Virus record (IMG/VR): IMGVR_UViG_3300031853_000021
Coordinates: 14,689 to 78,688 of that record
Source: a virus
Taxonomy: Duplodnaviria > Caudoviricetes
Reading direction: 5' to 3' (one strand)
Length of the DNA: 64,000 nucleotides
In this document: piece after piece, positions 1 to 64,000 of the stretch
Layout: each line of letters starts with the position of its first letter
How positions within the stretch are numbered: the stretch's first letter is position 1
Notes under the pieces: model-generated
What the model saw: the letters and a program-made list of their open reading frames with translations, nothing else
The model's database searches: none
What the model was told of the DNA's origin: nothing
Translations under genes and position numbers: made by a program

Positions 1-896
1 TCCTTTTTAAGGACTTCCGGTGCGACTTTCCCCAGGTATCCGACGATCGCGGTCAGCATGTCGCCAGGGCTTTCCATGTAGAAGTCGACGATATCCTGGA
101 CATCCGACCATCTTTCCGCCAGCTTCTCTCTGCGTGTGTCCCCGCTGCCGTAGATGTCCAGCAGAACCTTGACCGCCAGCTGCTTGTCTGACTGATCCGG
201 GAACGTCTTCTTTGGTGCCGCTGCCTTCGCGTCTCCTCTTGCGTATGCCTGCCACTGGTCCCTTGTCATGTATGCGATGTTCATGTCAAGGCCGTGCTGT
301 CTCGTGCATCTGTATCCCTTGATGGATCCAGAAGGGCTGTACTGATGGATGGCAATGTTCCTTCCCCATGCCCCGCAAGGCTTTCCGTCGGTCCACGGAT
401 TTCCCTGGTAGCCCGTGATGTCATAATCTGCATACTGCGCCATCCACAGGCCGCAGTGCTTCGCGACCGGCGACCAGTCGCGCCGGCGCGTCACGGATGC
501 CGAAGTGTACAGAAGCGGCCACACGCCTGTCTTGTCGTGGACGCGCTGCATGAACTTCGCGACCCATTCGACTTCCCTGGATGTATTGAACACCCAGTTT
601 TCGCCGCCGTAACGGTTGTGTTCCCAGTCCAGGAACAGCGCGCAGCCTCCGGCCCTGTGTCCGACGATCCGAAGGAAATAGTCCGCCTCTGCATTCGCGT
701 CGCCGCCTGAAGCGTAATGGTAGGCGCCGACCAGCTTCCCGGCTGCTACGGCCTGCGCGTAGTGCTTCGAAAAATACGGGTTTGTGTAGCCGGTGCCCTG
801 CGTAGCCTTCACGATCACGAAGTCCGCTTCGATCTTTGTGCAGTCCATTCCCGCCTGATAGCTGGCGATGTCTACGCCATTCATGACTTCTTTCAT
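1..896 (-). CDS. GH25 muramidase endolysin with Cpl-7-like C-terminal repeat (partial, runs off window start; absent from ORF track)
   Basis: Manual translation from ATG 896 (GGAGG RBS upstream): MKEVMNGVDIASYQ...VKATQGTGYTNP...GAYHYA...LFLDWE; C-terminal LAVKVLLDIYGSGDTRREKL; frame is still open at base 1. Confidence 0.85.
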   Translation of the reverse strand, partial: MKEVMNGVDIASYQAGMDCTKIEADFVIVKATQGTGYTNPYFSKHYAQAVAAGKLVGAYHYASGGDANAEADYFLRIVGHRAGGCALFLDWEHNRYGGENWVFNTSREVEWVAKFMQRVHDKTGVWPLLYTSASVTRRRDWSPVAKHCGLWMAQYADYDITGYQGNPWTDGKPCGAWGRNIAIHQYSPSGSIKGYRCTRQHGLDMNIAYMTRDQWQAYARGDAKAAAPKKTFPDQSDKQLAVKVLLDIYGSGDTRREKLAERWSDVQDIVDFYMESPGDMLTAIVGYLGKVAPEVLKK

Positions 897-921
897 TATA
901 AAAACCTCCGTCTTCTGATGT

Positions 922-2739
922 TCAAGCGATCGACGCGCCGCGCGGGATCATCGTCTTCACCTGCCTGAATGCCGCCTTTTCGCAGACGTGCACGGTCTTC
1001 TGGTATTTCTTGCCCGCCAGCATATAGGTGACGGTCTTTCCGACCATGTTCTTTTCACCCTTCGCCGTGATCACTCCGCCCGCGATCGTCAGCTCTGTGC
1101 GTCCGCATACGTCGCCGGGGAGCAGGTTTCCATATTTCTGATATGCTTTCTGTGCGGCTTTTGTCTTCGCGTCCACTCCGATCGTCCCGATCGGCCAGGA
1201 CTTCCATCCGGTGTGCAGGATCCAGTCGGGGCTGATGGCCTTGATAAAGCTTTCCGTGTCTCCTGTATATAATCCGTGGTGGCTGGTCTTGTAGACATCG
1301 ACATGCCCGACTTTTGCAGGGTCGAATTTAGATTCTTTTTTCCCGCAGTGGTGATCGCCGCATGTCAGCATCCGGATCCCGGCGACTTCGATCAGGGTAC
1401 ACAGGGACCGCATGTTTGTAGAATCCGTGCTGCTCCCTGTCTGCTGGAAGACGACCGTCCCATGAATCTTCCCGGTGTCGAATGTGCTGCCCTGCTTCAG
1501 GACGACAACTTCCGTCCCGTACTTCTTGCAGTCGGCCAGCAGGGTCTTGTACCTGTTTTTGTATTCGCCGGCGATGGTGCTTTCAGCAGGAACATAGCAC
1601 CGTTTTATCCGCTTCGCCTTTACCAGAGCGTTCGCGTTGGACGACATATGGTCGCTGTGAGGGTGGCTGATGTACAGGTCCACGCGGTCGCAGTCTTTGA
1701 TCTCTTCCTTGATCCTGTCCATGGCGCCGGTCTTGAATGCGTCCATAATGAGGGCGCTTTTTGCGTCGTCCTTTACGATCACAAGATCCCCCTGCAGGCC
1801 GTCAATTTCTTTTGTGCTCCGGTCCTTGTCCCTGAACAGAGAAATGATCCTGCCGGATACTGACGTGCCTGTGGCCGCGGCAGGCTGCTGCAGTGCTTTG
1901 TTTACTTCCTTCTGCACTGCCGCGGGATCATAGCCGCAGAACTTAAGGAGCAGTTCCCGGATCGCGTTGGTCCCGAACTTGTCCTGAAGAACCAGCTGTG
2001 CGGCCTCCGCGTTCGTCCTTCCTTTCAGCGCGTAGATGTCGTCGATCTTATCCTGGACGGCAGTCGCCCAATTTCCGAGGCGCTTTCTCCTGTATTTTCC
2101 TTTTCCTGCATGGTTGGCGATCACATAGACGGCCAGGTCGAATACGGTCTTGTCGATATCATTCCACACCCGGTCGACTTCGTCCTGGATCTTTTCGGCG
2201 TTCTTCTTTCCGAACACCGACAGCTGCTTCATTCTCGTATCGCCCGAACTGTAGACGTTCAGAATACAGTCCGCGGCCGCGATTGCGATCTGCAGGTTTG
2301 TCATGTCGGGCATCGCCTTGTACTTCGGCCTGACGTATCCGATCACGGACCTGCCTTTGTAGCTGCGCCGTCCGCAGCCTCCGTTGTAGTTCCCGGCCAC
2401 GTCGATGTAGAAGCCGACATTTGCTTCTGTATGGTTTGGCTTTCCGCTGGATCCAAATACAAGGATATCGCCCGGAAGGATTCCATTAGTCCCGCCGTGC
2501 CAGATGCCCTTCTTCTGCGCGTTCTTTTTCAGCGTCCCGCTGATCTGCGCATATCCTCCGATCAGGTCGATCCCGCCGGCGCGATGCATGGCCGCCATCA
2601 AGGTTTCAGTGCACCATGCGTCTTTCATTGTGGCGTGATGCCCGAAGCCGTTCAGGTCTTTGATCACGTCTTCGTGTGCTGAATCGCTCCCGTCGTACTT
2701 TGTGAGTGCTTCCAAAAAATCCCATACTGTACACGCCAT
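922..2739 (-). CDS. Multidomain cell-wall hydrolase: CHAP-like domain + Cpl-7-like repeats + metallo-beta-lactamase-fold (ComEC/Pce-like) domain
   Basis: AWCTET and PNHTE (Cys/His), VIGYVRPKY; GYDPAAVQKEVN repeat; HPHSDH, GD and KTSHHG MBL motifs. Confidence 0.75.
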   Translation of the reverse strand: MACTVWDFLEALTKYDGSDSAHEDVIKDLNGFGHHATMKDAWCTETLMAAMHRAGGIDLIGGYAQISGTLKKNAQKKGIWHGGTNGILPGDILVFGSSGKPNHTEANVGFYIDVAGNYNGGCGRRSYKGRSVIGYVRPKYKAMPDMTNLQIAIAAADCILNVYSSGDTRMKQLSVFGKKNAEKIQDEVDRVWNDIDKTVFDLAVYVIANHAGKGKYRRKRLGNWATAVQDKIDDIYALKGRTNAEAAQLVLQDKFGTNAIRELLLKFCGYDPAAVQKEVNKALQQPAAATGTSVSGRIISLFRDKDRSTKEIDGLQGDLVIVKDDAKSALIMDAFKTGAMDRIKEEIKDCDRVDLYISHPHSDHMSSNANALVKAKRIKRCYVPAESTIAGEYKNRYKTLLADCKKYGTEVVVLKQGSTFDTGKIHGTVVFQQTGSSTDSTNMRSLCTLIEVAGIRMLTCGDHHCGKKESKFDPAKVGHVDVYKTSHHGLYTGDTESFIKAISPDWILHTGWKSWPIGTIGVDAKTKAAQKAYQKYGNLLPGDVCGRTELTIAGGVITAKGEKNMVGKTVTYMLAGKKYQKTVHVCEKAAFRQVKTMIPRGASIA

Positions 2740-2765
2740 CGTGTTCCCTCCGTCTGCCCTGCAGA

Positions 2766-3266
2766 TTAGTCAGCAATAAATTCCACGTGTTCCGGGCGGC
2801 CGCTCACATAGTAGCCACTTGCCGTCTTGTACATGACGCCTTCCGGCGTTGTGGCCTTCTGTGTCACCCTTCTTTCGTCGAATTTGGTGACGCCGCAGAC
2901 GGTGTCGGAAGAAAAAGACGGCGCCCTGTGCAGGCGAAGCTTTCCGTCGAACACGCGGCGAACCACGCCGGTCACGCTTTCTTCTTTGATCCCGTCCGGC
3001 TCCTGCTCCTGGACTTCCTGTTCCTCTGCAGGCTTTTCGTCGGGCGCCTCCTGCTGCTGGCCGCCTTCCTGCTCCTGTGCGGTTTCGCCGACTGCTGCCG
3101 TCTCTTCCTCCTGCTGTTCTCCCTTTGAATCCTCGACGGGTTCCGGGTAAATCTGAACAGCATCTTCGTCGTACACGCTCATGCCGTTCTTGTCCGCTGC
3201 CTTCTTTGCGCCGTCCAGTGTCTTGTATTCCTTCGCGCTTTCGAAGTCATAGCCTGTGTAGTACAT
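2766..3266 (-). CDS. Conserved lysis-module protein, putative non-catalytic cell-wall-binding protein
   Basis: Homologue at 40002-40457; KEYKTLDGAKKAAD motif, E/Q-rich linker, beta-rich C-terminus. Confidence 0.6.
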   Translation of the reverse strand: MYYTGYDFESAKEYKTLDGAKKAADKNGMSVYDEDAVQIYPEPVEDSKGEQQEEETAAVGETAQEQEGGQQQEAPDEKPAEEQEVQEQEPDGIKEESVTGVVRRVFDGKLRLHRAPSFSSDTVCGVTKFDERRVTQKATTPEGVMYKTASGYYVSGRPEHVEFIAD

Positions 3267-3298
3267 TCTTGTCCTCCTTCTTTAGTGGTGCCTGGCGG

Positions 3299-3550
3299 TC
3301 AGTTCGGCTCGTCGTACTCGCGGGCGCGGTCAGAATCTGACACGCCCTTCGTCGTCGGATCTACGACGACGCCCATGATCACCAGCACGGCGAACAGTGC
3401 CTCGATGATAGCGGTCAGCTGTGCATTGATTGTTTCGGTGTCGATCTGGAACCCGAACAGCGCCGCGACTGCCCTGATCAGTGTCAGGACCGCAGGGATG
3501 AATGCAAGCCAGAACCATTTATTTTTAATCCTTACCTTCCAGTTGATCAT
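3299..3550 (-). CDS. Phage holin (phiLC3-like)
   Basis: MINWKVRIKNKWFWLAFIP start, two hydrophobic segments, GVVVDPTTKGVSDS end. Confidence 0.85.
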   Translation of the reverse strand: MINWKVRIKNKWFWLAFIPAVLTLIRAVAALFGFQIDTETINAQLTAIIEALFAVLVIMGVVVDPTTKGVSDSDRAREYDEPN

Positions 3551-3572
3551 GATTCCTCCTGGTTTTTTTAAT

Positions 3573-3601
3573 ACGCGGAAGGCTTGCCCGGCCTCCCGCG
3601 T
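3573..3601 (-). promoter_or_regulatory. Stem-loop just upstream of the holin RBS
   Basis: ACGCGGAAGGC-7nt-GCCTCCCGCGT; the stem is conserved at 42236-42263. Confidence 0.4.
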
Positions 3602-3610
3602 CTGCCTCGT

Positions 3611-3940
3611 TTATACTGTTTTCTTTCCCGGCGCATCCGGCCGAATCTGCAGAAGTGATTCCATCCGGTCGACCCGCTTGTGCAAAGACTTCATGCTTTC
3701 TTCTGTCCTGATCGTCCGCTCGTTCACGCGCTCCATCTCCTCTTTGTGGGATTTGATGTCCTGCTTTACCTCGATCAGCGAATTCTGGATGATCTCCAGC
3801 TTTGTCAGGATTGCACTTTCCTGCTTTCCGACTTCTTCCGCTTCCTTGCGGTCGTCTTTCCCGGATACTTTATTCCCGTTGTAGATCGAAAACAAAAGCG
3901 CCAGCACAGAGATAACAACTGCGGCCCACTGTGGTGTCAT
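3611..3940 (-). CDS. Membrane-anchored coiled-coil lysis-module protein (XhlA-like)
   Basis: N-terminal hydrophobic helix, C-terminal SMKSLHKRVDRME; homologue at 42278-42607. Confidence 0.6.
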   Translation of the reverse strand: MTPQWAAVVISVLALLFSIYNGNKVSGKDDRKEAEEVGKQESAILTKLEIIQNSLIEVKQDIKSHKEEMERVNERTIRTEESMKSLHKRVDRMESLLQIRPDAPGKKTV

Positions 3941-3943
3941 TCT

Positions 3944-4195
3944 TCATGTCCTCCTGAGTTTGTGTTCTATTCTGTCCAGCTGCCTGTCCGCGTCTTCCCG
4001 CGCCCGGCGCAGGTCTTCCCGGATAGCTTCTTCCATTTTCGTCCGTTCGATCAGTTCCGCCTGTTTCCGGATGATCCGCGCCATCGTGTCTGTGACTTCG
4101 CACATCATGTCCACGACTTCCAGCAGTCCGCCGGAGCCGCCATCCCACGGCGGCGTGTCCCTTTCGCTCATGCTTTCCTGATCCTTTCCTGTCAC
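3944..4195 (-). CDS. Conserved hypothetical phage protein
   Basis: Homologue at 42612-42863 (PPWDGGSGGLLEVVDMMC). Confidence 0.7.
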   Translation of the reverse strand: MTGKDQESMSERDTPPWDGGSGGLLEVVDMMCEVTDTMARIIRKQAELIERTKMEEAIREDLRRAREDADRQLDRIEHKLRRT

Positions 4196-4332
4196 TCTTC
4201 CTCTTCGACGATCAGCTCTTCCATGCCGCTTTCGATCAGGATCTCGCGGACCTGGTCTTTAAGAAGGCGCGGAACCTGCGCGAATGTCTTCTTTCCCAGA
4301 ATGATCTTCTGTGCCCATAACATGGCCATCAT
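4192..4332 (-). CDS. Small CD1375/XkdX-like protein
   Basis: MMAMLWAQKIILGKKTFAQVPRLLKDQV, GGAGG RBS; homologue at 42860-42997. Confidence 0.7.
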   Translation of the reverse strand: MMAMLWAQKIILGKKTFAQVPRLLKDQVREILIESGMEELIVEEEE

Positions 4333-4379
4333 CGTGTCGACCTCCTTTCCATAGAATAATTGCATTAACGCCCGCCAGA

Positions 4380-4763
4380 TCATTCATACACCACTTCAGA
4401 CATTTCCATGATGCACTCTTCCAGCATGGCGATCTGCTCTTTCTGCTCGCTGACGATCTTCGTCAGCTGCGCCCGCGTCATCGCTTCTTCTTCGGGCGCT
4501 GGCGGATCCGGATCCGGATGCGTGTCGTCCATTCCGTACTGCCACCACTTCGCGAAGTCCTCTTCGATCTCCTGCGCCGTCGCGGCCTTGCCGTCAGGCA
4601 TGAAGAACTGTACTTCATCGAACCGGTACATCGTCCGATCCGGCTGATCCTCCTGTTTGTACGGCTGGATATTGTCCGCAAGACGGACGAATATCTTCCC
4701 GCCCGGCAGATGTTCCAGTGTCACCTTCTGCGGCTTCTCTGCCGCGTCGCTCTTGTAATACAT
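4380..4763 (-). CDS. Hypothetical protein, position typical of an XkdW-like/tail-fibre chaperone
   Basis: MYYKSDAAE start after AAAGGAG; 127 aa, near-identical homologue at 43057-43440; precedes the CD1375-like gene. Confidence 0.6.
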   Translation of the reverse strand: MYYKSDAAEKPQKVTLEHLPGGKIFVRLADNIQPYKQEDQPDRTMYRFDEVQFFMPDGKAATAQEIEEDFAKWWQYGMDDTHPDPDPPAPEEEAMTRAQLTKIVSEQKEQIAMLEECIMEMSEVVYE

Positions 4764-4782
4764 GCAGCCACTCCTTTCTTTT

Positions 4783-6006
4783 CTACTGGTCCAGCCGCTG
4801 ATAAAATGCATTTATTTCCCTGGCGGTCCGCATCAGGTCATCTATGTGATACTTTTCAATCAGGCCGTCTGAATCCGTTTGAATGACATAGCTGTTATAT
4901 GAGATAATCTTCCGCGCTCTATCTCGCCGCAGCGTGCCTGTTTCTGTCAGCTCCCTGTATCCTCTAATGAATTGTCTTCTTGCCCTCCGGAAGACGCGCC
5001 TGCGGATCGTGATGTGCGTCCTGCTTATCCTGTATCCCGCCATGTCCAGCATCGGAACGCCGCGCTGCGCTTTTCCCGGAAGGCTTCGCCGTCGCTTTTC
5101 TTCTTCGATTGTCAGGATCTTGCTGATTCCGGATGTCGTCTTCAGTTCAATCCCCATTTTCTCCCGGAAGTATTTATCCAGATGCTTCGTCGCCCGTTTC
5201 ATCCCTTTTATGGATCTGGACATCAGCGCGAAGTCATCCATGAAGGTGACGGTGCGGATCACGTACGGGATCTTCTTCCCGCGCCGCGTGGTTCCCTGTG
5301 CATACAGGTCGCGGATCGCGTAGGACATCGCGAAATTGAACAGCCAGGCATCGATGTACCCGCCGATGATCAGATGCCCGTCCGGCGCGATCCGTCCCAG
5401 ATATTCCAGCAGGACGATCGCGGCCTTCGCTTTCGGGATCTCCTTCTTCAGGATGTCCACGCAGACCTGATACTTCAGCGTCGCGTATGCGTGGACGACG
5501 TCCGTCTTCTGGATGTACCTGACGCCGACCGTCTCCTTCAGAAGGTATCTGTGCGCCTGATCCTTCAGCAGCGTCTGACCGCGTCCCGGAATGCTGGCGT
5601 GCTGCGTCGGCAGAAGCCGCGCGTTGATCAGCGGTTCGATCATCAGCTTTTCGATGTGTCCGATCAGCTGATGCAGGATGGACAACAGTGCGATGTCCCG
5701 TGTCTTCCCTGTCATGCCGTCCGGACGCTGGCGGATCGTCGGCGGCTCCATGTCGTCCGGTTCGATCCCGTATTCGACCAGATCTTCCACGACGCCGTAC
5801 AGCATCAGCCCGATCGAATGGATCGCTTCTTCCTTCACACGTCTGGATCCGGACAGATCGTCGATCAGGATTTCCGTCCTTCCGATTCCGGCGTACTTCT
5901 CGATGAATACCAGAATGTCGCGGTGCTTCCATTTGCTTTTGAAACATTCTTCGACTGCTTCTTCGCATAGCTTCAGGGACAGCTTCCTGTATCTCTTCGT
6001 GTGCAT
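4783..6006 (-). CDS. DGR reverse transcriptase, left copy (407 aa)
   Basis: RT motifs GKTRDI, QHASIPGRG, KTDV, IIGGYIDAW, TFMDDF, LDMAGY; adjacent to the TR/VR pair. Confidence 0.92.
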   Translation of the reverse strand: MHTKRYRKLSLKLCEEAVEECFKSKWKHRDILVFIEKYAGIGRTEILIDDLSGSRRVKEEAIHSIGLMLYGVVEDLVEYGIEPDDMEPPTIRQRPDGMTGKTRDIALLSILHQLIGHIEKLMIEPLINARLLPTQHASIPGRGQTLLKDQAHRYLLKETVGVRYIQKTDVVHAYATLKYQVCVDILKKEIPKAKAAIVLLEYLGRIAPDGHLIIGGYIDAWLFNFAMSYAIRDLYAQGTTRRGKKIPYVIRTVTFMDDFALMSRSIKGMKRATKHLDKYFREKMGIELKTTSGISKILTIEEEKRRRSLPGKAQRGVPMLDMAGYRISRTHITIRRRVFRRARRQFIRGYRELTETGTLRRDRARKIISYNSYVIQTDSDGLIEKYHIDDLMRTAREINAFYQRLDQ

Positions 6007-6197
6007 AATTCTTTATTTTGTGAAGCGGCGTTCGGTTGCGGTCTGACCTTAAAGCAGATCCGGCCTTGTTACTACTTGCCGCACGCGCAGCCCACAGCTG
6101 CGTGTTCCCCTTTCGAAGATTCCGGTTTTACTGATTTTTGCTTGCGCATGGATATGCAGACGCACATCAGCAGACTTTCGCCTGCCTTCATGAAAAT

Positions 6198-6341
6198 AAG
6201 TCGCGGACGGCTGTTCCAGTTCGCGTTACCGGGCGTGTTGTTGCCATTCTCGCACGCCAGCCCGGCATTCGCCCCGTTGTTCAAGTTCGCGAACCGCCAC
6301 GGGCAGCGAACCCCGGCGGAGCCGGTACCGTTGAAGGCCGA
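6198..6341 (-). ncRNA. DGR template repeat (TR), copy 1
   Basis: 144-bp match to 6443-6586; 11 AAC/AAT codons and 27 adenines on the sense strand; lies outside the target gene. Confidence 0.95.
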
Positions 6342-6379
6342 TCCCGCGCCTGCATACCCTGTTTGTTTATAGTTACATC

Positions 6380-6415
6380 AGGGGACTTCCCCCTCTGGAC
6401 GTCTTACGACGTCCA
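6380..6415 (-). promoter_or_regulatory. Tandem hairpins downstream of VR (DGR target-recognition element)
   Basis: TGGACGTC-GTAA-GACGTCCA (8-bp stem, 4-nt loop holding the TAA stop) followed by AGGGG-AAGT-CCCCT. Confidence 0.75.
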
Positions 6416-8113
6416 TTCACCCCGCTTTTTACCCGCTCCACAAAGCCGCGGACGGCTGCGCCAGCTCGCGTTACCGGGCGCGTTGTGGCCATACTCGCAC
6501 GCCAGCCCGGCAAGCGCCCCGCTGTCCAAGGACGCGAACCGCCACCGGCAGCGAACCCCGGCGGAGCCGGGACCGCTGAAGGCCGACTTGAAGTAGGTCG
6601 TCGCTGATCCGCCGACCTCTTCCGGGAACAGGACGCCCTTCTTTGTCTTCATGAAGGACTTCACATAGTTCCAGCCGGATTTCATTCCTTCGTACAGCAG
6701 GCCAGTGTCTTCGTAGTTCGATGTCACGGATCCCGCCAGATTCTGACTGTCGCGGCATTCGTAGATCGAATAATCCCAATCAGACACAGCGTTCGCCGTG
6801 ACGGTATAAAGCGGATCCAGGCCGACCGCATATGCGCCGTCCAGGACTTCCACGCCAGCCACACGAAGCGGCGACGTTCCATCCGTCAGCCCGTGCGGGC
6901 ATCCGTCCTTCCTTCCCGGAAGAAGTTCTGTCGCGCCTGAATGCCACGGCATCGTCGAAATGTATGTCGTCGCTGTCGTGGTGAATGCGCTTTCCGTCTC
7001 TATGCCGACCGCTGCCAGTTCGTCGCCGTCGATCGTGACGGTTTCGATGGAACTGATCTTGACCAGATCCAGAATGTTCCGCATGTGTGCCTGTCCTCTG
7101 TCCTTGTTCGTGGACGATCCCATGTCGCCGATTGACACGGTCGAACCGACGATCAGGTTCGCGGCCTGCGTCGTCGACAGGATCACGCGCTTCACATTTT
7201 CTTCTGCCTTCGCTACCTGGTACTGTCTGTCGTAGCTGATGCAGCCGTTCGCGATGTTGCTGTTTTCCAGATCGAAGTGCCGCAGCTGCCACATCCGCAG
7301 GATCCATCTTGTATCGCAGTCATTCCACAGTCCTTCATAGATCGTCATCTTCCGCGCCGCTGTGATGCCTGCGGTCGCGCTGGCGAAGTTGTACGGCCTG
7401 ATGCCTGCGCCGGATGTCAGTGCGCCGCTGCTGTTCAGTCCGCCGGGGAATGAAGGATGCCATGTCAGCGCCCGCTTCGTTCCGTCCGGTGCGACATCCC
7501 CGGCGTCCGGATAGAATCCCGCGCCTTTGGTCGTCCTGAAGCTGATGAAATTGAATGAACCGTCGTTCCATTCCTTGATCCACAATGCCAGCGCGAACGT
7601 CCAGACGGGCGCGTCTTCGCCTGTGATGTCGAAGCCGTCTTCGCCTTCGAAGTATGTGATGTTCATGGTTCCATCTTCCAGGGACATCGCATTCGCCCGG
7701 ATGTACCATGTCATCGGATCTTCGTCCGCCCAATCTTCGACGGCGGCATCGGATGCCGTGCACAGCTGCGCGGCGCTCTTTCCTTCCAGATCGTCCAGCG
7801 GCGTCATCGCCGTGTTTCCGGATACTGCTGCATCATAGCTTCGCAGCGTGTACGCCTTGCTGTTCCACGCCTGCGCCGCTGCTTTTGCGAATCTTTCAAG
7901 GATCTTATATTTGCTTGTCTCTCCTGCTGCCGCTGCGCGCGGATAGAATTCCCAGAAGACGCGCGTGGTGTTCGTTCCGTCCAGGACGCTTTTGCACGCC
8001 GCGTCAAGGACAGCCGCATCAGATGACCCGCCGTTCAGCGCGATCGATTCCAGCGCGGCGGCGATCCGTTCGTGCTGTGTCCACGAAGGGAAAATCAGAT
8101 CCATGTCTGCCAT
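6404..8113 (-). CDS. DGR target protein, putative receptor-binding tail protein with C-terminal CLec-fold variable region
   Basis: VR encodes SAFSGPGSAGVRCRWRFASLDSGALAGLACEYGHNAPGNASWRSRPRL at the C-terminus; follows baseplate genes. Confidence 0.88.
   Translation of the reverse strand: MADMDLIFPSWTQHERIAAALESIALNGGSSDAAVLDAACKSVLDGTNTTRVFWEFYPRAAAAGETSKYKILERFAKAAAQAWNSKAYTLRSYDAAVSGNTAMTPLDDLEGKSAAQLCTASDAAVEDWADEDPMTWYIRANAMSLEDGTMNITYFEGEDGFDITGEDAPVWTFALALWIKEWNDGSFNFISFRTTKGAGFYPDAGDVAPDGTKRALTWHPSFPGGLNSSGALTSGAGIRPYNFASATAGITAARKMTIYEGLWNDCDTRWILRMWQLRHFDLENSNIANGCISYDRQYQVAKAEENVKRVILSTTQAANLIVGSTVSIGDMGSSTNKDRGQAHMRNILDLVKISSIETVTIDGDELAAVGIETESAFTTTATTYISTMPWHSGATELLPGRKDGCPHGLTDGTSPLRVAGVEVLDGAYAVGLDPLYTVTANAVSDWDYSIYECRDSQNLAGSVTSNYEDTGLLYEGMKSGWNYVKSFMKTKKGVLFPEEVGGSATTYFKSAFSGPGSAGVRCRWRFASLDSGALAGLACEYGHNAPGNASWRSRPRLCGAGKKRGEWTS
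6443..6586 (-). repeat. DGR variable repeat (VR), copy 1
   Basis: 16 mismatches to TR, 15 at TR adenines. Confidence 0.95.
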
Positions 8114-8128
8114 TTTCTTGTTCCTCCT

Positions 8129-8935
8129 TTATGCTGTGATCTTTGTCAGTGACATGTGCGGGACGCCCCGCTGCGCGTAGATCGCATACGCATATTTCAC
8201 ATCGTTGTCGCTGTCGTAGATGTACGACGCTTCATTGATCTGGCTTGCGATCTCCACGGCTTCGTTCGCCTTATTCAGGACGATCGTCGTGTTCTCCTGC
8301 CGCGTGTTCTCCGCTGTGACGCGTCCGTTCTCTGCGGTCACGCGGGCGTTCTCTGCTTCGACGCGGGCGTTCTCTGCGGTTACGCGGGCGTTCTCTGCGG
8401 TCACGCGGGCGTTCTCCGCATTTGCGCGGCTTGTCTCTGCGCTGACGCGCCTGTTCTCTGCCGTCTTTCTGGCGTTCTCTGCGGTCACGCGGGCGGCTTC
8501 CGCTTCCGCGTATGCCTTCATGGTCGCGTCGAACAGTGACATTTCGTCGCCGGATATGATGGCGTCTTCATCCTTGACGCACGGTTCGATCTCGATTTCG
8601 AACGTGCAGGACGTGATGACTTCGGTCATGTCCCCGGACTTCACTTCGATTTCTGCCAGTGCTGTCCCCGCTGCCGCCAGCGTCTGCGACGTCAGTTCCA
8701 TCGTGACGACAGACCCGGAAAACGTGCACGGCGAATATGCCCGCTTCAGATCCGGCTTCTTGATGTAGGCCGTGACGTTCGATCCGGGCGGGATCTCATA
8801 TTCTTCGCCCTGATTCAGCAGCTGGATTTCGACGTACCGCGTCGCCCTGTCGTGCTGCTTCGCCGATACCTGATACTGCTTCGTAGATCCTGACATCTCG
8901 ATCTTCAGTCTTTTGATGACCCTGTTCAGGCTCAT
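8129..8935 (-). CDS. BppU-like baseplate upper protein with heptad coiled coil
   Basis: AKQHDRATRYVEIQL...YIKKPD...AGTALAEIEV; ARVTAEN heptads. Confidence 0.75.
   Translation of the reverse strand: MSLNRVIKRLKIEMSGSTKQYQVSAKQHDRATRYVEIQLLNQGEEYEIPPGSNVTAYIKKPDLKRAYSPCTFSGSVVTMELTSQTLAAAGTALAEIEVKSGDMTEVITSCTFEIEIEPCVKDEDAIISGDEMSLFDATMKAYAEAEAARVTAENARKTAENRRVSAETSRANAENARVTAENARVTAENARVEAENARVTAENGRVTAENTRQENTTIVLNKANEAVEIASQINEASYIYDSDNDVKYAYAIYAQRGVPHMSLTKITA
8306..8494. repeat. Nine degenerate 21-bp tandem repeats encoding (A/R)RVTAEN heptads
   Basis: GTTCTCTGCGGTCACGCGGGC units on the plus strand; same array at +38677. Confidence 0.9.
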
Positions 8936-8951
8936 GTCTGCATCCTCCTTT

Positions 8952-10460
8952 CTACAGTCCTAATTTTTCTATGATCTGCGCGATCGTGACTGTCTCCCCG
9001 TTCGGCTTCTCAAATTCGCACGTCCCCCGGAAGATCGCATTGAATGCGAAGTCCGCATAGTTTTCGCGCGTCGCTTTCGACCCGAAGGCCACGCCGCGCC
9101 CTCCATGCAGGAAGTGCATCAGATAGACCGCCGTCGACACGAAGTCGATCACCGTCACGGTGTTGAACTGGTCTTTCAGGACATACTTCACATCGTAGGA
9201 AAATTCCGTGTCCAGATCTCCGCCGCAGACTGCCGTCTTCCCTTCGCCCGGACTGATCGTCTTCGGTGTTCCGTATGTCCAGTTGCTTGTCAGCTTGTAG
9301 GCCACGGTCAGCGTCAGGCTGTTCTTCCCGTTGCACGTGCTGTATGTCGTGTCGGTCATCGCCAAAAAATAGACGCCTTCGTTCTCGATGGATCCGTCAG
9401 ATCCGCAGCGCATCGAATCGACCGACAGCGTCGGCGGATCATATTCGACGACCGTGATCCGGGCGGACTTCTCTGCCGTCCTGCCCCGCTGATCCTTGAC
9501 CGTCACCGTGATCGTCTTCACCCCGTAGTCTTCGAAGATCTTCGACGTCGGAAGTGACGTCGGCGTGCCCGTGTATGTCTTGTCGTCCACTTCCATCGCG
9601 ACAGATACGATCGCGGATCCGTATGACGGCGTCACGCTCACGGCGGACAGGCCGACGTTCGACTGTTCTTCCACGAACATGTTCCACGATGCCGGGACGC
9701 GCCCGGCCTTGTCTGCGACCGTGACCGAATTGATCACCGGCACGCAGTCGTCCGGAACTGTCACTTTGATCTGTTTCGTGATAGTCTGATATACCTGTGT
9801 CCCGAAGATGCTTTCGATCTTCAGTGTCATCCACCCGAACGTCGAATCCGGAAGTTCTTCGTTCCACAGCTTCGGGATCTTGTAGCTGTTCGTGATCCGC
9901 GTCGCCTTCGCAGCCAGTTTCTTCGTGTTGCTGTATGTCTTATTCTTTAGCGTCCACGTGAACCTGTATGTCGCATCCGTCGTCAGTTTAATCGATGCGG
10001 AACTGTCGCCGCTTTCTACGTTCAGCGGGACTGATTCGTTTCCCGTGATCTCGATGTCTGACGCGCCCGGATCCCATTCGTAATATGTCAGGCGTCCCAG
10101 ATCATAGAATGACCGAACGCATTCAGACGGATCCGAAACAGGATTCGCTCCGTACTTTATCGTGAAGAATGGTTTGTTGATTACCAGCTTTGTCCCGATG
10201 TTCAGCGTGGCCTTCTGGACATATGTGACCCCCAGCACAGTCTTCTTTGCTTTGATCGTCCATCTGTACTGTTTCCCGTCGATGATTGTTACTGTAGGGA
10301 AGTCATCCGGCCCTACTGCCAGCGCCCACATATCATCGGGGACGTTCAGCGCGATCGATGTGATCGTCGTTGTGTCGCCTGATACGCTCCCCGACGCTGT
10401 CGCCGCTGCCTGAAATACCGAATCGGCTGTGATCGGAACGCTGAATGTTTTATTTGCCAT
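8952..10460 (-). CDS. Minor tail structural protein (DUF859-like)
   Basis: Beta-rich; TVTVKDQRGR...ITVVEYDPPTL...RC motif; GGRGVAFG; lies between tail spike and BppU genes. Confidence 0.65.
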   Translation of the reverse strand: MANKTFSVPITADSVFQAAATASGSVSGDTTTITSIALNVPDDMWALAVGPDDFPTVTIIDGKQYRWTIKAKKTVLGVTYVQKATLNIGTKLVINKPFFTIKYGANPVSDPSECVRSFYDLGRLTYYEWDPGASDIEITGNESVPLNVESGDSSASIKLTTDATYRFTWTLKNKTYSNTKKLAAKATRITNSYKIPKLWNEELPDSTFGWMTLKIESIFGTQVYQTITKQIKVTVPDDCVPVINSVTVADKAGRVPASWNMFVEEQSNVGLSAVSVTPSYGSAIVSVAMEVDDKTYTGTPTSLPTSKIFEDYGVKTITVTVKDQRGRTAEKSARITVVEYDPPTLSVDSMRCGSDGSIENEGVYFLAMTDTTYSTCNGKNSLTLTVAYKLTSNWTYGTPKTISPGEGKTAVCGGDLDTEFSYDVKYVLKDQFNTVTVIDFVSTAVYLMHFLHGGRGVAFGSKATRENYADFAFNAIFRGTCEFEKPNGETVTIAQIIEKLGL

Positions 10461-12189
10461 CTGCTGCCACCTCCATCCGGAAGACGCCGCTGTCGTCGAT
10501 CAGCTGCTGATATACAGCCGGTCGTGCCGCTGCCTTCCTGATCTTCGTTTGCAGGCGCAGCGTGTTCGCCGTCGCCGGTTCTTCTTCCTGCGCTTCCCTC
10601 CATTTGACACCCATCCCGTACTGTGTGGATATGAAGTCGAAGTATCCGCCGTCCTCTGCCGCTCCGACAGACCATCGCCTGACAGCTTCGACGTTCAGGA
10701 TGTGCAGCTTGTCGTACTGGATGTATGCGACCGGCGATCCGTCCTGTCTGAATTCCAGCCTTGTGTTCGACAGCATCGTGGAAAACGGCATCACGCCGCC
10801 GTCCTGCTTCTTGCCGATTTCAAGGCCGTCGTCAGTGTAATGGAAGTATGTTTCGTTCTCCTGTTTGAACGATTCCAGATCTTCGCCCTGCGCTGTGACC
10901 GTCTCTTCCATCGACCGGATCGAAATGTTCAAGTCGATGGATGTCTGTTCGATCATGGTCTGATATTCGTTCGTCATCTGCTCCACGGTCTTGTTGTTGG
11001 CATCGTCCGCGTATAGCTTCGCGGCTTCCTCTGCCGCCGATGCCATATCCCGCGATTCTGTCCGGATCGCCTGGACGGATGTCGCGATCTTTTCTTCCGA
11101 AGATGTGATCGCCGCCTGGACTTCTTCGGTCGTCCAGTACCCGCCCCGCAGGATCCGCTTCGTCCTCGATTCAGACACGGACACGGCATCCGACAGTGTC
11201 TTTTCCTGCGTCTCCGTCTGGATCTGTTCGAACGTCTTCACGACGCTGGACAGTTCGCAAGTGTTCTTCTGCGGATCCTTCGGATATTCCGTCATCTTCA
11301 CGATCCGCTGCTTCGTCCGCGTGTTCTCCGTCTTCGATACGATCCACACTGTATCGCCGATGTCGTAATCCAGAAGGCCGTATTCTTCAGACTGTGCCGC
11401 AAGATCTGCGACGTCGGCAGTGTAGGCCGTGTACGGTCTGGACGCTGTTTCCAGCTTCGCCCGCGCGTCCTCGATCAGATTTTCCGTGATAGTGTACCGT
11501 TCATCTTTCCAGATCTTCGGCACGATCTTGTCTGTGTACTGATGATTGTCGATGTACGGCACGCCGATCATGATTTCCGGCGTGATGCCATCCTTGCCGA
11601 TCGGATAGATCCGCGTGTAGAAGTCGTACGTGTTCGACTTCACTGTCAGCTTCCGAAGGTTCAGCCCCTCCATGAAGTAGGCGCCGCGATCCGTTCCTAT
11701 GTGCTCATATAGATGGATCACCTTCCGGATGCTGTCTATGCTGCATTCGCACATGTACGTCTTCAGGACGTCCTGAAGGACATCCCACGCCGTGCACGTG
11801 TCTTCTATGTCGACCGTCCGGCGCTTTGTGATCGTGCACGTGCCGACCGTCCATCCGGTTCCCTCGAATGCGAATTCAAGGCAAGCGCGCGCCGTCTGTG
11901 TCTCCGATGCGAATCCATATGTGAATTCCTGCTGTTCCAGTTCCTCGATGTTCAGCTTCGCGACGTACCTGTTCTTCGTCGCCCCTGTCTCGATCTCCTT
12001 CAGGACGTATTCGTCTTCCTTCGTCCGGATGTAGTTTTCCGCTGCCAGTGCCGCGATCGCCGCGCCGTTCTTCGGATATGAAAACGACAGTTCCTTGTCC
12101 CCGGACGACAGCGTCTTTTCGATCTTCAGATCGTCCATCATGTCGATCGCCGCGATCCGCTTGTGCAGCGCGTCGTATATCTGGATCAT
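10450..12189 (-). CDS. Tail spike / prophage tail endopeptidase-family (Tal-like) protein
   Basis: FYTRIYPIGKDG, DIGDTV, follows Dit; homologue at 49076-50839. Confidence 0.75.
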   Translation of the reverse strand: MIQIYDALHKRIAAIDMMDDLKIEKTLSSGDKELSFSYPKNGAAIAALAAENYIRTKEDEYVLKEIETGATKNRYVAKLNIEELEQQEFTYGFASETQTARACLEFAFEGTGWTVGTCTITKRRTVDIEDTCTAWDVLQDVLKTYMCECSIDSIRKVIHLYEHIGTDRGAYFMEGLNLRKLTVKSNTYDFYTRIYPIGKDGITPEIMIGVPYIDNHQYTDKIVPKIWKDERYTITENLIEDARAKLETASRPYTAYTADVADLAAQSEEYGLLDYDIGDTVWIVSKTENTRTKQRIVKMTEYPKDPQKNTCELSSVVKTFEQIQTETQEKTLSDAVSVSESRTKRILRGGYWTTEEVQAAITSSEEKIATSVQAIRTESRDMASAAEEAAKLYADDANNKTVEQMTNEYQTMIEQTSIDLNISIRSMEETVTAQGEDLESFKQENETYFHYTDDGLEIGKKQDGGVMPFSTMLSNTRLEFRQDGSPVAYIQYDKLHILNVEAVRRWSVGAAEDGGYFDFISTQYGMGVKWREAQEEEPATANTLRLQTKIRKAAARPAVYQQLIDDSGVFRMEVAADGK

Positions 12190-12202
12190 CCCGCTGCCCT
12201 CC

Positions 12203-12901
12203 TTACATCCACATCGGCGTGTACGTCAGCATCACCTTCGCAGATCCGGATGAAAATGTCAGATCGTTTTCGCCCGCTGCCAGGCGTGGGAACTGCCAGA
12301 ACGACACCTGATCGAAGGCGTTCTTCCCGTCGATCGTTGCCTTCCCGCTCCTGCCGTCGATGATCAGCGTCTTCCCTGCTGCCAGCGTCTCGACGATGTA
12401 CGCTTCGTCGTTTAATGTGATCACGTAGTCCGTCAGCTGCTGCTTCGCCGTGACCGCCACAGCACACGGCGCGTCCTTGCTGCTTTCCACGAAGATCTGC
12501 CCGGACGTCTTCCCGTCGAATGTGATTTCCAGATCGTCATCGAAGAAATACCCGTCGATCGACAGTTCCAGAATCTTCTTCGACAGGTCCAGCGTCTTCG
12601 TCAGACTGTCGTCTGTCAGGTATGCTTTGTATTTGCCTTTGTATCCCTTGATCTCTTCCAGGACGGCAGACTGGCGGAACTGCATCATGAATCTTGATAC
12701 AGTCCGCTGAAGTTCTGCCCGGTTCCTTGCGCGGAAGTAGATCGTCAGCTTCAGCGTTCCCAGCGGGATGTCTGTTTCGTACTCCGTCGGAAGCAGCGCC
12801 CGCTGGATCATCTCCTTCTGGACGCTGATCTTCGGCGGCTGTTCCTCGACCGTCAGCAGCTTCGCGCCGTATTCCCTGACGTCCACGCCGTTTACGATCA
12901 T
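12203..12901 (-). CDS. Distal tail protein (Dit)
   Basis: Directly after TMP; C-terminal FPRLAAGENDLTF...YTPMWM. Confidence 0.75.
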   Translation of the reverse strand: MIVNGVDVREYGAKLLTVEEQPPKISVQKEMIQRALLPTEYETDIPLGTLKLTIYFRARNRAELQRTVSRFMMQFRQSAVLEEIKGYKGKYKAYLTDDSLTKTLDLSKKILELSIDGYFFDDDLEITFDGKTSGQIFVESSKDAPCAVAVTAKQQLTDYVITLNDEAYIVETLAAGKTLIIDGRSGKATIDGKNAFDQVSFWQFPRLAAGENDLTFSSGSAKVMLTYTPMWM

Positions 12902-12914
12902 GTTTCATCCCTCC

Positions 12915-15900
12915 TTATCTCTTCCGCTGTATTTTGTTTACGAATTCATTTTCGACGCGTGTGTATACTCTTTCCGCGACGACATCGCCGTCCATCGTGA
13001 CGTATACATACACGACCGTCCCGCCTGTCAGTGCATCCAGCTTCTTGTCCAGCATGTCGCCCAGGCGATCATAGAACGCTTTCAGCGGCAGGATCGCTTC
13101 CGCTCCCGCTTCGCCGCCTGCCAGCAGTGTGTTCCCGGATGCTCCGAATACTGTCGGGCGTGTCATGATACCGCCGGATTTATACCAGCTGATCCCGAAG
13201 TGCGGGACTGACGGCGGATTCAGACTGAAGTGTCCGGATATATACGGATGCGGCAGTGCCAGATGCGGCAGGCTCCAATGGAAGTTAAACTTCGACCGCA
13301 TGGCGCTGATCGCATTCGCCACGGCCTGCTTCGCCGCATTGATCGGTCTTTCGATCGCCGACTTGATGGCGTTCCATCCGGAAGACGCCGCGCCCTTCAT
13401 GCTGTTCCATGCCGACGACATCACGGACTTGATGCTGTTCATGACGGACTGGACTTTCGACTTCACCGCATTCACGGCGGACGTCACGCCTGACTTGATC
13501 GCATTCCATGCGGATGTCGTCGCGCTCTTCACTCCGTTCCACACGGACGTGATCGTGGTCTTTATCGCGTTGAAGATCGGCGTGACCGCTGTCTTGATCG
13601 CGTTCACTGCGGTCGTGACGGCTGTCTTGATCGCGTTCCAGACGGTCGATGTGGCTGTCTTGATCGCGTTCCAGACGGTCGACACCGTGGTCTTAATCGC
13701 GTTCATGACGGTCGTGATTACGGTCTTGATGCCGTTCCATACTGTGTCGATCACAGTTTTGATCGCCGTCATGACCGGCGTGATGATGTTGTCCTTCACG
13801 AAGTTCAGCGCCGTCGACACTGTGGTCTTGATCGCTTCCCATGCTGCCGTGATCGTCTCTTTGCAGTTCTCCCAGATGAACCGGAACGGAACCGTGATCA
13901 GCTGGAAGGCCGCGCTGATCAGTTCCACGATGAACATGATCGCGACCTGAATGACGCTTTTGATTCCTTCCCAGATCGTCGAAACTGTTTCCGCGACCGT
14001 CGTGAAGATCGTGCTGATCGTCGTCCAGACGGTCGTGCAGAATGTCGTGACGGTCGTGCTGATCGTTGTCCAGATCGTCGTGAAGAACGTGCTGATGCCG
14101 TTCCAGACGCCTTCGAAGAAGCCCTGCACGTTCGTCCACAGTTCTGTCCACGAAGTCCCGAACCATCCCAGGAAGACGTCTGCGACGCCCTGAAGCGCCG
14201 CCAGAACGCCGCTGAAGACGCCCTTGATGCCTTCCCAGACCGCGCCGAAGATCTCCTGCACGCCTGTCCACAGTTGTGTCCAGTTGCCGTTATATGCGCC
14301 GATGAACACGTCCAGCAGCCCCGTGATGACACCGAAGGCTGTTTCAAGTACCGTCGCTATGATTCCGAAGGCTGCTTCGAATACCGGCGCTAACAGGTTG
14401 CAGAAGCCGTCCCAGATGGCACTGATCGTCTGCGTGATCGACTGGAAGCTGATTCCCATCGCTGACAGCCTTTCCTGTATGCCGCCGACGAATTCCTGGA
14501 AGGCGCCTTTGATCCGCTCCCAGATCGCGATGACCGCGTTCCGGAAGTCTTCGTTCGTCCTCCACAGATGGATGAATGCCGCCACCAGCACGGCGATGAC
14601 GCCGATCACGATTCCGATCGGCGATGTCAGGAAGCTGAACGCCGACGACAGTCCGGTCTGTGCCTTCGCAAGTATCCCGGATGCGCCGCCCGCTTTCGTG
14701 TACCACTCGACCATGTTCCCGATCTGCGTGGACACCTGACCCGTGAATATGATCATTTTTCCCAGCGCGACCAGCAAAGGCCCTGCTGCCGCCACGACCA
14801 GGCCGATCCGGATGATCGCCTGCTTCTGTCCTTCGTCCATGTTGTTCAGCTTGTCCACGAAGTCCTGAATCTTGCCGACGACTTCGCGGATCTTCGGCAT
14901 CAGCAGTTCACCGAAGCTGATCGCCAGTTCTTCCAGCTGTGACTTCAGGATGGTCAGCTGTCCCTGTAGGTTGTCCTGCTGCACCTCTGCCATCTTTTCC
15001 GCCGCGCCGGATGCGCCGCCGATCTTCGCGCGCAGATTGTCGAATGCTTCCCCTGAATCCTGGATCAGGAAGTTCGCACCGCGCAGTGAAGCCGTGTCGA
15101 AGATCTGCCCCATGACGCTGTTGTAGTCCTCTTCGGACAGTTCGCCCAGCTTGCCCCGCAGATCTGTCAGAACGTCCTGAAGCGGCCTTGCCTTGCCCTC
15201 TGAATCGTAGGCGGACACACCCAGCGCATCCAGTGCGTCCTTCGCCGTCGATGTCGGCTGATACAGGTTCTTCAGGACACGCTGAAGCATGTTTCCGCCT
15301 TCAGCTGCGGATATATTGTGATTTCCCAGAATTCCCAGCGCTGTCGCTGTGTCTTCGAATGACTGGCCTGTGATGGATGCCTGGCCTGCTGCCTGTGCAA
15401 GTCCTGCGCCGAAGTCAGACACGGATCCCTTCGCACTGGATGCCGTGACCGCCAGAACGTCCGCGACCTTCGAAGCGTCTTCCGTCTTCATGCCGAAGCC
15501 GGACATGATGCCCGTCGCATAGTCTGCGGCCTGCGCGATGCCGATGTTGCCAGCCGCTGCCAGATTCAGCGTCGCAGGCAGCGCGGAATAGATGTCATCC
15601 GTGTCCATGCCTGCCATCGCAAGGATGTTGATCGCGTCCGCTGCTTCACTGGCGGAAAACTTTGTGTCCTTTCCCATCGTCCGCGCCAGCTTCGACAGCG
15701 CGTCCATCGTGTTGACCGTTTCGCCGTTCAGCTTCGACGTGGAATCCTTCGTCAGACCCATCGTCGCCTGAACCTGTGACATCGAAGCGTCGAAGTTCGC
15801 GGCAGTCTTCACTGCTGCCGTTCCCAGTCCGACCGTCGCCATAGACGCGGGCATGATCGCTTCGCCGACCTTCGTGATCGTTCCGCCGATCTTGTTCGCC

Positions 15901-16451
15901 TTCTCTGCGTAGGCATCGAACGGCGCCCGTGCCAGTTCCGCGTTCACGTTCCGCAGCTGTACTTCCAGTTCTGCCAGCTTCGCCTTTGAAGATGTGACCG
16001 CGCCTTCCTGCTTCGTGATCGCTGTTTCTGTCTTCTGGATGCTTCTTTCTGTGTTTCCCAGCTGTGACTGTAAATTTTCGTATTCTGCCTTCAGCTTCTT
16101 CGTCTGTTCAGAATCTTCGCCTGTGGCCTTCGCGCTTTCTTCGTACGCCTTCTTCGCCGCTTCGACCTTCGTCTTCAGCGTGTCGTGCGTCGATTTCTGC
16201 TGTTCCAGCGCCTGCTTCAGCTTTGCGTGCTGTGCTTCGTTCTTTTCGACGATGTCTTTCTGAAGTCCTACTTTGCCAGTCAGTTCTGTGACCTTCGCCC
16301 GAAGGCCGTCCTGTGCGGATCCGGACAGCTTCGCCTGTGCAGCCGCAAGACTGTATTCGGACGACAGCTTCTTCATCTCTGCGGAACACTGCCGCATGGA
16401 TGCCTGAAACTGCTGTGTTTCGGCCTGAATGTCTATTCTTACTGTTGCCAC
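12915..16451 (-). CDS. Tape measure protein (TP901 family), 1178 aa
   Basis: TP901 core (FDASMSQV, SASEAADA, DNLQGQLTILKS); 11-aa W/F-periodic repeats. Confidence 0.92.
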   Translation of the reverse strand: MATVRIDIQAETQQFQASMRQCSAEMKKLSSEYSLAAAQAKLSGSAQDGLRAKVTELTGKVGLQKDIVEKNEAQHAKLKQALEQQKSTHDTLKTKVEAAKKAYEESAKATGEDSEQTKKLKAEYENLQSQLGNTERSIQKTETAITKQEGAVTSSKAKLAELEVQLRNVNAELARAPFDAYAEKANKIGGTITKVGEAIMPASMATVGLGTAAVKTAANFDASMSQVQATMGLTKDSTSKLNGETVNTMDALSKLARTMGKDTKFSASEAADAINILAMAGMDTDDIYSALPATLNLAAAGNIGIAQAADYATGIMSGFGMKTEDASKVADVLAVTASSAKGSVSDFGAGLAQAAGQASITGQSFEDTATALGILGNHNISAAEGGNMLQRVLKNLYQPTSTAKDALDALGVSAYDSEGKARPLQDVLTDLRGKLGELSEEDYNSVMGQIFDTASLRGANFLIQDSGEAFDNLRAKIGGASGAAEKMAEVQQDNLQGQLTILKSQLEELAISFGELLMPKIREVVGKIQDFVDKLNNMDEGQKQAIIRIGLVVAAAGPLLVALGKMIIFTGQVSTQIGNMVEWYTKAGGASGILAKAQTGLSSAFSFLTSPIGIVIGVIAVLVAAFIHLWRTNEDFRNAVIAIWERIKGAFQEFVGGIQERLSAMGISFQSITQTISAIWDGFCNLLAPVFEAAFGIIATVLETAFGVITGLLDVFIGAYNGNWTQLWTGVQEIFGAVWEGIKGVFSGVLAALQGVADVFLGWFGTSWTELWTNVQGFFEGVWNGISTFFTTIWTTISTTVTTFCTTVWTTISTIFTTVAETVSTIWEGIKSVIQVAIMFIVELISAAFQLITVPFRFIWENCKETITAAWEAIKTTVSTALNFVKDNIITPVMTAIKTVIDTVWNGIKTVITTVMNAIKTTVSTVWNAIKTATSTVWNAIKTAVTTAVNAIKTAVTPIFNAIKTTITSVWNGVKSATTSAWNAIKSGVTSAVNAVKSKVQSVMNSIKSVMSSAWNSMKGAASSGWNAIKSAIERPINAAKQAVANAISAMRSKFNFHWSLPHLALPHPYISGHFSLNPPSVPHFGISWYKSGGIMTRPTVFGASGNTLLAGGEAGAEAILPLKAFYDRLGDMLDKKLDALTGGTVVYVYVTMDGDVVAERVYTRVENEFVNKIQRKR

Positions 16452-16469
16452 GCTGTCCCGCTCCTTCCC

Positions 16470-16994
16470 TTAGTTTTCTTTCAGTGTCCGGATCTCAAAT
16501 GCCACATAATCAAGCAGGCTCATGATGTCCGCTTCCATGCAGTCCTGATATGAATTCTTCATCAGCCGGATGCACAGCTTCACGACCCGGTCGACGTTCT
16601 CCCGGCAGATCTGCCAGAAGTTTCTTTCTTCCTGTGCTCCGTCGTCGTTGTATCCGTTTTCTTCGTCGTATTCGTCAAACGCTGATGCTTCCTTCTCGAC
16701 CGCTTCCGGATGCTCCGGATTCAGATCAAGGAACTTCTGCGTGATGACGTCCTGCATGACGAAGTGCACTTGCTTCGCCGCTGTCATGACGTCTTCTGCG
16801 TCCATCTTCCTGATCTGCGTCATCGGCACGCCGAAGATCTCCGACAGGATCCGCGCATTCGCTTCGACCGCGTCTTCGATCGATTCGGTGACGTTCTGTT
16901 CCATGATCTCCGTGTACCGCCTGTACTGTCGAACAGACACTGCCGCACAGATCCGTTCATCCTCTCCGTACGGCAGCGTCATTTCCGGCATCAC
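16470..16994 (-). CDS. Tail assembly chaperone, gpT-like segment (-1 frame)
   Basis: Between the gpG-like gene and TMP; in the -1 frame relative to the upstream ORF. Confidence 0.65.
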   Translation of the reverse strand: MMPEMTLPYGEDERICAAVSVRQYRRYTEIMEQNVTESIEDAVEANARILSEIFGVPMTQIRKMDAEDVMTAAKQVHFVMQDVITQKFLDLNPEHPEAVEKEASAFDEYDEENGYNDDGAQEERNFWQICRENVDRVVKLCIRLMKNSYQDCMEADIMSLLDYVAFEIRTLKEN

Positions 16995-17335
16995 TCGCCA
17001 CTTGTAAAATTTTTCTTGAACTTCTCCACCTTCGTGTCGACGTTCGCGGCGACGCTGACATCCATCATCGCGAATTCCATGATGATGTCTTCCGGCGACA
17101 GTTCGCTGATCAGTTCGTCGCGTGTGAACTGGTCGCCGTACATCTCCACGATCACGTCCATCATCTCGACGAACTGATTGTAGTTGTACAGCCGCTGCTG
17201 CTTCTCCGTCTCCATGATCTCGTCGCGCAGTTTGATATAGCGCATGTACGCCAGCGTCGTCATCTTCTGCGGCATCTGGTATTCCTTCCCGCCGATGATG
17301 ATCTTTCTTTTCTTCACTGTGTTGGTTGCTGCCAT
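16991..17335 (-). CDS. Tail assembly chaperone gpG-like
   Basis: Follows major tail gene; slippery site near its end; homologue at 55726-56067. Confidence 0.7.
   Translation of the reverse strand: MAATNTVKKRKIIIGGKEYQMPQKMTTLAYMRYIKLRDEIMETEKQQRLYNYNQFVEMMDVIVEMYGDQFTRDELISELSPEDIIMEFAMMDVSVAANVDTKVEKFKKNFTSGE
17006..17012 (-). other. -1 programmed frameshift heptamer A-AAT-TTT
   Basis: X-XXY-YYZ in correct phase; -1 frame open into the next ORF; conserved at 55741-55747. Confidence 0.75.
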
Positions 17336-17363
17336 TTTCGTCCCTCCTTAAAATGATCAGTTA

Positions 17364-17975
17364 TCAGTTGCCGGATGTCGGAAGTTCCTGTACGGATGCG
17401 AACCAGTTCGCGATCGCCGCTGCCGCGCTTGTATCCGCTTCCAGAAGGTTCCCTTCGTCGACCTCGACCTTGTAGTTTCCATCCATCTGGCGCTCGTAGA
17501 AGTTGCCCTTCAGCGTCGCCGTCTGTGTTTTGGGGCTGGCTCCTTCGGTTTCGTAGTTGTCTTCCATCCCCTGATCGAAGCGCCCGGCGTACATCCAGCA
17601 GAATTCGTATTTGCCGTTCAGCTTCTTCGCACGCCATCCGACCGCGACTTCCGGCGCCTTGTCGTTCTTGTTCTTCACAAGGTATCCGTTCTTGTACAGA
17701 TGACCGAAAACGCGGGACTTGTCCTGCGGCGCCAGCGCGTTCACTTCGAATTCAACTTCCGTTCCGGTGTACGTCATGTTGGTATCCTCGACGCTGTCGT
17801 CCGAATAGATCTTTTCGGATTCGAATTTGTCGCTGATCTTCCCGGTGATCGCGCGCGCCAGCTTTGTCGGTGTGTCGGTCGCGTACTCTGTTTCCGTGTT
17901 CTTCGTCACGTGTGCGACGTGGATGTCACGGAAGGACTTCGTTCTGCTTCTGACGATGGTCTGTGTGTCTGCCAT
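17364..17975 (-). CDS. Major tail protein (phi13 family)
   Basis: MADTQTIV start; YSDD, APEVAVGWRAKKLNGKYEFCWMYAG. Confidence 0.85.
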   Translation of the reverse strand: MADTQTIVRSRTKSFRDIHVAHVTKNTETEYATDTPTKLARAITGKISDKFESEKIYSDDSVEDTNMTYTGTEVEFEVNALAPQDKSRVFGHLYKNGYLVKNKNDKAPEVAVGWRAKKLNGKYEFCWMYAGRFDQGMEDNYETEGASPKTQTATLKGNFYERQMDGNYKVEVDEGNLLEADTSAAAAIANWFASVQELPTSGN

Positions 17976-17979
17976 TCTT

Positions 17980-18339
17980 TTATTCCTCCGTTTCTTCTTC
18001 GGCTTCCTCCTGATAGAAGAAGCGCATCGCATTCATGAAGACGCCCGTGTCCGGTTCCCCGGTGTCGTTCCCTTCCGTGAACTCGAACCCGTTCGCCTTC
18101 ATCAGTTTCTTCACCCGCTTCACCAGATCCTGCTGATCAGCTGTCGACCAGATATTGACCTGTATCGTCGCGGCTTCTACGTCGCAGTCATCATCGGAAT
18201 GCGCGGCGGCGTAGTCTCTTAATTTCCACAGCGTGATGTGCAGCTTCTTCAGTCTGGCATCGTACCATCCCTGCTGAACGGTGATCCCTTCGTCTGATAA
18301 AGGCTTCAGCGCATCCGCTGCCGTTTTGATGACGTCCAT
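17980..18339 (-). CDS. Tail terminator/completion protein
   Basis: Synteny; IQVNIWS, MKANGF motifs. Confidence 0.7.
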   Translation of the reverse strand: MDVIKTAADALKPLSDEGITVQQGWYDARLKKLHITLWKLRDYAAAHSDDDCDVEAATIQVNIWSTADQQDLVKRVKKLMKANGFEFTEGNDTGEPDTGVFMNAMRFFYQEEAEEETEE

Positions 18340-18343
18340 TCGT

Positions 18344-18775
18344 TCATCCTCCCAGCTTTTCGTTCAGCGCCCGCTGGAACTCTTCTTCCGCGATCTGGTT
18401 GTAGTCCGATTCTGATTCTTGCATCGTGTTTTCGATGAAGTCGCGTGCAGGCATCTTTGACGTGCCCCACTCCACGAACTTCATGTAGAACCAGTTCTGC
18501 GCATCGCCGTCCAGCTTCCACCCGACTTCGCCTTTCCGTGACGTGGCTTTCTTCGGGATGTTGTCAGCCGCATGTCCCGGCGGCCTGTACCCGTTCCGGC
18601 CTGACTTCGAATTGTCCGCTGATCGCGGCATATGCGCCTTCATTCGCGGTTCCGTGACGTCCGCGCTGCGCTGATAGATCCGTTTGTTCAAGGCGGCGAT
18701 CTCGCTGTCTGACGACAGTGTTTCCACCTGTGTCCGCAGGCGGTCGAAGCCCTCCATGTTGAACGTGATCTTCAT
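18344..18775 (-). CDS. HK97 gp10-like neck protein
   Basis: WFYMKFVEWGTSKMPARDF motif. Confidence 0.8.
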   Translation of the reverse strand: MKITFNMEGFDRLRTQVETLSSDSEIAALNKRIYQRSADVTEPRMKAHMPRSADNSKSGRNGYRPPGHAADNIPKKATSRKGEVGWKLDGDAQNWFYMKFVEWGTSKMPARDFIENTMQESESDYNQIAEEEFQRALNEKLGG

Positions 18776-18781
18776 CGCGCA

Positions 18782-19105
18782 TCAGTCCCTTCTGTTTGCT
18801 TTCAGCTGCACATACTGCCGTTCGTTCCTCCTGAAGTCCGACGCGAAGATGTCATACACTTCGCCTTCGAACTTGATGTAGTAGTCCTTCAGATGCTGCT
18901 GCATCGCTTTTATGGCTTTGCAGTACCGCACTTCGAAGATGATCGTGTTTTCCAGGCGGATGTCCAGCGCTCCGTACAGTTCGGATCCGTAAAGGTTCCC
19001 TATCTCGCACCATGCTTTATGATGCAGTGTCGGTTCTTCTTCCACGCGCCGCCCGGACACGATGCTGTAGTTCTTCCTGTAGATCTCGATCCGTGCCGCT
19101 GCCAT
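18782..19105 (-). CDS. Head closure (head-tail adaptor) protein
   Basis: Synteny; IFEVRY, YDIFA motifs. Confidence 0.7.
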   Translation of the reverse strand: MAAARIEIYRKNYSIVSGRRVEEEPTLHHKAWCEIGNLYGSELYGALDIRLENTIIFEVRYCKAIKAMQQHLKDYYIKFEGEVYDIFASDFRRNERQYVQLKANRRD

Positions 19106-19109
19106 CCCA

Positions 19110-19373
19110 TCACCTCAACATTTCCTTCAGCAGAAGGGATCTGACGGCGTACCGGATCTTCTCCGGCTGTGCCGTCGTGTTCCCTCTGTTGTCGTACATC
19201 TCCTTGATGTAGGCGCAGATCAGGATCTTCTGGCGGTTCGTGATGTTGTCCGGATCGAAGGAAGGAATCAGTTCCTTCATTTCGTCCAGCGTCGCGTTCA
19301 GCATCAGTTCGATCAGTTCATCGTCGTCGGTGTAGTCGACGCGGATGTACTGCTTCACTTCAGTCAGCGTCAT
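19110..19373 (-). CDS. Head-tail connector (gp6-like)
   Basis: LTEVKQYIRVDYTDDDELI...MYDNRG. Confidence 0.85.
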   Translation of the reverse strand: MTLTEVKQYIRVDYTDDDELIELMLNATLDEMKELIPSFDPDNITNRQKILICAYIKEMYDNRGNTTAQPEKIRYAVRSLLLKEMLR

Positions 19374-19414
19374 CTTTTCCCGCTCCTTTCTTCATGATCT
19401 GCATCCGGATCCGA

Positions 19415-20632
19415 TCAGCCGCCGATCGCTTCGGTGATCTCGCCCTTGATGACAGCAGCTTCGTCCACGGCCTGCACATCGAAGCGGTCGCGGACTTTGA
19501 TTCCGGTCAGATCCTTCGCCCACAGATCACCGGCTTCTGTAGAAAGTTCCACGGTGATCTTCTCGCGGTCGAACAGTGTCACGGCTTCCTTCAGATCGCC
19601 CATGTACAGCGGATACTTCGTATTGGATCCGGAAGTCACGGACTTCATGGTCTTGTTGCTGACGACATGGATCGGATACACGCCGAACAGAAGGCGCTTT
19701 GTCTTGTCGGTGACATCGGGCTGGATGATGTACTTCTTGTCTTCATCCTTCAGCTTGTCCAGATAGTTGAAGCCGTCCTGATTGGTCAGGACGATGGAAG
19801 ACGGCGCGATCGCTGCATCCAGCTTCACGTTGAAGACATCCTTCAGGTCGTCCACGCCGGTGATCGCCACGGCCTTCCCGGTCGTGATCTCGTTCAGCTT
19901 CGCAAGGATGGCGGCGTTTCTGGTCGCCCTGGACTTTCTGGCGATCCACTTGTTCAGGTATGCCAGGATGTTCGCAGCAGTGTCCTGAAGCAGTTCGCGT
20001 GTGGTCTTCAGGATGCCGCCCTTCTTTGCGACCTTGTATTTGATCTGCTTGAACTTCGGTGTATTCTGTTCGGTGAACGCTTCGCCTTCATCCACGTCAG
20101 GCCACGGTGTGCTGTCTGCGTCGATCTCGATCACGCGGGATCCGGACAGTGTGGTGACGTTCTCGACGTTGACGTACATTTCCAGATCGTTTTCAGTCCT
20201 ACGAAGTTCGCGGATGTCGGTCTGGATGTCCTGCGGCACAGTGAAGCCGCCGTCGGATTCGCCGTCCTCGTTCGGATCAGCTTCGGTCATGGCGTCCATG
20301 ATCTCCTGATCCTCTTTTGTCATCTGGCGCTTGCGCAGGCCGCACACGATACGGTTGACGAATGCGCGGGCGATGTCGGCCTTCGCGTACTTCTTCGCGC
20401 CCGCTGCCGCTCCGCCTTCGATTCCCTTCGCCTTGCCGCCCTTGACGGCGTCGTCGATGTCGTCGATCTCGTCTTCGTCCATCTCCATCATGATGTCGAA
20501 CTCCTGCTGCATCTCGCGCAGCTGATCCATCTTGTCCTTCATCTCCTGCGTCTTGCCCTGACCCTGAAGGCCGCGGATCGCGTTCTTCATGTCGTTGATC
20601 TTCTTCAGAAGTGCTCTTGCTTCTTTGCTCAT
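19415..20632 (-). CDS. Major capsid protein (HK97 fold)
   Basis: DGGFTVPQDIQT, TTRELLQD, LTNQDGFNYLDKLKD, YMGDLKEA. Confidence 0.9.
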   Translation of the reverse strand: MSKEARALLKKINDMKNAIRGLQGQGKTQEMKDKMDQLREMQQEFDIMMEMDEDEIDDIDDAVKGGKAKGIEGGAAAGAKKYAKADIARAFVNRIVCGLRKRQMTKEDQEIMDAMTEADPNEDGESDGGFTVPQDIQTDIRELRRTENDLEMYVNVENVTTLSGSRVIEIDADSTPWPDVDEGEAFTEQNTPKFKQIKYKVAKKGGILKTTRELLQDTAANILAYLNKWIARKSRATRNAAILAKLNEITTGKAVAITGVDDLKDVFNVKLDAAIAPSSIVLTNQDGFNYLDKLKDEDKKYIIQPDVTDKTKRLLFGVYPIHVVSNKTMKSVTSGSNTKYPLYMGDLKEAVTLFDREKITVELSTEAGDLWAKDLTGIKVRDRFDVQAVDEAAVIKGEITEAIGG

Positions 20633-20653
20633 GTGTTTAGATCCTCCTTTGAT

Positions 20654-21409
20654 TTAGATTCCCATCAGTTCCATTTCTGCGATCAGGTCAGCTTCTTCTT
20701 CAGCTTCCCTGTTCTCGACATCTTCCGGACGCTCTGTCCGGATGTTCTTCGGCGCGTTCTTCCAGCTGTCCATCATCCAGCTGACGCACGCAGCCATAGC
20801 AGGCCGTTCATCGATTTCGATGTCGAAGACTTCCTGCGCGTCCGTTGCAGACATCCATGTTTCCGCGTTGATCTTTTCGGTGATGTCAGATTCTGACACG
20901 CCTTCCTTCGCGTGCTGCATGTAGATGTCCGTGATGCTCTGCTGGCACTTGTCCAGTTCCGCGATCAGTGCTGTCAGATCGTCCGCGTTTCCGTAGGCTA
21001 AGACTGACGGCTTGTGAATCATGATCTGCGCGCCCGTAGACATCACGATTTCGTCGCAGGCCATCAGGATCACCGATGCGATCGATGCCGCCAGTCCGTC
21101 GACGACGCCCTTGATGTGCCCCGTATGACGGGACAGGATGCTGTGGATCGCGATTCCTGCGAACACGTCACCGCCGCCCGAATTGATGTAGACGGTCAGA
21201 TCTGCGTTCTGATCGATCTGGTTCATGAAGTCCGCGATGTCCTGCGGGCATGTGTCGTCCGCGCTCCATACATCCCATGAAGACGACACGATGTCGCCGT
21301 AGATGTACAGTTCCGCACCCGCTGCCGCGTTCCTGATCTCCATGTACCCCGTGTTCTCGATCTTCTTAGTCTTCGGATTCTTCCGCGTGAATCGGTATTT
21401 GTTCACCAT
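20654..21409 (-). CDS. ClpP-like prohead maturation protease
   Basis: INSGGGDVFAG, DGLAASIASVI, MIHKP, ETWM. Confidence 0.9.
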   Translation of the reverse strand: MVNKYRFTRKNPKTKKIENTGYMEIRNAAAGAELYIYGDIVSSSWDVWSADDTCPQDIADFMNQIDQNADLTVYINSGGGDVFAGIAIHSILSRHTGHIKGVVDGLAASIASVILMACDEIVMSTGAQIMIHKPSVLAYGNADDLTALIAELDKCQQSITDIYMQHAKEGVSESDITEKINAETWMSATDAQEVFDIEIDERPAMAACVSWMMDSWKNAPKNIRTERPEDVENREAEEEADLIAEMELMGI

Positions 21410-22838
21410 CGTCTTTCCCTCCTTCCTGCTTTATTTTCTGTTCCGGATCTGTTTCGGCTGTGTCTTCCGGATCCGCGCCGCCCGGCTGTCCTGCTGATGG
21501 AACAGTCCCGCCTTCCTGCGCTGCATTATGCACAGGCCGCTGCCGCGTCTGCTGTGCGTTCTGCTGTGGTTGGTTCTGCGCGTACTGGATGCCGACGTCT
21601 GCCAGCGGAACGAAGTTTCCGTTCACGATCAGCTGGTCGCCGCCCTCTGCATCCTGAAGATCCAGCTTCCGACGGCATTCGTTCGGCTTCTTGATGCCGT
21701 TCTGGATCGCCTGCGCCATGATCTTTATCTGTGTTTCGCTGTCCGTCCGCAGGATCGCTTTTTCGTTCAGCTTGTAGTATTTGCCTTCTTCGTAGCGTTC
21801 CACGTCCGTCAGCAGTTTCCAGTTGACTTCTTCTTCGTACTGCTTCAGCACGAACAGCATCGTGTCCACGTAGAAGGACAGCTGCTGCATTTCTGAATTG
21901 CTGTAGCTGCTCTTTTCGTAGTCGTTGATCTGGTTCGGTTTGATGCCGAATGCAGCCGCGATCTGAAGCGCCGAATATTTCTTCAGTTCGATGAACTGAC
22001 TGTCTGACAGTTTGATGTCCAGCGGCGTCAGCTTCATCCCCTGCGGGATCGGCAGGATCCGCCCGGTGTTCTTCGTCCCGGCTCCGTATGTCTCGAATGC
22101 CTGGATCAGCTTCCGCTTCGCTTCCTCGTTCAGGTCACCGGTGTATTCCAGCGTCGCCTTCGCGGTCAGGCCGTTCGCGTATAGATTGTTCAGGAAGTCC
22201 TGCGATGCCGCTGCGCCTTCGACGGTCTGCCGCAGGATCTCCTGCACCGGAAGTCCTGTGATGCCGTCAAGGGAATGCGAAGTCTTGAAGTGAAGGACTT
22301 CGTCGGTTCCGAAGACGTACTGCTGCCCGCTGTACTTATCGCTGTACACGTACCAGATCTTCCCGGCTCCGCCGAAGTATCCGGCATCGTCGACGACGAT
22401 CTGCACGCAGTTCGACGGCATGACCCACAGATCCAGCACCTTGTATTCGCCGCCGTATCGCTTCCTGCTGAACTTAGATCTGACGTACACGTAGGCGTTC
22501 CCGAAGTGATTCCTGTTCATCTCGACCGCATTCCAGAAGGCTGTCGGCGTCATGAACGGATTCGGCCTGTATTTCAGCAGCTTCGCCACGTCATTCAGTT
22601 CCGGTTCGGCGATGCCGTTCGCTGTCTTCTGGTAGTATTTCCACGGAAGTTTCGCGACGGTTTCCGACATCATCTTCAGACACGTGAAGTATGTGACTTC
22701 CGACAGTGCGCCGTTCCGGTTCTTCTTCTTGATTCCCAGCCATTCAAGGAAGGATTCTTCCGCCATGTCCGGCGATTCGATCGTCTGGTTCAGGAATGTC
22801 TTCTTGAACCAGTTCCTGATCTTCTGCCACCATTTCAA
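21366..22838 (-). CDS. Portal protein (HK97 family)
   Basis: RPNPFMT, EVLHFK, DGITGL, IAAAFGIKP. Confidence 0.92.
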   Translation of the reverse strand: MKWWQKIRNWFKKTFLNQTIESPDMAEESFLEWLGIKKKNRNGALSEVTYFTCLKMMSETVAKLPWKYYQKTANGIAEPELNDVAKLLKYRPNPFMTPTAFWNAVEMNRNHFGNAYVYVRSKFSRKRYGGEYKVLDLWVMPSNCVQIVVDDAGYFGGAGKIWYVYSDKYSGQQYVFGTDEVLHFKTSHSLDGITGLPVQEILRQTVEGAAASQDFLNNLYANGLTAKATLEYTGDLNEEAKRKLIQAFETYGAGTKNTGRILPIPQGMKLTPLDIKLSDSQFIELKKYSALQIAAAFGIKPNQINDYEKSSYSNSEMQQLSFYVDTMLFVLKQYEEEVNWKLLTDVERYEEGKYYKLNEKAILRTDSETQIKIMAQAIQNGIKKPNECRRKLDLQDAEGGDQLIVNGNFVPLADVGIQYAQNQPQQNAQQTRQRPVHNAAQEGGTVPSAGQPGGADPEDTAETDPEQKIKQEGGKDDGEQIPIHAEESED

Positions 22839-22844
22839 TCTTCA

Positions 22845-24587
22845 TCACCCCCTTTCCGTTTTTCTTGCTCTGCTTGATTCGTACATCTTCAGCCACATTT
22901 CCACACTTTCATTCACATCCGGCTTCACTTCTCCCTTCATCGCCATCGTCCAGGCGTCGATGATCGCGTCGACCGGATCGATCCTTTCCGTCTGGTATTC
23001 CTTGTCGATCTTGATTTCCCCGAAGCTGTTCGAAACTGTCTTCGCGTTCGCGATCGACCACGTCGTCATCTCGTTCCCGTCGTGCTCGACGTTTCCGGAT
23101 TCGATTTCAAGCCGGAAGTCCACTGTCGCATCGTTCAGCGCCTTCGCCGACTGCGTGATCGCCACGCTGTCGTATCCCAGCGCATCCAGATCCGTCAGGA
23201 ATGCGGACGCGTTGTGCGGATCGTAGCAAATGAACTGAACGTCCAGATTCAGCGCCTTCACGACTGTCTGAAGGTACGACAGGATGTACTTGTAGTCGGT
23301 CTTCACGCCGCCCATCGTCTCCGTGACGGTGATCAGTCCCTGCTGGATCCATAGATCATACGGCACGCGATCCGTGCGGATGTGTTCTTCCACGCGGCGC
23401 TTCGGGATGAAGCTGTGCACGTGGACGTAATACTTCCGGACGCCGTCCCTGATCGATGTGAACACGAACGCGATCGACGTCAGGTCGCCGCCGGATGACA
23501 GGTCAAGGCCGACATAGCATTTCTGCCCCTTCAGGTTCTGGATCGTTTTGTCCGTCTTCCCGGCCTTCCACAGTTCGATGTCCTTGATGTAGACGTCGTT
23601 CGTCCACTGGATCCACATGTTCAGCTGCTTGACGATGAAGTCACGAAGCGAAGATCCGCCCATCTCCTTCGCCGTCTCTGCGATCGGAACCATGTTTTCC
23701 AGCGCTTCCGGATCATATTCCAGAATCGGATTCGCCTTGATCCAGTTCTTCGGCGTCCACATGTCGTCGCCTTCATCCATCTGCGCGATGTAGATGAACT
23801 GCGAATCGTTCTTCGTGACGCCCTTCAGCACCTTCGCGCAGTATTCATACAGCGCGAAGCACGGCGACTTCAGGTCGAAGCCCGCTGTGGTGATGACGCT
23901 GATCAGCGCTGACTTCATCTTCTTGATGCCGCCTTCCAGCAGCTTGTACATCTGGTCGTCTTTGTGGGCGTGGTATTCGTCCACGATTCCCAGATACGGA
24001 CGGAAGCCGTCGATCGACTTCGTGTCGCCCGACAGCGCCTTGATCTTGCTGTATGTGTTCCGGCAGTCGATTGTTGAATTGTGTTCGTGTATGTCGAAGC
24101 ACTCTTCCAGATCCTGATCTGATCTGATGAACTTCACGATCTCATTGAAGACGATCAGCGCCTGATCCTTCTTTGTCGCCGTGCAATAGATCTGCCCGTA
24201 TCTGTAGCGGTCGAAATTGCCGTAGTATGCCGCCAGAATGCCGTTCAGGAAGGATTTACCGTTCTGACGTCCCAGTTGCACGTATGACGTTCTGAAGCGC
24301 CTGTGACTGCCTGCTTTCGTTCTCCATCCGTTCAGTGATCCCAGAATGAAGCACTGGAACGGATACGCCTGCACCTGATCCTGTTCTTCGCCTTCCGCGA
24401 TCGTCAGTGTCTCCGCGAAGTCGATGATCCTTTCGGCCTGTTCGACGTCGAAGTAGTACCTGTACGGCGCGGCCTTCGATGCTTCCAGATCTTCCATGTG
24501 GCGCTTGCAGGCCAGCTTCACCATTTCCCCGGCTGTTATCTTTCCCGCAAGGACGTCCGCAGCGTACTGTGTTGTCCTGTCCTGCAT
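22845..24587 (-). CDS. terL: Terminase large subunit
   Basis: GRQNGKS Walker A, IVDEYH Walker B, GLDLS, RIDPVDA. Confidence 0.95.
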   Translation of the reverse strand: MQDRTTQYAADVLAGKITAGEMVKLACKRHMEDLEASKAAPYRYYFDVEQAERIIDFAETLTIAEGEEQDQVQAYPFQCFILGSLNGWRTKAGSHRRFRTSYVQLGRQNGKSFLNGILAAYYGNFDRYRYGQIYCTATKKDQALIVFNEIVKFIRSDQDLEECFDIHEHNSTIDCRNTYSKIKALSGDTKSIDGFRPYLGIVDEYHAHKDDQMYKLLEGGIKKMKSALISVITTAGFDLKSPCFALYEYCAKVLKGVTKNDSQFIYIAQMDEGDDMWTPKNWIKANPILEYDPEALENMVPIAETAKEMGGSSLRDFIVKQLNMWIQWTNDVYIKDIELWKAGKTDKTIQNLKGQKCYVGLDLSSGGDLTSIAFVFTSIRDGVRKYYVHVHSFIPKRRVEEHIRTDRVPYDLWIQQGLITVTETMGGVKTDYKYILSYLQTVVKALNLDVQFICYDPHNASAFLTDLDALGYDSVAITQSAKALNDATVDFRLEIESGNVEHDGNEMTTWSIANAKTVSNSFGEIKIDKEYQTERIDPVDAIIDAWTMAMKGEVKPDVNESVEMWLKMYESSRARKTERG

Positions 24588-24605
24588 TACTGCGCCCCGT
24601 CCGCA

Positions 24606-25130
24606 TTATGCGAACTTGTCAAATTTGTTTCCCTTCGGCGCTTCCGGCGCTTTCGGAACGATCAGTCTGCATCTGGAAGACACGGTCAGCCCGAAGTCCG
24701 CCGCGCCTTGCCTGCACTGTCTGAAGTACCTGTCCTGCATGATCGCCAGACGCTCGACCTGGCTGTTCACCACTTTGATCGTCTGATAGATCGGACGCCC
24801 GTCTTCGTCCTTCTCCTTCGTCTCGATCGGCATGTCCACCATCAGCGGCAGCTGTGCGATCTGCTGCGTGATCTCTTTGTACTTCTCCTGTGCGATGACC
24901 AATCGTGCCAGCGCGTCCACGTCCAGATTCGAAATCAGGTCGATCGCGCGCAGCTCCTTCACCGTCTTCCGGAAGGCTTTCTTCTGCGTCGGCGTCAGGT
25001 ATGACGGCGCCGTGACCTTGTCGGCGGGCGCTTTCACTTCCGTCCGCTGCCTTTCCGCGATCTCTGCTTTCGTCAGATGTTTCTTTCCCTTCGCCTGAAT
25101 CAGCGAAATCGGCTGTCGTTGTCCTGACAT
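24606..25130 (-). CDS. terS: Terminase small subunit (P27 family)
   Basis: HLTKAEI, APSYLT, FGLTVSSR; directly upstream of terL. Confidence 0.88.
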   Translation of the reverse strand: MSGQRQPISLIQAKGKKHLTKAEIAERQRTEVKAPADKVTAPSYLTPTQKKAFRKTVKELRAIDLISNLDVDALARLVIAQEKYKEITQQIAQLPLMVDMPIETKEKDEDGRPIYQTIKVVNSQVERLAIMQDRYFRQCRQGAADFGLTVSSRCRLIVPKAPEAPKGNKFDKFA

Positions 25131-25212
25131 TTCGACCTCCTTTCCCGCTGCATTCCTTGCGGATATGTGTCAGATTATGACCACATCAGCCCGCAGGCCG
25201 TGTATTTTGGTT

Positions 25213-25235
25213 TTTTCGTGGGGAGTTTTCTCCAC
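25213..25235. other. Conserved motif in putative cos/packaging region
   Basis: 22 of 23 bases identical to 63971-63993, while the surrounding intergenic DNA is only partly conserved; between HNH and terS. Confidence 0.5.
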
Positions 25236-25253
25236 AGAATAGGATGGGCGCGA

Positions 25254-25721
25254 CTAATAGGGATTGCTGAAAACTTTTTCGATCCCCCCATGCCCTTCCC
25301 AATACGTCCGGAGAATGTCCCGCAGCTGTGCCTGCGTCTCTTTTTTTGTGGCTTCGTCCTTGTCATACAGTGCGGATATGATCCCGTGATTCTGATTCGA
25401 TAACGGGAACAGATTCGTCGGATCCAGCCGTCTGTTCCAGTCCTCTTCGACCTCCACGATGTGATGCACCATGTCAGCCGTCGCGATCTTCTTCTGGACA
25501 TAGAAGGCGTACAGATCCAGCCCGTCGTACTTGCTGATCACGAACGCCCGAAGGCCGCGCCATTCCTTGCTTATGTAGAACTGCGCCGTCTTCTTGTTCC
25601 GCCTGTACAGGTTGTATTCCATATGCCGCGACATCTGCCTGCTGCTGCCTGCTTCGCAGTCCGGGCATCTCTGGATCCCCTGCGGGATCAGTGCGCCGCA
25701 TCTGCATTTATGCCACAGCAT
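25254..25721 (-). CDS. Packaging-associated HNH endonuclease
   Basis: CRCG/CPDC zinc motif, MVHHIVEV...DPTNLFPLSNQNH; upstream of terS. Confidence 0.85.
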   Translation of the reverse strand: MLWHKCRCGALIPQGIQRCPDCEAGSSRQMSRHMEYNLYRRNKKTAQFYISKEWRGLRAFVISKYDGLDLYAFYVQKKIATADMVHHIVEVEEDWNRRLDPTNLFPLSNQNHGIISALYDKDEATKKETQAQLRDILRTYWEGHGGIEKVFSNPY

Positions 25722-25810
25722 TCTTTCACCTTCTTTCCTGAACACGAACACGCCGCTGCCACCCTTCCGGATGACAGTGCGTGCCGCTGTGGATGGACGA
25801 AAATGGCATA

Positions 25811-25845
25811 GAAAAAAGCAGCTGCGAATTCGTCCGCAGCTGCTT
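25811..25845 (-). terminator. Intrinsic terminator
   Basis: AAGCAGCTGCG/CGCAGCTGCTT 11-bp stem followed by a U-run on the minus strand. Confidence 0.8.
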
Positions 25846-25870
25846 CCCTCTTGCAACTTTCCACGCTACC

Positions 25871-25910
25871 ATTTTACTTCGTCCGTCCCACCATTAAAAC
25901 CCCAGCTTTT
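25871..25910 (-). promoter_or_regulatory. Candidate late promoter (-10 TAAAAT, weak -35, TGGGG direct repeats upstream)
   Basis: Minus strand TTGGGGAAAAGCTGGGG...TAAAAT downstream of the regulator gene. Confidence 0.4.
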
Positions 25911-25937
25911 CCCCAACATTTTGACCGGGAATTATTT

Positions 25938-25953
25938 CGTTTCATGTGAAACG
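25938..25953. promoter_or_regulatory. parS: parS-like 16-bp palindrome
   Basis: CGTTTCATGTGAAACG; core differs by 1 nt from GTTTCACGTGAAAC; intergenic; parAB about 2.6 kb away. Confidence 0.7.
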
Positions 25954-25964
25954 GTTTTAATCCT

Positions 25965-26528
25965 TCACCACTTTTCGATGCCTTCGATCCCGAACAGCTT
26001 CACCGACATCTTCCTGATCAGTTCCTTTGACCAGCGCGACGGCGTGTTCTTTCCGCAGTTCTGGATCTCTGCCACTTCTTCGAATGATTTCCCGTCGATA
26101 TAGTGCAGCCGGAAGGCTTCGTACTTGTACAGCATCCGGTTGTCTTCATACTCCTGCCGCAGTTCCTCCATCGCTCTGTCGATGTTCGCGATCATCATCG
26201 CCGTCTTCAGCTTTGTCCGCCGCACGCTTTCAAGGTGCGTGTTCTCCTGCATCAGTGATTCGAATTCTGTCGCGTCCATCTCTTCGACTTCGGATATAGC
26301 ATTCTCGACATGCCTTCGCATCTCGATGTACTGTTCCATCAGGATCCGCGTATTATACAGGATCCTGTTCCGCTGGATCTTCCTTTCGGCTTCCATCGTG
26401 TCCTGCACGATCTTCCGGATCTCCACTTCTTTGTCTTCCTGCTGCATTCGGTCATCACTCCCCGTTTGTATAGTTTCGTTCTTCCGTCCCTCTGCCGCTG
26501 CCGTCAGGCGGCTTTGATCTTCTTCCAT
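25965..26528 (-). CDS. Late transcriptional regulator (sigma-70 region 4-like HTH; ArpU/RinA-like position)
   Basis: FRLHYIDGKSFEEVAEIQNCGKNTPSRW; last early gene before the packaging genes; true start may be about 26447. Confidence 0.7.
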   Translation of the reverse strand: MEEDQSRLTAAAEGRKNETIQTGSDDRMQQEDKEVEIRKIVQDTMEAERKIQRNRILYNTRILMEQYIEMRRHVENAISEVEEMDATEFESLMQENTHLESVRRTKLKTAMMIANIDRAMEELRQEYEDNRMLYKYEAFRLHYIDGKSFEEVAEIQNCGKNTPSRWSKELIRKMSVKLFGIEGIEKW

Positions 26529-27249
26529 ATCTGCGGCGCGGCCTTCTTACCATCGGCAGGCCGTGCATCCGCCTGTAGTTGTTCGATGCTTTCGCCCTGG
26601 CTTCGTAGTATCTGCGCCATGCCCTGATTTCTGCCTTGCGCTTCTCGCTTGTCATCAGCGTTTCGCGCGCCTGCTGCACGATCCTGTCCAGATCTTCCGC
26701 CATGTCCTTCACGATGTCGCCCAGCCGGTCGAACGCTTCGCCCAAGCGCCGCGCCAGATCCTGCATCATTTCGTTCGCGGCCTTCGCCGCTTCGACGTAT
26801 GCGTCCCGCAGATGAAGCGCAGCCTTCACTTCGTTCGCGGCTTCCAGCGGCGTCTTCTCCTTCATCTTCGCATATTCTTCGATGCGACTTTTGATCAGAT
26901 CCGGATCTGCGCCTGTCATGTCTGCGATCTGGCTGATCCGCTCTTCGTATTCGATCAGTTCGCGGATCTGCTTCATGGTAGCTTCCGGAAGTGTCTGGAT
27001 CTCTGCCGGAAGTTCTTTTTCGCCCTCTTCCTGCCGCCCTGTGTCCTCTGTGACGGCCTTTTCTGCTTCCTGTGATGAAATACCCGCCTGCACGCTTTCG
27101 CCGCTCTGTGCGCCGTTCTGTGCGTCGTCCTGCTGCTGTTTTTCGCTTTCCTGCTCCTGCTCCCGCTGCCGGATGCCGAAGAATCGCGCCGCTGCCGTCC
27201 TGATCGCCTTCCAGATCTTCATGTCATCACCTTCTTTCATCCTGATCAC
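26455..27249 (-). CDS. Hypothetical coiled-coil protein
   Basis: Long ORF in the early operon; C-terminal SNNYRRMHGLPM. Confidence 0.65.
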   Translation of the reverse strand: MIRMKEGDDMKIWKAIRTAAARFFGIRQREQEQESEKQQQDDAQNGAQSGESVQAGISSQEAEKAVTEDTGRQEEGEKELPAEIQTLPEATMKQIRELIEYEERISQIADMTGADPDLIKSRIEEYAKMKEKTPLEAANEVKAALHLRDAYVEAAKAANEMMQDLARRLGEAFDRLGDIVKDMAEDLDRIVQQARETLMTSEKRKAEIRAWRRYYEARAKASNNYRRMHGLPMVRRPRRRYGRRSKPPDGSGRGTEERNYTNGE

Positions 27250-27710
27250 GAAAAAGGCAGTTCTTCATCGATCCCGTCGGGAATGTTCATGAATCCGTCC
27301 ACATCTGTCTGCATTTCCTGCTGTCGCGGCTCATGCCCGGCGCTGTGACCGTCTGCCGCTGCCTGCTGGTTCCCGCTGCCGTCCTGCGACTTGCTTTCTG
27401 CGAACTCGATGTCTTCACAGATCACGTCTGTCGTGTATACCTTCGCCCCGTCGCGGTTCGTGTAGGATCCCGTCTGAAGGCGTCCTGTGATGACGACCTT
27501 CGTTCCCTTCTTCAGGTACTTTTCGCAGAATTCGGCGCTTTTGCCGAAGGCCGTGCACGAAGGGAAGTCTGCGGCCTGCTGCCCGTCCTGCCTTCTCTGC
27601 CTTCTGTCGACCGCCAGTGTAAAACGGGCGATACACATCTGATCCTGTTCCTGTGTCCACCTGATTTCGGGATCGCGCGTCAGGCGCCCCATCAAAATGA
27701 CCTTGTTCAT
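27246..27710 (-). CDS. ssb: Single-stranded DNA-binding protein
   Basis: MNKVILMGRLTRDPE, acidic tail DEELPFS. Confidence 0.95.
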   Translation of the reverse strand: MNKVILMGRLTRDPEIRWTQEQDQMCIARFTLAVDRRQRRQDGQQAADFPSCTAFGKSAEFCEKYLKKGTKVVITGRLQTGSYTNRDGAKVYTTDVICEDIEFAESKSQDGSGNQQAAADGHSAGHEPRQQEMQTDVDGFMNIPDGIDEELPFS

Positions 27711-27742
27711 GTTCTTTCCGTCTCCTTCCTGCTTGATCCCGC

Positions 27743-27889
27743 TTATTCGTAGTCGCTGTTCCAGGACGCCCACACAAGGATCAAATATAATCCCATCATG
27801 ACCGTCATGATCGCCATGACCGTCAGCCCGACGATCGACGCGATGATGATCAGCGCATATTTAATGATTGTCAGAATTGTCAGTGCCAT
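27743..27889 (-). CDS. Small hydrophobic (membrane) protein, 48 aa, absent from ORF track
   Basis: MALTILTIIKYALIIIASIVGLTVMAIM...; GAGGAA upstream of the ATG. Confidence 0.5.
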   Translation of the reverse strand: MALTILTIIKYALIIIASIVGLTVMAIMTVMMGLYLILVWASWNSDYE

Positions 27890-28244
27890 TTCCGCATTCC
27901 TCCCTGTACCGTTCCTTCAGTTCCTGCGATCTGCGCAGCATCTTGTCCTTCAGGTTCTCTTCCTTCCGGATGAAGTGCTGGATCGTGCCCGGCCTGCTGC
28001 CGATCTGCCTGTGCAGGCGAATCTGTGCCTGTATCTGCCTTCGCTTCTGGATGTCCAGCCGCATCTGTCTGTCGTACACGCCGACGGTGTAGTGCTTCCC
28101 GCAGTTTTTGCATTCAAAATACTGTTCTGTGACGTCATAACCGTTTCTGTCCTTTGCGATCTGCCGCGTCCACAGTTCGACGTCCGTCTGCTGTCCGCAG
28201 CTGTCGCAGATTACACGGTCATCCGTCAGTGTCATCCCTTCCAT
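27861..28244 (-). CDS. Zinc-ribbon hypothetical protein
   Basis: CDSCG and CKNCG motifs. Confidence 0.65.
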   Translation of the reverse strand: MEGMTLTDDRVICDSCGQQTDVELWTRQIAKDRNGYDVTEQYFECKNCGKHYTVGVYDRQMRLDIQKRRQIQAQIRLHRQIGSRPGTIQHFIRKEENLKDKMLRRSQELKERYREECGNGTDNSDNH

Positions 28245-28599
28245 GCTCTTTCCCTCCTTTCCTGAACACGCTGTAATCTCCGAATGCGTCATACGGCAGT
28301 TCCTGCCGATCGAATCCGGATTCCGGCGGCGGCTTTTCCTCGCCGTCGCCTTCTTCCATGTGTTCGTCTTCGCGCGGATCCTCGACAGGAACGCCGATCA
28401 GATGCGCCATCATTGACGCGATCGCCACGTCGAAGTGTCTTTCGACCTGTGCATAGTGTTCATCCGGCATCGTCTCCCACAGCATCGTCTGAATGTTCCG
28501 GATGCCGTGCAGTGCTTCCTGAAGGCTGTCGCCGTTCAGCAGATTCTTCACGCTGTATGATTTCTTTATCGGTTCCACGAACTTTTCTTTGCTTGCCAT
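28219..28599 (-). CDS. Hypothetical protein
   Basis: ORF coupled to parB. Confidence 0.55.
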   Translation of the reverse strand: MASKEKFVEPIKKSYSVKNLLNGDSLQEALHGIRNIQTMLWETMPDEHYAQVERHFDVAIASMMAHLIGVPVEDPREDEHMEEGDGEEKPPPESGFDRQELPYDAFGDYSVFRKGGKEHGRDDTDG

Positions 28600-30272
28600 C
28601 AGTCTTCGTCCTCCAGATCAATCAGTCCCAGCGATTCCGCGTCGTAGATGTCCATGACGCCGATCACGGCGTATCCTTCCCGGATCCCGCTTGACGTGTT
28701 TTCGTCGTCCACGCACGTCACGACGGCCTTCATCCTGTCGCCTGTGGCCTTTCCGTCCTTCATCGCAAGGATCATCAGCCTGTCGCCCTCTCTGTAGCCC
28801 TGCGCGTCCTTCAGGACGATCATGTACTGGATCTGCTGCGTCTCGATCGCGTGATACATGTCAGCAGACACCCGGATGTATCTTTGCGACCTGTCGTCCT
28901 GCTCCCGCTGCCCGTCCTGGCCTTCCTGCATCGCTTCCAGCTTCTTCTTCGTCTCTCTGTCGATCCTGTCCTGCTCTTCGCTGTATCGCTCTTCGTCAGT
29001 CTTCCGTGCTTCCCGGCGGTCGACGAAGCTGTCGCACTTCATGACGTTCGTCTGCTTCTTCATGCAGGCTTCATAATTGTCGCAGGCGTAGCAGATGCTT
29101 TCCTTCGCTTCCGGATGCGCGTCCACTTCCTTCATCGGCGTGAACAGTCCCGCTTCGATCACCTTGTTCACGAATGCCGTCCAGCTGATCATCTTCCGCT
29201 GCACGAATCGTCCTTCGATCTTCACTTTCAGTTTGATCCCATTCGGCGAACAGTTAATGAACGACACCGGATCCGTGTTCGCGCTGAATTCGTTGTAAGA
29301 TCTGCCGAAGTATTCCTTCAGCTGTTCGATCAGGCCGTCCTTCGTTGTCTGGTCTGTGATCTTCAGCCTTGTCCCTCTGCCCGTCACGTCCTGCCATGCC
29401 GCGAAGATCTCTTCGTCCGCAGGATCCTGATCGTGTGCGAAGCGATCCGCTTCCTGCTGATCCGCGTCATCCTCTTCTTCGAAGTCTTCCGGATAGTTCA
29501 TCTGCCCCGGAATCTCTTCCTGTTCTTCAGCCGCTGCCGCTGCCGCTTTCGCTTCCTTGACGTCTTTCCATGTCAGGCTTCCCGTCTCCTTGTAGCGTTC
29601 CAGCATGTCCCGCTGCCGCTCTTCGTCCATCCCGCTGATCTCATAGGCCGCGCTGAACGTCAGACGGCCTTCTTTCAGTTCCTGTGTGAATTCCGGGATC
29701 AGTCGGTTGTTGATGCTCTCGATCTGCGCGATCTTCGTCCCGGTCATGTTCATGATGGACGCGATCACGTCCCGCAGCCTTCCGGAATCCAGCTTGTAGC
29801 CCTGAAGCGTCAGTCCGTTGTCCTTCATGTACTGAAGCGCGGCCTTCAGCTGCTTTTCCTCTTCCAGAACGTCCATCACGGTCTTGTCGCGGTATGCGTT
29901 CGCCATGATCAGCTGCACCGTCTCTTCGTGTTCCTCTGCCGGATTCTTGATCTGGCACGTGGCGACTTCGAATTCCTTGTATCCCAGATTGCACAGCATC
30001 GTCAGCGCCCGCCAGCGCCTTTCGCCTGCGATGATCCTGTATTCGCCCTTCTCGCACGGTGCATATGTGACCGTCATGTTTTCCAGCAGGCCGCACGTCA
30101 GGATGTCCTGCGCCAGCTTCTCGATGTCGGTCATGCTGTAGAAGTTCTTTTCGTTGCTGTACATCTTCCGGATGCTGATGTCCCGCGTCCGGAACCTTGC
30201 TGTCGGCTTATCGTCGACCGCCGCCTTGCTGTTCTTGTTCAGTGCGTCCAGCACGCTCCATCCTGCCGCCAT
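28599..30272 (-). CDS. parB: ParB-family protein with C-terminal Cys cluster and ASCH/DUF3850-like domain
   Basis: YRIIAGERRWRA arginine patch; central HTH region; C-terminal GYREGDRLMI...GIREGYAVIGV. Confidence 0.85.
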   Translation of the reverse strand: MAAGWSVLDALNKNSKAAVDDKPTARFRTRDISIRKMYSNEKNFYSMTDIEKLAQDILTCGLLENMTVTYAPCEKGEYRIIAGERRWRALTMLCNLGYKEFEVATCQIKNPAEEHEETVQLIMANAYRDKTVMDVLEEEKQLKAALQYMKDNGLTLQGYKLDSGRLRDVIASIMNMTGTKIAQIESINNRLIPEFTQELKEGRLTFSAAYEISGMDEERQRDMLERYKETGSLTWKDVKEAKAAAAAAEEQEEIPGQMNYPEDFEEEDDADQQEADRFAHDQDPADEEIFAAWQDVTGRGTRLKITDQTTKDGLIEQLKEYFGRSYNEFSANTDPVSFINCSPNGIKLKVKIEGRFVQRKMISWTAFVNKVIEAGLFTPMKEVDAHPEAKESICYACDNYEACMKKQTNVMKCDSFVDRREARKTDEERYSEEQDRIDRETKKKLEAMQEGQDGQREQDDRSQRYIRVSADMYHAIETQQIQYMIVLKDAQGYREGDRLMILAMKDGKATGDRMKAVVTCVDDENTSSGIREGYAVIGVMDIYDAESLGLIDLEDED

Positions 30273-30551
30273 TTATTCGCCCTCCTTCTTCGGTTCCTGC
30301 CCTCTCTGCCGCATCTCTTCCGCGAAGTACCTGTCATACGCTTCGAACAGTGCGAACGTCGCCGCGAACAGGACTTCCGGCCTGTCCGTCCCGTTGTGGA
30401 ACGTGACGGAATTGTCGGGATTCGCTTCGATCAGGATCCCTTCGTTCACTTCGTGCTGTGTCCCGTCTCCGTACTTCACGATGAAGTCCGTCTTCGACAG
30501 CTTCAGGACATCCTTCGCATTCAGTCTGATCACATTGTCTTCCTGCTGCAT
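30273..30551 (-). CDS. Hypothetical protein
   Basis: In operon between parA and parB. Confidence 0.6.
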   Translation of the reverse strand: MQQEDNVIRLNAKDVLKLSKTDFIVKYGDGTQHEVNEGILIEANPDNSVTFHNGTDRPEVLFAATFALFEAYDRYFAEEMRQRGQEPKKEGE

Positions 30552-30811
30552 TTCTTTTCCTCCTTCCGGGCGCCAGTCAGCGCCCTGTAGATCTCTTTAT
30601 ATTCCTGTTCGTCGTTCCAGATCCTGCTGTCCAGCGTGTCCAGGCGTTTCGTCAGTCTGGTCACGATCTTCGGCGGCAGTTCGTATCCGTTCCGGACGAC
30701 GATCGACATGATTTCGTATTCACTCTTCAGCGTCAGTTCCGACAGGATCTTGATCTGCGTCATCTTGTTGTCTGCCCTGCGGTATGATCCGCAGATCTCT
30801 TTTTCAGTCAT
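30530..30811 (-). CDS. Hypothetical protein
   Basis: MTEKEICGSYRRAD...QIKILSEL; in operon. Confidence 0.6.
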   Translation of the reverse strand: MTEKEICGSYRRADNKMTQIKILSELTLKSEYEIMSIVVRNGYELPPKIVTRLTKRLDTLDSRIWNDEQEYKEIYRALTGARKEEKKCSRKTM

Positions 30812-31601
30812 ATGCCGCGCCGCCTTCCATGTCTTCGATCAGTTCCTGCGTCACGGCCTGATAGTCCTTCGTCACGATGCAGCCTTTTGAAAACTTCGGC
30901 AGCGGCAGGCGCGCGACCGTTGCCTTCTCCGCCTCGATCGACCGTCTGACGGATGTTCTGAAGCAGTCATACCCGGATACGGTCTTCAGCCATTCTTCGA
31001 CCTGAAGCGATGTCTGATTCTTCTGGCGCATGGTCATCAGCACCTTCGTCCGGATCCCGGCATTCAGGCGCCGAAGATCTTCGATCTGCTCGATCGTGTT
31101 TCCGATGCCCTCGATCTCGAATCCTCCGACCTTCGCCGGGATGATCACCAGATCCGACGCGATCAGGACGTTCGTCACGGTCATGTCCATCAGCAGGCCG
31201 CAGTCCACGATGCAATAGTCGTATGCCCCGTTCACTTCCAGCATCGCCGCCGTGAACCTGGCGATCTGGTCGTCCCTCTCCTTCAGCAGCAGATTCATGT
31301 TCGTCCGCATCAGGTATCCGTTCGCCGGGATGATGTCAATGTGTTCGTACGGTGTCGTCCTGATCAGATCCGCCGTGCTGTATGATCCGCCCGTGCTTCT
31401 GTGTCTTTCCAGCAGTTCCGGCATCCCTGCGCCTTCCGGATCGAAGCTGTCGTACAGCATGGACAGGTTCCCCTGCTGATCCGCGTCGACGCACAGGACG
31501 CGCCGCTGCCTTTCCTCTCCCAGAATGTACGCGATCGATGCCGCCGTCATGGTCTTCCCGATCCCGCCTTTCTGGTTCATTACTGATATGATCTTCATCA
31601 T
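30804..31601 (-). CDS. parA: ParA/Soj ATPase
   Basis: NQKGGIGKT deviant Walker A, VDADQQGN, IVDCG. Confidence 0.92.
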   Translation of the reverse strand: MMKIISVMNQKGGIGKTMTAASIAYILGEERQRRVLCVDADQQGNLSMLYDSFDPEGAGMPELLERHRSTGGSYSTADLIRTTPYEHIDIIPANGYLMRTNMNLLLKERDDQIARFTAAMLEVNGAYDYCIVDCGLLMDMTVTNVLIASDLVIIPAKVGGFEIEGIGNTIEQIEDLRRLNAGIRTKVLMTMRQKNQTSLQVEEWLKTVSGYDCFRTSVRRSIEAEKATVARLPLPKFSKGCIVTKDYQAVTQELIEDMEGGAAYD

Positions 31602-31621
31602 GGTGCGTGTGCCCTCCTTCG

Positions 31622-31930
31622 TTATCCTGCGAATATGTCGTAGTACAGCCGCATCTGTAGATCGCTGAAGCTGTACATCGGCGTCATGTCCGGATCCATT
31701 GGCGGCATCAGGCCGCGCTTCTTGTAGTCCTTGTGCGTGATCTCCGGCGTCGCCCTGAAGTCGATGACGTTCCTTTCCAGATCCTGCTGCCGGATCCGCG
31801 CTTTCCCCGTGTCCTGCTTGATTGATGCCGCCCATCCGTCGAAGATCAGCACCTTTTCTTCTCCTTCCTTCCGGAAGATCCGGACGCGATCCGGATTGTG
31901 CAGCACTTCCGTGAACTCTTTCACTGTCAT
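31622..31930 (-). CDS. Hypothetical protein
   Basis: MTVKEFTEVL start after GAAGGAA. Confidence 0.6.
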   Translation of the reverse strand: MTVKEFTEVLHNPDRVRIFRKEGEEKVLIFDGWAASIKQDTGKARIRQQDLERNVIDFRATPEITHKDYKKRGLMPPMDPDMTPMYSFSDLQMRLYYDIFAG

Positions 31931-32382
31931 AATTCCTTCACCTTCCCTTCCTTCACGATCGACAGGTTCGGCACGCGCGGGATGTTTTCGCCCAGTCCCG
32001 TGTTGATCGGTTTCAGTTTCAGATAGTCTTCCAGCACTTTCACCGCCGCTTCCGCTCCGTAGCACACGACGCAGTAGTTGCCGCGTGCCGCTGCCGCTCT
32101 CATGAATTCCTTCTGTGTGTCCTGTATCCTCCCGCTGCCGTACTTCATTTCGATGTACAGCCCGCAGAATCCCGCCTTCGGTACCGGCAGATGAAGATCC
32201 GGCACGCCTGCCTTCACTCCCATCTGCTTCAGTTTCACGGCTTCGGCCTTGTTCCTGCTGCCGCCGTTCGGCACGTGGTGCAGAAGTTCCAGTTCCGGAT
32301 ACCTCTGCATGTTCCACTGTGCCCAGCTGATCACCGCGATCTGTTCCGTATCCTCTGACCGCAGTGCATACTTCAGATTCAT
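31927..32382 (-). CDS. VRR-NUC domain nuclease
   Basis: HVPNGGSR, GVKAGVPDL, YIEMK. Confidence 0.9.
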   Translation of the reverse strand: MNLKYALRSEDTEQIAVISWAQWNMQRYPELELLHHVPNGGSRNKAEAVKLKQMGVKAGVPDLHLPVPKAGFCGLYIEMKYGSGRIQDTQKEFMRAAAARGNYCVVCYGAEAAVKVLEDYLKLKPINTGLGENIPRVPNLSIVKEGKVKEL

Positions 32383-33275
32383 TCCTTGTTCCTCTCTTCC
32401 CACTGCTTCCGCGCCGCTGCCGTCTCTGCCTTCAGTTCTGCCGCGCGCTGCATGATTTCTTCGTTGTATGGATAGTCGTGAATACCACGGCACCACATGT
32501 TTTCGCGTGCGCCTTGCAGGCCGTAGTTGTAGGCCGTCAGCATGTCGGCGACGTTCCCCGTCACTTCATACAGTTCCGCCAGATAGCTGACGCCGACGCG
32601 GATGTTCATGTATGGATTCATCAGATCCGTGCATCGCTCTTTCCGCATCCTGTCCCGATGCCATCTTTCATTGATCTGCATCAGCCCGACCGATTCCCCG
32701 GAATCTCCGATCGCGTCCCACACGCAGCCGCTTTCCTTCTCGATCAGCGCGAAGACTGTTTCATAATCCACGCCCGCATCCCGGCAGACGATGTATGTGT
32801 AGATCTGCGCGATGACCGGGAATTCGCCCCCAGCCTGCTTCGCCGCTGTCGATATGTCGTGATAGTAGAACCCTTCGATGTTGTCCCAGTCCTGTGACAT
32901 CCGGTTCCACGGGTATCCGTAGGATCCGTAGATCTTGCAGCCGTACTTCGCCATCTGGTTCGCGTCGACCTCTTCAGGCGTCATGATCTCCACCGGCTGC
33001 GTCTCTGCTTCCTGGCTTTCTTCCGGTTCCGGTGCTGCTTCCACGACGGACACGTCCTTCGGCTCTCTGAATACTGTGCACGCGATCGCCATCACTCCCT
33101 TCACCAGACCGAACGCGATCAGGACGAAGACTGCCAGCGCCGCCACGATCAGCGCGATCTGCTTCGCTTTCCGGATGATCCGCCTGCGCTGCCGTCTTCT
33201 TCTCGCTTCCTCTGCCTTGCCGTGCGGGATCCTCCGCCCCGTCCTCCTGCTCTGTTCTTCCGTCCTGTGTTCCAT
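32379..33275 (-). CDS. Membrane-anchored lytic transglycosylase (SLT domain)
   Basis: Basic N-terminus + TM helix; ALIEKES, GLMQI, NIRVGVSYL, AYNYG. Confidence 0.85.
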   Translation of the reverse strand: MEHRTEEQSRRTGRRIPHGKAEEARRRRQRRRIIRKAKQIALIVAALAVFVLIAFGLVKGVMAIACTVFREPKDVSVVEAAPEPEESQEAETQPVEIMTPEEVDANQMAKYGCKIYGSYGYPWNRMSQDWDNIEGFYYHDISTAAKQAGGEFPVIAQIYTYIVCRDAGVDYETVFALIEKESGCVWDAIGDSGESVGLMQINERWHRDRMRKERCTDLMNPYMNIRVGVSYLAELYEVTGNVADMLTAYNYGLQGARENMWCRGIHDYPYNEEIMQRAAELKAETAAARKQWEERNKE

Positions 33276-34165
33276 TTCCCTGTCCTTTCCGGCTGTCTGT
33301 GCAGCCTTGCGTTGATGTAGAATCTGCCGTTCACGTCGTTGTATCTGACTTCGGCCTTCGCGAATGTGTATCCCTGCTGTCCGTACCAGTGCGTCATCTT
33401 GTCCCGGATGCAGCTGCTGTCCGCTGCCATTTCCCGGACGTCCTTCGCCTTGAACTTGTAGTGATTCACCTTTTCTTCCGGCTTCTTCAGTCCCTTCGAC
33501 GGTGTCCACTTCTTCTGCGACTTCTTCTTCTTCTCCTTCGTGATGTACTTCGCCATCCCCGTCAGGCCGTCTTCATCCTTGTCCAGGCGCCGCACCTGAT
33601 TCCGTCTTCCCTTTATCCACAGTTCTTCCACAGTGTCCATGTCGATGTCCCCATCCATGACAATATGATGGTGGAACCTTCCTTCCTGCGTTCCCTCTGT
33701 GGTGTAGACATACCTGGCATTCTTCAGGCCGCGCTTCTTCCTCTGGTAGTTCAAGCGCCTGATGTAGTTCTGCATGTTCTTCAGTGCTTCTTCCATCGTG
33801 GCGGGCATGTCTGCGTCCGTGTAGGTGAACGTCGCCCAGATGTCCCTGTCCCCGAAGTTCGCGTTGATCACTCTTTCGCACTGCTTCCTGCTGTTCTTCT
33901 CGTTCAGGTTCCACTGTGCTTTCCGGTGTTTCTCCTTCTGTGCAGCTGTCGGCGGGATCTCTGCCTGCTGCCCTCTGACGAACTCCGGATAGATCTCCAC
34001 TTCCAGCTGATCGCCTGCCCGGATCTCCTTCGTGGCGTACACTGTCGCCTTCCTGCTGCCCTGAAGGATCCTTTGCACCTGATCTTCTTCCAGATCTTCC
34101 AGTGCTTTGTTATAGGCCGCTTCATAGTCGTATTCGATGACGGCCTTCTTCCTTCTCTTTCTCAT
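33149..34165 (-). CDS. HUH-type rolling-circle replication initiator (Rep)
   Basis: WATFTY (motif 1), RFHHHIVM (HUH), AKYITKE (YxxK). Confidence 0.75.
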   Translation of the reverse strand: MRKRRKKAVIEYDYEAAYNKALEDLEEDQVQRILQGSRKATVYATKEIRAGDQLEVEIYPEFVRGQQAEIPPTAAQKEKHRKAQWNLNEKNSRKQCERVINANFGDRDIWATFTYTDADMPATMEEALKNMQNYIRRLNYQRKKRGLKNARYVYTTEGTQEGRFHHHIVMDGDIDMDTVEELWIKGRRNQVRRLDKDEDGLTGMAKYITKEKKKKSQKKWTPSKGLKKPEEKVNHYKFKAKDVREMAADSSCIRDKMTHWYGQQGYTFAKAEVRYNDVNGRFYINARLHRQPERTGKWNTGRKNRAGGRGGGSRTARQRKREEDGSAGGSSGKRSRSR

Positions 34166-34214
34166 GGTGCGGATGCCCTTCCCCTCTCTCTGATCCCTTG
34201 TATATATGGATTCG

Positions 34215-34240
34215 TTGACTTGTTAGTATCCATTACAAGG
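34215..34240. other. Candidate Rep nick site/origin
   Basis: CTTGT-TAGTATCCATT-ACAAG mini inverted repeat 50-75 bp upstream of rep; CTTG|TTA resembles the CTTG|ATA nick context. Confidence 0.3.
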
Positions 34241-34274
34241 ACGCTTCCGGACTGCCGTCCGTCCCGCGTTTTCA

Positions 34275-34303
34275 TTGACTTTTCGGGCATTTTCCGCTAT
34301 CAT
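34275..34303 (+). promoter_or_regulatory. Sigma-A-type promoter antisense to the early operon
   Basis: TTGACT-17bp-TATCAT. Confidence 0.7.
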
Positions 34304-34309
34304 GAATGT

Positions 34310-34398
34310 GGTGCGTGAAGCGGCTTCCGGATGCCCGGAAGAAGCCCAACATGAAGCCTTCAGGATGCCTTGTCCGCTTCCTGAAGGCTTTTCCTTTT
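34310..34398 (+). ncRNA. Candidate countertranscript (about 90 nt) in the rep leader
   Basis: Promoter, then hairpin CTTCCGG/CCGGAAG, then 12-bp stem AAGCCTTCAGGA/TCCTGAAGGCTT followed by TTCCTTTT. Confidence 0.55.
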
Positions 34399-34531
34399 AC
34401 CCTGCTTTCTTCTCCTGCTGGATAGATCTGACGGCCTTCAGCTTCACCTGTGCTTCTCCGCGCTGCGTGATGATCAGTGCGATCGCTCTGAATGCCTTCA
34501 TCGGATCCGGTGCGTCTCTTCTCTCTTTCAT
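34397..34531 (-). CDS. Small hypothetical protein (44 aa), absent from ORF track
   Basis: MKERRDAPDPMKAFRAIALIITQRGEAQVKLK...; GGAGCGGGAAGG upstream. Confidence 0.5.
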   Translation of the reverse strand: MKERRDAPDPMKAFRAIALIITQRGEAQVKLKAVRSIQQEKKAG

Positions 34532-34549
34532 CCTTCCCGCTCCTTTCCG

Positions 34550-34759
34550 TCAATAGTCGTCTTCGATCTGTTCGTCGGCGTCCGTGTAGTATTCGCCGTC
34601 GTATCCCTTCGCCATAACCTTCTGATAGCATTCCCAGCAGACCCGCCGGAACGTGATCCCGTGACAGTCATGTGTGAACAGCATGTCGCTTCGCGGCCTG
34701 ATCCTGTTGCATACCGGGCACAGCCGCATGTCTTCATAGCTTTCCGTCATCTTTGCCAC
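34550..34759 (-). CDS. Small zinc-finger protein
   Basis: CPVC...HDCH...CWEC. Confidence 0.7.
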   Translation of the reverse strand: MAKMTESYEDMRLCPVCNRIRPRSDMLFTHDCHGITFRRVCWECYQKVMAKGYDGEYYTDADEQIEDDY

Positions 34760-35249
34760 CCTCTCCTTCTGCCACTTCCATCAGTTCGTTCTTCACGACT
34801 TGCAGGATCCCGTCGATGAAATCTTCGTGCCTGCTGTGATCCAGCAGTTTGTCGTGGATGTCCTTGTAGATCGGCTTCATCGCCGTCAGCAGAATGTAGA
34901 ACTGTACCACGCCGCCCAGCTGCGCGTTGTCCTTGATCTGCGGTTCGTTCGTCCCCTCCGGAATGTCGATCAGCATCTGGATGTGGTTCTTCTCTATGAA
35001 GTCGTCCATGATCTCCCCGAAGGTATCGATGTTAAGTTCTGCCATTTCGTCCCGTTCCTTTCCTTTGATCTCGATCCATATTCCTTTCACGCCGTCCATC
35101 TCATAGATGAATTCCGTCTCGTACCCCCCCCGACACAGATCTTCATGCACCTGTACGGCGTCGTCTGTATCGCGGCACTTGATCGTGTCGCCCGGCATCA
35201 GTTCGGCCTGCTTATGTGGCTGATTGCAGCCCTGGCTGTAGCATGACAT
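34734..35249 (-). CDS. Hypothetical protein
   Basis: GGAGG RBS; in operon. Confidence 0.55.
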   Translation of the reverse strand: MSCYSQGCNQPHKQAELMPGDTIKCRDTDDAVQVHEDLCRGGYETEFIYEMDGVKGIWIEIKGKERDEMAELNIDTFGEIMDDFIEKNHIQMLIDIPEGTNEPQIKDNAQLGGVVQFYILLTAMKPIYKDIHDKLLDHSRHEDFIDGILQVVKNELMEVAEGEGGKDDGKL

Positions 35250-35475
35250 TGTCGCGCCCTCCTTCCTTCTCTGCGATCAGGCTGTCCTGTATCATTCCGA
35301 TCTGCGCTTCCAGATCGACCTTTGCCTTGTCCAGCAGCACCACGGCCTTGATGACATCCGGTTCCGCCCACGCGATCCCGGACATGGCCTTCTTCGCGGC
35401 ATCGATTGCCGCTGCCTTTCTTGTCGTCCGCTCCGCTGCGATCACCAGATCTTCGAATGTGGTCGCCTTCTTCAT
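35212..35475 (-). CDS. Hypothetical protein
   Basis: In operon; helical. Confidence 0.55.
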   Translation of the reverse strand: MKKATTFEDLVIAAERTTRKAAAIDAAKKAMSGIAWAEPDVIKAVVLLDKAKVDLEAQIGMIQDSLIAEKEGGRDNVMLQPGLQSAT

Positions 35476-35780
35476 GACGCTTCACCGCCTTCCGGACTGA
35501 TCTGGATGTCCAGCGTGTCCACTTCCGGATTCCGCTGCACCTTCACGCCCTTCGCTTCCAGCGCCTGCGTCCATGCTTCTTTCACTTCCGGATCACAGTG
35601 TTCCATCGCATCCGCCCACGAAGGGAAGCGCCCGTGCTGGTCGTAGAACTTGTATTGATACGTCAGGCTGTCCCGGTTGTGCGGCATCCGCGGATCGTGC
35701 TTCACGGCGCACATCGGACAGGTTCCTTCCGGCGTGCGTCCCAGCATCATGATCCCGTGCTTTTCCTGTAAGAATCCCAT
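35472..35780 (-). CDS. Hypothetical protein with Cys/His motif
   Basis: CPMCAVKH...PH...YQYKFY...WADAMEHC. Confidence 0.65.
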   Translation of the reverse strand: MGFLQEKHGIMMLGRTPEGTCPMCAVKHDPRMPHNRDSLTYQYKFYDQHGRFPSWADAMEHCDPEVKEAWTQALEAKGVKVQRNPEVDTLDIQISPEGGEAS

Positions 35781-35794
35781 GCGTCCCGCTCCCT

Positions 35795-36250
35795 TCATTC
35801 GATTTCATACGTCGTCCGGACGACTTCGTTTTCGATGATGTACATGATGTTCGTGATGCTCTGATCTTCGTTTTCATCCGTATGATCCAGAATGTCGACC
35901 GCCACGATGTAGATTTCTTCCGGCGTCGGTTCCTTCTGTTTCACATAGTTCAGCATCTTCGTGTATGCCCGCGTGTCGCCGCGCGTGTAGAAGTTGTGAT
36001 TGATGCACATGTGCATGATGTCTTCCATGTCCCACCGTCTGATCACTTTGATCTTCGGTGCTTCCGTCGTTCTCTTTGTGTAGATAGCCATTTCTTCGTC
36101 CACTCCTTTGAATAGCTGCCCTGTAAATCCGCCGCCCTTGTACACCGTGCAGACCAGCTTCCCGTCCTCGATGTGGAATCTGAACGCCGGGATCCTGATC
36201 TGCGGGATCTGTATCTTCGGGATCGGCGGGATCGTGGGCTGTCTGATCAT
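35795..36250 (-). CDS. Hypothetical protein with Ile-Pro-rich N-terminus
   Basis: PTIPPIPKIQIPQIRIP; start overlaps the upstream stop codon. Confidence 0.55.
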   Translation of the reverse strand: MIRQPTIPPIPKIQIPQIRIPAFRFHIEDGKLVCTVYKGGGFTGQLFKGVDEEMAIYTKRTTEAPKIKVIRRWDMEDIMHMCINHNFYTRGDTRAYTKMLNYVKQKEPTPEEIYIVAVDILDHTDENEDQSITNIMYIIENEVVRTTYEIE

Positions 36251-36480
36251 ATGCCTGCGACCTCTCCGACGATGTCGCTGATGTTGTCCAGGTCGTCCGC
36301 TGCGTTTTCCAGATCTCCGATGAATCCTTCCATCTCTTCGCCGCGTTCAGATCCCTGAAGCGATTCCGGCATATTGTCGAAGGCTTCCTGTTCTTCTTCC
36401 TTGACCTCTTCGATGATCTCTTTCGCGGATGCGATCATGTCGACCGCTTCCGCCAGTCTCTTCCGCCTTGCTGCATTCAT
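36247..36480 (-). CDS. Hypothetical acidic protein
   Basis: MNAARRKRL...EEEQEAFDNMPESLQGSERG; AAAGGAGG RBS. Confidence 0.65.
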   Translation of the reverse strand: MNAARRKRLAEAVDMIASAKEIIEEVKEEEQEAFDNMPESLQGSERGEEMEGFIGDLENAADDLDNISDIVGEVAGI

Positions 36481-36493
36481 GCCCGTCCCTCCT

Positions 36494-36871
36494 TTAGAAC
36501 ACGTCGTCTTCCATGATCGCGACATCCCAGATCACGATGTCTTCATATGCGCCCGTCTGAAGCATCGGCTTCGTGATGTTCAGCTGCGCCATCTTCAGCG
36601 CCTGGTCGATCGTGTCTGCCGCGATCGTTGCTTCTGCTTCCTGCACGCTTCCGTTTCTGTACAGCATCGAATAGCTGATCTTCCAGTGCTTCGTGTTCAG
36701 GCTGTCCGCCAGTGCCTGCGCTTCTTCATCCGTTTCGAAGAAGCCCGGCTTGTACTCTCTGTTCCCTGCGTGATCCGGTTCCGTGACATCCAGCTGTCTG
36801 TAGACCTGAATCAGCTTTTCGCCGCCTGCGTAGTTATGTGATACTTTCCATTTGCCTTTCATTTCGTCCAT
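36494..36871 (-). CDS. Hypothetical protein
   Basis: AAAGGA RBS; in operon. Confidence 0.55.
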   Translation of the reverse strand: MDEMKGKWKVSHNYAGGEKLIQVYRQLDVTEPDHAGNREYKPGFFETDEEAQALADSLNTKHWKISYSMLYRNGSVQEAEATIAADTIDQALKMAQLNITKPMLQTGAYEDIVIWDVAIMEDDVF

Positions 36872-36920
36872 CCTTTCATGATTCAGCCTGCGCCGCTGCC
36901 GACGCAGGCCGTGTCGATCG

Positions 36921-37082
36921 TCATGCAGTCTTCACTTTTAGCTGATCGCGCATGATCTGCATTCCGATCATGATTCCTTTGACTTCTCTTTTCTCTTCTG
37001 CGGTCAGTCTCTTCAGCAGTTCCACGAACTCCTTCACATCGGCCTGCTGGTTCTCGACTTCCCTGTTCTTTTCTGCTGTCAT
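36921..37082 (-). CDS. Small early protein (53 aa), absent from ORF track
   Basis: MTAEKNREVENQQADVKEFVELLKRLTAEEKREVKGIMIGM...; AAAGGAG RBS. Confidence 0.6.
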   Translation of the reverse strand: MTAEKNREVENQQADVKEFVELLKRLTAEEKREVKGIMIGMQIMRDQLKVKTA

Positions 37083-37099
37083 CTCCTTCACTCCTTTCT

Positions 37100-37372
37100 T
37101 TAGATCGTTGCGATGATCATCACCAGCAGCATCACGATCGCCAATCCCATGACGATGTGTTCCATCACTGTCAGGCTGTCCGATTCCATGATGTCGTCAT
37201 CGTCATCGATCAGCATGTTCGCCGCTTCGTTGATCTCTTCTGTTACGACCGCGATTTCTTCCGGCGTCAGCTGCATGGATTCAAACACGATCGCGCATCT
37301 GTTCTTCGCAGTGTCGATCCGGTCGCGGTCTGTCATCGGCTGCGGCTCCTGCCGCGCTTCCAGAACTGTCAT
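37100..37372 (-). CDS. First early gene: acidic protein with C-terminal TM helix
   Basis: AAAGGAAGG RBS; DDDDD run; hydrophobic C-terminus. Confidence 0.55.
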   Translation of the reverse strand: MTVLEARQEPQPMTDRDRIDTAKNRCAIVFESMQLTPEEIAVVTEEINEAANMLIDDDDDIMESDSLTVMEHIVMGLAIVMLLVMIIATI

Positions 37373-37411
37373 CTGATCACCTTCCTTTCCTTTCCTGAAT
37401 CGAATTTTCAT

Positions 37412-37488
37412 TTGATCCTGTCAATATAATACTTGATTGAATCAAGTTTGTCAACCACTTCAGCATATAAAACTTGACTGAATCAATT
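37412..37488. promoter_or_regulatory. Three operator-like TTGA-N5-TCAA sites
   Basis: 37412-37424; perfect 17-bp palindrome ACTTGATTGAATCAAGT at 37431-37447; 37472-37488. Confidence 0.75.
37426..37454 (-). promoter_or_regulatory. Early (lytic) promoter
   Basis: TTGACA-17bp-TATTAT; the perfect operator covers the spacer. Confidence 0.8.
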
Positions 37489-37502
37489 TTTTAATGTAGG
37501 AT
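37474..37502 (+). promoter_or_regulatory. Repressor promoter
   Basis: TTGACT-17bp-TAGGAT; an operator overlaps the -35. Confidence 0.6.
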
Positions 37503-37527
37503 ATAATTCAGGAAGGAGGAACGGCGC

Positions 37528-38007
37528 ATGAACAGCAGATTAAAAGACATTCGGAAGGCTCTTCGCCTTACGCAAAAAGAATTCGCTGCACGATTAGGAA
37601 TCACCGACAGCGGGATTTCCAGACTTGAAAAAGGACAGAACCAGCTGACGGATCAGCTGATCCGCGCGATCTGCCGCGAATACAAAGTGAACTATGAATA
37701 TCTGAAGAACGGCATCGGCGAAATGTTTTCGGATGTGCCGCAGACAGTCGTCGATGAACTGTGTGAACAGTACGATCTGGATGACTTCGATCGGATCATG
37801 CTTCAGGAATATCTGAAGATGGACGAAGCGTCCCGGAATGTTCTGAAGACTTACATCCGGAAGATCTGCGGGCAGATCTCCGAAGCCGAAGACACGCAGG
37901 CGAAGATCGACGCTGAAGTCGAAGCGTACCGGCAGGAACTGGAACTTGAAGCAAGTCAGGCGGAAAAATCATCAGCTTCCGACACGCCTGCCGAAAATAT
38001 GGCATAA
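37528..38007 (+). CDS. XRE-family HTH phage repressor (CI-like)
   Basis: RLKDIRKALRLTQKEFAARLGITDSGISRLEKG; divergent from early operon; AGGAGG RBS. Confidence 0.9.
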   Translation: MNSRLKDIRKALRLTQKEFAARLGITDSGISRLEKGQNQLTDQLIRAICREYKVNYEYLKNGIGEMFSDVPQTVVDELCEQYDLDDFDRIMLQEYLKMDEASRNVLKTYIRKICGQISEAEDTQAKIDAEVEAYRQELELEASQAEKSSASDTPAENMA

Positions 38008-38033
38008 AAATAAGCCCGTCAAGATGACGGGCT
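38005..38033 (-). terminator. Hairpin with U-tract on the minus strand
   Basis: AGCCCGTCA-AGA-TGACGGGCT preceded by AAAAATA on the plus strand. Confidence 0.55.
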
Positions 38034-38039
38034 GGAAGG

Positions 38040-38378
38040 ATGGACACTATGGCATTATTTGAAAGTAAAGAAAGCAAAGAAGAAAAGAAAGCGCGGAAGA
38101 TCGCCGAAGCTGAACAGAAGCAGGCCGAAAAAGACTTCGCACTTCTTCAGAAGTACGGCCTTACAGGTCTTCAGGATCCTGAAGACATCCAGTCCGTGCG
38201 GAACATTGTCAGCGAACTGCGCGGAACCGGCCTGATGGAATTAGGCATCACGTTCGGCGGCGGCAACGACCGCGACATCCAGAAGAATCAGCTGTACTAC
38301 CAGCGCGCGATCCTTGAACAGAACTTCATCATCATTCGTCAGCTTGACAGGATTTCGAAGCTGCTGTCCGATCGCTGA
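38040..38378 (+). CDS. Lysogeny-module hypothetical protein
   Basis: Between repressor and integrase, co-oriented. Confidence 0.7.
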   Translation: MDTMALFESKESKEEKKARKIAEAEQKQAEKDFALLQKYGLTGLQDPEDIQSVRNIVSELRGTGLMELGITFGGGNDRDIQKNQLYYQRAILEQNFIIIRQLDRISKLLSDR

Positions 38379-38387
38379 TCGTAAAGC

Positions 38388-38470
38388 AAAAATAAAAGGA
38401 TCAGCTGTTCCCGCAGCTGATCCCCTGATTTCCCTATCCGCACCGCTTCGTGGTAGAAATAGGCTTCGCA
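38388..38470 (-). ncRNA. Candidate antisense sRNA (about 80 nt) upstream of integrase
   Basis: Extended -10 TG-A-TAGAAT at 38477-38485; first hairpin; terminator GGATCAGCTG/CAGCTGATCC + TTTTATTTTT. Confidence 0.5.
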
Positions 38471-38533
38471 CCTCTCATTCTATCACGGAACCGTGCGACT
38501 GCATAGGTTTCTTTTTTATACTCTTTTTTAGGA

Positions 38534-39940
38534 ATGGAAGGTGATCTGATGTATATGACACAGTCAGCCCCGGAACTGTACGGCGTCCGCGTCGTCAAAT
38601 ACATCCGGTGCAGCCACGACGATCAGGTTCTTCACGGCGACACGCTGGAAGCGCAGAACGAAATACTGGACGACTTCATCGCCCGGAATCACTGCGTCCT
38701 GATCGACACGTTCATCGACGAAGCACTGACCGCCCGGAAGAAATACACGAACCGGAAGGAATTCGTCCGGCTCCTTGACGGCGTCCGGCGGCATGACTTC
38801 GACGTGATCCTGTTCACGAAGCTGGATCGCTGGTTCAGGAATATCGGCGACTATCACAAAATACAGGAAGTTCTGGAAGCGAACGGCGTCCAATGGAAGG
38901 CCGTGACGGAATCGTACGACACGACCACGACGAACGGCAGGCTGCACATCAACATTCGTCTGTCCGTGGCACAGGATGAATGTGATCGTGACAGCGACCG
39001 CATCAAGGACGTGTTCGCGTTCAAGCTGAAGAACAAGTCCTTCGTGACCGGATCCGTCCCGCGCGGTCTGATGCTCGACGCCGAAAAACATGTCGTCCCC
39101 GATCCGGAATGGAAGCAGTTCGCGCTGGATGCCTTCGACATGCTGGAAGTGACCGGATCCGTCCGGAAGTCCCTTTTCGCTCTACAGGAACGGTACAGCT
39201 GCATCTATTCGTACAGCAGCTTCATCCGGATGCTGAAGAATCCGCTGTACAAGGGAATGTATCGTGACGATCCGCAGTTCTGCGATCCTCTGATAGATCC
39301 GGATCGCTTCGACCACATCCAGACGCTGATCAAGAAAAACGTGCGCCAGCGCCGAAGCGGAACGCAGTTCATCTTCAGCGGTCTTTTGACCTGTGACGTC
39401 TGCGGTCGCTCTATCGCAGGATATACGACAGGCCGTCGCCGGAAGGATGGATCCATTACCCGGAAGCCGCGGTACAGATGCACAGCGTGGAACATGAACC
39501 ACAGCTGCACGAATAACAAGTCGTGGATGGAAGAAGTCCTTGAAGATCGCGTCCTGGCTCTTGTTCGCCCGTCCCTCTCCGCATACATCGCGGACTATGA
39601 TGTGGAAGACGGCGGCGGTCGCGGCAGGAATCCGGCAGCTGATGCCGCCCGGATCCGGACGAAGCTGAAGAAGCTGTACGACCTGTTCATGGACGATCTG
39701 ATCGACCGCGATCTGTACAAGTCCGAATACGATCAGCTGAATGCGCAGCTTCAGGAAGCGCTGACTGCTGCCGATCATCCCCGGAAGGACGTCAGCGAAC
39801 TGAAGAAGTTCCTGTCGCAGCCGTGGGAAGATGTGTACAAGGACTTTTCCGTGCAAGAAAAAAATGCGTTCTGGAAGTCCTTCGTGGACACCATGCGCAT
39901 TCGTGAAGACGGCAGCATCGCCGACATTATTTTTTTATGA
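38534..39940 (+). CDS. Large serine recombinase (integrase)
   Basis: YIRCS catalytic motif, TKLDRWFRN, recombinase domain, zinc ribbon CDVCG...YRC...C, coiled coil. Confidence 0.93.
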   Translation: MEGDLMYMTQSAPELYGVRVVKYIRCSHDDQVLHGDTLEAQNEILDDFIARNHCVLIDTFIDEALTARKKYTNRKEFVRLLDGVRRHDFDVILFTKLDRWFRNIGDYHKIQEVLEANGVQWKAVTESYDTTTTNGRLHINIRLSVAQDECDRDSDRIKDVFAFKLKNKSFVTGSVPRGLMLDAEKHVVPDPEWKQFALDAFDMLEVTGSVRKSLFALQERYSCIYSYSSFIRMLKNPLYKGMYRDDPQFCDPLIDPDRFDHIQTLIKKNVRQRRSGTQFIFSGLLTCDVCGRSIAGYTTGRRRKDGSITRKPRYRCTAWNMNHSCTNNKSWMEEVLEDRVLALVRPSLSAYIADYDVEDGGGRGRNPAADAARIRTKLKKLYDLFMDDLIDRDLYKSEYDQLNAQLQEALTAADHPRKDVSELKKFLSQPWEDVYKDFSVQEKNAFWKSFVDTMRIREDGSIADIIFL

Positions 39941-39944
39941 TAAT

Positions 39945-39994
39945 GATGCACCTAATTCAGCGTTGCCCGAAGGTGACGCCGAATTAGGTACATC
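39945..39994. other. 50-bp imperfect palindrome: attP-like site and/or terminator
   Basis: 23-bp arms (4 transition mismatches) around CGAA, 4 bp after the integrase stop; followed by T6. Confidence 0.55.
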
Positions 39995-40001
39995 TTTTTT
40001 C

Positions 40002-40457
40002 TTATTCCGGGATGAACTCCACGTCGCCCGGCCTGCCGCTGACGAAATATCCGTCCGCTGTCTGGTACAGGACGCCGTCCGGCGTTGTGAACTTCTTCAC
40101 AGCCTTCTTCACATCGAAGGCCGTCACGCCGCAGATCGCGCTGTCATCGAAGGAAGGTTCGCGGCGCAGACGCAGCTTCCCGTCGAATACGCGGCGGATC
40201 GTTCCCTTCACGTCCTCTTCCTTCACTTCGGCCTGCTCCTGCTGCTGGTCGCCCTCCTGCTCCTGCACGGCTTCGTCTGCCGCTTCCGCCTGCTCCTCCT
40301 GCTGCTGATCCTCTTCCGGATCCGCGACAGGCTCCGGATAGATCTGCGCAGCATCTTCATCATACACGTTCAGGCCGTTCTTGTCTGCTGCCTTCTTCGC
40401 GCCTTCCAGCGTCTTGTATTCCTTCGCACTCTCGAAGTCTGTTCCTGCATAATACAT
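40002..40457 (-). CDS. Conserved lysis-module protein, putative non-catalytic cell-wall-binding protein
   Basis: Homologue of 2766-3266. Confidence 0.6.
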   Translation of the reverse strand: MYYAGTDFESAKEYKTLEGAKKAADKNGLNVYDEDAAQIYPEPVADPEEDQQQEEQAEAADEAVQEQEGDQQQEQAEVKEEDVKGTIRRVFDGKLRLRREPSFDDSAICGVTAFDVKKAVKKFTTPDGVLYQTADGYFVSGRPGDVEFIPE

Positions 40458-40485
40458 TCGATCATCTCCTTCCCGTTCTTCCTGA

Positions 40486-41943
40486 TCATACCTTCTTCAG
40501 GTATGCGGAAGAACTGAATCCTGTATATGTCACGCCATTCAGTTCGAACTGAATGTACAGCCACTTCACGCCGTTCGCCGTGCTGTAGTATCCATAGCAG
40601 TGAACCTTCGTTCCGGCAGGCATACAGCACAGCGCCTTCTTGTTTGTTCCGGCATCGTTTCGACAGTACAGATCCGCCGTCGCTGTATATGCCCCGGGCA
40701 GTCTGGCGTCCTTCCCGCGCGCGTAACACGTGGATGTGACTTCCTTCTTTCCGGATGTCTGCTTCGCCGGTTCCTGCTTCTTCGCGGTCGTGCCGTTCAG
40801 GATCTCGTTCACCCTCTTCTGCACTGCTGCCGGATCGTAGCCCTTCGCCTTCAGGTTCGCCACTCTGTCGGATCCGTTGCCCCACAGTCCAGTGATGACT
40901 TCGCGGGCGATCGTGTCGACGCTCTTTCCGGCCTTGCGCTGATCGCTTTCCGCCTTCACTGTGTTGTCTGTATAGTGCGGCGTGATGAATCCGCGGATGA
41001 ATCTTCCGTTGATGCTGACCGTGCGCTTCTTCACGCTGTCGGAATAGTTTCCTTCAGTGACGACGAAGTACCCGGCGGATCTGTTCACATAGGTCACTGT
41101 GCCGATGTGATCCGGCGCGCCGTGGTTGTCTCCTGATCCGGAATCCTCCCAGTCGTACAGAACAGCGTCGCCGATGTTCGGAACGTAGTCGTCCGCTTCC
41201 TGCCAGCATCCCATCTTCTTCGCTTCTTCGATGATGTAATAGCAGCTGATTTCGACGGGCATCACTGCCGTGTATCCCAGCTTCTTCGCGATCGCCGACC
41301 ATGTAGCCGCGCACCACGGCCACGAATACAGCATCTTTGTCCCGCGCGGGAACGGTTCTTTGCTATTGTAAATGTCGATGATCACCTTGAAGGATCCGTC
41401 CGATTCCTTCAGGCCGACCCATGCTTCCGCCTGATCAGCGACTTTCTGTCTTGAATATCCCACTTTGACATCTTCCTTTCCTGCGTTTTTGTCGTACTGC
41501 GTCAGGTTGTACTGCCTGACCAGCTTCATCAGATTGTCGACGTACGTGCTGGATGTCGCATAGCCGTCGGCCTTGATGTTTTCCAGGTACTGCTGCGGAT
41601 CCGTGACGCCGCGCAGATTCCTGTATCTGTCCAGCTGAATGAATTCGAAGTATCCGCGCACGCCCTCTTCCATGCTGTCATACACGCGGAAGTTGTCGCG
41701 GATCTGCGTGTGCACGCCCGGCGTGTACTCTTCGCTGGTCTTCATGTTCACCGGCTTCCCTGTCCACCTTGTTCCGCACTTCAGTCCGAAATAGTTATGA
41801 TACAGGGAAGCAAGTTTCGATTCGCCCCATCCGGATTCAAGGATCGCCTGCGCGATGATCGGCGAATGCACCATGATCCCGTACACGTAGGCGTACTTCT
41901 CGACATATCCCGCGATCCGCTCGATGAACTCTGTCTTCTTCAT
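40486..41943 (-). CDS. Endolysin: GH73 glucosaminidase + CHAP + Cpl-7 + SH3-like domain
   Basis: AQAILESGWG...NYFGLK...GYAT; WCAATWS...DHIG...EGN; IAREVITGLWGNG; C-terminal YCRNDAG...WLYI. Confidence 0.88.
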   Translation of the reverse strand: MKKTEFIERIAGYVEKYAYVYGIMVHSPIIAQAILESGWGESKLASLYHNYFGLKCGTRWTGKPVNMKTSEEYTPGVHTQIRDNFRVYDSMEEGVRGYFEFIQLDRYRNLRGVTDPQQYLENIKADGYATSSTYVDNLMKLVRQYNLTQYDKNAGKEDVKVGYSRQKVADQAEAWVGLKESDGSFKVIIDIYNSKEPFPRGTKMLYSWPWCAATWSAIAKKLGYTAVMPVEISCYYIIEEAKKMGCWQEADDYVPNIGDAVLYDWEDSGSGDNHGAPDHIGTVTYVNRSAGYFVVTEGNYSDSVKKRTVSINGRFIRGFITPHYTDNTVKAESDQRKAGKSVDTIAREVITGLWGNGSDRVANLKAKGYDPAAVQKRVNEILNGTTAKKQEPAKQTSGKKEVTSTCYARGKDARLPGAYTATADLYCRNDAGTNKKALCCMPAGTKVHCYGYYSTANGVKWLYIQFELNGVTYTGFSSSAYLKKV

Positions 41944-41961
41944 GCCTGCTTCCCTCCTTCC

Positions 41962-42213
41962 TTAGTTCGGTTCGTCGTAAAGCATCGCCCGGTCAGAATC
42001 TGACACGCCCTTCGTTGTGGGATCCACGGTCACGCCCAGGATGACCAGCACAGCGAAGACTGCTTCGACGATCTGGATCAGCTGCGTGCCGACCGCTTCC
42101 GTCTCGATCTGGAAGCCGAACAGCGCCGCCACAGCTTTGATCAGCGTCAGAACGGCGGGGATGATCGCCAGCCAGAACACTTTATTCTTGATTCTCACTT
42201 TCCAGTTGATCAT
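41962..42213 (-). CDS. Phage holin (phiLC3-like)
   Basis: Homologue of 3299-3550. Confidence 0.85.
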   Translation of the reverse strand: MINWKVRIKNKVFWLAIIPAVLTLIKAVAALFGFQIETEAVGTQLIQIVEAVFAVLVILGVTVDPTTKGVSDSDRAMLYDEPN

Positions 42214-42277
42214 GTTGTTTTCTCCTTCCTGGCATACGGAAGGACGCCTTCACGCCCTTCCGCGCTCGATTCTTTGT

Positions 42278-42607
42278 TTAGTGTGTTTCGTGTGTCACCG
42301 CATCCGGCGACAGCTGAAGAAGTGCTTCCATCCTGTCCACACGTTTGTGCAGGGATTTCAGGCTTTCTTCGTTCCTGATAGTCCGTTCGTTCATCTTCTC
42401 CATTTCAAGTTTCTGCGACTTGATGTCCTGCTTCACTTCCAGCAGTGTGTTCTGAACGACTTCCAGTTTCATCATGACGGCGGATTCCTGCTTTCCTGCT
42501 TCCTCCGCATCCTTGCGATCCGTTTTCCCGTTCGCGCGGATTCCGCTGTAGATCGAAAATGCAAGCGCCAGAACAGAAAGTAGAACCGTAGCCCACTGTG
42601 GTGTCAT
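42278..42607 (-). CDS. Membrane-anchored coiled-coil lysis-module protein (XhlA-like)
   Basis: Homologue of 3611-3940. Confidence 0.6.
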   Translation of the reverse strand: MTPQWATVLLSVLALAFSIYSGIRANGKTDRKDAEEAGKQESAVMMKLEVVQNTLLEVKQDIKSQKLEMEKMNERTIRNEESLKSLHKRVDRMEALLQLSPDAVTHETH

Positions 42608-42611
42608 TCCG

Positions 42612-42863
42612 TCATAACCTCCTTAGTTTGTATTCTATTCTGTCCAGCTGCCTGTCCGCGTCCTCCCGCGCTGCGCGCAGTTCTTCCCGGACAGCTTCTT
42701 CCATTTTCGTCCGCTCTATCATTTCAGCCTGTTTCCGGATGATCTGCGCCATCGTCTCCGTGACTGTGCACATCATGTCGACGACTTCCAGCAGGCCGCC
42801 GGATCCACCTTCCCACGGTGGCGCGTCCCTCGCTTCGTTCATGCGTCCCCGTCCTTTCTTCAC
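42612..42863 (-). CDS. Conserved hypothetical phage protein
   Basis: Homologue of 3944-4195. Confidence 0.7.
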   Translation of the reverse strand: MKKGRGRMNEARDAPPWEGGSGGLLEVVDMMCTVTETMAQIIRKQAEMIERTKMEEAVREELRAAREDADRQLDRIEYKLRRL

Positions 42864-42997
42864 TCTTCATCAATGATCAGTTCTTCCATTCCGCTTTCGA
42901 TCAGGATTTCTTTGACCTGGTCTTTCAGCAGACGCGGAACCTGTGCATAGGTCTTCTTTCCCAGAATGATCTTCTGTGCCCACAGCATAGCCATCAT
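42860..42997 (-). CDS. Small CD1375/XkdX-like protein
   Basis: MMAMLWAQKIILGKKTYAQVP. Confidence 0.7.
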   Translation of the reverse strand: MMAMLWAQKIILGKKTYAQVPRLLKDQVKEILIESGMEELIIDEE

Positions 42998-43056
42998 CGT
43001 GTCGCCCTCCTTTCCGTAAAGTATTTGCAATAACGCCCGCCGGATGATCTCCCCGA

Positions 43057-43440
43057 TCATTCGTATACCACTTCCGACATCTCCAAGATGCAATCTTCCA
43101 TCATGGCGATCTGCTCTTTCTGTTCGCTGACGATCTTCGTCAGCTGCGCCCGTGTCATCGCTTCTTCTTCAGGCGCTGGCGGATCCGGATCCGGATGTAC
43201 ATCATCCACCCCGTACTGCCACCATGTCGCGAAGTCCTCTTCGATCTCCTGCGCCGTCGCGGCCTTGCCGTCCGGCATGAAGAACTGGACTTCGTCAAAA
43301 CGGTACATCGTCCGATCCGGCTGATCCTCCTGTTTGTACGGCTGGATATTGTCCGCAAGACGGACGAAGATCTTCCCGCCCGGCAGATGTTCCAGCGTCA
43401 CCTTCTGCGGCATCTCTGCCGCGTCGCTCTTGTAATACAT
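43057..43440 (-). CDS. Hypothetical protein, XkdW-like/tail-fibre chaperone position
   Basis: Homologue of 4380-4763. Confidence 0.6.
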   Translation of the reverse strand: MYYKSDAAEMPQKVTLEHLPGGKIFVRLADNIQPYKQEDQPDRTMYRFDEVQFFMPDGKAATAQEIEEDFATWWQYGVDDVHPDPDPPAPEEEAMTRAQLTKIVSEQKEQIAMMEDCILEMSEVVYE

Positions 43441-44683
43441 GCAGCCACTCCTTTCTTTTCTGCTGATCCAGCCGCTGATAGAGTCCCTGAACCTGTTCAG
43501 CCATCTTGATCAGTTCTTCCACGTGGTACTTTTCCTTCAGCCCGTGCGCGTCGGTCTGCTGCACGTAGCTGTTGTACGATATGATTTTCTGTGCACGATC
43601 CCGCCGCAGTGTTCCCGTTTTCTTCAGCTCTCTGTATCCTCTGATCAGCTGCCTTCGTGCCCTCCGGAAGACGCGCCTGCGGATCGTGATGTGCGTCCTG
43701 CTGATCCTGTATCCCGCCATGTCCAGCATCGGGACGCCACGCTGCGCTTTTCCCGGAAGGCTCCGTCGTCGCTTCTCTTCTTCGATCGTCAGTATCTTAC
43801 TGATTCCGGATGTCGTCTTCAGTTCGATTCCCATTTCCTTCCGGAAGTATTTGTCCAGGCGCTTCGTCGCCCGCTTCAGTCCTTTGACGGATCCAGACAT
43901 CAGCGCGAAGTCGTCCATGAAGGTGACGACGCGGATCACGTACGGGATCTTCTTCCCGCGCCGTGTGGTTCCCTGTGCGTACAGGTCGCGGATCGCGTAG
44001 GACATCGCGAAATTGAACAGCCAGGCGTCGATGTACCCGCCGATGATCAGATGCCCGTCCGGTGCGATCCGTCCCAGATATTCCAGCAGGGCGATCGCGG
44101 CCTTCGCCTTCGGGATCTCCTTCTTCAGGATGTCCACGCAGACCTGATACTTCAGCGTCGCGTATGCGTGGACGACGTCCGTCTTCTGGATGTACCTGAC
44201 GCCGACCGTCTCCTTCAGAAGGTATCTGTGCGCCTGATCCTTCAGCAGCGTCTGACCGCGTCCCGGAATGCTGGCGTGCTGCGTCGGCAGAAGCCGCGCG
44301 TTGATCAGCGGTTCGATCATCAGCTTTTCGATGTGTCCGATCAGCTGATGCAGGATGGACAACAGTGCGATGTCCCGTGTCTTCCCTGTCATGCCGTCCG
44401 GACGCTGGCGGATCGTCGGCGGCTCCATGTCGTCCGGTTCGATCCCGTATTCGACCAGATCTTCCACGACGCCGTACAGCATCAGCCCGATCGAATGGAT
44501 CGCTTCTTCCTTCACACGTCTGGATCCGGACAGATCGTCGATCAGGATTTCCGTCCTTCCGATTCCGGCGTACTTCTCGATGAATACCAGAATGTCGCGG
44601 TGCTTCCATTTGCTTTTGAAACATTCTTCGACTGCTTCTTCGCATAGCTTCAGGGACAGCTTCCTGTATCTCTTCGTGTGCAT
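43295..44683 (-). CDS. DGR reverse transcriptase, right copy (462 aa, 55-aa read-through extension)
   Basis: Same motifs as the left copy; TAG replaced by CAG at 43460-43462. Confidence 0.88.
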   Translation of the reverse strand: MHTKRYRKLSLKLCEEAVEECFKSKWKHRDILVFIEKYAGIGRTEILIDDLSGSRRVKEEAIHSIGLMLYGVVEDLVEYGIEPDDMEPPTIRQRPDGMTGKTRDIALLSILHQLIGHIEKLMIEPLINARLLPTQHASIPGRGQTLLKDQAHRYLLKETVGVRYIQKTDVVHAYATLKYQVCVDILKKEIPKAKAAIALLEYLGRIAPDGHLIIGGYIDAWLFNFAMSYAIRDLYAQGTTRRGKKIPYVIRVVTFMDDFALMSGSVKGLKRATKRLDKYFRKEMGIELKTTSGISKILTIEEEKRRRSLPGKAQRGVPMLDMAGYRISRTHITIRRRVFRRARRQLIRGYRELKKTGTLRRDRAQKIISYNSYVQQTDAHGLKEKYHVEELIKMAEQVQGLYQRLDQQKRKEWLHVLQERRGRDAAEGDAGTSAGREDLRPSCGQYPAVQTGGSAGSDDVPF

Positions 44684-44874
44684 AATTCTTTATTTTGTGA
44701 AGCGGCGTTCGGTTGCGGTCTGACCTTAAAGCAGATCCGGCCTTGTTACTACTTGCCGCACGCGCAGCCCACAGCTGCGTGTTCCCCTTTCGAAGATTCC
44801 GGTTTTACTGATTTTTGCTTGCGCATGGATATGCAGACGCACATCAGCAGACTTTCGCCTGCCTTCATGAAAAT

Positions 44875-45018
44875 AAGTCGCGGACGGCTGTTCCAGTTCG
44901 CGTTACCGGGCGTGTTGTTGCCATTCTCGCACGCCAGCCCGGCATTCGCCCCGTTGTTCAAGTTCGCGAACCGCCACGGGCAGCGAACCCCGGCGGAGCC
45001 GGTACCGTTGAAGGCCGA
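44875..45018 (-). ncRNA. DGR template repeat, copy 2
   Basis: Identical to 6198-6341 by base-wise comparison. Confidence 0.95.
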
Positions 45019-45056
45019 TCCCGCGCCTGCATACCCTGTTTGTTTATAGTTACATC

Positions 45057-45092
45057 AGGGGACTTCCCCCTCTGGACGTCTTACGACGTCCA
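45057..45092 (-). promoter_or_regulatory. Tandem hairpins downstream of VR, copy 2
   Basis: Identical to 6380-6415. Confidence 0.75.
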
Positions 45093-46790
45093 TTCACCCC
45101 GCTTTTTACCCGCTCCACAAAGCCGCGGACGGCTGCGCCAGCTCGCGTTACCGGGCGCGTTGTGGCCATACTCGCACGCCAGCCCGGCAAGCGCCCCGCT
45201 GTCCAAGGACGCGAACCGCCACCGGCAGCGAACCCCGGCGGAGCCGGGACCGCTGAAGGCCGACTTGAAGTAGGTCGTCGCTGATCCGCCGACCTCTTCC
45301 GGGAACAGGACGCCCTTCTTTGTCTTCATGAAGGACTTCACATAGTTCCAGCCGGATTTCATTCCTTCGTACAGCAGGCCAGTGTCTTCGTAGTTCGATG
45401 TCACGGATCCCGCCAGATTCTGACTGTCGCGGCATTCGTAGATCGAATAATCCCAATCAGACACAGCGTTCGCCGTGACGGTATAAAGCGGATCCAGGCC
45501 GACCGCATATGCGCCGTCCAGGACTTCCACGCCAGCCACACGAAGCGGCGACGTTCCATCCGTCAGCCCGTGCGGGCATCCGTCCTTCCTTCCCGGAAGA
45601 AGTTCTGTCGCGCCTGAATGCCACGGCATCGTCGAAATGTATGTCGTCGCTGTCGTGGTGAATGCGCTTTCCGTCTCTATGCCGACCGCTGCCAGTTCGT
45701 CGCCGTCGATCGTGACGGTTTCGATGGAACTGATCTTGACCAGATCCAGAATGTTCCGCATGTGTGCCTGTCCTCTGTCCTTGTTCGTGGACGATCCCAT
45801 GTCGCCGATTGACACGGTCGAACCGACGATCAGGTTCGCGGCCTGCGTCGTCGACAGGATCACGCGCTTCACATTTTCTTCTGCCTTCGCTACCTGGTAC
45901 TGTCTGTCGTAGCTGATGCAGCCGTTCGCGATGTTGCTGTTTTCCAGATCGAAGTGCCGCAGCTGCCACATCCGCAGGATCCATCTTGTATCGCAGTCAT
46001 TCCACAGTCCTTCATAGATCGTCATCTTCCGCGCCGCTGTGATGCCTGCGGTCGCGCTGGCGAAGTTGTACGGCCTGATGCCTGCGCCGGATGTCAGTGC
46101 GCCGCTGCTGTTCAGTCCGCCGGGGAATGAAGGATGCCATGTCAGCGCCCGCTTCGTTCCGTCCGGTGCGACATCCCCGGCGTCCGGATAGAATCCCGCG
46201 CCTTTGGTCGTCCTGAAGCTGATGAAATTGAATGAACCGTCGTTCCATTCCTTGATCCACAATGCCAGCGCGAACGTCCAGACGGGCGCGTCTTCGCCTG
46301 TGATGTCGAAGCCGTCTTCGCCTTCGAAGTATGTGATGTTCATGGTTCCATCTTCCAGGGACATCGCATTCGCCCGGATGTACCATGTCATCGGATCTTC
46401 GTCCGCCCAATCTTCGACGGCGGCATCGGATGCCGTGCACAGCTGCGCGGCGCTCTTTCCTTCCAGATCGTCCAGCGGCGTCATCGCCGTGTTTCCGGAT
46501 ACTGCTGCATCATAGCTTCGCAGCGTGTACGCCTTGCTGTTCCACGCCTGCGCCGCTGCTTTTGCGAATCTTTCAAGGATCTTATATTTGCTTGTCTCTC
46601 CTGCTGCCGCTGCGCGCGGATAGAATTCCCAGAAGACGCGCGTGGTGTTCGTTCCGTCCAGGACGCTTTTGCACGCCGCGTCAAGGACAGCCGCATCAGA
46701 TGACCCGCCGTTCAGCGCGATCGATTCCAGCGCGGCGGCGATCCGTTCGTGCTGTGTCCACGAAGGGAAAATCAGATCCATGTCTGCCAT
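45081..46790 (-). CDS. DGR target protein, copy 2 (identical 569 aa)
   Basis: Translation identical to 6404-8113. Confidence 0.88.
   Translation of the reverse strand: MADMDLIFPSWTQHERIAAALESIALNGGSSDAAVLDAACKSVLDGTNTTRVFWEFYPRAAAAGETSKYKILERFAKAAAQAWNSKAYTLRSYDAAVSGNTAMTPLDDLEGKSAAQLCTASDAAVEDWADEDPMTWYIRANAMSLEDGTMNITYFEGEDGFDITGEDAPVWTFALALWIKEWNDGSFNFISFRTTKGAGFYPDAGDVAPDGTKRALTWHPSFPGGLNSSGALTSGAGIRPYNFASATAGITAARKMTIYEGLWNDCDTRWILRMWQLRHFDLENSNIANGCISYDRQYQVAKAEENVKRVILSTTQAANLIVGSTVSIGDMGSSTNKDRGQAHMRNILDLVKISSIETVTIDGDELAAVGIETESAFTTTATTYISTMPWHSGATELLPGRKDGCPHGLTDGTSPLRVAGVEVLDGAYAVGLDPLYTVTANAVSDWDYSIYECRDSQNLAGSVTSNYEDTGLLYEGMKSGWNYVKSFMKTKKGVLFPEEVGGSATTYFKSAFSGPGSAGVRCRWRFASLDSGALAGLACEYGHNAPGNASWRSRPRLCGAGKKRGEWTS
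45120..45263 (-). repeat. DGR variable repeat, copy 2
   Basis: Identical to 6443-6586. Confidence 0.95.
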
Positions 46791-46805
46791 TTTCTTGTTC
46801 CTCCT

Positions 46806-47612
46806 TTATGCTGTGATCTTTGTCAGTGACATGTGCGGGACGCCCCGCTGCGCGTAGATCGCATACGCATATTTCACATCGTTGTCGCTGTCGTAGATGT
46901 ACGACGCTTCATTGATCTGGCTTGCGATCTCCACGGCTTCGTTCGCCTTATTCAGGACGATCGTCGTGTTCTCCTGCCGCGTGTTCTCCGCTGTGACGCG
47001 TCCGTTCTCTGCGGTCACGCGGGCGTTCTCTGCTTCGACGCGGGCGTTCTCTGCGGTTACGCGGGCGTTCTCTGCGGTCACGCGGGCGTTCTCCGCATTT
47101 GCGCGGCTTGTCTCTGCGCTGACGCGCCTGTTCTCTGCCGTCTTTCTGGCGTTCTCTGCGGTCACGCGGGCGGCTTCCGCTTCCGCGTATGCCTTCATGG
47201 TCGCGTCGAACAGTGACATTTCGTCGCCGGATATGATGGCGTCTTCATCCTTGACGCACGGTTCGATCTCGATTTCGAACGTGCAGGACGTGATGACTTC
47301 GGTCATGTCCCCGGACTTCACTTCGATTTCTGCCAGTGCTGTCCCCGCTGCCGCCAGCGTCTGCGATGCCAGTTCCATCGTGACGACGGAACCCTCAAAC
47401 GTACACGGAGAATATGCGCGTGTCAGGTCCGGCTTTTTGATGTAGGCCGTGACGTTTGATCCCGCCGGGATCTCGTAGGCCGCGCCGTTGTCCAACAGTT
47501 CCACTTCGACGTACCTGGTCGCCCTGTCGTGCTGTTTTGCTGATACCTGGTACTGTTTTGTGGATCCGGACATTTCTATCTTCAGGCGTTTGATCACTCT
47601 GTTCAGGCTCAT
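46806..47612 (-). CDS. BppU-like baseplate upper protein
   Basis: First 82 aa diverged from the left copy, remainder identical. Confidence 0.75.
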   Translation of the reverse strand: MSLNRVIKRLKIEMSGSTKQYQVSAKQHDRATRYVEVELLDNGAAYEIPAGSNVTAYIKKPDLTRAYSPCTFEGSVVTMELASQTLAAAGTALAEIEVKSGDMTEVITSCTFEIEIEPCVKDEDAIISGDEMSLFDATMKAYAEAEAARVTAENARKTAENRRVSAETSRANAENARVTAENARVTAENARVEAENARVTAENGRVTAENTRQENTTIVLNKANEAVEIASQINEASYIYDSDNDVKYAYAIYAQRGVPHMSLTKITA

Positions 47613-47628
47613 GTCTGCACCCTCCTTT

Positions 47629-49107
47629 CTACAGTCCTAACTTTTCTATGATCTGCGCGATCGTGACAGTCTCCCCGTTCGGTTTCTCAAATTCACACGT
47701 TCCCCGGAAGATCGCATTGAACGCGAAGTCGGCATAGTTTTCCATCGTCGCCTTTGATCCGAAGGCCACGCCGCGCCCTCCATGCAGGAAGTGCATCAGG
47801 TAGACAGCTGTGGAAACATAGTCGATCACTGTGACCGTGTTGAATGCATCCTTCAGGATGTATTGCACGTCATAGCTGAATTCTGTGTCCAGGTCCCCGC
47901 CGCAGACTGTCGTCTGACCTTCGCCCGGCGTCACCGACTTCGGCGTCCTGTAGCTCCGTTCGCTTGTCAGCTTGTAGGCGATTGTCAGCGTCGGGACGTT
48001 CTTCCCATTGCACCCGTTCCACGTCGAATCTGTCATGGCCAGAAAATAGACGCCTTCGTTCTCGATGGATCCATCAGATCCGCAGCGCATCGAATCGACC
48101 GACAGCGTCGGCGGGCTGTACTCGACGACCGTGATCTTTGCCGTCTTCTCTGCGGTCCGCCCTCTGCCGTCTGTGACTGTGACTGTGATGTCCACGATGC
48201 CGTAATCTTTGAATGTCCCGGATGCCGGAAGGCTGTCTGTCGTGCCTGCGTATTCCCTTCCTCCAACTTCCATCACTACAGACTTGATCGCTGATCCGTA
48301 CGAGATCGACACATCCATGGCGGTCAATGCGACGTTCGACTGGTCCTGCACGAACATTTTCCAGGCTGCCGGCACGCGGCCGCGTTTGTCTGCGACAGTG
48401 ATCGAATTGATCACCGGCACGCAGTCATCCGGCACGCTGGCGTATATGTAGGCCGTCATGGACTGATAGACATGTGTCCCGAATATGCTTTCTACCTTCA
48501 GGTAAAAGGTCGCCGACAGTGCCTTCGTGATCTGGTCGTTCCATTCCTTCGGCACCGTGTAACTCGTTTCGATCCTCGTTTTCCCTGCCTGGATTGTTTT
48601 CAGGATGCTGTGCTCTCTGTTTCCCAGTGACCACGTGAATCTATATGTCGCATCTGCCGACAGCTCAATGCCTGTCCCGTTTTCGATATTGATCGGAACC
48701 TTCTGCTTTCCGTCTATCTCAATGTCTGACGCTTCCGGGTCATACATCCACCCTCTTTCCAGCTTTCCCAGATCATAGAAAGAATAGGTGCCTGTCTTGC
48801 CCCCGCACTCTATCGTGAAAAAAGGCTTATTAATGACCAGGAAGTTCTGCCCGATGTTTAACTTTGCCTTCTTCACGTATTTGTCCCCGAACGCTTCGGC
48901 CGTCTCCTGGATGGTCCATCTGTACACCTTGCCGTCGATCGTTGCCGTCTTCGGAAATGCACTGGGCGACGGCGAAGCCATCCACGACCCATTATTCAGC
49001 TCTACCCATGTAATCTTTGTTGTGTCTCCGTTTACGGTGCCGTACACTCCGCACGCTGACGCCATGAAGCCGTCGTTAATCGGGAATGTGAATATACTGG
49101 ATGCCAC
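47629..49107 (-). CDS. Minor tail structural protein (DUF859-like)
   Basis: Homologue of 8952-10460 with a diverged N-terminus. Confidence 0.65.
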   Translation of the reverse strand: MASSIFTFPINDGFMASACGVYGTVNGDTTKITWVELNNGSWMASPSPSAFPKTATIDGKVYRWTIQETAEAFGDKYVKKAKLNIGQNFLVINKPFFTIECGGKTGTYSFYDLGKLERGWMYDPEASDIEIDGKQKVPINIENGTGIELSADATYRFTWSLGNREHSILKTIQAGKTRIETSYTVPKEWNDQITKALSATFYLKVESIFGTHVYQSMTAYIYASVPDDCVPVINSITVADKRGRVPAAWKMFVQDQSNVALTAMDVSISYGSAIKSVVMEVGGREYAGTTDSLPASGTFKDYGIVDITVTVTDGRGRTAEKTAKITVVEYSPPTLSVDSMRCGSDGSIENEGVYFLAMTDSTWNGCNGKNVPTLTIAYKLTSERSYRTPKSVTPGEGQTTVCGGDLDTEFSYDVQYILKDAFNTVTVIDYVSTAVYLMHFLHGGRGVAFGSKATMENYADFAFNAIFRGTCEFEKPNGETVTIAQIIEKLGL

Positions 49108-50839
49108 CTTCTCCCTCCATTCTGAAAACGCCCTCGGCGTCGATCAGCTGACTGTATCGGACAGGCCGGCGCGCCTTCCTGACCGGTGTCGACAGCAGCA
49201 TCGCGGTCGCCTGCACAATGTCGGATCCGGATCCGGTTTCCTCCTGCGCTTCTCTCCATTTGACGCCCATGCCGTACTGCGTAGAAATGAAATCAAAATA
49301 GCCGCCGTCCTCTGCGGCTCCTACTGACCAGCGCCTGACAGCTTCGACATTCAGTATGTGCAGCTTGTCGTACTGAATGTATGCGACCGCTCTTCCGTCC
49401 TGGCGAAATTCCAGGCGCTTGTTCGACAGCATGGTCGAAAAAGGCATGGTGCCGCCCTCTTCTTTTTTGCCGATCTCCAGTCCTTCGTCTGTGTAATGGA
49501 AGTATGTCTCCTGCTCTTTTCGGTATGTTTCCAGGTCTTCGCCCTGTGCTGTGACGGCTTCTTCCATGGACCTGATTGATATGTTCAGATCCGTCGATGT
49601 CTGCTCGATCTGCGTCCGGTATTCATTTGTCAGCTGCTCGATCTTTCTTTCCGCCGTGTCCGCGAACTCCCTGGTGCTCGCCTTTGTATCCTCGGCCAGC
49701 TCCCGCGACTCCGTCCGGATCGCCTGGACCGATGTCGCGATCTTTTCCTCTGACGATGTGATCGCGGCCTGGACTTGCTCTGTCGTCCAGTAACCGCCCT
49801 GCAGGATCCTTTTTGTCCTGCTCTCTGATACAGAGACAGCGTCCGAAAGGGTCTTCTCCTGCGTCTCCGCCTGGATCTGTTCGAACGTCTTCACGGTGCT
49901 GGACAGCTCGCACGTGTTAGCCTCCGGCTTTTGCGGGTACTCTGTCAGCTTTACGATCCGCTGCTTTGTGCGCGTGTTCTCTGTCTTTGAAACGATCCAC
50001 ACCGTATCGCCAATGTCGTAATCCAGGAGACTGTATTCCGCGCTTTGTGCGGCCAGATCCGCGACGTCTGCAGTGTATGCTGTGTATGGCTTTGACGCCG
50101 TTTCCAGCTTTGCCGTCGCGTCTTCGATCAGGTTCTCTGTGACCGTATACCGTTCATCTTTCCATACCCGCGGGATGACCTTCTCCGTATACTGATGATT
50201 GTCTATATAGGGGACGCCGATCAGGATTTCCGGCGTGATGCCGTCTTTGCCGACCGGATAGATCCGCGTGTAAAAATCATATGTGTTTGACTTCACGGAC
50301 AGCCGGCGCAGGTTCAGGCCCTCCATGAAGTAGGCGCCGCGGTCGACCCCGATCCGTTCATACAGGTGCACGGCCTTGCCGATGCTGTCGATCCTGCATT
50401 CGCACATGTATGTCTTCAGGACATCCTGCAGGACGTCCCACGCCGTGCACGTGTCCTCGATGTCTATGGTGCGGCGCTTCGTGATCGTGCAGGTGCCGAC
50501 CGTCCAGCCGGTCCCTTCGAATGCGAATTCCAGACAGGCGCGCGCCGTCTGCGTCCTCGATTCGAATCCATAGGCGAATTCTGCCGCCTCCAACTCCTCG
50601 ATGTTCAGCTTTGCGACATAGTTGTTTTTCTTTTCTCCTGTCTCGATCTCCTTCAGGACATATTCGTCTTCTGTCGTGCGGATGTAGTTTTCCGCGATCA
50701 GTGCCTCGATATTGGTCCCGGTCTTCGGATAGCTGAAGGACAGTTCTTTGTCCCCGGAAGATAGAGTTTTTTCAATCTTTGGGCTGTCCGGCTCGATTGT
50801 CGCGATCCTCTTGTGTGTCGCGTCATATACCTGGATCAT
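49076..50839 (-). CDS. Tail spike / Tal-like protein
   Basis: Homologue of 10450-12189. Confidence 0.75.
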   Translation of the reverse strand: MIQVYDATHKRIATIEPDSPKIEKTLSSGDKELSFSYPKTGTNIEALIAENYIRTTEDEYVLKEIETGEKKNNYVAKLNIEELEAAEFAYGFESRTQTARACLEFAFEGTGWTVGTCTITKRRTIDIEDTCTAWDVLQDVLKTYMCECRIDSIGKAVHLYERIGVDRGAYFMEGLNLRRLSVKSNTYDFYTRIYPVGKDGITPEILIGVPYIDNHQYTEKVIPRVWKDERYTVTENLIEDATAKLETASKPYTAYTADVADLAAQSAEYSLLDYDIGDTVWIVSKTENTRTKQRIVKLTEYPQKPEANTCELSSTVKTFEQIQAETQEKTLSDAVSVSESRTKRILQGGYWTTEQVQAAITSSEEKIATSVQAIRTESRELAEDTKASTREFADTAERKIEQLTNEYRTQIEQTSTDLNISIRSMEEAVTAQGEDLETYRKEQETYFHYTDEGLEIGKKEEGGTMPFSTMLSNKRLEFRQDGRAVAYIQYDKLHILNVEAVRRWSVGAAEDGGYFDFISTQYGMGVKWREAQEETGSGSDIVQATAMLLSTPVRKARRPVRYSQLIDAEGVFRMEGEGGIQYIHIPD

Positions 50840-50851
50840 CTGGCGCCCTCC

Positions 50852-51550
50852 TTATAACCACATCGGTGTGTATGTGATCTTTACCTTTGCGGACGGATCT
50901 GAAAATGTCAGGACGTTTTCTCCTGCCGCCAGCCGTGGGAACTGCCAGAAGCTGACCCTGTCGAATGCGTTCTGTCCCGCGGCCGTCACTTTCCCCTGGC
51001 GTCCGTCGATCGTGATCGTCTCGCCCTCTGCCATGGCGTCCACTGTGTAGGCCTCGCCGTTCAGACTCAGGGTGTATCCCGTCAGCTCCCGGGCGGCCGT
51101 GATCTCCATGGTGCAGGGTGTGCCCCTGCTGCTTTCCATGTAGATCTTCCCGGATGCCTGTCCATCGAATTCTATCGTCAGGTCGTCGTCGAAAAAATAT
51201 CCGTCTATTGACAGCTCCAGGACCTTCTTTGACAGGTTCAGCGTCTTATTCAGCGCGCTGTCTGTCAGGTATGCCTTGTATTTCCCTTTGTATCCTTTGA
51301 TTTCTTCCAGCACTGCAGACTGGCGGAACTGCAGCATGAACCGCGACACGGTGCGCTGAAGTTCCGCCCTGTTCTTTGCCCGGAAGTAGATCGTCAGCTT
51401 CAGGGTCCCCAGCGGGATGTCGGTCTGGTACTCTGTCGGCAGCAGCGCGCGCGGGATCATCTCCTTCTGGACGTTGATCTTTGGCGGCTGTTCCTCCACC
51501 GTCAGGAGCTTCGCCCCGTATTCCCTGACATCCACGCCGTTCACGATCAT
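50852..51550 (-). CDS. Distal tail protein (Dit)
   Basis: Homologue of 12203-12901. Confidence 0.75.
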   Translation of the reverse strand: MIVNGVDVREYGAKLLTVEEQPPKINVQKEMIPRALLPTEYQTDIPLGTLKLTIYFRAKNRAELQRTVSRFMLQFRQSAVLEEIKGYKGKYKAYLTDSALNKTLNLSKKVLELSIDGYFFDDDLTIEFDGQASGKIYMESSRGTPCTMEITAARELTGYTLSLNGEAYTVDAMAEGETITIDGRQGKVTAAGQNAFDRVSFWQFPRLAAGENVLTFSDPSAKVKITYTPMWL

Positions 51551-51562
51551 GTCAAAACCTCC

Positions 51563-54500
51563 TTACCTCTTGCGCTGGATCCTGTTTACGAACTCGTTTT
51601 CTACTCGTGTGTATACTCTTTCGGCTACTACGTCGCCGTCCATGGTGACGTATACATACACGACAGTGCCGCCTGTCAGCGCGTCCAGTTTCTTGTCCAG
51701 CATGTCGCCCAGGCGGTCATAGAACTGTTTCAGCGGCAGGATCGCTTCCGCGCCTGCTTCGCCTCCTGCCAGGATCCTGTTTCCGATCGCTCCGAATGCT
51801 GTCGGCTGCGTCATGATACCGCCGTTTTTATACCAACTGATGGAGAAATGCGGGACCGACGGCGGGTTCAGGCTGAAATGGCCGGACACGTGAGGGTGCG
51901 GCAGCTTCAGGTGCGGCAGGGACCAATGGAAGTTAAACTTCGACCGCATGGCGCTGATCGCATTGGACACTGCATTCTTTGCAGCATTGATCGGCGTCGT
52001 GATGGCTGTCTTGATGGCGTTCCATCCGGATGACGTCTTCGACTTCATGGCGTTCCATGCGGAAGACATTGCCGACTTGATGGCATTCATCACTGACGTC
52101 ACTGTCGATTTAACTGCATTGATTGCCGACCTTACTGCAGACTTAATGGCATTCCACGCGGAAGACGTCGCGCTCTTTGCGCTGTTCCATGTGTTTGATA
52201 TCGTCGTCTTGATGGCGTTGAAGATCGGCGCCACCGCCGTCTTGATGGCGTTCACTGCCGTCGTGACAGCCGACTTGATGGCGTTCCAGATGGTCGACGT
52301 CGCCGTCTTGATGGCGTTCCATGCCGTGGACACCGCCGTCTTGATGGCGTTCACTGCCGTCGTGACAGCCGACTTGATGGCGTTCCAGATGGTCGACGTC
52401 GCCGTCTTGATGGCGTTCCATGCCGTGGACACCACAGACTTGACCGCATTCATCGCCGTCGTGATGGCGGTCTTGATGGCGTTCCACACGGTTTCGATCA
52501 CGGCCTTGATGGCGTTCATGACCGGGGTGATGATGTTGTCTTTCAGGGCGTTGACGGCAGTCTGCACGGTCGTCTTGATCGTCTCCCAGACCGCCGTGAT
52601 CGTGTCCTTGCAGTTCTCCCATATGAAGCGGAAGGGGACCGTGATCAGCTGGAAGGCCGCCCTGATGACTTCCACGATGAACATGATCGCGACCTGAACT
52701 ACGTTTTTGATTGTCTCCCAGACCGTCGACACGGTGCCTTTCACGGCGTTGAAGATCTCGCTGACTGTTGTGCTGACCGCCGTGCAGAAGGTCGTCACGG
52801 TCGTGCTGATCGCCGTCCAGATCTCCGTGAAGAACGTACTGATGCCGTTCCAGATACCTTCGAAGAACGTCTGCGCGGTCGTCCACACTGCTGTCCAGCT
52901 TGTCCCGAACCAGCCCAGGAAGACGTCTGCGACGCCCTGCATGGCCGTCAGGATATTGCTGAATATCCCGCTTATGCCGTTCCAGTAGGCCCCGAATATT
53001 TCCTGCACGCCTGTCCAGGCCTGCGACCAGTTGCCGTTAAACAGGCCGATGAATACATCCAGCAGGCCTGTGATCACGCCGAAAACTGTCTGCAGTACCG
53101 TCGCCACATTTGCAAATGCGCCTTCAATCACCGGCGCCAGCAGGTTACAGAATCCGTTCCATATCGTGCTGATGGCCTGCGTCACGGACTGGAATGTGAT
53201 CCCCATGGCCGCCAGCCTTTCGGATATGCCGGCGACGAACTCCTGGAAGGATGTCTTTATCTGTGTCCAGATCTGGATCACCGCGTTCCGGAAGTCCTCG
53301 TTATTTCTCCACAGTGTGATGATCACGGCCACCAGCCCGGCGATGGCGGCGACCGCTATCCCGACCGGTCCGGTCATGACCGTGAAGGCGGAGCTTAGCG
53401 CCGTCTGTGCGGATGTCAGGATGCCGGAAGCCCCGCCGGCCTTGACGTACCATTCGACCACGTTTCCGATCGCCTTCGATACCTGTCCGCTGAAGCTGAT
53501 TGTCTTTCCCAGGGCGACCAGGAGCGGGCCGGCAGCCGCCACGAACAGGCCGATGCTGATGATGTTCTGCTTCGTCCCTTCGTCCATGTTGTTCAGCTTG
53601 TCGACAAAGTCCTGGATCTTTCCGACGATGTCCCGGATCCGCGGCATCAGCAGTTCGCCGAAGCTGATCGCAAGTTCTTCCAGCTGTGATTTCAGAATGG
53701 TCAGCTGACCCTGCAGGTTGTCCTGCTGGACCTCTGCCATCCTTTCAGCCGCGCCCGACGCGCCGCCGATCTTCGCGCGAAGGTTGTCGAATGCCTCTCC
53801 AGAATCATTGATCAGGTACTGCGCGCCGCGCAGGGATGCCGTGTCGAAGATCTTGCCCATGACGGAGTTGTAATCTTCTTCAGACAGGTCGCCCAGTTTT
53901 CCGTGCAGATCCTGCAGGACGTCCTGGAGCGGCCTTGCCTTGCCCTGCGAATCGTAGGCGGATACGCCCAGCTGATCCAGCGCTGTCTTTGCTGCCGATG
54001 TCGGCTGATACAGATTTTTCAGGACGCGCTGCAGCATGTTGCCGCCCTCTGCCGCGGCGACGTTATGATTTCCCAGGATCCCCAGGGCCGTTGCTGTATC
54101 TTCGAACGACTGCCCTGTTATGGATGCCTGGCCGGCAGCCTGCGCAAGACCTGCGCCGAACTGGTCGACGGAACCCTTGGCGTTTGAAGCTGTGACGGCC
54201 AGAACGTCTGCCACCCTCGAAGCGTCCTGCGTCTTCATGCCGAAGCCGGACATGATGCCCGTCGCATAGTCTGCAGCCTGCGCGATCCCCATGTTTCCCG
54301 CGGCGGCCAGGTTCAGCGTCGCAGGAAGCGCGGAATAAATGTCTTCCGTGTCCATGCCGGCCATGGCCAGGATGTTGATCGCGTCCGCCGCCTCGCTGGC
54401 GGAATACTTCGTGTCCTTTCCCATGGTTCGCGCCAGCTTCGACAGCGCGTCCATGGTGTTGACCGTCTCGCCGTTCAGCTTAGAGGTCGATTCTGATGTC

Positions 54501-55198
54501 AGGCCCATAGTCGCCTGGACCTGCGACATGGATGTGTCGAAGTTGGCCGCTGTCTTCACGGCGGCCGCGCCCAGCCCGACCGTCGCCATGGATGCTGGCA
54601 TGATCGCTTCGCCGACCTTTGTGATCGTCCCGCCGATCTTGCCCGCCTTCTCTGCGTAGGCATCGAATGGCGCGCGGGCCATCTCTGCGTTCATGTTGCG
54701 GAGCTGGACTTCCAGTTCCGCCAGCTTCGCCTTTGAGTTTGTGACGGCGGCTTCCTGTTTCGTGATCGCTGTCTCGGTCTTCTGGATGCTGCGTTCGGTG
54801 TTTCCCAGCTCCGACTTCAGCTTTTCATATTCCGCTTTCAGCTTCTTGGTCTGTTCAGAATCTTCGCCGGTTGCCTTCGCGCTTTCTTCATATGCCTTTT
54901 TGGCTGCTTCGACCTTGGTCTTCAGCTGGTCATGTGTCGTCTTCTGCTGTTCCAGGGCCTGCTTCAGCTTCTGGTGCTGCGTTTCATTCTTCTGGACGAT
55001 GTCCTTCTGCAGGGATACCTTTCCCGTCAGCTCTGTGACCTTCGCCCGCAGAATGTCGTGCGCGGACCCGTTCAGCTTCGCCTGCGCAGCCGCAAGGCTG
55101 TATTCAGACGACAGCTGCTTCATTTCTGCGGAACACTGGCGCATAGCCGCCTGAAACTGCTGTGTTTCGGCCTGTATATTAATCTTTACATCTGCCAT
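51563..55198 (-). CDS. Tape measure protein, 1211 aa
   Basis: Homologue of 12915-16451 plus 33 aa. Confidence 0.92.
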   Translation of the reverse strand: MADVKINIQAETQQFQAAMRQCSAEMKQLSSEYSLAAAQAKLNGSAHDILRAKVTELTGKVSLQKDIVQKNETQHQKLKQALEQQKTTHDQLKTKVEAAKKAYEESAKATGEDSEQTKKLKAEYEKLKSELGNTERSIQKTETAITKQEAAVTNSKAKLAELEVQLRNMNAEMARAPFDAYAEKAGKIGGTITKVGEAIMPASMATVGLGAAAVKTAANFDTSMSQVQATMGLTSESTSKLNGETVNTMDALSKLARTMGKDTKYSASEAADAINILAMAGMDTEDIYSALPATLNLAAAGNMGIAQAADYATGIMSGFGMKTQDASRVADVLAVTASNAKGSVDQFGAGLAQAAGQASITGQSFEDTATALGILGNHNVAAAEGGNMLQRVLKNLYQPTSAAKTALDQLGVSAYDSQGKARPLQDVLQDLHGKLGDLSEEDYNSVMGKIFDTASLRGAQYLINDSGEAFDNLRAKIGGASGAAERMAEVQQDNLQGQLTILKSQLEELAISFGELLMPRIRDIVGKIQDFVDKLNNMDEGTKQNIISIGLFVAAAGPLLVALGKTISFSGQVSKAIGNVVEWYVKAGGASGILTSAQTALSSAFTVMTGPVGIAVAAIAGLVAVIITLWRNNEDFRNAVIQIWTQIKTSFQEFVAGISERLAAMGITFQSVTQAISTIWNGFCNLLAPVIEGAFANVATVLQTVFGVITGLLDVFIGLFNGNWSQAWTGVQEIFGAYWNGISGIFSNILTAMQGVADVFLGWFGTSWTAVWTTAQTFFEGIWNGISTFFTEIWTAISTTVTTFCTAVSTTVSEIFNAVKGTVSTVWETIKNVVQVAIMFIVEVIRAAFQLITVPFRFIWENCKDTITAVWETIKTTVQTAVNALKDNIITPVMNAIKAVIETVWNAIKTAITTAMNAVKSVVSTAWNAIKTATSTIWNAIKSAVTTAVNAIKTAVSTAWNAIKTATSTIWNAIKSAVTTAVNAIKTAVAPIFNAIKTTISNTWNSAKSATSSAWNAIKSAVRSAINAVKSTVTSVMNAIKSAMSSAWNAMKSKTSSGWNAIKTAITTPINAAKNAVSNAISAMRSKFNFHWSLPHLKLPHPHVSGHFSLNPPSVPHFSISWYKNGGIMTQPTAFGAIGNRILAGGEAGAEAILPLKQFYDRLGDMLDKKLDALTGGTVVYVYVTMDGDVVAERVYTRVENEFVNRIQRKR
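52232..52433. repeat. Perfect 99-bp tandem duplication in TMP
   Basis: 52232-52330 = 52331-52429, plus 4 nt. Confidence 0.9.
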
Positions 55199-55216
55199 GC
55201 TGTTCCGCTCCTTCCC

Positions 55217-55726
55217 TTAGTTTTCCTTCAGTGTCTTGATCTCAAAAGCCACATAATCAAGCAGGCTCATAATGTCGGATTCCATGCACTCCTGATATGA
55301 TGATTTCATCAGCCTGATGCACAGCTTGACGACCCTGTCGACGTTCTCCCGGCACACCCGCCAGAAGTTCCTTTCTTCCTGATCGTCGTCGTTGTATCCG
55401 TTCTCTTCGTCGTATTCGTCGAAGGCTGACTTCTCCTTCTCTACCAGCTCCGGGCGCTCCGGGTTCAGGTCCAGAAACTTCTGCGTGATCACGTCCTGCA
55501 TCAGGAAATGGATCTCTTTCGCGGCTGTCAGGACATCTTCCGCGTCCATCTCCCGGATCCGGCCCATCGGCATGTCGAAGACCTGCGACAGGATCCGCAT
55601 GTTTGCGTCGACGGCGTCCTCGATCGTCCCGTCTTCGTTGCGCTCCATGATCTCCGTATATTTCCGGTACATCTTTACAGACACTGCCGTGCAGGTCTGT
55701 CCGCACGGCAGTTCTAATTCCGGCAT
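55217..55726 (-). CDS. Tail assembly chaperone gpT-like segment
   Basis: Homologue of 16470-16994. Confidence 0.65.
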   Translation of the reverse strand: MPELELPCGQTCTAVSVKMYRKYTEIMERNEDGTIEDAVDANMRILSQVFDMPMGRIREMDAEDVLTAAKEIHFLMQDVITQKFLDLNPERPELVEKEKSAFDEYDEENGYNDDDQEERNFWRVCRENVDRVVKLCIRLMKSSYQECMESDIMSLLDYVAFEIKTLKEN

Positions 55727-56067
55727 TATTCGCCATCTGTAAAATTTTCTTTGAACTTCTCCACTTTCACGTCAACCTTCTGCGCGACGCTGACGTCCAT
55801 CATGGCGAATTCCATGATGATGTCTTCCGGCTGCATGCCGCTGATCAGGTCTTCTCTGGTGAACTGCGTCCCGTACAGCTCCACGATCACGTCCATCATC
55901 TCGATGAACTGGTCGTATGTGTAAAGCCTGCGGCTTTCCTCTGTCTGCATGATCTCGTCGCGCAGTTTGATGTAATGCATATATGCCAGGGTCGTCATTT
56001 TCTGCGGCATGGTGTATTCCGTGCCGTTGATGATGATTGTCCTTTTCTTGGGTGTGTTAGCTGCCAT
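55726..56067 (-). CDS. Tail assembly chaperone gpG-like
   Basis: Homologue of 16991-17335. Confidence 0.7.
   Translation of the reverse strand: MAANTPKKRTIIINGTEYTMPQKMTTLAYMHYIKLRDEIMQTEESRRLYTYDQFIEMMDVIVELYGTQFTREDLISGMQPEDIIMEFAMMDVSVAQKVDVKVEKFKENFTDGE
55741..55747 (-). other. -1 frameshift heptamer A-AAT-TTT
   Basis: Conserved with 17006-17012; -1 frame open. Confidence 0.75.
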
Positions 56068-56106
56068 TTTCGTCCCTCCTGTTACCTGTCTTTACTCCCG
56101 GCGTCG

Positions 56107-56721
56107 TCAGCCCGCTGTCTCCGCGGGCGGCTCCTGTACGCTGGCAAACCAGTTCCTGATCGCTGCGGCCGCAGCTGTGTCAGCTACCACAAGGTTCGAT
56201 TCGTCGACCTCCACCTTGTAGTTGCCGTCGGACTGGCGCTCGTAGAAGTTGCCCTTCAGGGTTGCGGTCTGTGTATTTGTTTTTGCGCCCTCGGTTTCAT
56301 AGTTGTCTTCAAACCCCTGGTCGAAGTGGCCGGCATACAACCAACAGAACTCATACTTGCCGTTCAGCTTTTTGGCGCGCCATCCCAGGGCGACTTCGGG
56401 CGCGATGTCGCCCTTGTTCTTTACCAGATAGCCGTTTTTGTACAGATGCCCGAAGATGCGGTTCTTGTCCTGCGGGGCCAGGCTGTTGACCTCCAGTTCT
56501 ACTTCCGTGCCGGTGTATTGCATATTGGTGTCTTCGACGCTGTCGTCCGAATAAATCTTTTCGGATTCGAACTTGTCGGAAATCTTTCCGGTGATCGCGC
56601 GCGCCAGCTTGGTCGGGGTGTCTGTCGCGTACTCGGTCTCTGTGTTCTTGGTCACTTTCGCGACATGGATGTCACGGAAGGACTTTGTTCTGCTTCTGAC
56701 GATGGTCTGTGTGTCTGCCAT
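56107..56721 (-). CDS. Major tail protein
   Basis: Homologue of 17364-17975. Confidence 0.85.
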   Translation of the reverse strand: MADTQTIVRSRTKSFRDIHVAKVTKNTETEYATDTPTKLARAITGKISDKFESEKIYSDDSVEDTNMQYTGTEVELEVNSLAPQDKNRIFGHLYKNGYLVKNKGDIAPEVALGWRAKKLNGKYEFCWLYAGHFDQGFEDNYETEGAKTNTQTATLKGNFYERQSDGNYKVEVDESNLVVADTAAAAAIRNWFASVQEPPAETAG

Positions 56722-56725
56722 TCTT

Positions 56726-57085
56726 TCATTCCTCCGTTTCTTCTTCGGCTTCCTCCTGGTAGAAGAAGCGCATCGCATTCATGAAGACGCCCGTGTCCGG
56801 TTCTGCCGTGTCGTTGCCTTCTGTGTACAAAAAGCCGGCCGCCTTCATCAGTTTCTTCACCCGCTTCACAAGATCCTGCTGGTCGGCTGTCGACCAGATG
56901 TTGACCTGTATGGTCGCGGCTTCTACGTCGCAGTCATCGTCAGAATGCGCGGCGGCGTAGTCTCTCAGCTTCCACAGGGTGATGTGCAGCTGTTTCAGGG
57001 CGGCGTCATACCATCCCTGCTGTACGATGATCCCTTCGTCCTCGATCGGCTTCAGGGCGGCCGCTGCCGCTTTGATCACGTCCAT
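56726..57085 (-). CDS. Tail terminator/completion protein
   Basis: Homologue of 17980-18339. Confidence 0.7.
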   Translation of the reverse strand: MDVIKAAAAALKPIEDEGIIVQQGWYDAALKQLHITLWKLRDYAAAHSDDDCDVEAATIQVNIWSTADQQDLVKRVKKLMKAAGFLYTEGNDTAEPDTGVFMNAMRFFYQEEAEEETEE

Positions 57086-57089
57086 GGTC

Positions 57090-57521
57090 TTACCCTCCCA
57101 GTTTCTCATTCAGTGCCCGCTGGAACTCTTCGTCCGCGATCCTGATGTAATCCGGTTCGGATTCCTGCATGGTGTTTTCCAGGAAGTCGCGGGCGGGCAT
57201 CTTGGATGTGCCCCACTCCACAAACTTCATGTAAAACCAGTTTTCGGCGTCGCCGTTCAGCTTCCAGCCGACTTCGCCCTTCCTGGACGTCGCCTTCTTC
57301 GGGATGTTGTCGGCGGCATGCCCCGGCGGCCTGTAGCCGTTCCGGCCTGATTTCGAATTGTCCGCTGACCGCGGCATGTGCGACTTCATCCTCGGTTCCG
57401 TAACGTCTGCGCTTCGCTGATAGATCCGTTTGTTCAGCGCATTCATTTCCGCGTCCGACGACAGTGCTTCCACCTGCAGCCGCACGCGGTCAAATTCCTG
57501 CATTTCGAATTTGATCTTCAC
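57090..57521 (-). CDS. HK97 gp10-like neck protein
   Basis: Homologue of 18344-18775. Confidence 0.8.
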   Translation of the reverse strand: MKIKFEMQEFDRVRLQVEALSSDAEMNALNKRIYQRSADVTEPRMKSHMPRSADNSKSGRNGYRPPGHAADNIPKKATSRKGEVGWKLNGDAENWFYMKFVEWGTSKMPARDFLENTMQESEPDYIRIADEEFQRALNEKLGG

Positions 57522-57525
57522 CGCG

Positions 57526-57852
57526 TCAGTCCCTTCTGTTCGCTTTCAGCTGGATGAACTGCATCTCGTTTCTGTAGAAGTCTGTCGCGTACACGTCATA
57601 GATTTCGCCCTCATAGACGATATAAAAATCCTTCAGGTGCTGGCGCAGCTCCTTGATCGCTTTGCAGTATCTGACTTCAAAGACGGCTGTATTTTCCAGG
57701 CGCACGTCCAGGGCGCCATACAGTTCCCTGCCATACAGGCTGCTGATCTTCGCCCACGTCCTGTGATGCAGTTCCGGTTCACCGTCCTTTCTGCGGCCGG
57801 CTACGATGCTGTAATGCTTTTTATAGATCTCGATCCGTGCAAACGACGCCAT
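57526..57852 (-). CDS. Head closure protein
   Basis: Homologue of 18782-19105. Confidence 0.7.
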   Translation of the reverse strand: MASFARIEIYKKHYSIVAGRRKDGEPELHHRTWAKISSLYGRELYGALDVRLENTAVFEVRYCKAIKELRQHLKDFYIVYEGEIYDVYATDFYRNEMQFIQLKANRRD

Positions 57853-57856
57853 CCCA

Positions 57857-58126
57857 TCACCTCAACATTTCCTTCAGCAGCAGGGACCGGACGGCATAGC
57901 GGATTTTGTCCGGCTGTGCCGTCGTGTTCCCTCTGCCGTCATACATTTCTTTGATGTATGCGAAGATCAGGATCTTCTGGCGGCTCGTGATGTGCTCCGG
58001 GTCGAATGTCGGGATCAGCTCCTGCATTTCGTCCAGCGTTGCCTTCATCATCAGTTCGATCAGTTCATCGTCGTCTGTGTAATCGACGCGGATGTACTGC
58101 TTCACTTCTTTCAGTGTCAGGTCCAT
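57857..58126 (-). CDS. Head-tail connector (gp6-like)
   Basis: Homologue of 19110-19373. Confidence 0.85.
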   Translation of the reverse strand: MDLTLKEVKQYIRVDYTDDDELIELMMKATLDEMQELIPTFDPEHITSRQKILIFAYIKEMYDGRGNTTAQPDKIRYAVRSLLLKEMLR

Positions 58127-58170
58127 CTTGAACCGCCCCTTTCTTTCTGATCAGTTTCCGGATCTGTGGA

Positions 58171-59388
58171 TCAGCCGCCGATGTTCTCGGTGATCTCGCC
58201 CTTGATCACGGCCTTGTCATCGACCGACTGAACATCGAAGCGGTCGCGGACCTTGATTCCGGTCAGGTCTTTCGCCCACAGGTCGCCCGCTTCCGTGGAC
58301 AGCTCCACGGTGATCTTCTCGCGGTCGAACAGGGTGATCGCTTCCTTCAGGTCGCCCATGAACAGCGGATACTTTGAAGTGGATCCGGACTTGACGGATG
58401 CCAGTGTCTTGTTGCTGACAACATGGACGGGATAGACGCCGAACAGAAGGCGCTTTGTCTTGTCAGTGACATCGGGCTGGATGATGTAATCCTTCTTTTC
58501 ATCCTTGAGCTTGTCCAGGTAGTTGAAGCCGTCCTGGTTGGTCAGGATGATGGAAGTCGGTGCGATCGCCGCGTCAAGCTGCACATTGAAGACGTCCTTC
58601 AGGTCGTCCACATCGCTGATCGCTACGGCCTTTCCTGCGGTGATCTCGTTCAGCTTGTTCAGGATTGCGGCATTCCTGGTCGCCCTGGACTTGCGGGCGA
58701 TCCACTTGTTCAGGTATGCCAGGATGTTCGCCGCGGTGTCCTGAAGCAGTTCGCGGGTGGTCTTCAGGATGCCGCCCTTCTTTGCGACCTTATACTTGAT
58801 CTGTTTGAACTTCGGTGTCTCCTGTTCGGTGAACGCTTCACCTTCGTCCACGTCGGGCCAGGGTGTGCTGTCGGCGTCGATCTCGATCACGCGGGAACCG
58901 GACAGCGTGGTGACGTTCTCGACGTTGACGTACATCTCCAGATCGTTTTCTGCGCGGCGCAGTTCCCGGATGTCTGTCTGGATGTCCTGCGGTACGGTGA
59001 AGCCGCCGTCGGATTCGCCGTCCTCGTTGGGATCCGCTTCGGTCATCATGTCCATGATGGCCTGGTCCTCTTCGGGCAGTTCACGGCGGCGAAGGCCGCA
59101 CACGATGCGGTTGACGAACGCGCGGGCGATTGCCTGCTTTGTGGGCTTTTTGTCTGCGCCGGTCTTCGCGCTGTCTACAGGCTTCGCGCTTCCGGCTGTC
59201 ACTTCGTCCTTGATGCCGGCGGCGTCTTCGTCCTCCATCTCCATCAGGATGTCGAATTCGGACTGCATTTCACGCAGCTGGTCCATCTTGTCTTTCATCT
59301 CCTGCGTCTTGCCCTGCCCCTGCAGACCACGGATCGCGTTCTTCATGTCGTTGATCCTTTTCAGCAGTGCTCTTGCCTCTTTGCTCAT
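58171..59388 (-). CDS. Major capsid protein (HK97 fold)
   Basis: Homologue of 19415-20632. Confidence 0.9.
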   Translation of the reverse strand: MSKEARALLKRINDMKNAIRGLQGQGKTQEMKDKMDQLREMQSEFDILMEMEDEDAAGIKDEVTAGSAKPVDSAKTGADKKPTKQAIARAFVNRIVCGLRRRELPEEDQAIMDMMTEADPNEDGESDGGFTVPQDIQTDIRELRRAENDLEMYVNVENVTTLSGSRVIEIDADSTPWPDVDEGEAFTEQETPKFKQIKYKVAKKGGILKTTRELLQDTAANILAYLNKWIARKSRATRNAAILNKLNEITAGKAVAISDVDDLKDVFNVQLDAAIAPTSIILTNQDGFNYLDKLKDEKKDYIIQPDVTDKTKRLLFGVYPVHVVSNKTLASVKSGSTSKYPLFMGDLKEAITLFDREKITVELSTEAGDLWAKDLTGIKVRDRFDVQSVDDKAVIKGEITENIGG

Positions 59389-59415
59389 TGTTTAAGATCC
59401 TCCTTTTTTGGTTTT

Positions 59416-60171
59416 TTAGATTCCCATCAGTTCCATTTCTGCGATCAGGTCGGCTTCCTCCTGTGCTTCCCTGGCCTCGACATCTTCCGGGCGCTCTGTA
59501 CGGATGCTCTTCGGCGCGTTCTTCCAGCTGTTCATCATCCAGCTGACGCACGCGGCCATGGCCGGCCGGTCGTCGATCTCGATGTCGAAGACCTCCTGCG
59601 CCTCCTCTGCAGACATCCATGTCTCTGCATTGATCTTTTCGGCGATGTCAGATTCTGACACGCCTTCCTTGACGCGCTGCATGTAGATGTCTGTGATGCT
59701 CTGCTGACACTTGTCCAGTTCAGTGATCAGCGCTGTCAGGTCGTCCGCGTTTCCGTAGGCGAATACTGACGGCTTGTGGATCATGATCTGCGCGCCCGTA
59801 GACATCACGATCTCGTCGCAGGCCATCAGGATTACCGACGCGATGGATGCCGCCAGCCCGTCGACGACGCCCTTGATGTGCCCCGTATGGCGGGACAGGA
59901 TGCTGTGGATCGCGATCCCGGCGAACACGTCGCCGCCGCCTGAATTGATGTAGACGGTCAGGTCCGCGTTCTGATCGATCTGGTTCATGAAGTCCGCGAT
60001 GTCCTGCGGGCAGACGTCCTCGACGCTCCATGCGTCCCATGAGGACGACACGATATCGCCGTAGATGTACAGCTCCGGGCCGGATGCTGCGTTCTTGATC
60101 TCCATGTAACCCGCGTTCTCGACCTTCTTAGTCTTCGGATTCTTCCGCGTGAACCGGTACTTGTTCACCAT
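59416..60171 (-). CDS. ClpP-like prohead protease
   Basis: Homologue of 20654-21409; start at MVNKYRF. Confidence 0.9.
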   Translation of the reverse strand: MVNKYRFTRKNPKTKKVENAGYMEIKNAASGPELYIYGDIVSSSWDAWSVEDVCPQDIADFMNQIDQNADLTVYINSGGGDVFAGIAIHSILSRHTGHIKGVVDGLAASIASVILMACDEIVMSTGAQIMIHKPSVFAYGNADDLTALITELDKCQQSITDIYMQRVKEGVSESDIAEKINAETWMSAEEAQEVFDIEIDDRPAMAACVSWMMNSWKNAPKSIRTERPEDVEAREAQEEADLIAEMELMGI

Positions 60172-61597
60172 CGTCGTTCCCTCCTTCCTGCGCTTCTTCC
60201 GGATCCGTTTCGGCTGTATCCTCCGGATCGGTTCCGGCCGGCGTGCCCGGTGCTGGCGCGTGCACGTCTTCCGGCCCTGCATTGTCCGCAGAGCGCGTTC
60301 TCTGCGGCTGTGCTGCCTGCTGCGGCTGATTCTGCGCGTACTGTATGCCGACGTCTTTCAGCGGCAGGAAGCTTCCGTTTACGATCAGCTGGTCGCCGCC
60401 CTCTGAATCTTTGAGGTCAAGTTTCCGCCTGCACTCGTTCGGCTTTTCGATGCCGTTCTGGATCGCCTGCGCCATGATCTCCATCTGCGTCTTCGAATCT
60501 GTCCGCAGAATCGCCTTTTCGTTCAGCTTGTAATACTTGCCTTCGTCATAGCGTTCCGTGTCCGTCAGCAGTTTCCAGTTGACCTCTTCTTCGTACTGCT
60601 TCAGGACGAACAGCATCGTGTCCACGTAGAAGGACAGCTGCTGCATTTCGCTGTTTGCATAGCTGCTCTTTTCGTAGTCGTTGATCTGGTTCGGCTTAAT
60701 GCCGAACGCGGCCGCGATCTGCAGTGCTGAATATTTTTTCAGCTCGATGAACTGGCTGTCCGACAGTTTGATATCCAGCGGTGTCAGCTTCATCCCCTGC
60801 GGGATCGGCAGGATCCGGCCGGTGTTCTTCGTGCCGGCTCCGTATGTCTCGAAGGCCTGGATCAGTTTCCGCTTTGCGTCCTCGTTCAGGTCGCCGGTGT
60901 ACTCCAGTGTCGCCTTCGCGGTCAGGCCGTTGGCATACAGGTTGTTCAGGAAGTCCTGCGATGCCGCGGCCCCGTCGACCGTCTGGCGAAGGATCTCCTG
61001 CACGGGCAGGCCTGTGATCCCGTCAAGGCTGTGCGACGTCTTGAAATGCAGGACTTCATCAGTCCCGAATACATACTGCTGGCCGCTGTATTTGTCGCTG
61101 TACACGTACCAGATCTTCCCGGCCCCGCCGAAGTATCCGGCGTCGTCGACGACGATCTGCACGCAGTTCGACGGCATGACCCACAGATCCAGCACTTTGT
61201 ATTCGCCGCCGTAGCGCTTCCTGCTGAACTTAGATCTGACGTACACGTAGGCGTTCCCGAAGTGGTTCCTGTTCATCTCGACCGCATTCCAGAAGGCTGT
61301 CGGCGTCATGAATGGGTTGGGCCTGTACTTCAGGAGCCTGCCGACATCGTTCAGCGGCGGTTCGTCGATCCCGTCCGGCGTGCGCTGGTAGTATTTCCAC
61401 GGCAGCTTCGCCACCGTCTCGGACATCATCTTCAGGCAGGTGAAGTAAGTAACTTCTGACAGTACGCCGTTTTTGTTTTTTCTCTTGATCCCCAGCCACT
61501 CCAGAAAGGATTCCTCCTTCATGTCCGGCGATTCTTCAATCGTCTGGTTCAGGAATGTCTTCCGGAACCAGTTCGTGACCCTCTGCCACCATTTCAA
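60128..61597 (-). CDS. Portal protein (HK97 family)
   Basis: Homologue of 21366-22838. Confidence 0.92.
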   Translation of the reverse strand: MKWWQRVTNWFRKTFLNQTIEESPDMKEESFLEWLGIKRKNKNGVLSEVTYFTCLKMMSETVAKLPWKYYQRTPDGIDEPPLNDVGRLLKYRPNPFMTPTAFWNAVEMNRNHFGNAYVYVRSKFSRKRYGGEYKVLDLWVMPSNCVQIVVDDAGYFGGAGKIWYVYSDKYSGQQYVFGTDEVLHFKTSHSLDGITGLPVQEILRQTVDGAAASQDFLNNLYANGLTAKATLEYTGDLNEDAKRKLIQAFETYGAGTKNTGRILPIPQGMKLTPLDIKLSDSQFIELKKYSALQIAAAFGIKPNQINDYEKSSYANSEMQQLSFYVDTMLFVLKQYEEEVNWKLLTDTERYDEGKYYKLNEKAILRTDSKTQMEIMAQAIQNGIEKPNECRRKLDLKDSEGGDQLIVNGSFLPLKDVGIQYAQNQPQQAAQPQRTRSADNAGPEDVHAPAPGTPAGTDPEDTAETDPEEAQEGGNDDGEQVPVHAEESED

Positions 61598-61603
61598 CTT
61601 TCA

Positions 61604-63343
61604 TCACCTCCTTTCTGCTTTCTTCGCTCTGCTTTTCTCATACATCTGCAGCCACATTTCCACGGATTCATTCACATCCGGTTTCACTTCTCCCTTCATG
61701 GCCATCGTCCATGCGTCGATGATGGCGTCGATTGGGTCGATCCGCTCCGTCTGGTATTCCTTGTCGATCTTGATCTCGCCGAAACTGTTCGACACCGTCT
61801 TCGCGTTGGCTATCGACCAGGCAAGCATTTCATTCCCGTCATGCTCGACGTTCCCGGATTCGACTTCCAGACGGAAGTCTACCGTCGCGTCGTTCAGCGC
61901 TTTGGCCGACTGCGTGATGGCCACGCTGTCGTATCCCAGGGCGTCCAGATCTGACAGGAAGGCGCTGGCGTTGTGCGGGTCGTAGCAGACGAACTGCACG
62001 TCCAGATCCAGCGCTTTCGCGACCGTCTGCAGGTATGCCAGGATATACTTGTAATCCGTTTTTACGCCGCCCATGGTCTCCGTGACTGTGATCAGTCCCT
62101 GTCGGATCCAGATGTCGTACGGCACGCGGTCTGTTTTTATGTGCTCCTCGACCCGGCGCTTCGGGATGAAACTGTGGGCATGAATGTAATATTTCCGCAC
62201 GCCTTCCCGCACCGACGGGAACACGAACGCGATCGACGTCAGGTCGCCGCCGGAAGACAGGTCCAGACCGACATAACACTTCTGGCCCCGCAGGCTTTCC
62301 AGCGTCTTCGCTGTTTTTCCCGCTTTCCACAGCTCCATGTCCCGGATGTAGACATCGTTCGTCCACTGGATCCACATGTTCAGCTGCTTGACGATGAAGT
62401 CGCGCAGGGACGACCCGCCCATTTCCTTCGCGGTCTCTGCGATCGGGACCATGTTTTCCAGGGCTTCGTCGTCATATTCCAGGATCGGGTTCGCCTTGAT
62501 CCAGTTTTTCGGCGTCCACATGTCGTCGCCTTCGTCCATCTGTGCGATATAGACGAACTGCGAATCGTTGTGGGCGATCCCCTTCATCAGCTTCACGCAG
62601 TATTCATAAAGCGCGTAGCACGGGGATTTCAGGTCGAAGCCTGCAGTCGTGATCACGCTGATCAGCGCCGACTTCATCTTCTTGATGCCGCCTTCCAGCA
62701 GCTTGTACATCTGGTCGTCTTTGTGGGCGTGGTATTCGTCCACGATTCCCAGGTATGGCCGGAAGCCGTCGATTGATTTCGTATCGCCGGACAGTGCCCT
62801 GATCTTGCTGTATGTCCTGCAGCAGTCGATCGTGGAGTTGTACTCGTGGATGTCGAAGCACTCTTCCAGATCCGGATCGGACCGGATGAACTTCACGATC
62901 TCGTTGAAAACAATCAGCGCCTGGTCCTTCTTTGTGGCCGTGCAGTAGATCTGGCCGTATTTGTATTTCTCAAAATTGCCGTAATAGGCCGCCAGGATGC
63001 CGTTCAGGAAGGACTTGCCGTTCTGCCTTCCCAGCTGGATGTATGATGTCCTGAACCTTCTGGCGCCTGTGGCCTTCTTGCGCCATCCGTTCAGCGATCC
63101 CAGGATGAAGCACTGAAACGGGTACGCCTCGACCTGCGTCTGCTCTTCGCCCTCTGCGATCGTCAGCGTTTCCGCGAAGTCGATGATCCGTTCCGCCTGT
63201 GCTACGTCAAAATAAAACTGATACGGCGCGGCCTCTGCCGCTGCCATGTCGTCTATATGCCGCTGGCACGCCAGCTTTACCAGCTCCCCGGCGTTTATCT
63301 TTCCCGCAAGGACGTCCAGGGCGTACTGTGTTGTCCTGTCCAT
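61604..63343 (-). CDS. terL: Terminase large subunit
   Basis: GRQNGKS, IVDEYH. Confidence 0.95.
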   Translation of the reverse strand: MDRTTQYALDVLAGKINAGELVKLACQRHIDDMAAAEAAPYQFYFDVAQAERIIDFAETLTIAEGEEQTQVEAYPFQCFILGSLNGWRKKATGARRFRTSYIQLGRQNGKSFLNGILAAYYGNFEKYKYGQIYCTATKKDQALIVFNEIVKFIRSDPDLEECFDIHEYNSTIDCCRTYSKIRALSGDTKSIDGFRPYLGIVDEYHAHKDDQMYKLLEGGIKKMKSALISVITTAGFDLKSPCYALYEYCVKLMKGIAHNDSQFVYIAQMDEGDDMWTPKNWIKANPILEYDDEALENMVPIAETAKEMGGSSLRDFIVKQLNMWIQWTNDVYIRDMELWKAGKTAKTLESLRGQKCYVGLDLSSGGDLTSIAFVFPSVREGVRKYYIHAHSFIPKRRVEEHIKTDRVPYDIWIRQGLITVTETMGGVKTDYKYILAYLQTVAKALDLDVQFVCYDPHNASAFLSDLDALGYDSVAITQSAKALNDATVDFRLEVESGNVEHDGNEMLAWSIANAKTVSNSFGEIKIDKEYQTERIDPIDAIIDAWTMAMKGEVKPDVNESVEMWLQMYEKSRAKKAERR

Positions 63344-63364
63344 GGATGCCCCGCCTTCCCTGCC

Positions 63365-63889
63365 TTATGCGAATTTGTCGAACTTGTTCTGCTTCGGTGC
63401 TTCCTTCGCCTTCGGGACGATCAGTCTGCACCTGGATGATACTGTCAGGCCGAAGTCCGCCGCGCCTTGCCTGCACTGTCTGAAGTACCTGTCCTGCATG
63501 ATCGCCAGACGCTCGACCTGGCTGTTCACGCCCTGCACCGTCTTCATGATCGGGTTCCCCGCTTCGTCCTTGTCCTTGGTCTCGACTTCGATCTCGATCA
63601 TCAGCGGCAGCTGTGCGATCTGCTCCGTGATCTCTCTGTATTTCTCCTGCGCGATCACCAGGCGCGCTAACGCGTCGACGTCCAGGTTGGAGATCAGGTC
63701 AATCGCCCGCAGCTCCTTCACCGTCTTCCGGAAGGCCTTTTTCTGCGACGGCGTCAGGTATGCCGGCGCCGTGACTTTGTCTGCAGGCGCCCTGACTTCT
63801 GTCCGCTGGCGCTCTTCGATCTCGGCCTTCGTCAGGTGTTTCTTTCCCTTCGCAACGACCAGCGCGATCGGTTGCCTTTGTCCAGACAT
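63365..63889 (-). CDS. terS: Terminase small subunit (P27 family)
   Basis: Homologue of 24606-25130. Confidence 0.88.
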   Translation of the reverse strand: MSGQRQPIALVVAKGKKHLTKAEIEERQRTEVRAPADKVTAPAYLTPSQKKAFRKTVKELRAIDLISNLDVDALARLVIAQEKYREITEQIAQLPLMIEIEVETKDKDEAGNPIMKTVQGVNSQVERLAIMQDRYFRQCRQGAADFGLTVSSRCRLIVPKAKEAPKQNKFDKFA

Positions 63890-63970
63890 GCCGGTCTCCT
63901 TTCCGCTGCATTCACTGCAGAAATGTGTCAGATTCTGACCACATGCCCCTTCCGGCCCTATAATCTGGCG

Positions 63971-63993
63971 TTTTCGTGGGGATTTTTCTCCAC
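63971..63993. other. Conserved motif in putative cos region of the second phage
   Basis: 22 of 23 bases identical to 25213-25235. Confidence 0.5.
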
Positions 63994-64000
63994 GGATGAG

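Follow-up and report, generated by a model that had tools for sequence, protein, structure and literature searches.

Antisense control of Rep belongs to the textbook biology of small plasmids. In staphylococcal RepA_N theta plasmids, the RNAI of pSK41 is an RNA of ~83 nt with two stem-loops, the binding of which is proposed to induce a structure sequestering the RBS, without transcription termination (PMC5703833). In pT181, a rolling-circle plasmid with an initiator of the Rep_trans type, RNAI is an 87-nt antisense RNA directed against the rep leader and following a pre-emptor logic, where a segment within the RNA target is a rival partner for the 5' arm of a downstream, RBS-containing helix (PMC5703833). 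In pMV158, RNAII operates together with CopG, and its gene overlies the sequence immediately 5' of the repB ribosome-binding site (PMC5717011); this antisense RNA limits translation of a rolling-circle Rep sharing its transcript with an upstream gene (PMC5717011, PMC5703833). On the phage side, the activity of pO in lambda lowers transcription from pR and influences replication (PMC3985674), and in extrachromosomal mycobacteriophages with parABS a non-coding RNA of the replication region is reported to be required for initiation, which occurs without an initiator protein (PMC7157519). As for tailed temperate phages encoding an HUH Rep, no published description of antisense Rep control and no Rfam family were found, in agreement with the impression formed in an earlier inspection of the letters alone (hereafter, the sequence-only reading) that such control is not known to have been described for these phages.

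The locus considered here lies in a stretch of 64,000 nucleotides, referred to as the window, which is part of a single source contig of 78,688 bp. This contig comprises two related phage-like units in tandem, namely units A and B, of ~38.7 kb each and 65-85% identical, and the rep of unit B is present as an identical copy in an IMG/VR contig of 39,110 bp. The host of the locus is a temperate, tailed, 39-kb phage of Clostridia from the gut or rumen, with nearly all genes on the minus strand. When positions 33100-34800 were compared with phage and plasmid collections by blastn, no match was obtained, relatives being found at the protein level only. The genes and signals framing the locus are listed below.

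33149-34165, minus strand: rep, encoding an HUH rolling-circle initiator of 338 aa (PF23343, 2e-11; phrog_3584, 1e-77)
34166-34396: gap of 231 bp between the 44-aa ORF and rep
34397-34531, minus strand: 44-aa ORF upstream of the gap, the stop codon of which abuts the 3' end of the predicted small RNA
37426-37454, minus strand: probable early promoter, TTGACA-17-TATTAT, 11/12 matches
37528-38007, plus strand: CI-like HTH gene, divergent to the probable early promoter
38534-39940, plus strand: serine recombinase/integrase

Read in the sense direction, the order is the early promoter, small early ORFs, the 231-bp gap, rep, an SLT-domain protein, ParA, and a ParB-like protein. Since no terminator-like site was found on the minus strand over the ~3 kb from the early promoter down to 34400, a sense transcript is expected to run through the rep leader, and the promoter at 37426-37454 is its likely source. 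No RHH, other Pfam or PHROG match was obtained for the 44-aa ORF, which is kept only in a subset of relatives, a different and unrelated gene standing in that place elsewhere; on these grounds, it was rejected as a CopG-like partner.

Opposite the rep leader, a small transcription unit is predicted, composed of the following elements.

34275-34303, plus strand: predicted small-RNA promoter, with a -35 box TTGACT at 34275-34280, a 17-bp spacer and a -10 box TATCAT at 34298-34303, 10/12 matches
34310-34398, plus strand: predicted non-coding antisense RNA of ~88 nt, ends placed to ~+/-3 nt
34324-34341, plus strand: hairpin 1, 7 pairs, loop AUGC
34353-34391, plus strand, with a tail to 34399: hairpin 2, the predicted intrinsic terminator, 13 pairs (12 Watson-Crick and one G-U) and a U-rich tail

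The promoter points against the minus-strand genes, and the architecture described in the sequence-only reading is recovered on measurement, i.e., a near-consensus promoter against the early operon, a rep leader of ~230 bp holding the unit, an RNA of ~90 nt with two hairpins both bearing AUGC in the loop, and a 12-bp stem with a U-rich tail, to which the G-U pair only has to be added. The loop region of hairpin 2 starts with GAUGC, GGAUGCC lying at 34354-34360, and the stem is followed by UCCUUUU, for a terminator energy of -23.5 kcal/mol. The plus-strand RNA from 34308 to 34400 (93 nt) folds at -40.2 kcal/mol (z -4.5), none of 200 shuffled sequences being as stable. As the reverse complement has no U-run, the terminator is predicted to be active only for plus-strand transcription. 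Neither a conserved ORF nor a ribosome-binding site that would point to a peptide was found in the small RNA, and cmscan against Rfam (window positions 30000-40000 plus 11 related loci, E <= 1) returned no family over the unit and no ctRNA match. The unit thus presents the features expected of a countertranscript gene, namely an ORF-less unit with its own promoter and intrinsic terminator, opposite the rep leader. Between the unit and rep, no comparable sense sigma-A promoter was found, the best sense sites scoring 6.5-8.5 vs 9-13 for the antisense site; by eye, weak sense candidates only are visible there. Taken by itself, a scan for the promoter pattern gave 2 sites in 3 kb vs 1.4 expected, which is no better than chance, so that the case for the unit rests on the comparison of relatives.

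Relatives of Rep were collected as 16 loci from IMG/VR and 70 loci from one genome per prokaryote species, the latter covering Lachnospiraceae, other Clostridia, Peptostreptococcaceae, Paenibacillus, Cohnella, Tepidibacter, Enterococcus, and Latilactobacillus, with Rep identities from 65% down to ~30%. The resulting family includes gut and rumen Lachnospiraceae phages, phiSM101, ~38-kb Clostridium perfringens "plasmids," and prophages of Paenibacillus, Cohnella, Tepidibacter, Enterococcus, and Latilactobacillus. A promoter plus terminator unit in the matching place and on the matching strand was found in 55 of 68 non-redundant related loci, the remaining 13 having no detectable unit at the rep leader, whereas outside this place identical criteria returned 14 units over 394,756 strand-bases, i.e., a background of 0.0075 per equivalent stretch (binomial 4e-104). 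The promoters of relatives have a 17-bp spacing and are often TTGACT or TTGACA with TATAAT, or TG-extended; 3' of them stands a hairpin with a T-run, giving predicted RNAs of 52-93 nt, the bodies of which differ in sequence between clades. Within one clade (alignment A2), the terminator stem shows compensatory changes in 9/9 pairs, with an invariant loop motif CUGAC. A covariance search in related rep leaders, which had been put forward as a check in the sequence-only reading, came out in favour of the unit, for the stems (9/9 terminator pairs in A2) as well as for the leader pairings dealt with below (36 loci). On the strength of sequence comparison, this is a real, widely conserved and hitherto unannotated small antisense transcription unit tied to the rolling-circle cassette of temperate phages of Firmicutes and, by the same measure, the most conserved non-coding feature of the replication module across a wide family.

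Only a few nt separate the 3' end of the predicted RNA from the stop codon of the upstream gene, and this upstream gene varies among relatives. Because the RNA end tracks the stop codon of a varying neighbour, the RNA gene, a conserved box described below and rep form a cassette travelling as one. Cultured carriers exist, namely C. perfringens phages phiSM101 and PhiS63 and Terrisporobacter TPDSL_ph2, where the unit lies in unannotated gaps. phiSM101 has been described as an episomal prophage (PMC3442830), and C. perfringens records of ~38 kb filed as plasmids encode a Rep of the same family. Bearers of the unit include both episomal phiSM101 and the ~38-kb C. perfringens "plasmids," and also prophages inside contigs of 230 kb to 1 Mb.

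The other phage-like unit on the contig provides an internal comparison. In unit A (L001 7356-7474), a TTGCAT-17-TATCAT promoter occupies the homologous gap, in the same order and orientation as in the window, followed by a different hairpin and then a different 14-pair terminator with a T-rich tail. Cross-duplexes between the small RNAs of units A and B reach only ~-63 kcal/mol vs ~-190 kcal/mol for cognate ones. Two related phages on one contig, with different RNA bodies and weak cross-duplexes, could be taken to mean that the main target of the small RNA is elsewhere, i.e., a host mRNA or a competing related phage, the RNA being an immunity or incompatibility factor, and antisense RNAs do define plasmid incompatibility (reviewed in PMC5717011). 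However, the small-RNA bodies are no more diverged than rep itself (65% vs 70-74% identity), the unit always accompanies the box and rep while the upstream gene varies, and co-variation ties the RNA to its own leader and TIR; a main target elsewhere is thus given very little credence, slightly less than the priming role discussed below. That the small RNA might be hypervariable from unit A to unit B was likewise rejected, a body identity of 65% not being exceptional beside the 70-74% of rep.

Rep bears both the HUH and the catalytic Tyr motifs of pC194/phiX174-type initiators: the HUH motif reads RFHHHIV here and RWHHHIV in most relatives, the Tyr motif GMAKYITK is invariant or nearly so across relatives, and in the Rep alignment A1 the residues H165-H167 and Y207 are invariant. 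The family PF23343 also includes filamentous-phage gene II proteins. Between the small-RNA unit and rep, two further elements are found.

34219-34239, minus (sense) strand: conserved box CTTGTAATGGATACTAACAAG, probable Rep nick region (dso)
34240-34268, minus (sense) strand: G+C-rich hairpin directly 5' of the box, probable part of the dso

When 88 sources were scanned (86 related loci and both units of the contig), the core of the box, CTTGTAATnGrTAnTAA, was found on the sense strand upstream of rep in 83, with Rep identities down to 30%. It lies mostly 40-120 nt upstream of rep, the distance from box to start codon ranging from 33 to 169 nt across relatives, and is similar to the origin sequence given for pC194 RepH in PMC7072734, TCTTGATAATAAGGGTAAC. 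As it persists at Rep identities as low as 30%, keeps to one strand and mostly abuts a hairpin, the box between the small-RNA unit and rep fits a double-strand origin and is probably its nick site. The abutting hairpin is present in most relatives, with differing sequences. As an attenuator it was rejected, only CUUGUAAU following it, and a 9-nt repeat TCCGGAAGC common to this hairpin and the leader in the window is not general among relatives. The heptamer AAGTCAA is present twice, at the -35 box of the small-RNA promoter and beside the conserved box.

Such a neighbourhood also invites a reading of the unit as an origin of its own. In the minus origin of filamentous phages and the sso of rolling-circle plasmids, synthesis of the complementary strand is primed by RNA. 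The geometry would suit a lagging-strand (minus-strand) origin whose RNA primes the complementary strand beside the nick site: transcription of the predicted RNA would begin ~70 nt upstream of the probable nick box and proceed in the direction leading away from the box, yielding an RNA complementary to the displaced strand. The Rep family is shared with filamentous-phage gene II proteins, and sso elements function in one orientation only and are found close to the dso (PMC5703833), both of which would also suit this reading. An origin of the ssoA or filamentous type would nonetheless draw its promoter from intrastrand pairing and keep its primer free from terminator release, and neither is found here: the promoter is an ordinary duplex -35/17 bp/-10 rather than folded single-stranded DNA, and the strong intrinsic terminator would release the RNA, leaving no hybrid for priming. 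As complementarity to the rep start region would also be left unexplained, a priming role is regarded as very improbable.

Three elements of the sense leader co-vary and can be designated as follows.

34312-34346, minus strand: element I (pre-emptor), inside the target of the small RNA and able to pair with element II
34284-34305, minus strand: element II (anti-TIR), UCAUG-AUA-GCGGA-AAA-UGCCCG, corresponding to the -10 box and spacer of the small-RNA promoter as transcribed in the sense direction
34162-34187, minus strand: rep TIR, with a purine-rich SD GAGGGGAAGG, element III GGGCAUCCGCACCAUGA (34178-34162) and the start codon (34165-34163)

In element II, UCAUG, GCGGA, and UGCCC pair with GGGCA, UCCGC, and CAUGA (5+5+5) so that the start codon is covered, and this helix is contained in the MFE structure of the leader. 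Over 36 non-redundant loci, cognate pairing was stronger than non-cognate pairing for II:III (mean z -1.52, Wilcoxon p 2.5e-4), a rank of <=0.05 being reached in 14 of them, including the distant Paenibacillus and Cohnella, and equally for I:II (mean z -1.76, p 3e-8). In stepwise folding of the sense RNA of the window, the nascent chain down to 34180 adopts I:II, and II:III is adopted once the TIR has been transcribed. For the window leader, the fold with II:III amounts to -95.2 kcal/mol vs -86.0 kcal/mol with the TIR kept open, and II:III becomes favoured by 15 kcal/mol when the small-RNA target is masked. Since II:III is the thermodynamic optimum in the window even without the small RNA, a switch between these structures must be kinetic. 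A crude test of equilibrium TIR accessibility with and without the target masked, applied to the 36 loci, gave a mean difference of -0.02 (p 0.12), which is not significant.

Besides the leader pairings, the loops of the small RNA themselves match the rep start. In the window, CGGAUGCCC of hairpin 1 (34328-34336) is complementary over 9 nt to GGGCAUCCG, at rep positions -13..-4, and this is the best match to its complement in 774 nt of sense sequence. Small-RNA loops complementary to the rep TIR occur in five independent clades, with a different sequence in each: the match has 11 nt in L025 (at -11..0), 9 nt in L028 and 7-8 nt in L026, L029, L039, L010, L041, and L061, and all matches end within a few nt of the start codon. 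Direct loop-TIR complementarity is missing in many relatives, and direct pairing of the small RNA with the TIR was rejected as a universal mechanism, being confined to five clades. In spite of the 33-169 nt range between box and start codon, it is the start codon that the downstream repeat follows, and not the box.

The position of these repeats bears on whether an RNA has to be invoked at all. Motifs of 7-11 nt repeated on both flanks of the probable origin, to which the two copies of AAGTCAA can be added, could in principle be protein-binding sites on DNA, and with promoter-like sites at about chance frequency by scan alone, the signals might act as operators or origin architecture, or be fortuitous, no functional RNA being made. 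Against this stand the retention, in 55/68 diverged loci, of consensus hexamers at 17-bp spacing with a one-directional terminator 50-95 nt downstream, the preservation of terminator stems through compensatory changes, and the fact that the downstream repeat tracks the start codon instead of the box; signals acting as DNA or arising by accident are consequently considered the least credible of all the explanations.

From the observed sequence features, conservation, and co-variation, we infer that the small RNA is transcribed, binds the leader, and acts on Rep synthesis. Based on loop:TIR complementarity together with the II:III and I:II pairings, it is rather probable that it serves as a negative, dose-dependent brake on Rep, operating on translation through a leader switch between pre-emptor, anti-TIR, and TIR. 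Under this mechanism, (i) a strong, probably constitutive promoter upstream of rep would give rise to the ~88-nt RNA with two hairpins and its own terminator, (ii) this RNA would be fully complementary to the leader of the early-operon transcript carrying rep, (iii) in a sense transcript under synthesis, element I would pair with element II, leaving the rep start open and allowing Rep to be translated, and (iv) with the small RNA bound to the nascent leader, element I would be occupied and element II would close on element III, preventing Rep translation. Here and in several clades, direct base pairing between the small-RNA loops and the start region of rep may add to this effect. The II:III helix would enclose the probable nick site within its loop. 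Such a brake would combine the pre-emptor logic of pT181 with a block of translation from a distance, as described for the RNAI of pSK41 (PMC5703833).

The same convergent arrangement could also work otherwise, the main action of the small RNA being to interfere with transcription and to expose the long sense:antisense duplex to RNase III, with the leader helices secondary. Rep and the origin would then be uncoupled from early-operon read-through, much like pO/oop in lambda tempering pR through ori-lambda. A near-consensus promoter does face the early operon with no sense terminator between, the 88-bp duplex would be perfect, and convergent pO is known to lower pR transcription and affect lambda replication (PMC3985674). 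Rumen and gut metatranscriptome runs contain the phage only as contigs, devoid of strand or local depth and possibly derived from DNA; among these, RNA-library contigs end at 34312 and 34313 (two studies), and a further end, at 34402, is shared by two contigs, one carrying adapter sequence. Such ends at the borders of the predicted RNA and duplex are at most a weak hint of RNA, including for a cleaved duplex. The stretch ~34314-34401 is uncovered by contigs in 3/4 runs and bridged in one run by a contig spanning 34008-34413; as these contigs carry neither strand nor local depth, neither the gap nor the bridge informs on small-RNA synthesis. What interference and cleavage leave unexplained is the co-variation of elements I, II, and III as well as the loop matches to the rep start region in several clades, and as the main mode of action they are judged unlikely, though not far-fetched. 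They are not mutually exclusive with the leader switch.

In the sequence-only reading, the antisense RNA was assigned to the control of Rep, for copy number in an extrachromosomal prophage state. Control of Rep gains in silico support from conservation, co-varying stems and the I/II/III layout, the RNA most likely limiting Rep. The restriction to the plasmid state fares less well: besides ParA, a ParB-like protein and an HUH Rep, the phage encodes a serine recombinase, and many unit-bearing relatives sit in large chromosomal contigs, and for this reason the unit is better described as a general brake on Rep synthesis than as a copy-number device of the plasmid state. It could set copy number in the plasmid state or keep the origin of an integrated prophage from firing.

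More tentatively, RNA, origin, and rep may constitute a portable, self-contained cassette of temperate phages and phage-plasmids from Clostridia and Bacilli, with the nick site in the loop of a regulatory helix, promoter DNA doubling as the anti-TIR, and the RNA setting incompatibility. If so, replicon specificity would let related phages such as units A and B co-reside. Provided that the brake works as proposed, it would explain how a rolling-circle initiator is kept silent or rate-limited in lysogens, whether integrated or plasmid-like, the unit would be a ready marker for annotating the origins of such phages, and a compact origin-plus-control cassette would become available for vectors in hard-to-engineer anaerobes. 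Since cultured carriers exist, the prediction is directly testable.

Returning to the described systems, pMV158 and pT181 were the two models to which the sequence-only reading had likened the locus. Beyond a small antisense RNA facing a rolling-circle Rep and a 44-aa ORF standing in the position of copG, the parallel with pMV158 is not borne out. Whereas RNAII overlies the region just upstream of the repB ribosome-binding site, the phage RNA gene (34310-34398) stands 145 nt before the start codon, the TIR (34162-34187) being reached only by the 7-11-nt loop matches, and no conserved CopG-like partner is present. The parallel with pT181 holds in part. The countertranscript features are found here and, in silico, so is the three-element layout of the leader, in which a pre-emptor competes with a downstream helix, I:II and II:III pairing being cognate-specific over 36 loci. 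The outcome of the switch differs, in that the induced stem-loop of pT181 is a rho-independent terminator with its main effect on transcription, whereas the phage helix ends in the start codon: ~110 nt, the origin among them, are looped out by the II:III helix, and what comes after it is coding sequence AUGAGAAAGAG rather than a U-run, so that the helix is not a terminator. The Rep families are also different, and the phage RNA has no Rfam ctRNA match.

Among phages, lambda pO/oop is by analogy the nearest counterpart in position: a promoter located just upstream of a replication gene, and facing the early transcript, likewise gives a short antisense RNA that ends at a terminator. In lambda, however, oop extends over the 3' end of cII and its best-known role is the control of cII, whereas the predicted RNA of this phage ends where a variable upstream gene has its stop codon and is linked, through co-variation, to the start region of rep, and lambda relies on O/P theta initiation with no HUH Rep. 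The extrachromosomal mycobacteriophages share a non-coding RNA at the replication region of a temperate phage, but the phage studied here encodes a Rep protein, and its RNA is most likely an inhibitor.

Judged by analogy, the nearest working counterpart of the phage unit is the RNAI of pSK41. There is no sequence similarity between the two RNAs, and the phage initiator is an HUH rolling-circle Rep instead of a RepA_N protein, in a replicon that is a 39-kb tailed temperate phage. Two features of the phage leader set it further apart, namely a probable origin enclosed in the loop of the helix, between the RNA target and the TIR, and an anti-TIR arising from sense transcription of the small-RNA promoter itself. 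For all these differences, the phage locus resembles pSK41 in having the features of a countertranscript gene for a predicted RNA of ~88 nt with two stem-loops, the target of which ends 145 nt upstream of the AUG, and in a leader with a co-varying anti-TIR:TIR helix.

Taken as a whole (G000:C1 1-78688; window 1-64000), the contig consists of a tandem pair of phage units, each about 38.7 kb long, that have diverged to 65-85% identity, namely unit A, which carries its own repA, and unit B, which carries the rep locus described here. This arrangement may correspond to tandem prophages or to an assembly join via a shared identical segment; in a separate IMG/VR contig of 39.1 kb, the rep is identical to the one in unit B. 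Between the cro-like and CI-like genes (window 37426-37502), two promoter-like sites stand back to back and probably constitute the lysogeny switch:

Within 37426-37502, minus strand, TTGACA-17-TATTAT
Within 37426-37502, plus strand, TTGACT-17-TAGGAT

Of note, the early region of one Clostridiales prophage (L025 1583-1655, plus strand) gives a weak match to Hammerhead_II (RF02276), at 32.7 bits, i.e., below the gathering score of 37 (E 0.009).

Upstream of the predicted antisense small-RNA unit in the rep leader lies a short open frame, without family match and kept only in a subset of the relatives (L009-L014 and L020):

34397-34531, minus strand, 44-aa ORF

A contig spanning this ORF reaches a depth of 813 in one rumen RNA library, but it originates from a phage differing further upstream. 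In the clade of relatives L021-L024, the small-RNA unit and the origin box (CTTGTAATnGrTAnTAA) are separated from the downstream Rep match by about 550 nt, a stretch that holds an additional open frame of about 159 codons.

As regards the small-RNA terminator, its loop and 3' arm in unit A (L001 7433-7464) present a 10-nt and an 8-nt match to the early repA coding region, borderline with respect to chance:

L001 about 7052-7082, repA codons at +52..+82, region matched by the small RNA

A second near-copy of the origin box (GTTACTAGATATTAAC vs CTTGTACTAGATATTAAC) occurs within the small-RNA terminator hairpin of the C. perfringens phage phiSM101 (L088 about 2295-2330).

The box itself is found upstream of rep in 83 of the 88 sources scanned, spanning Clostridia and Bacilli with Rep identity down to 30%, and is usually preceded by a G+C-rich hairpin of variable sequence:

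34219-34239, minus strand, box upstream of rep
L001 7284-7308, box in unit A

The -35 hexamer of the small-RNA promoter, TTGACT (window 34275-34281, plus strand), is repeated near the box (34215-34221, plus strand), a pairing also seen in several relatives, and sense AAGTCAA flanks the origin hairpin of the window on both sides. These AAGTCAA/TTGACT repeats could be bound by Rep, which would then occlude the promoter of the small RNA. The box of these phage rep loci is probably the nick region of a double-strand origin, and it is similar to the origin of pC194.
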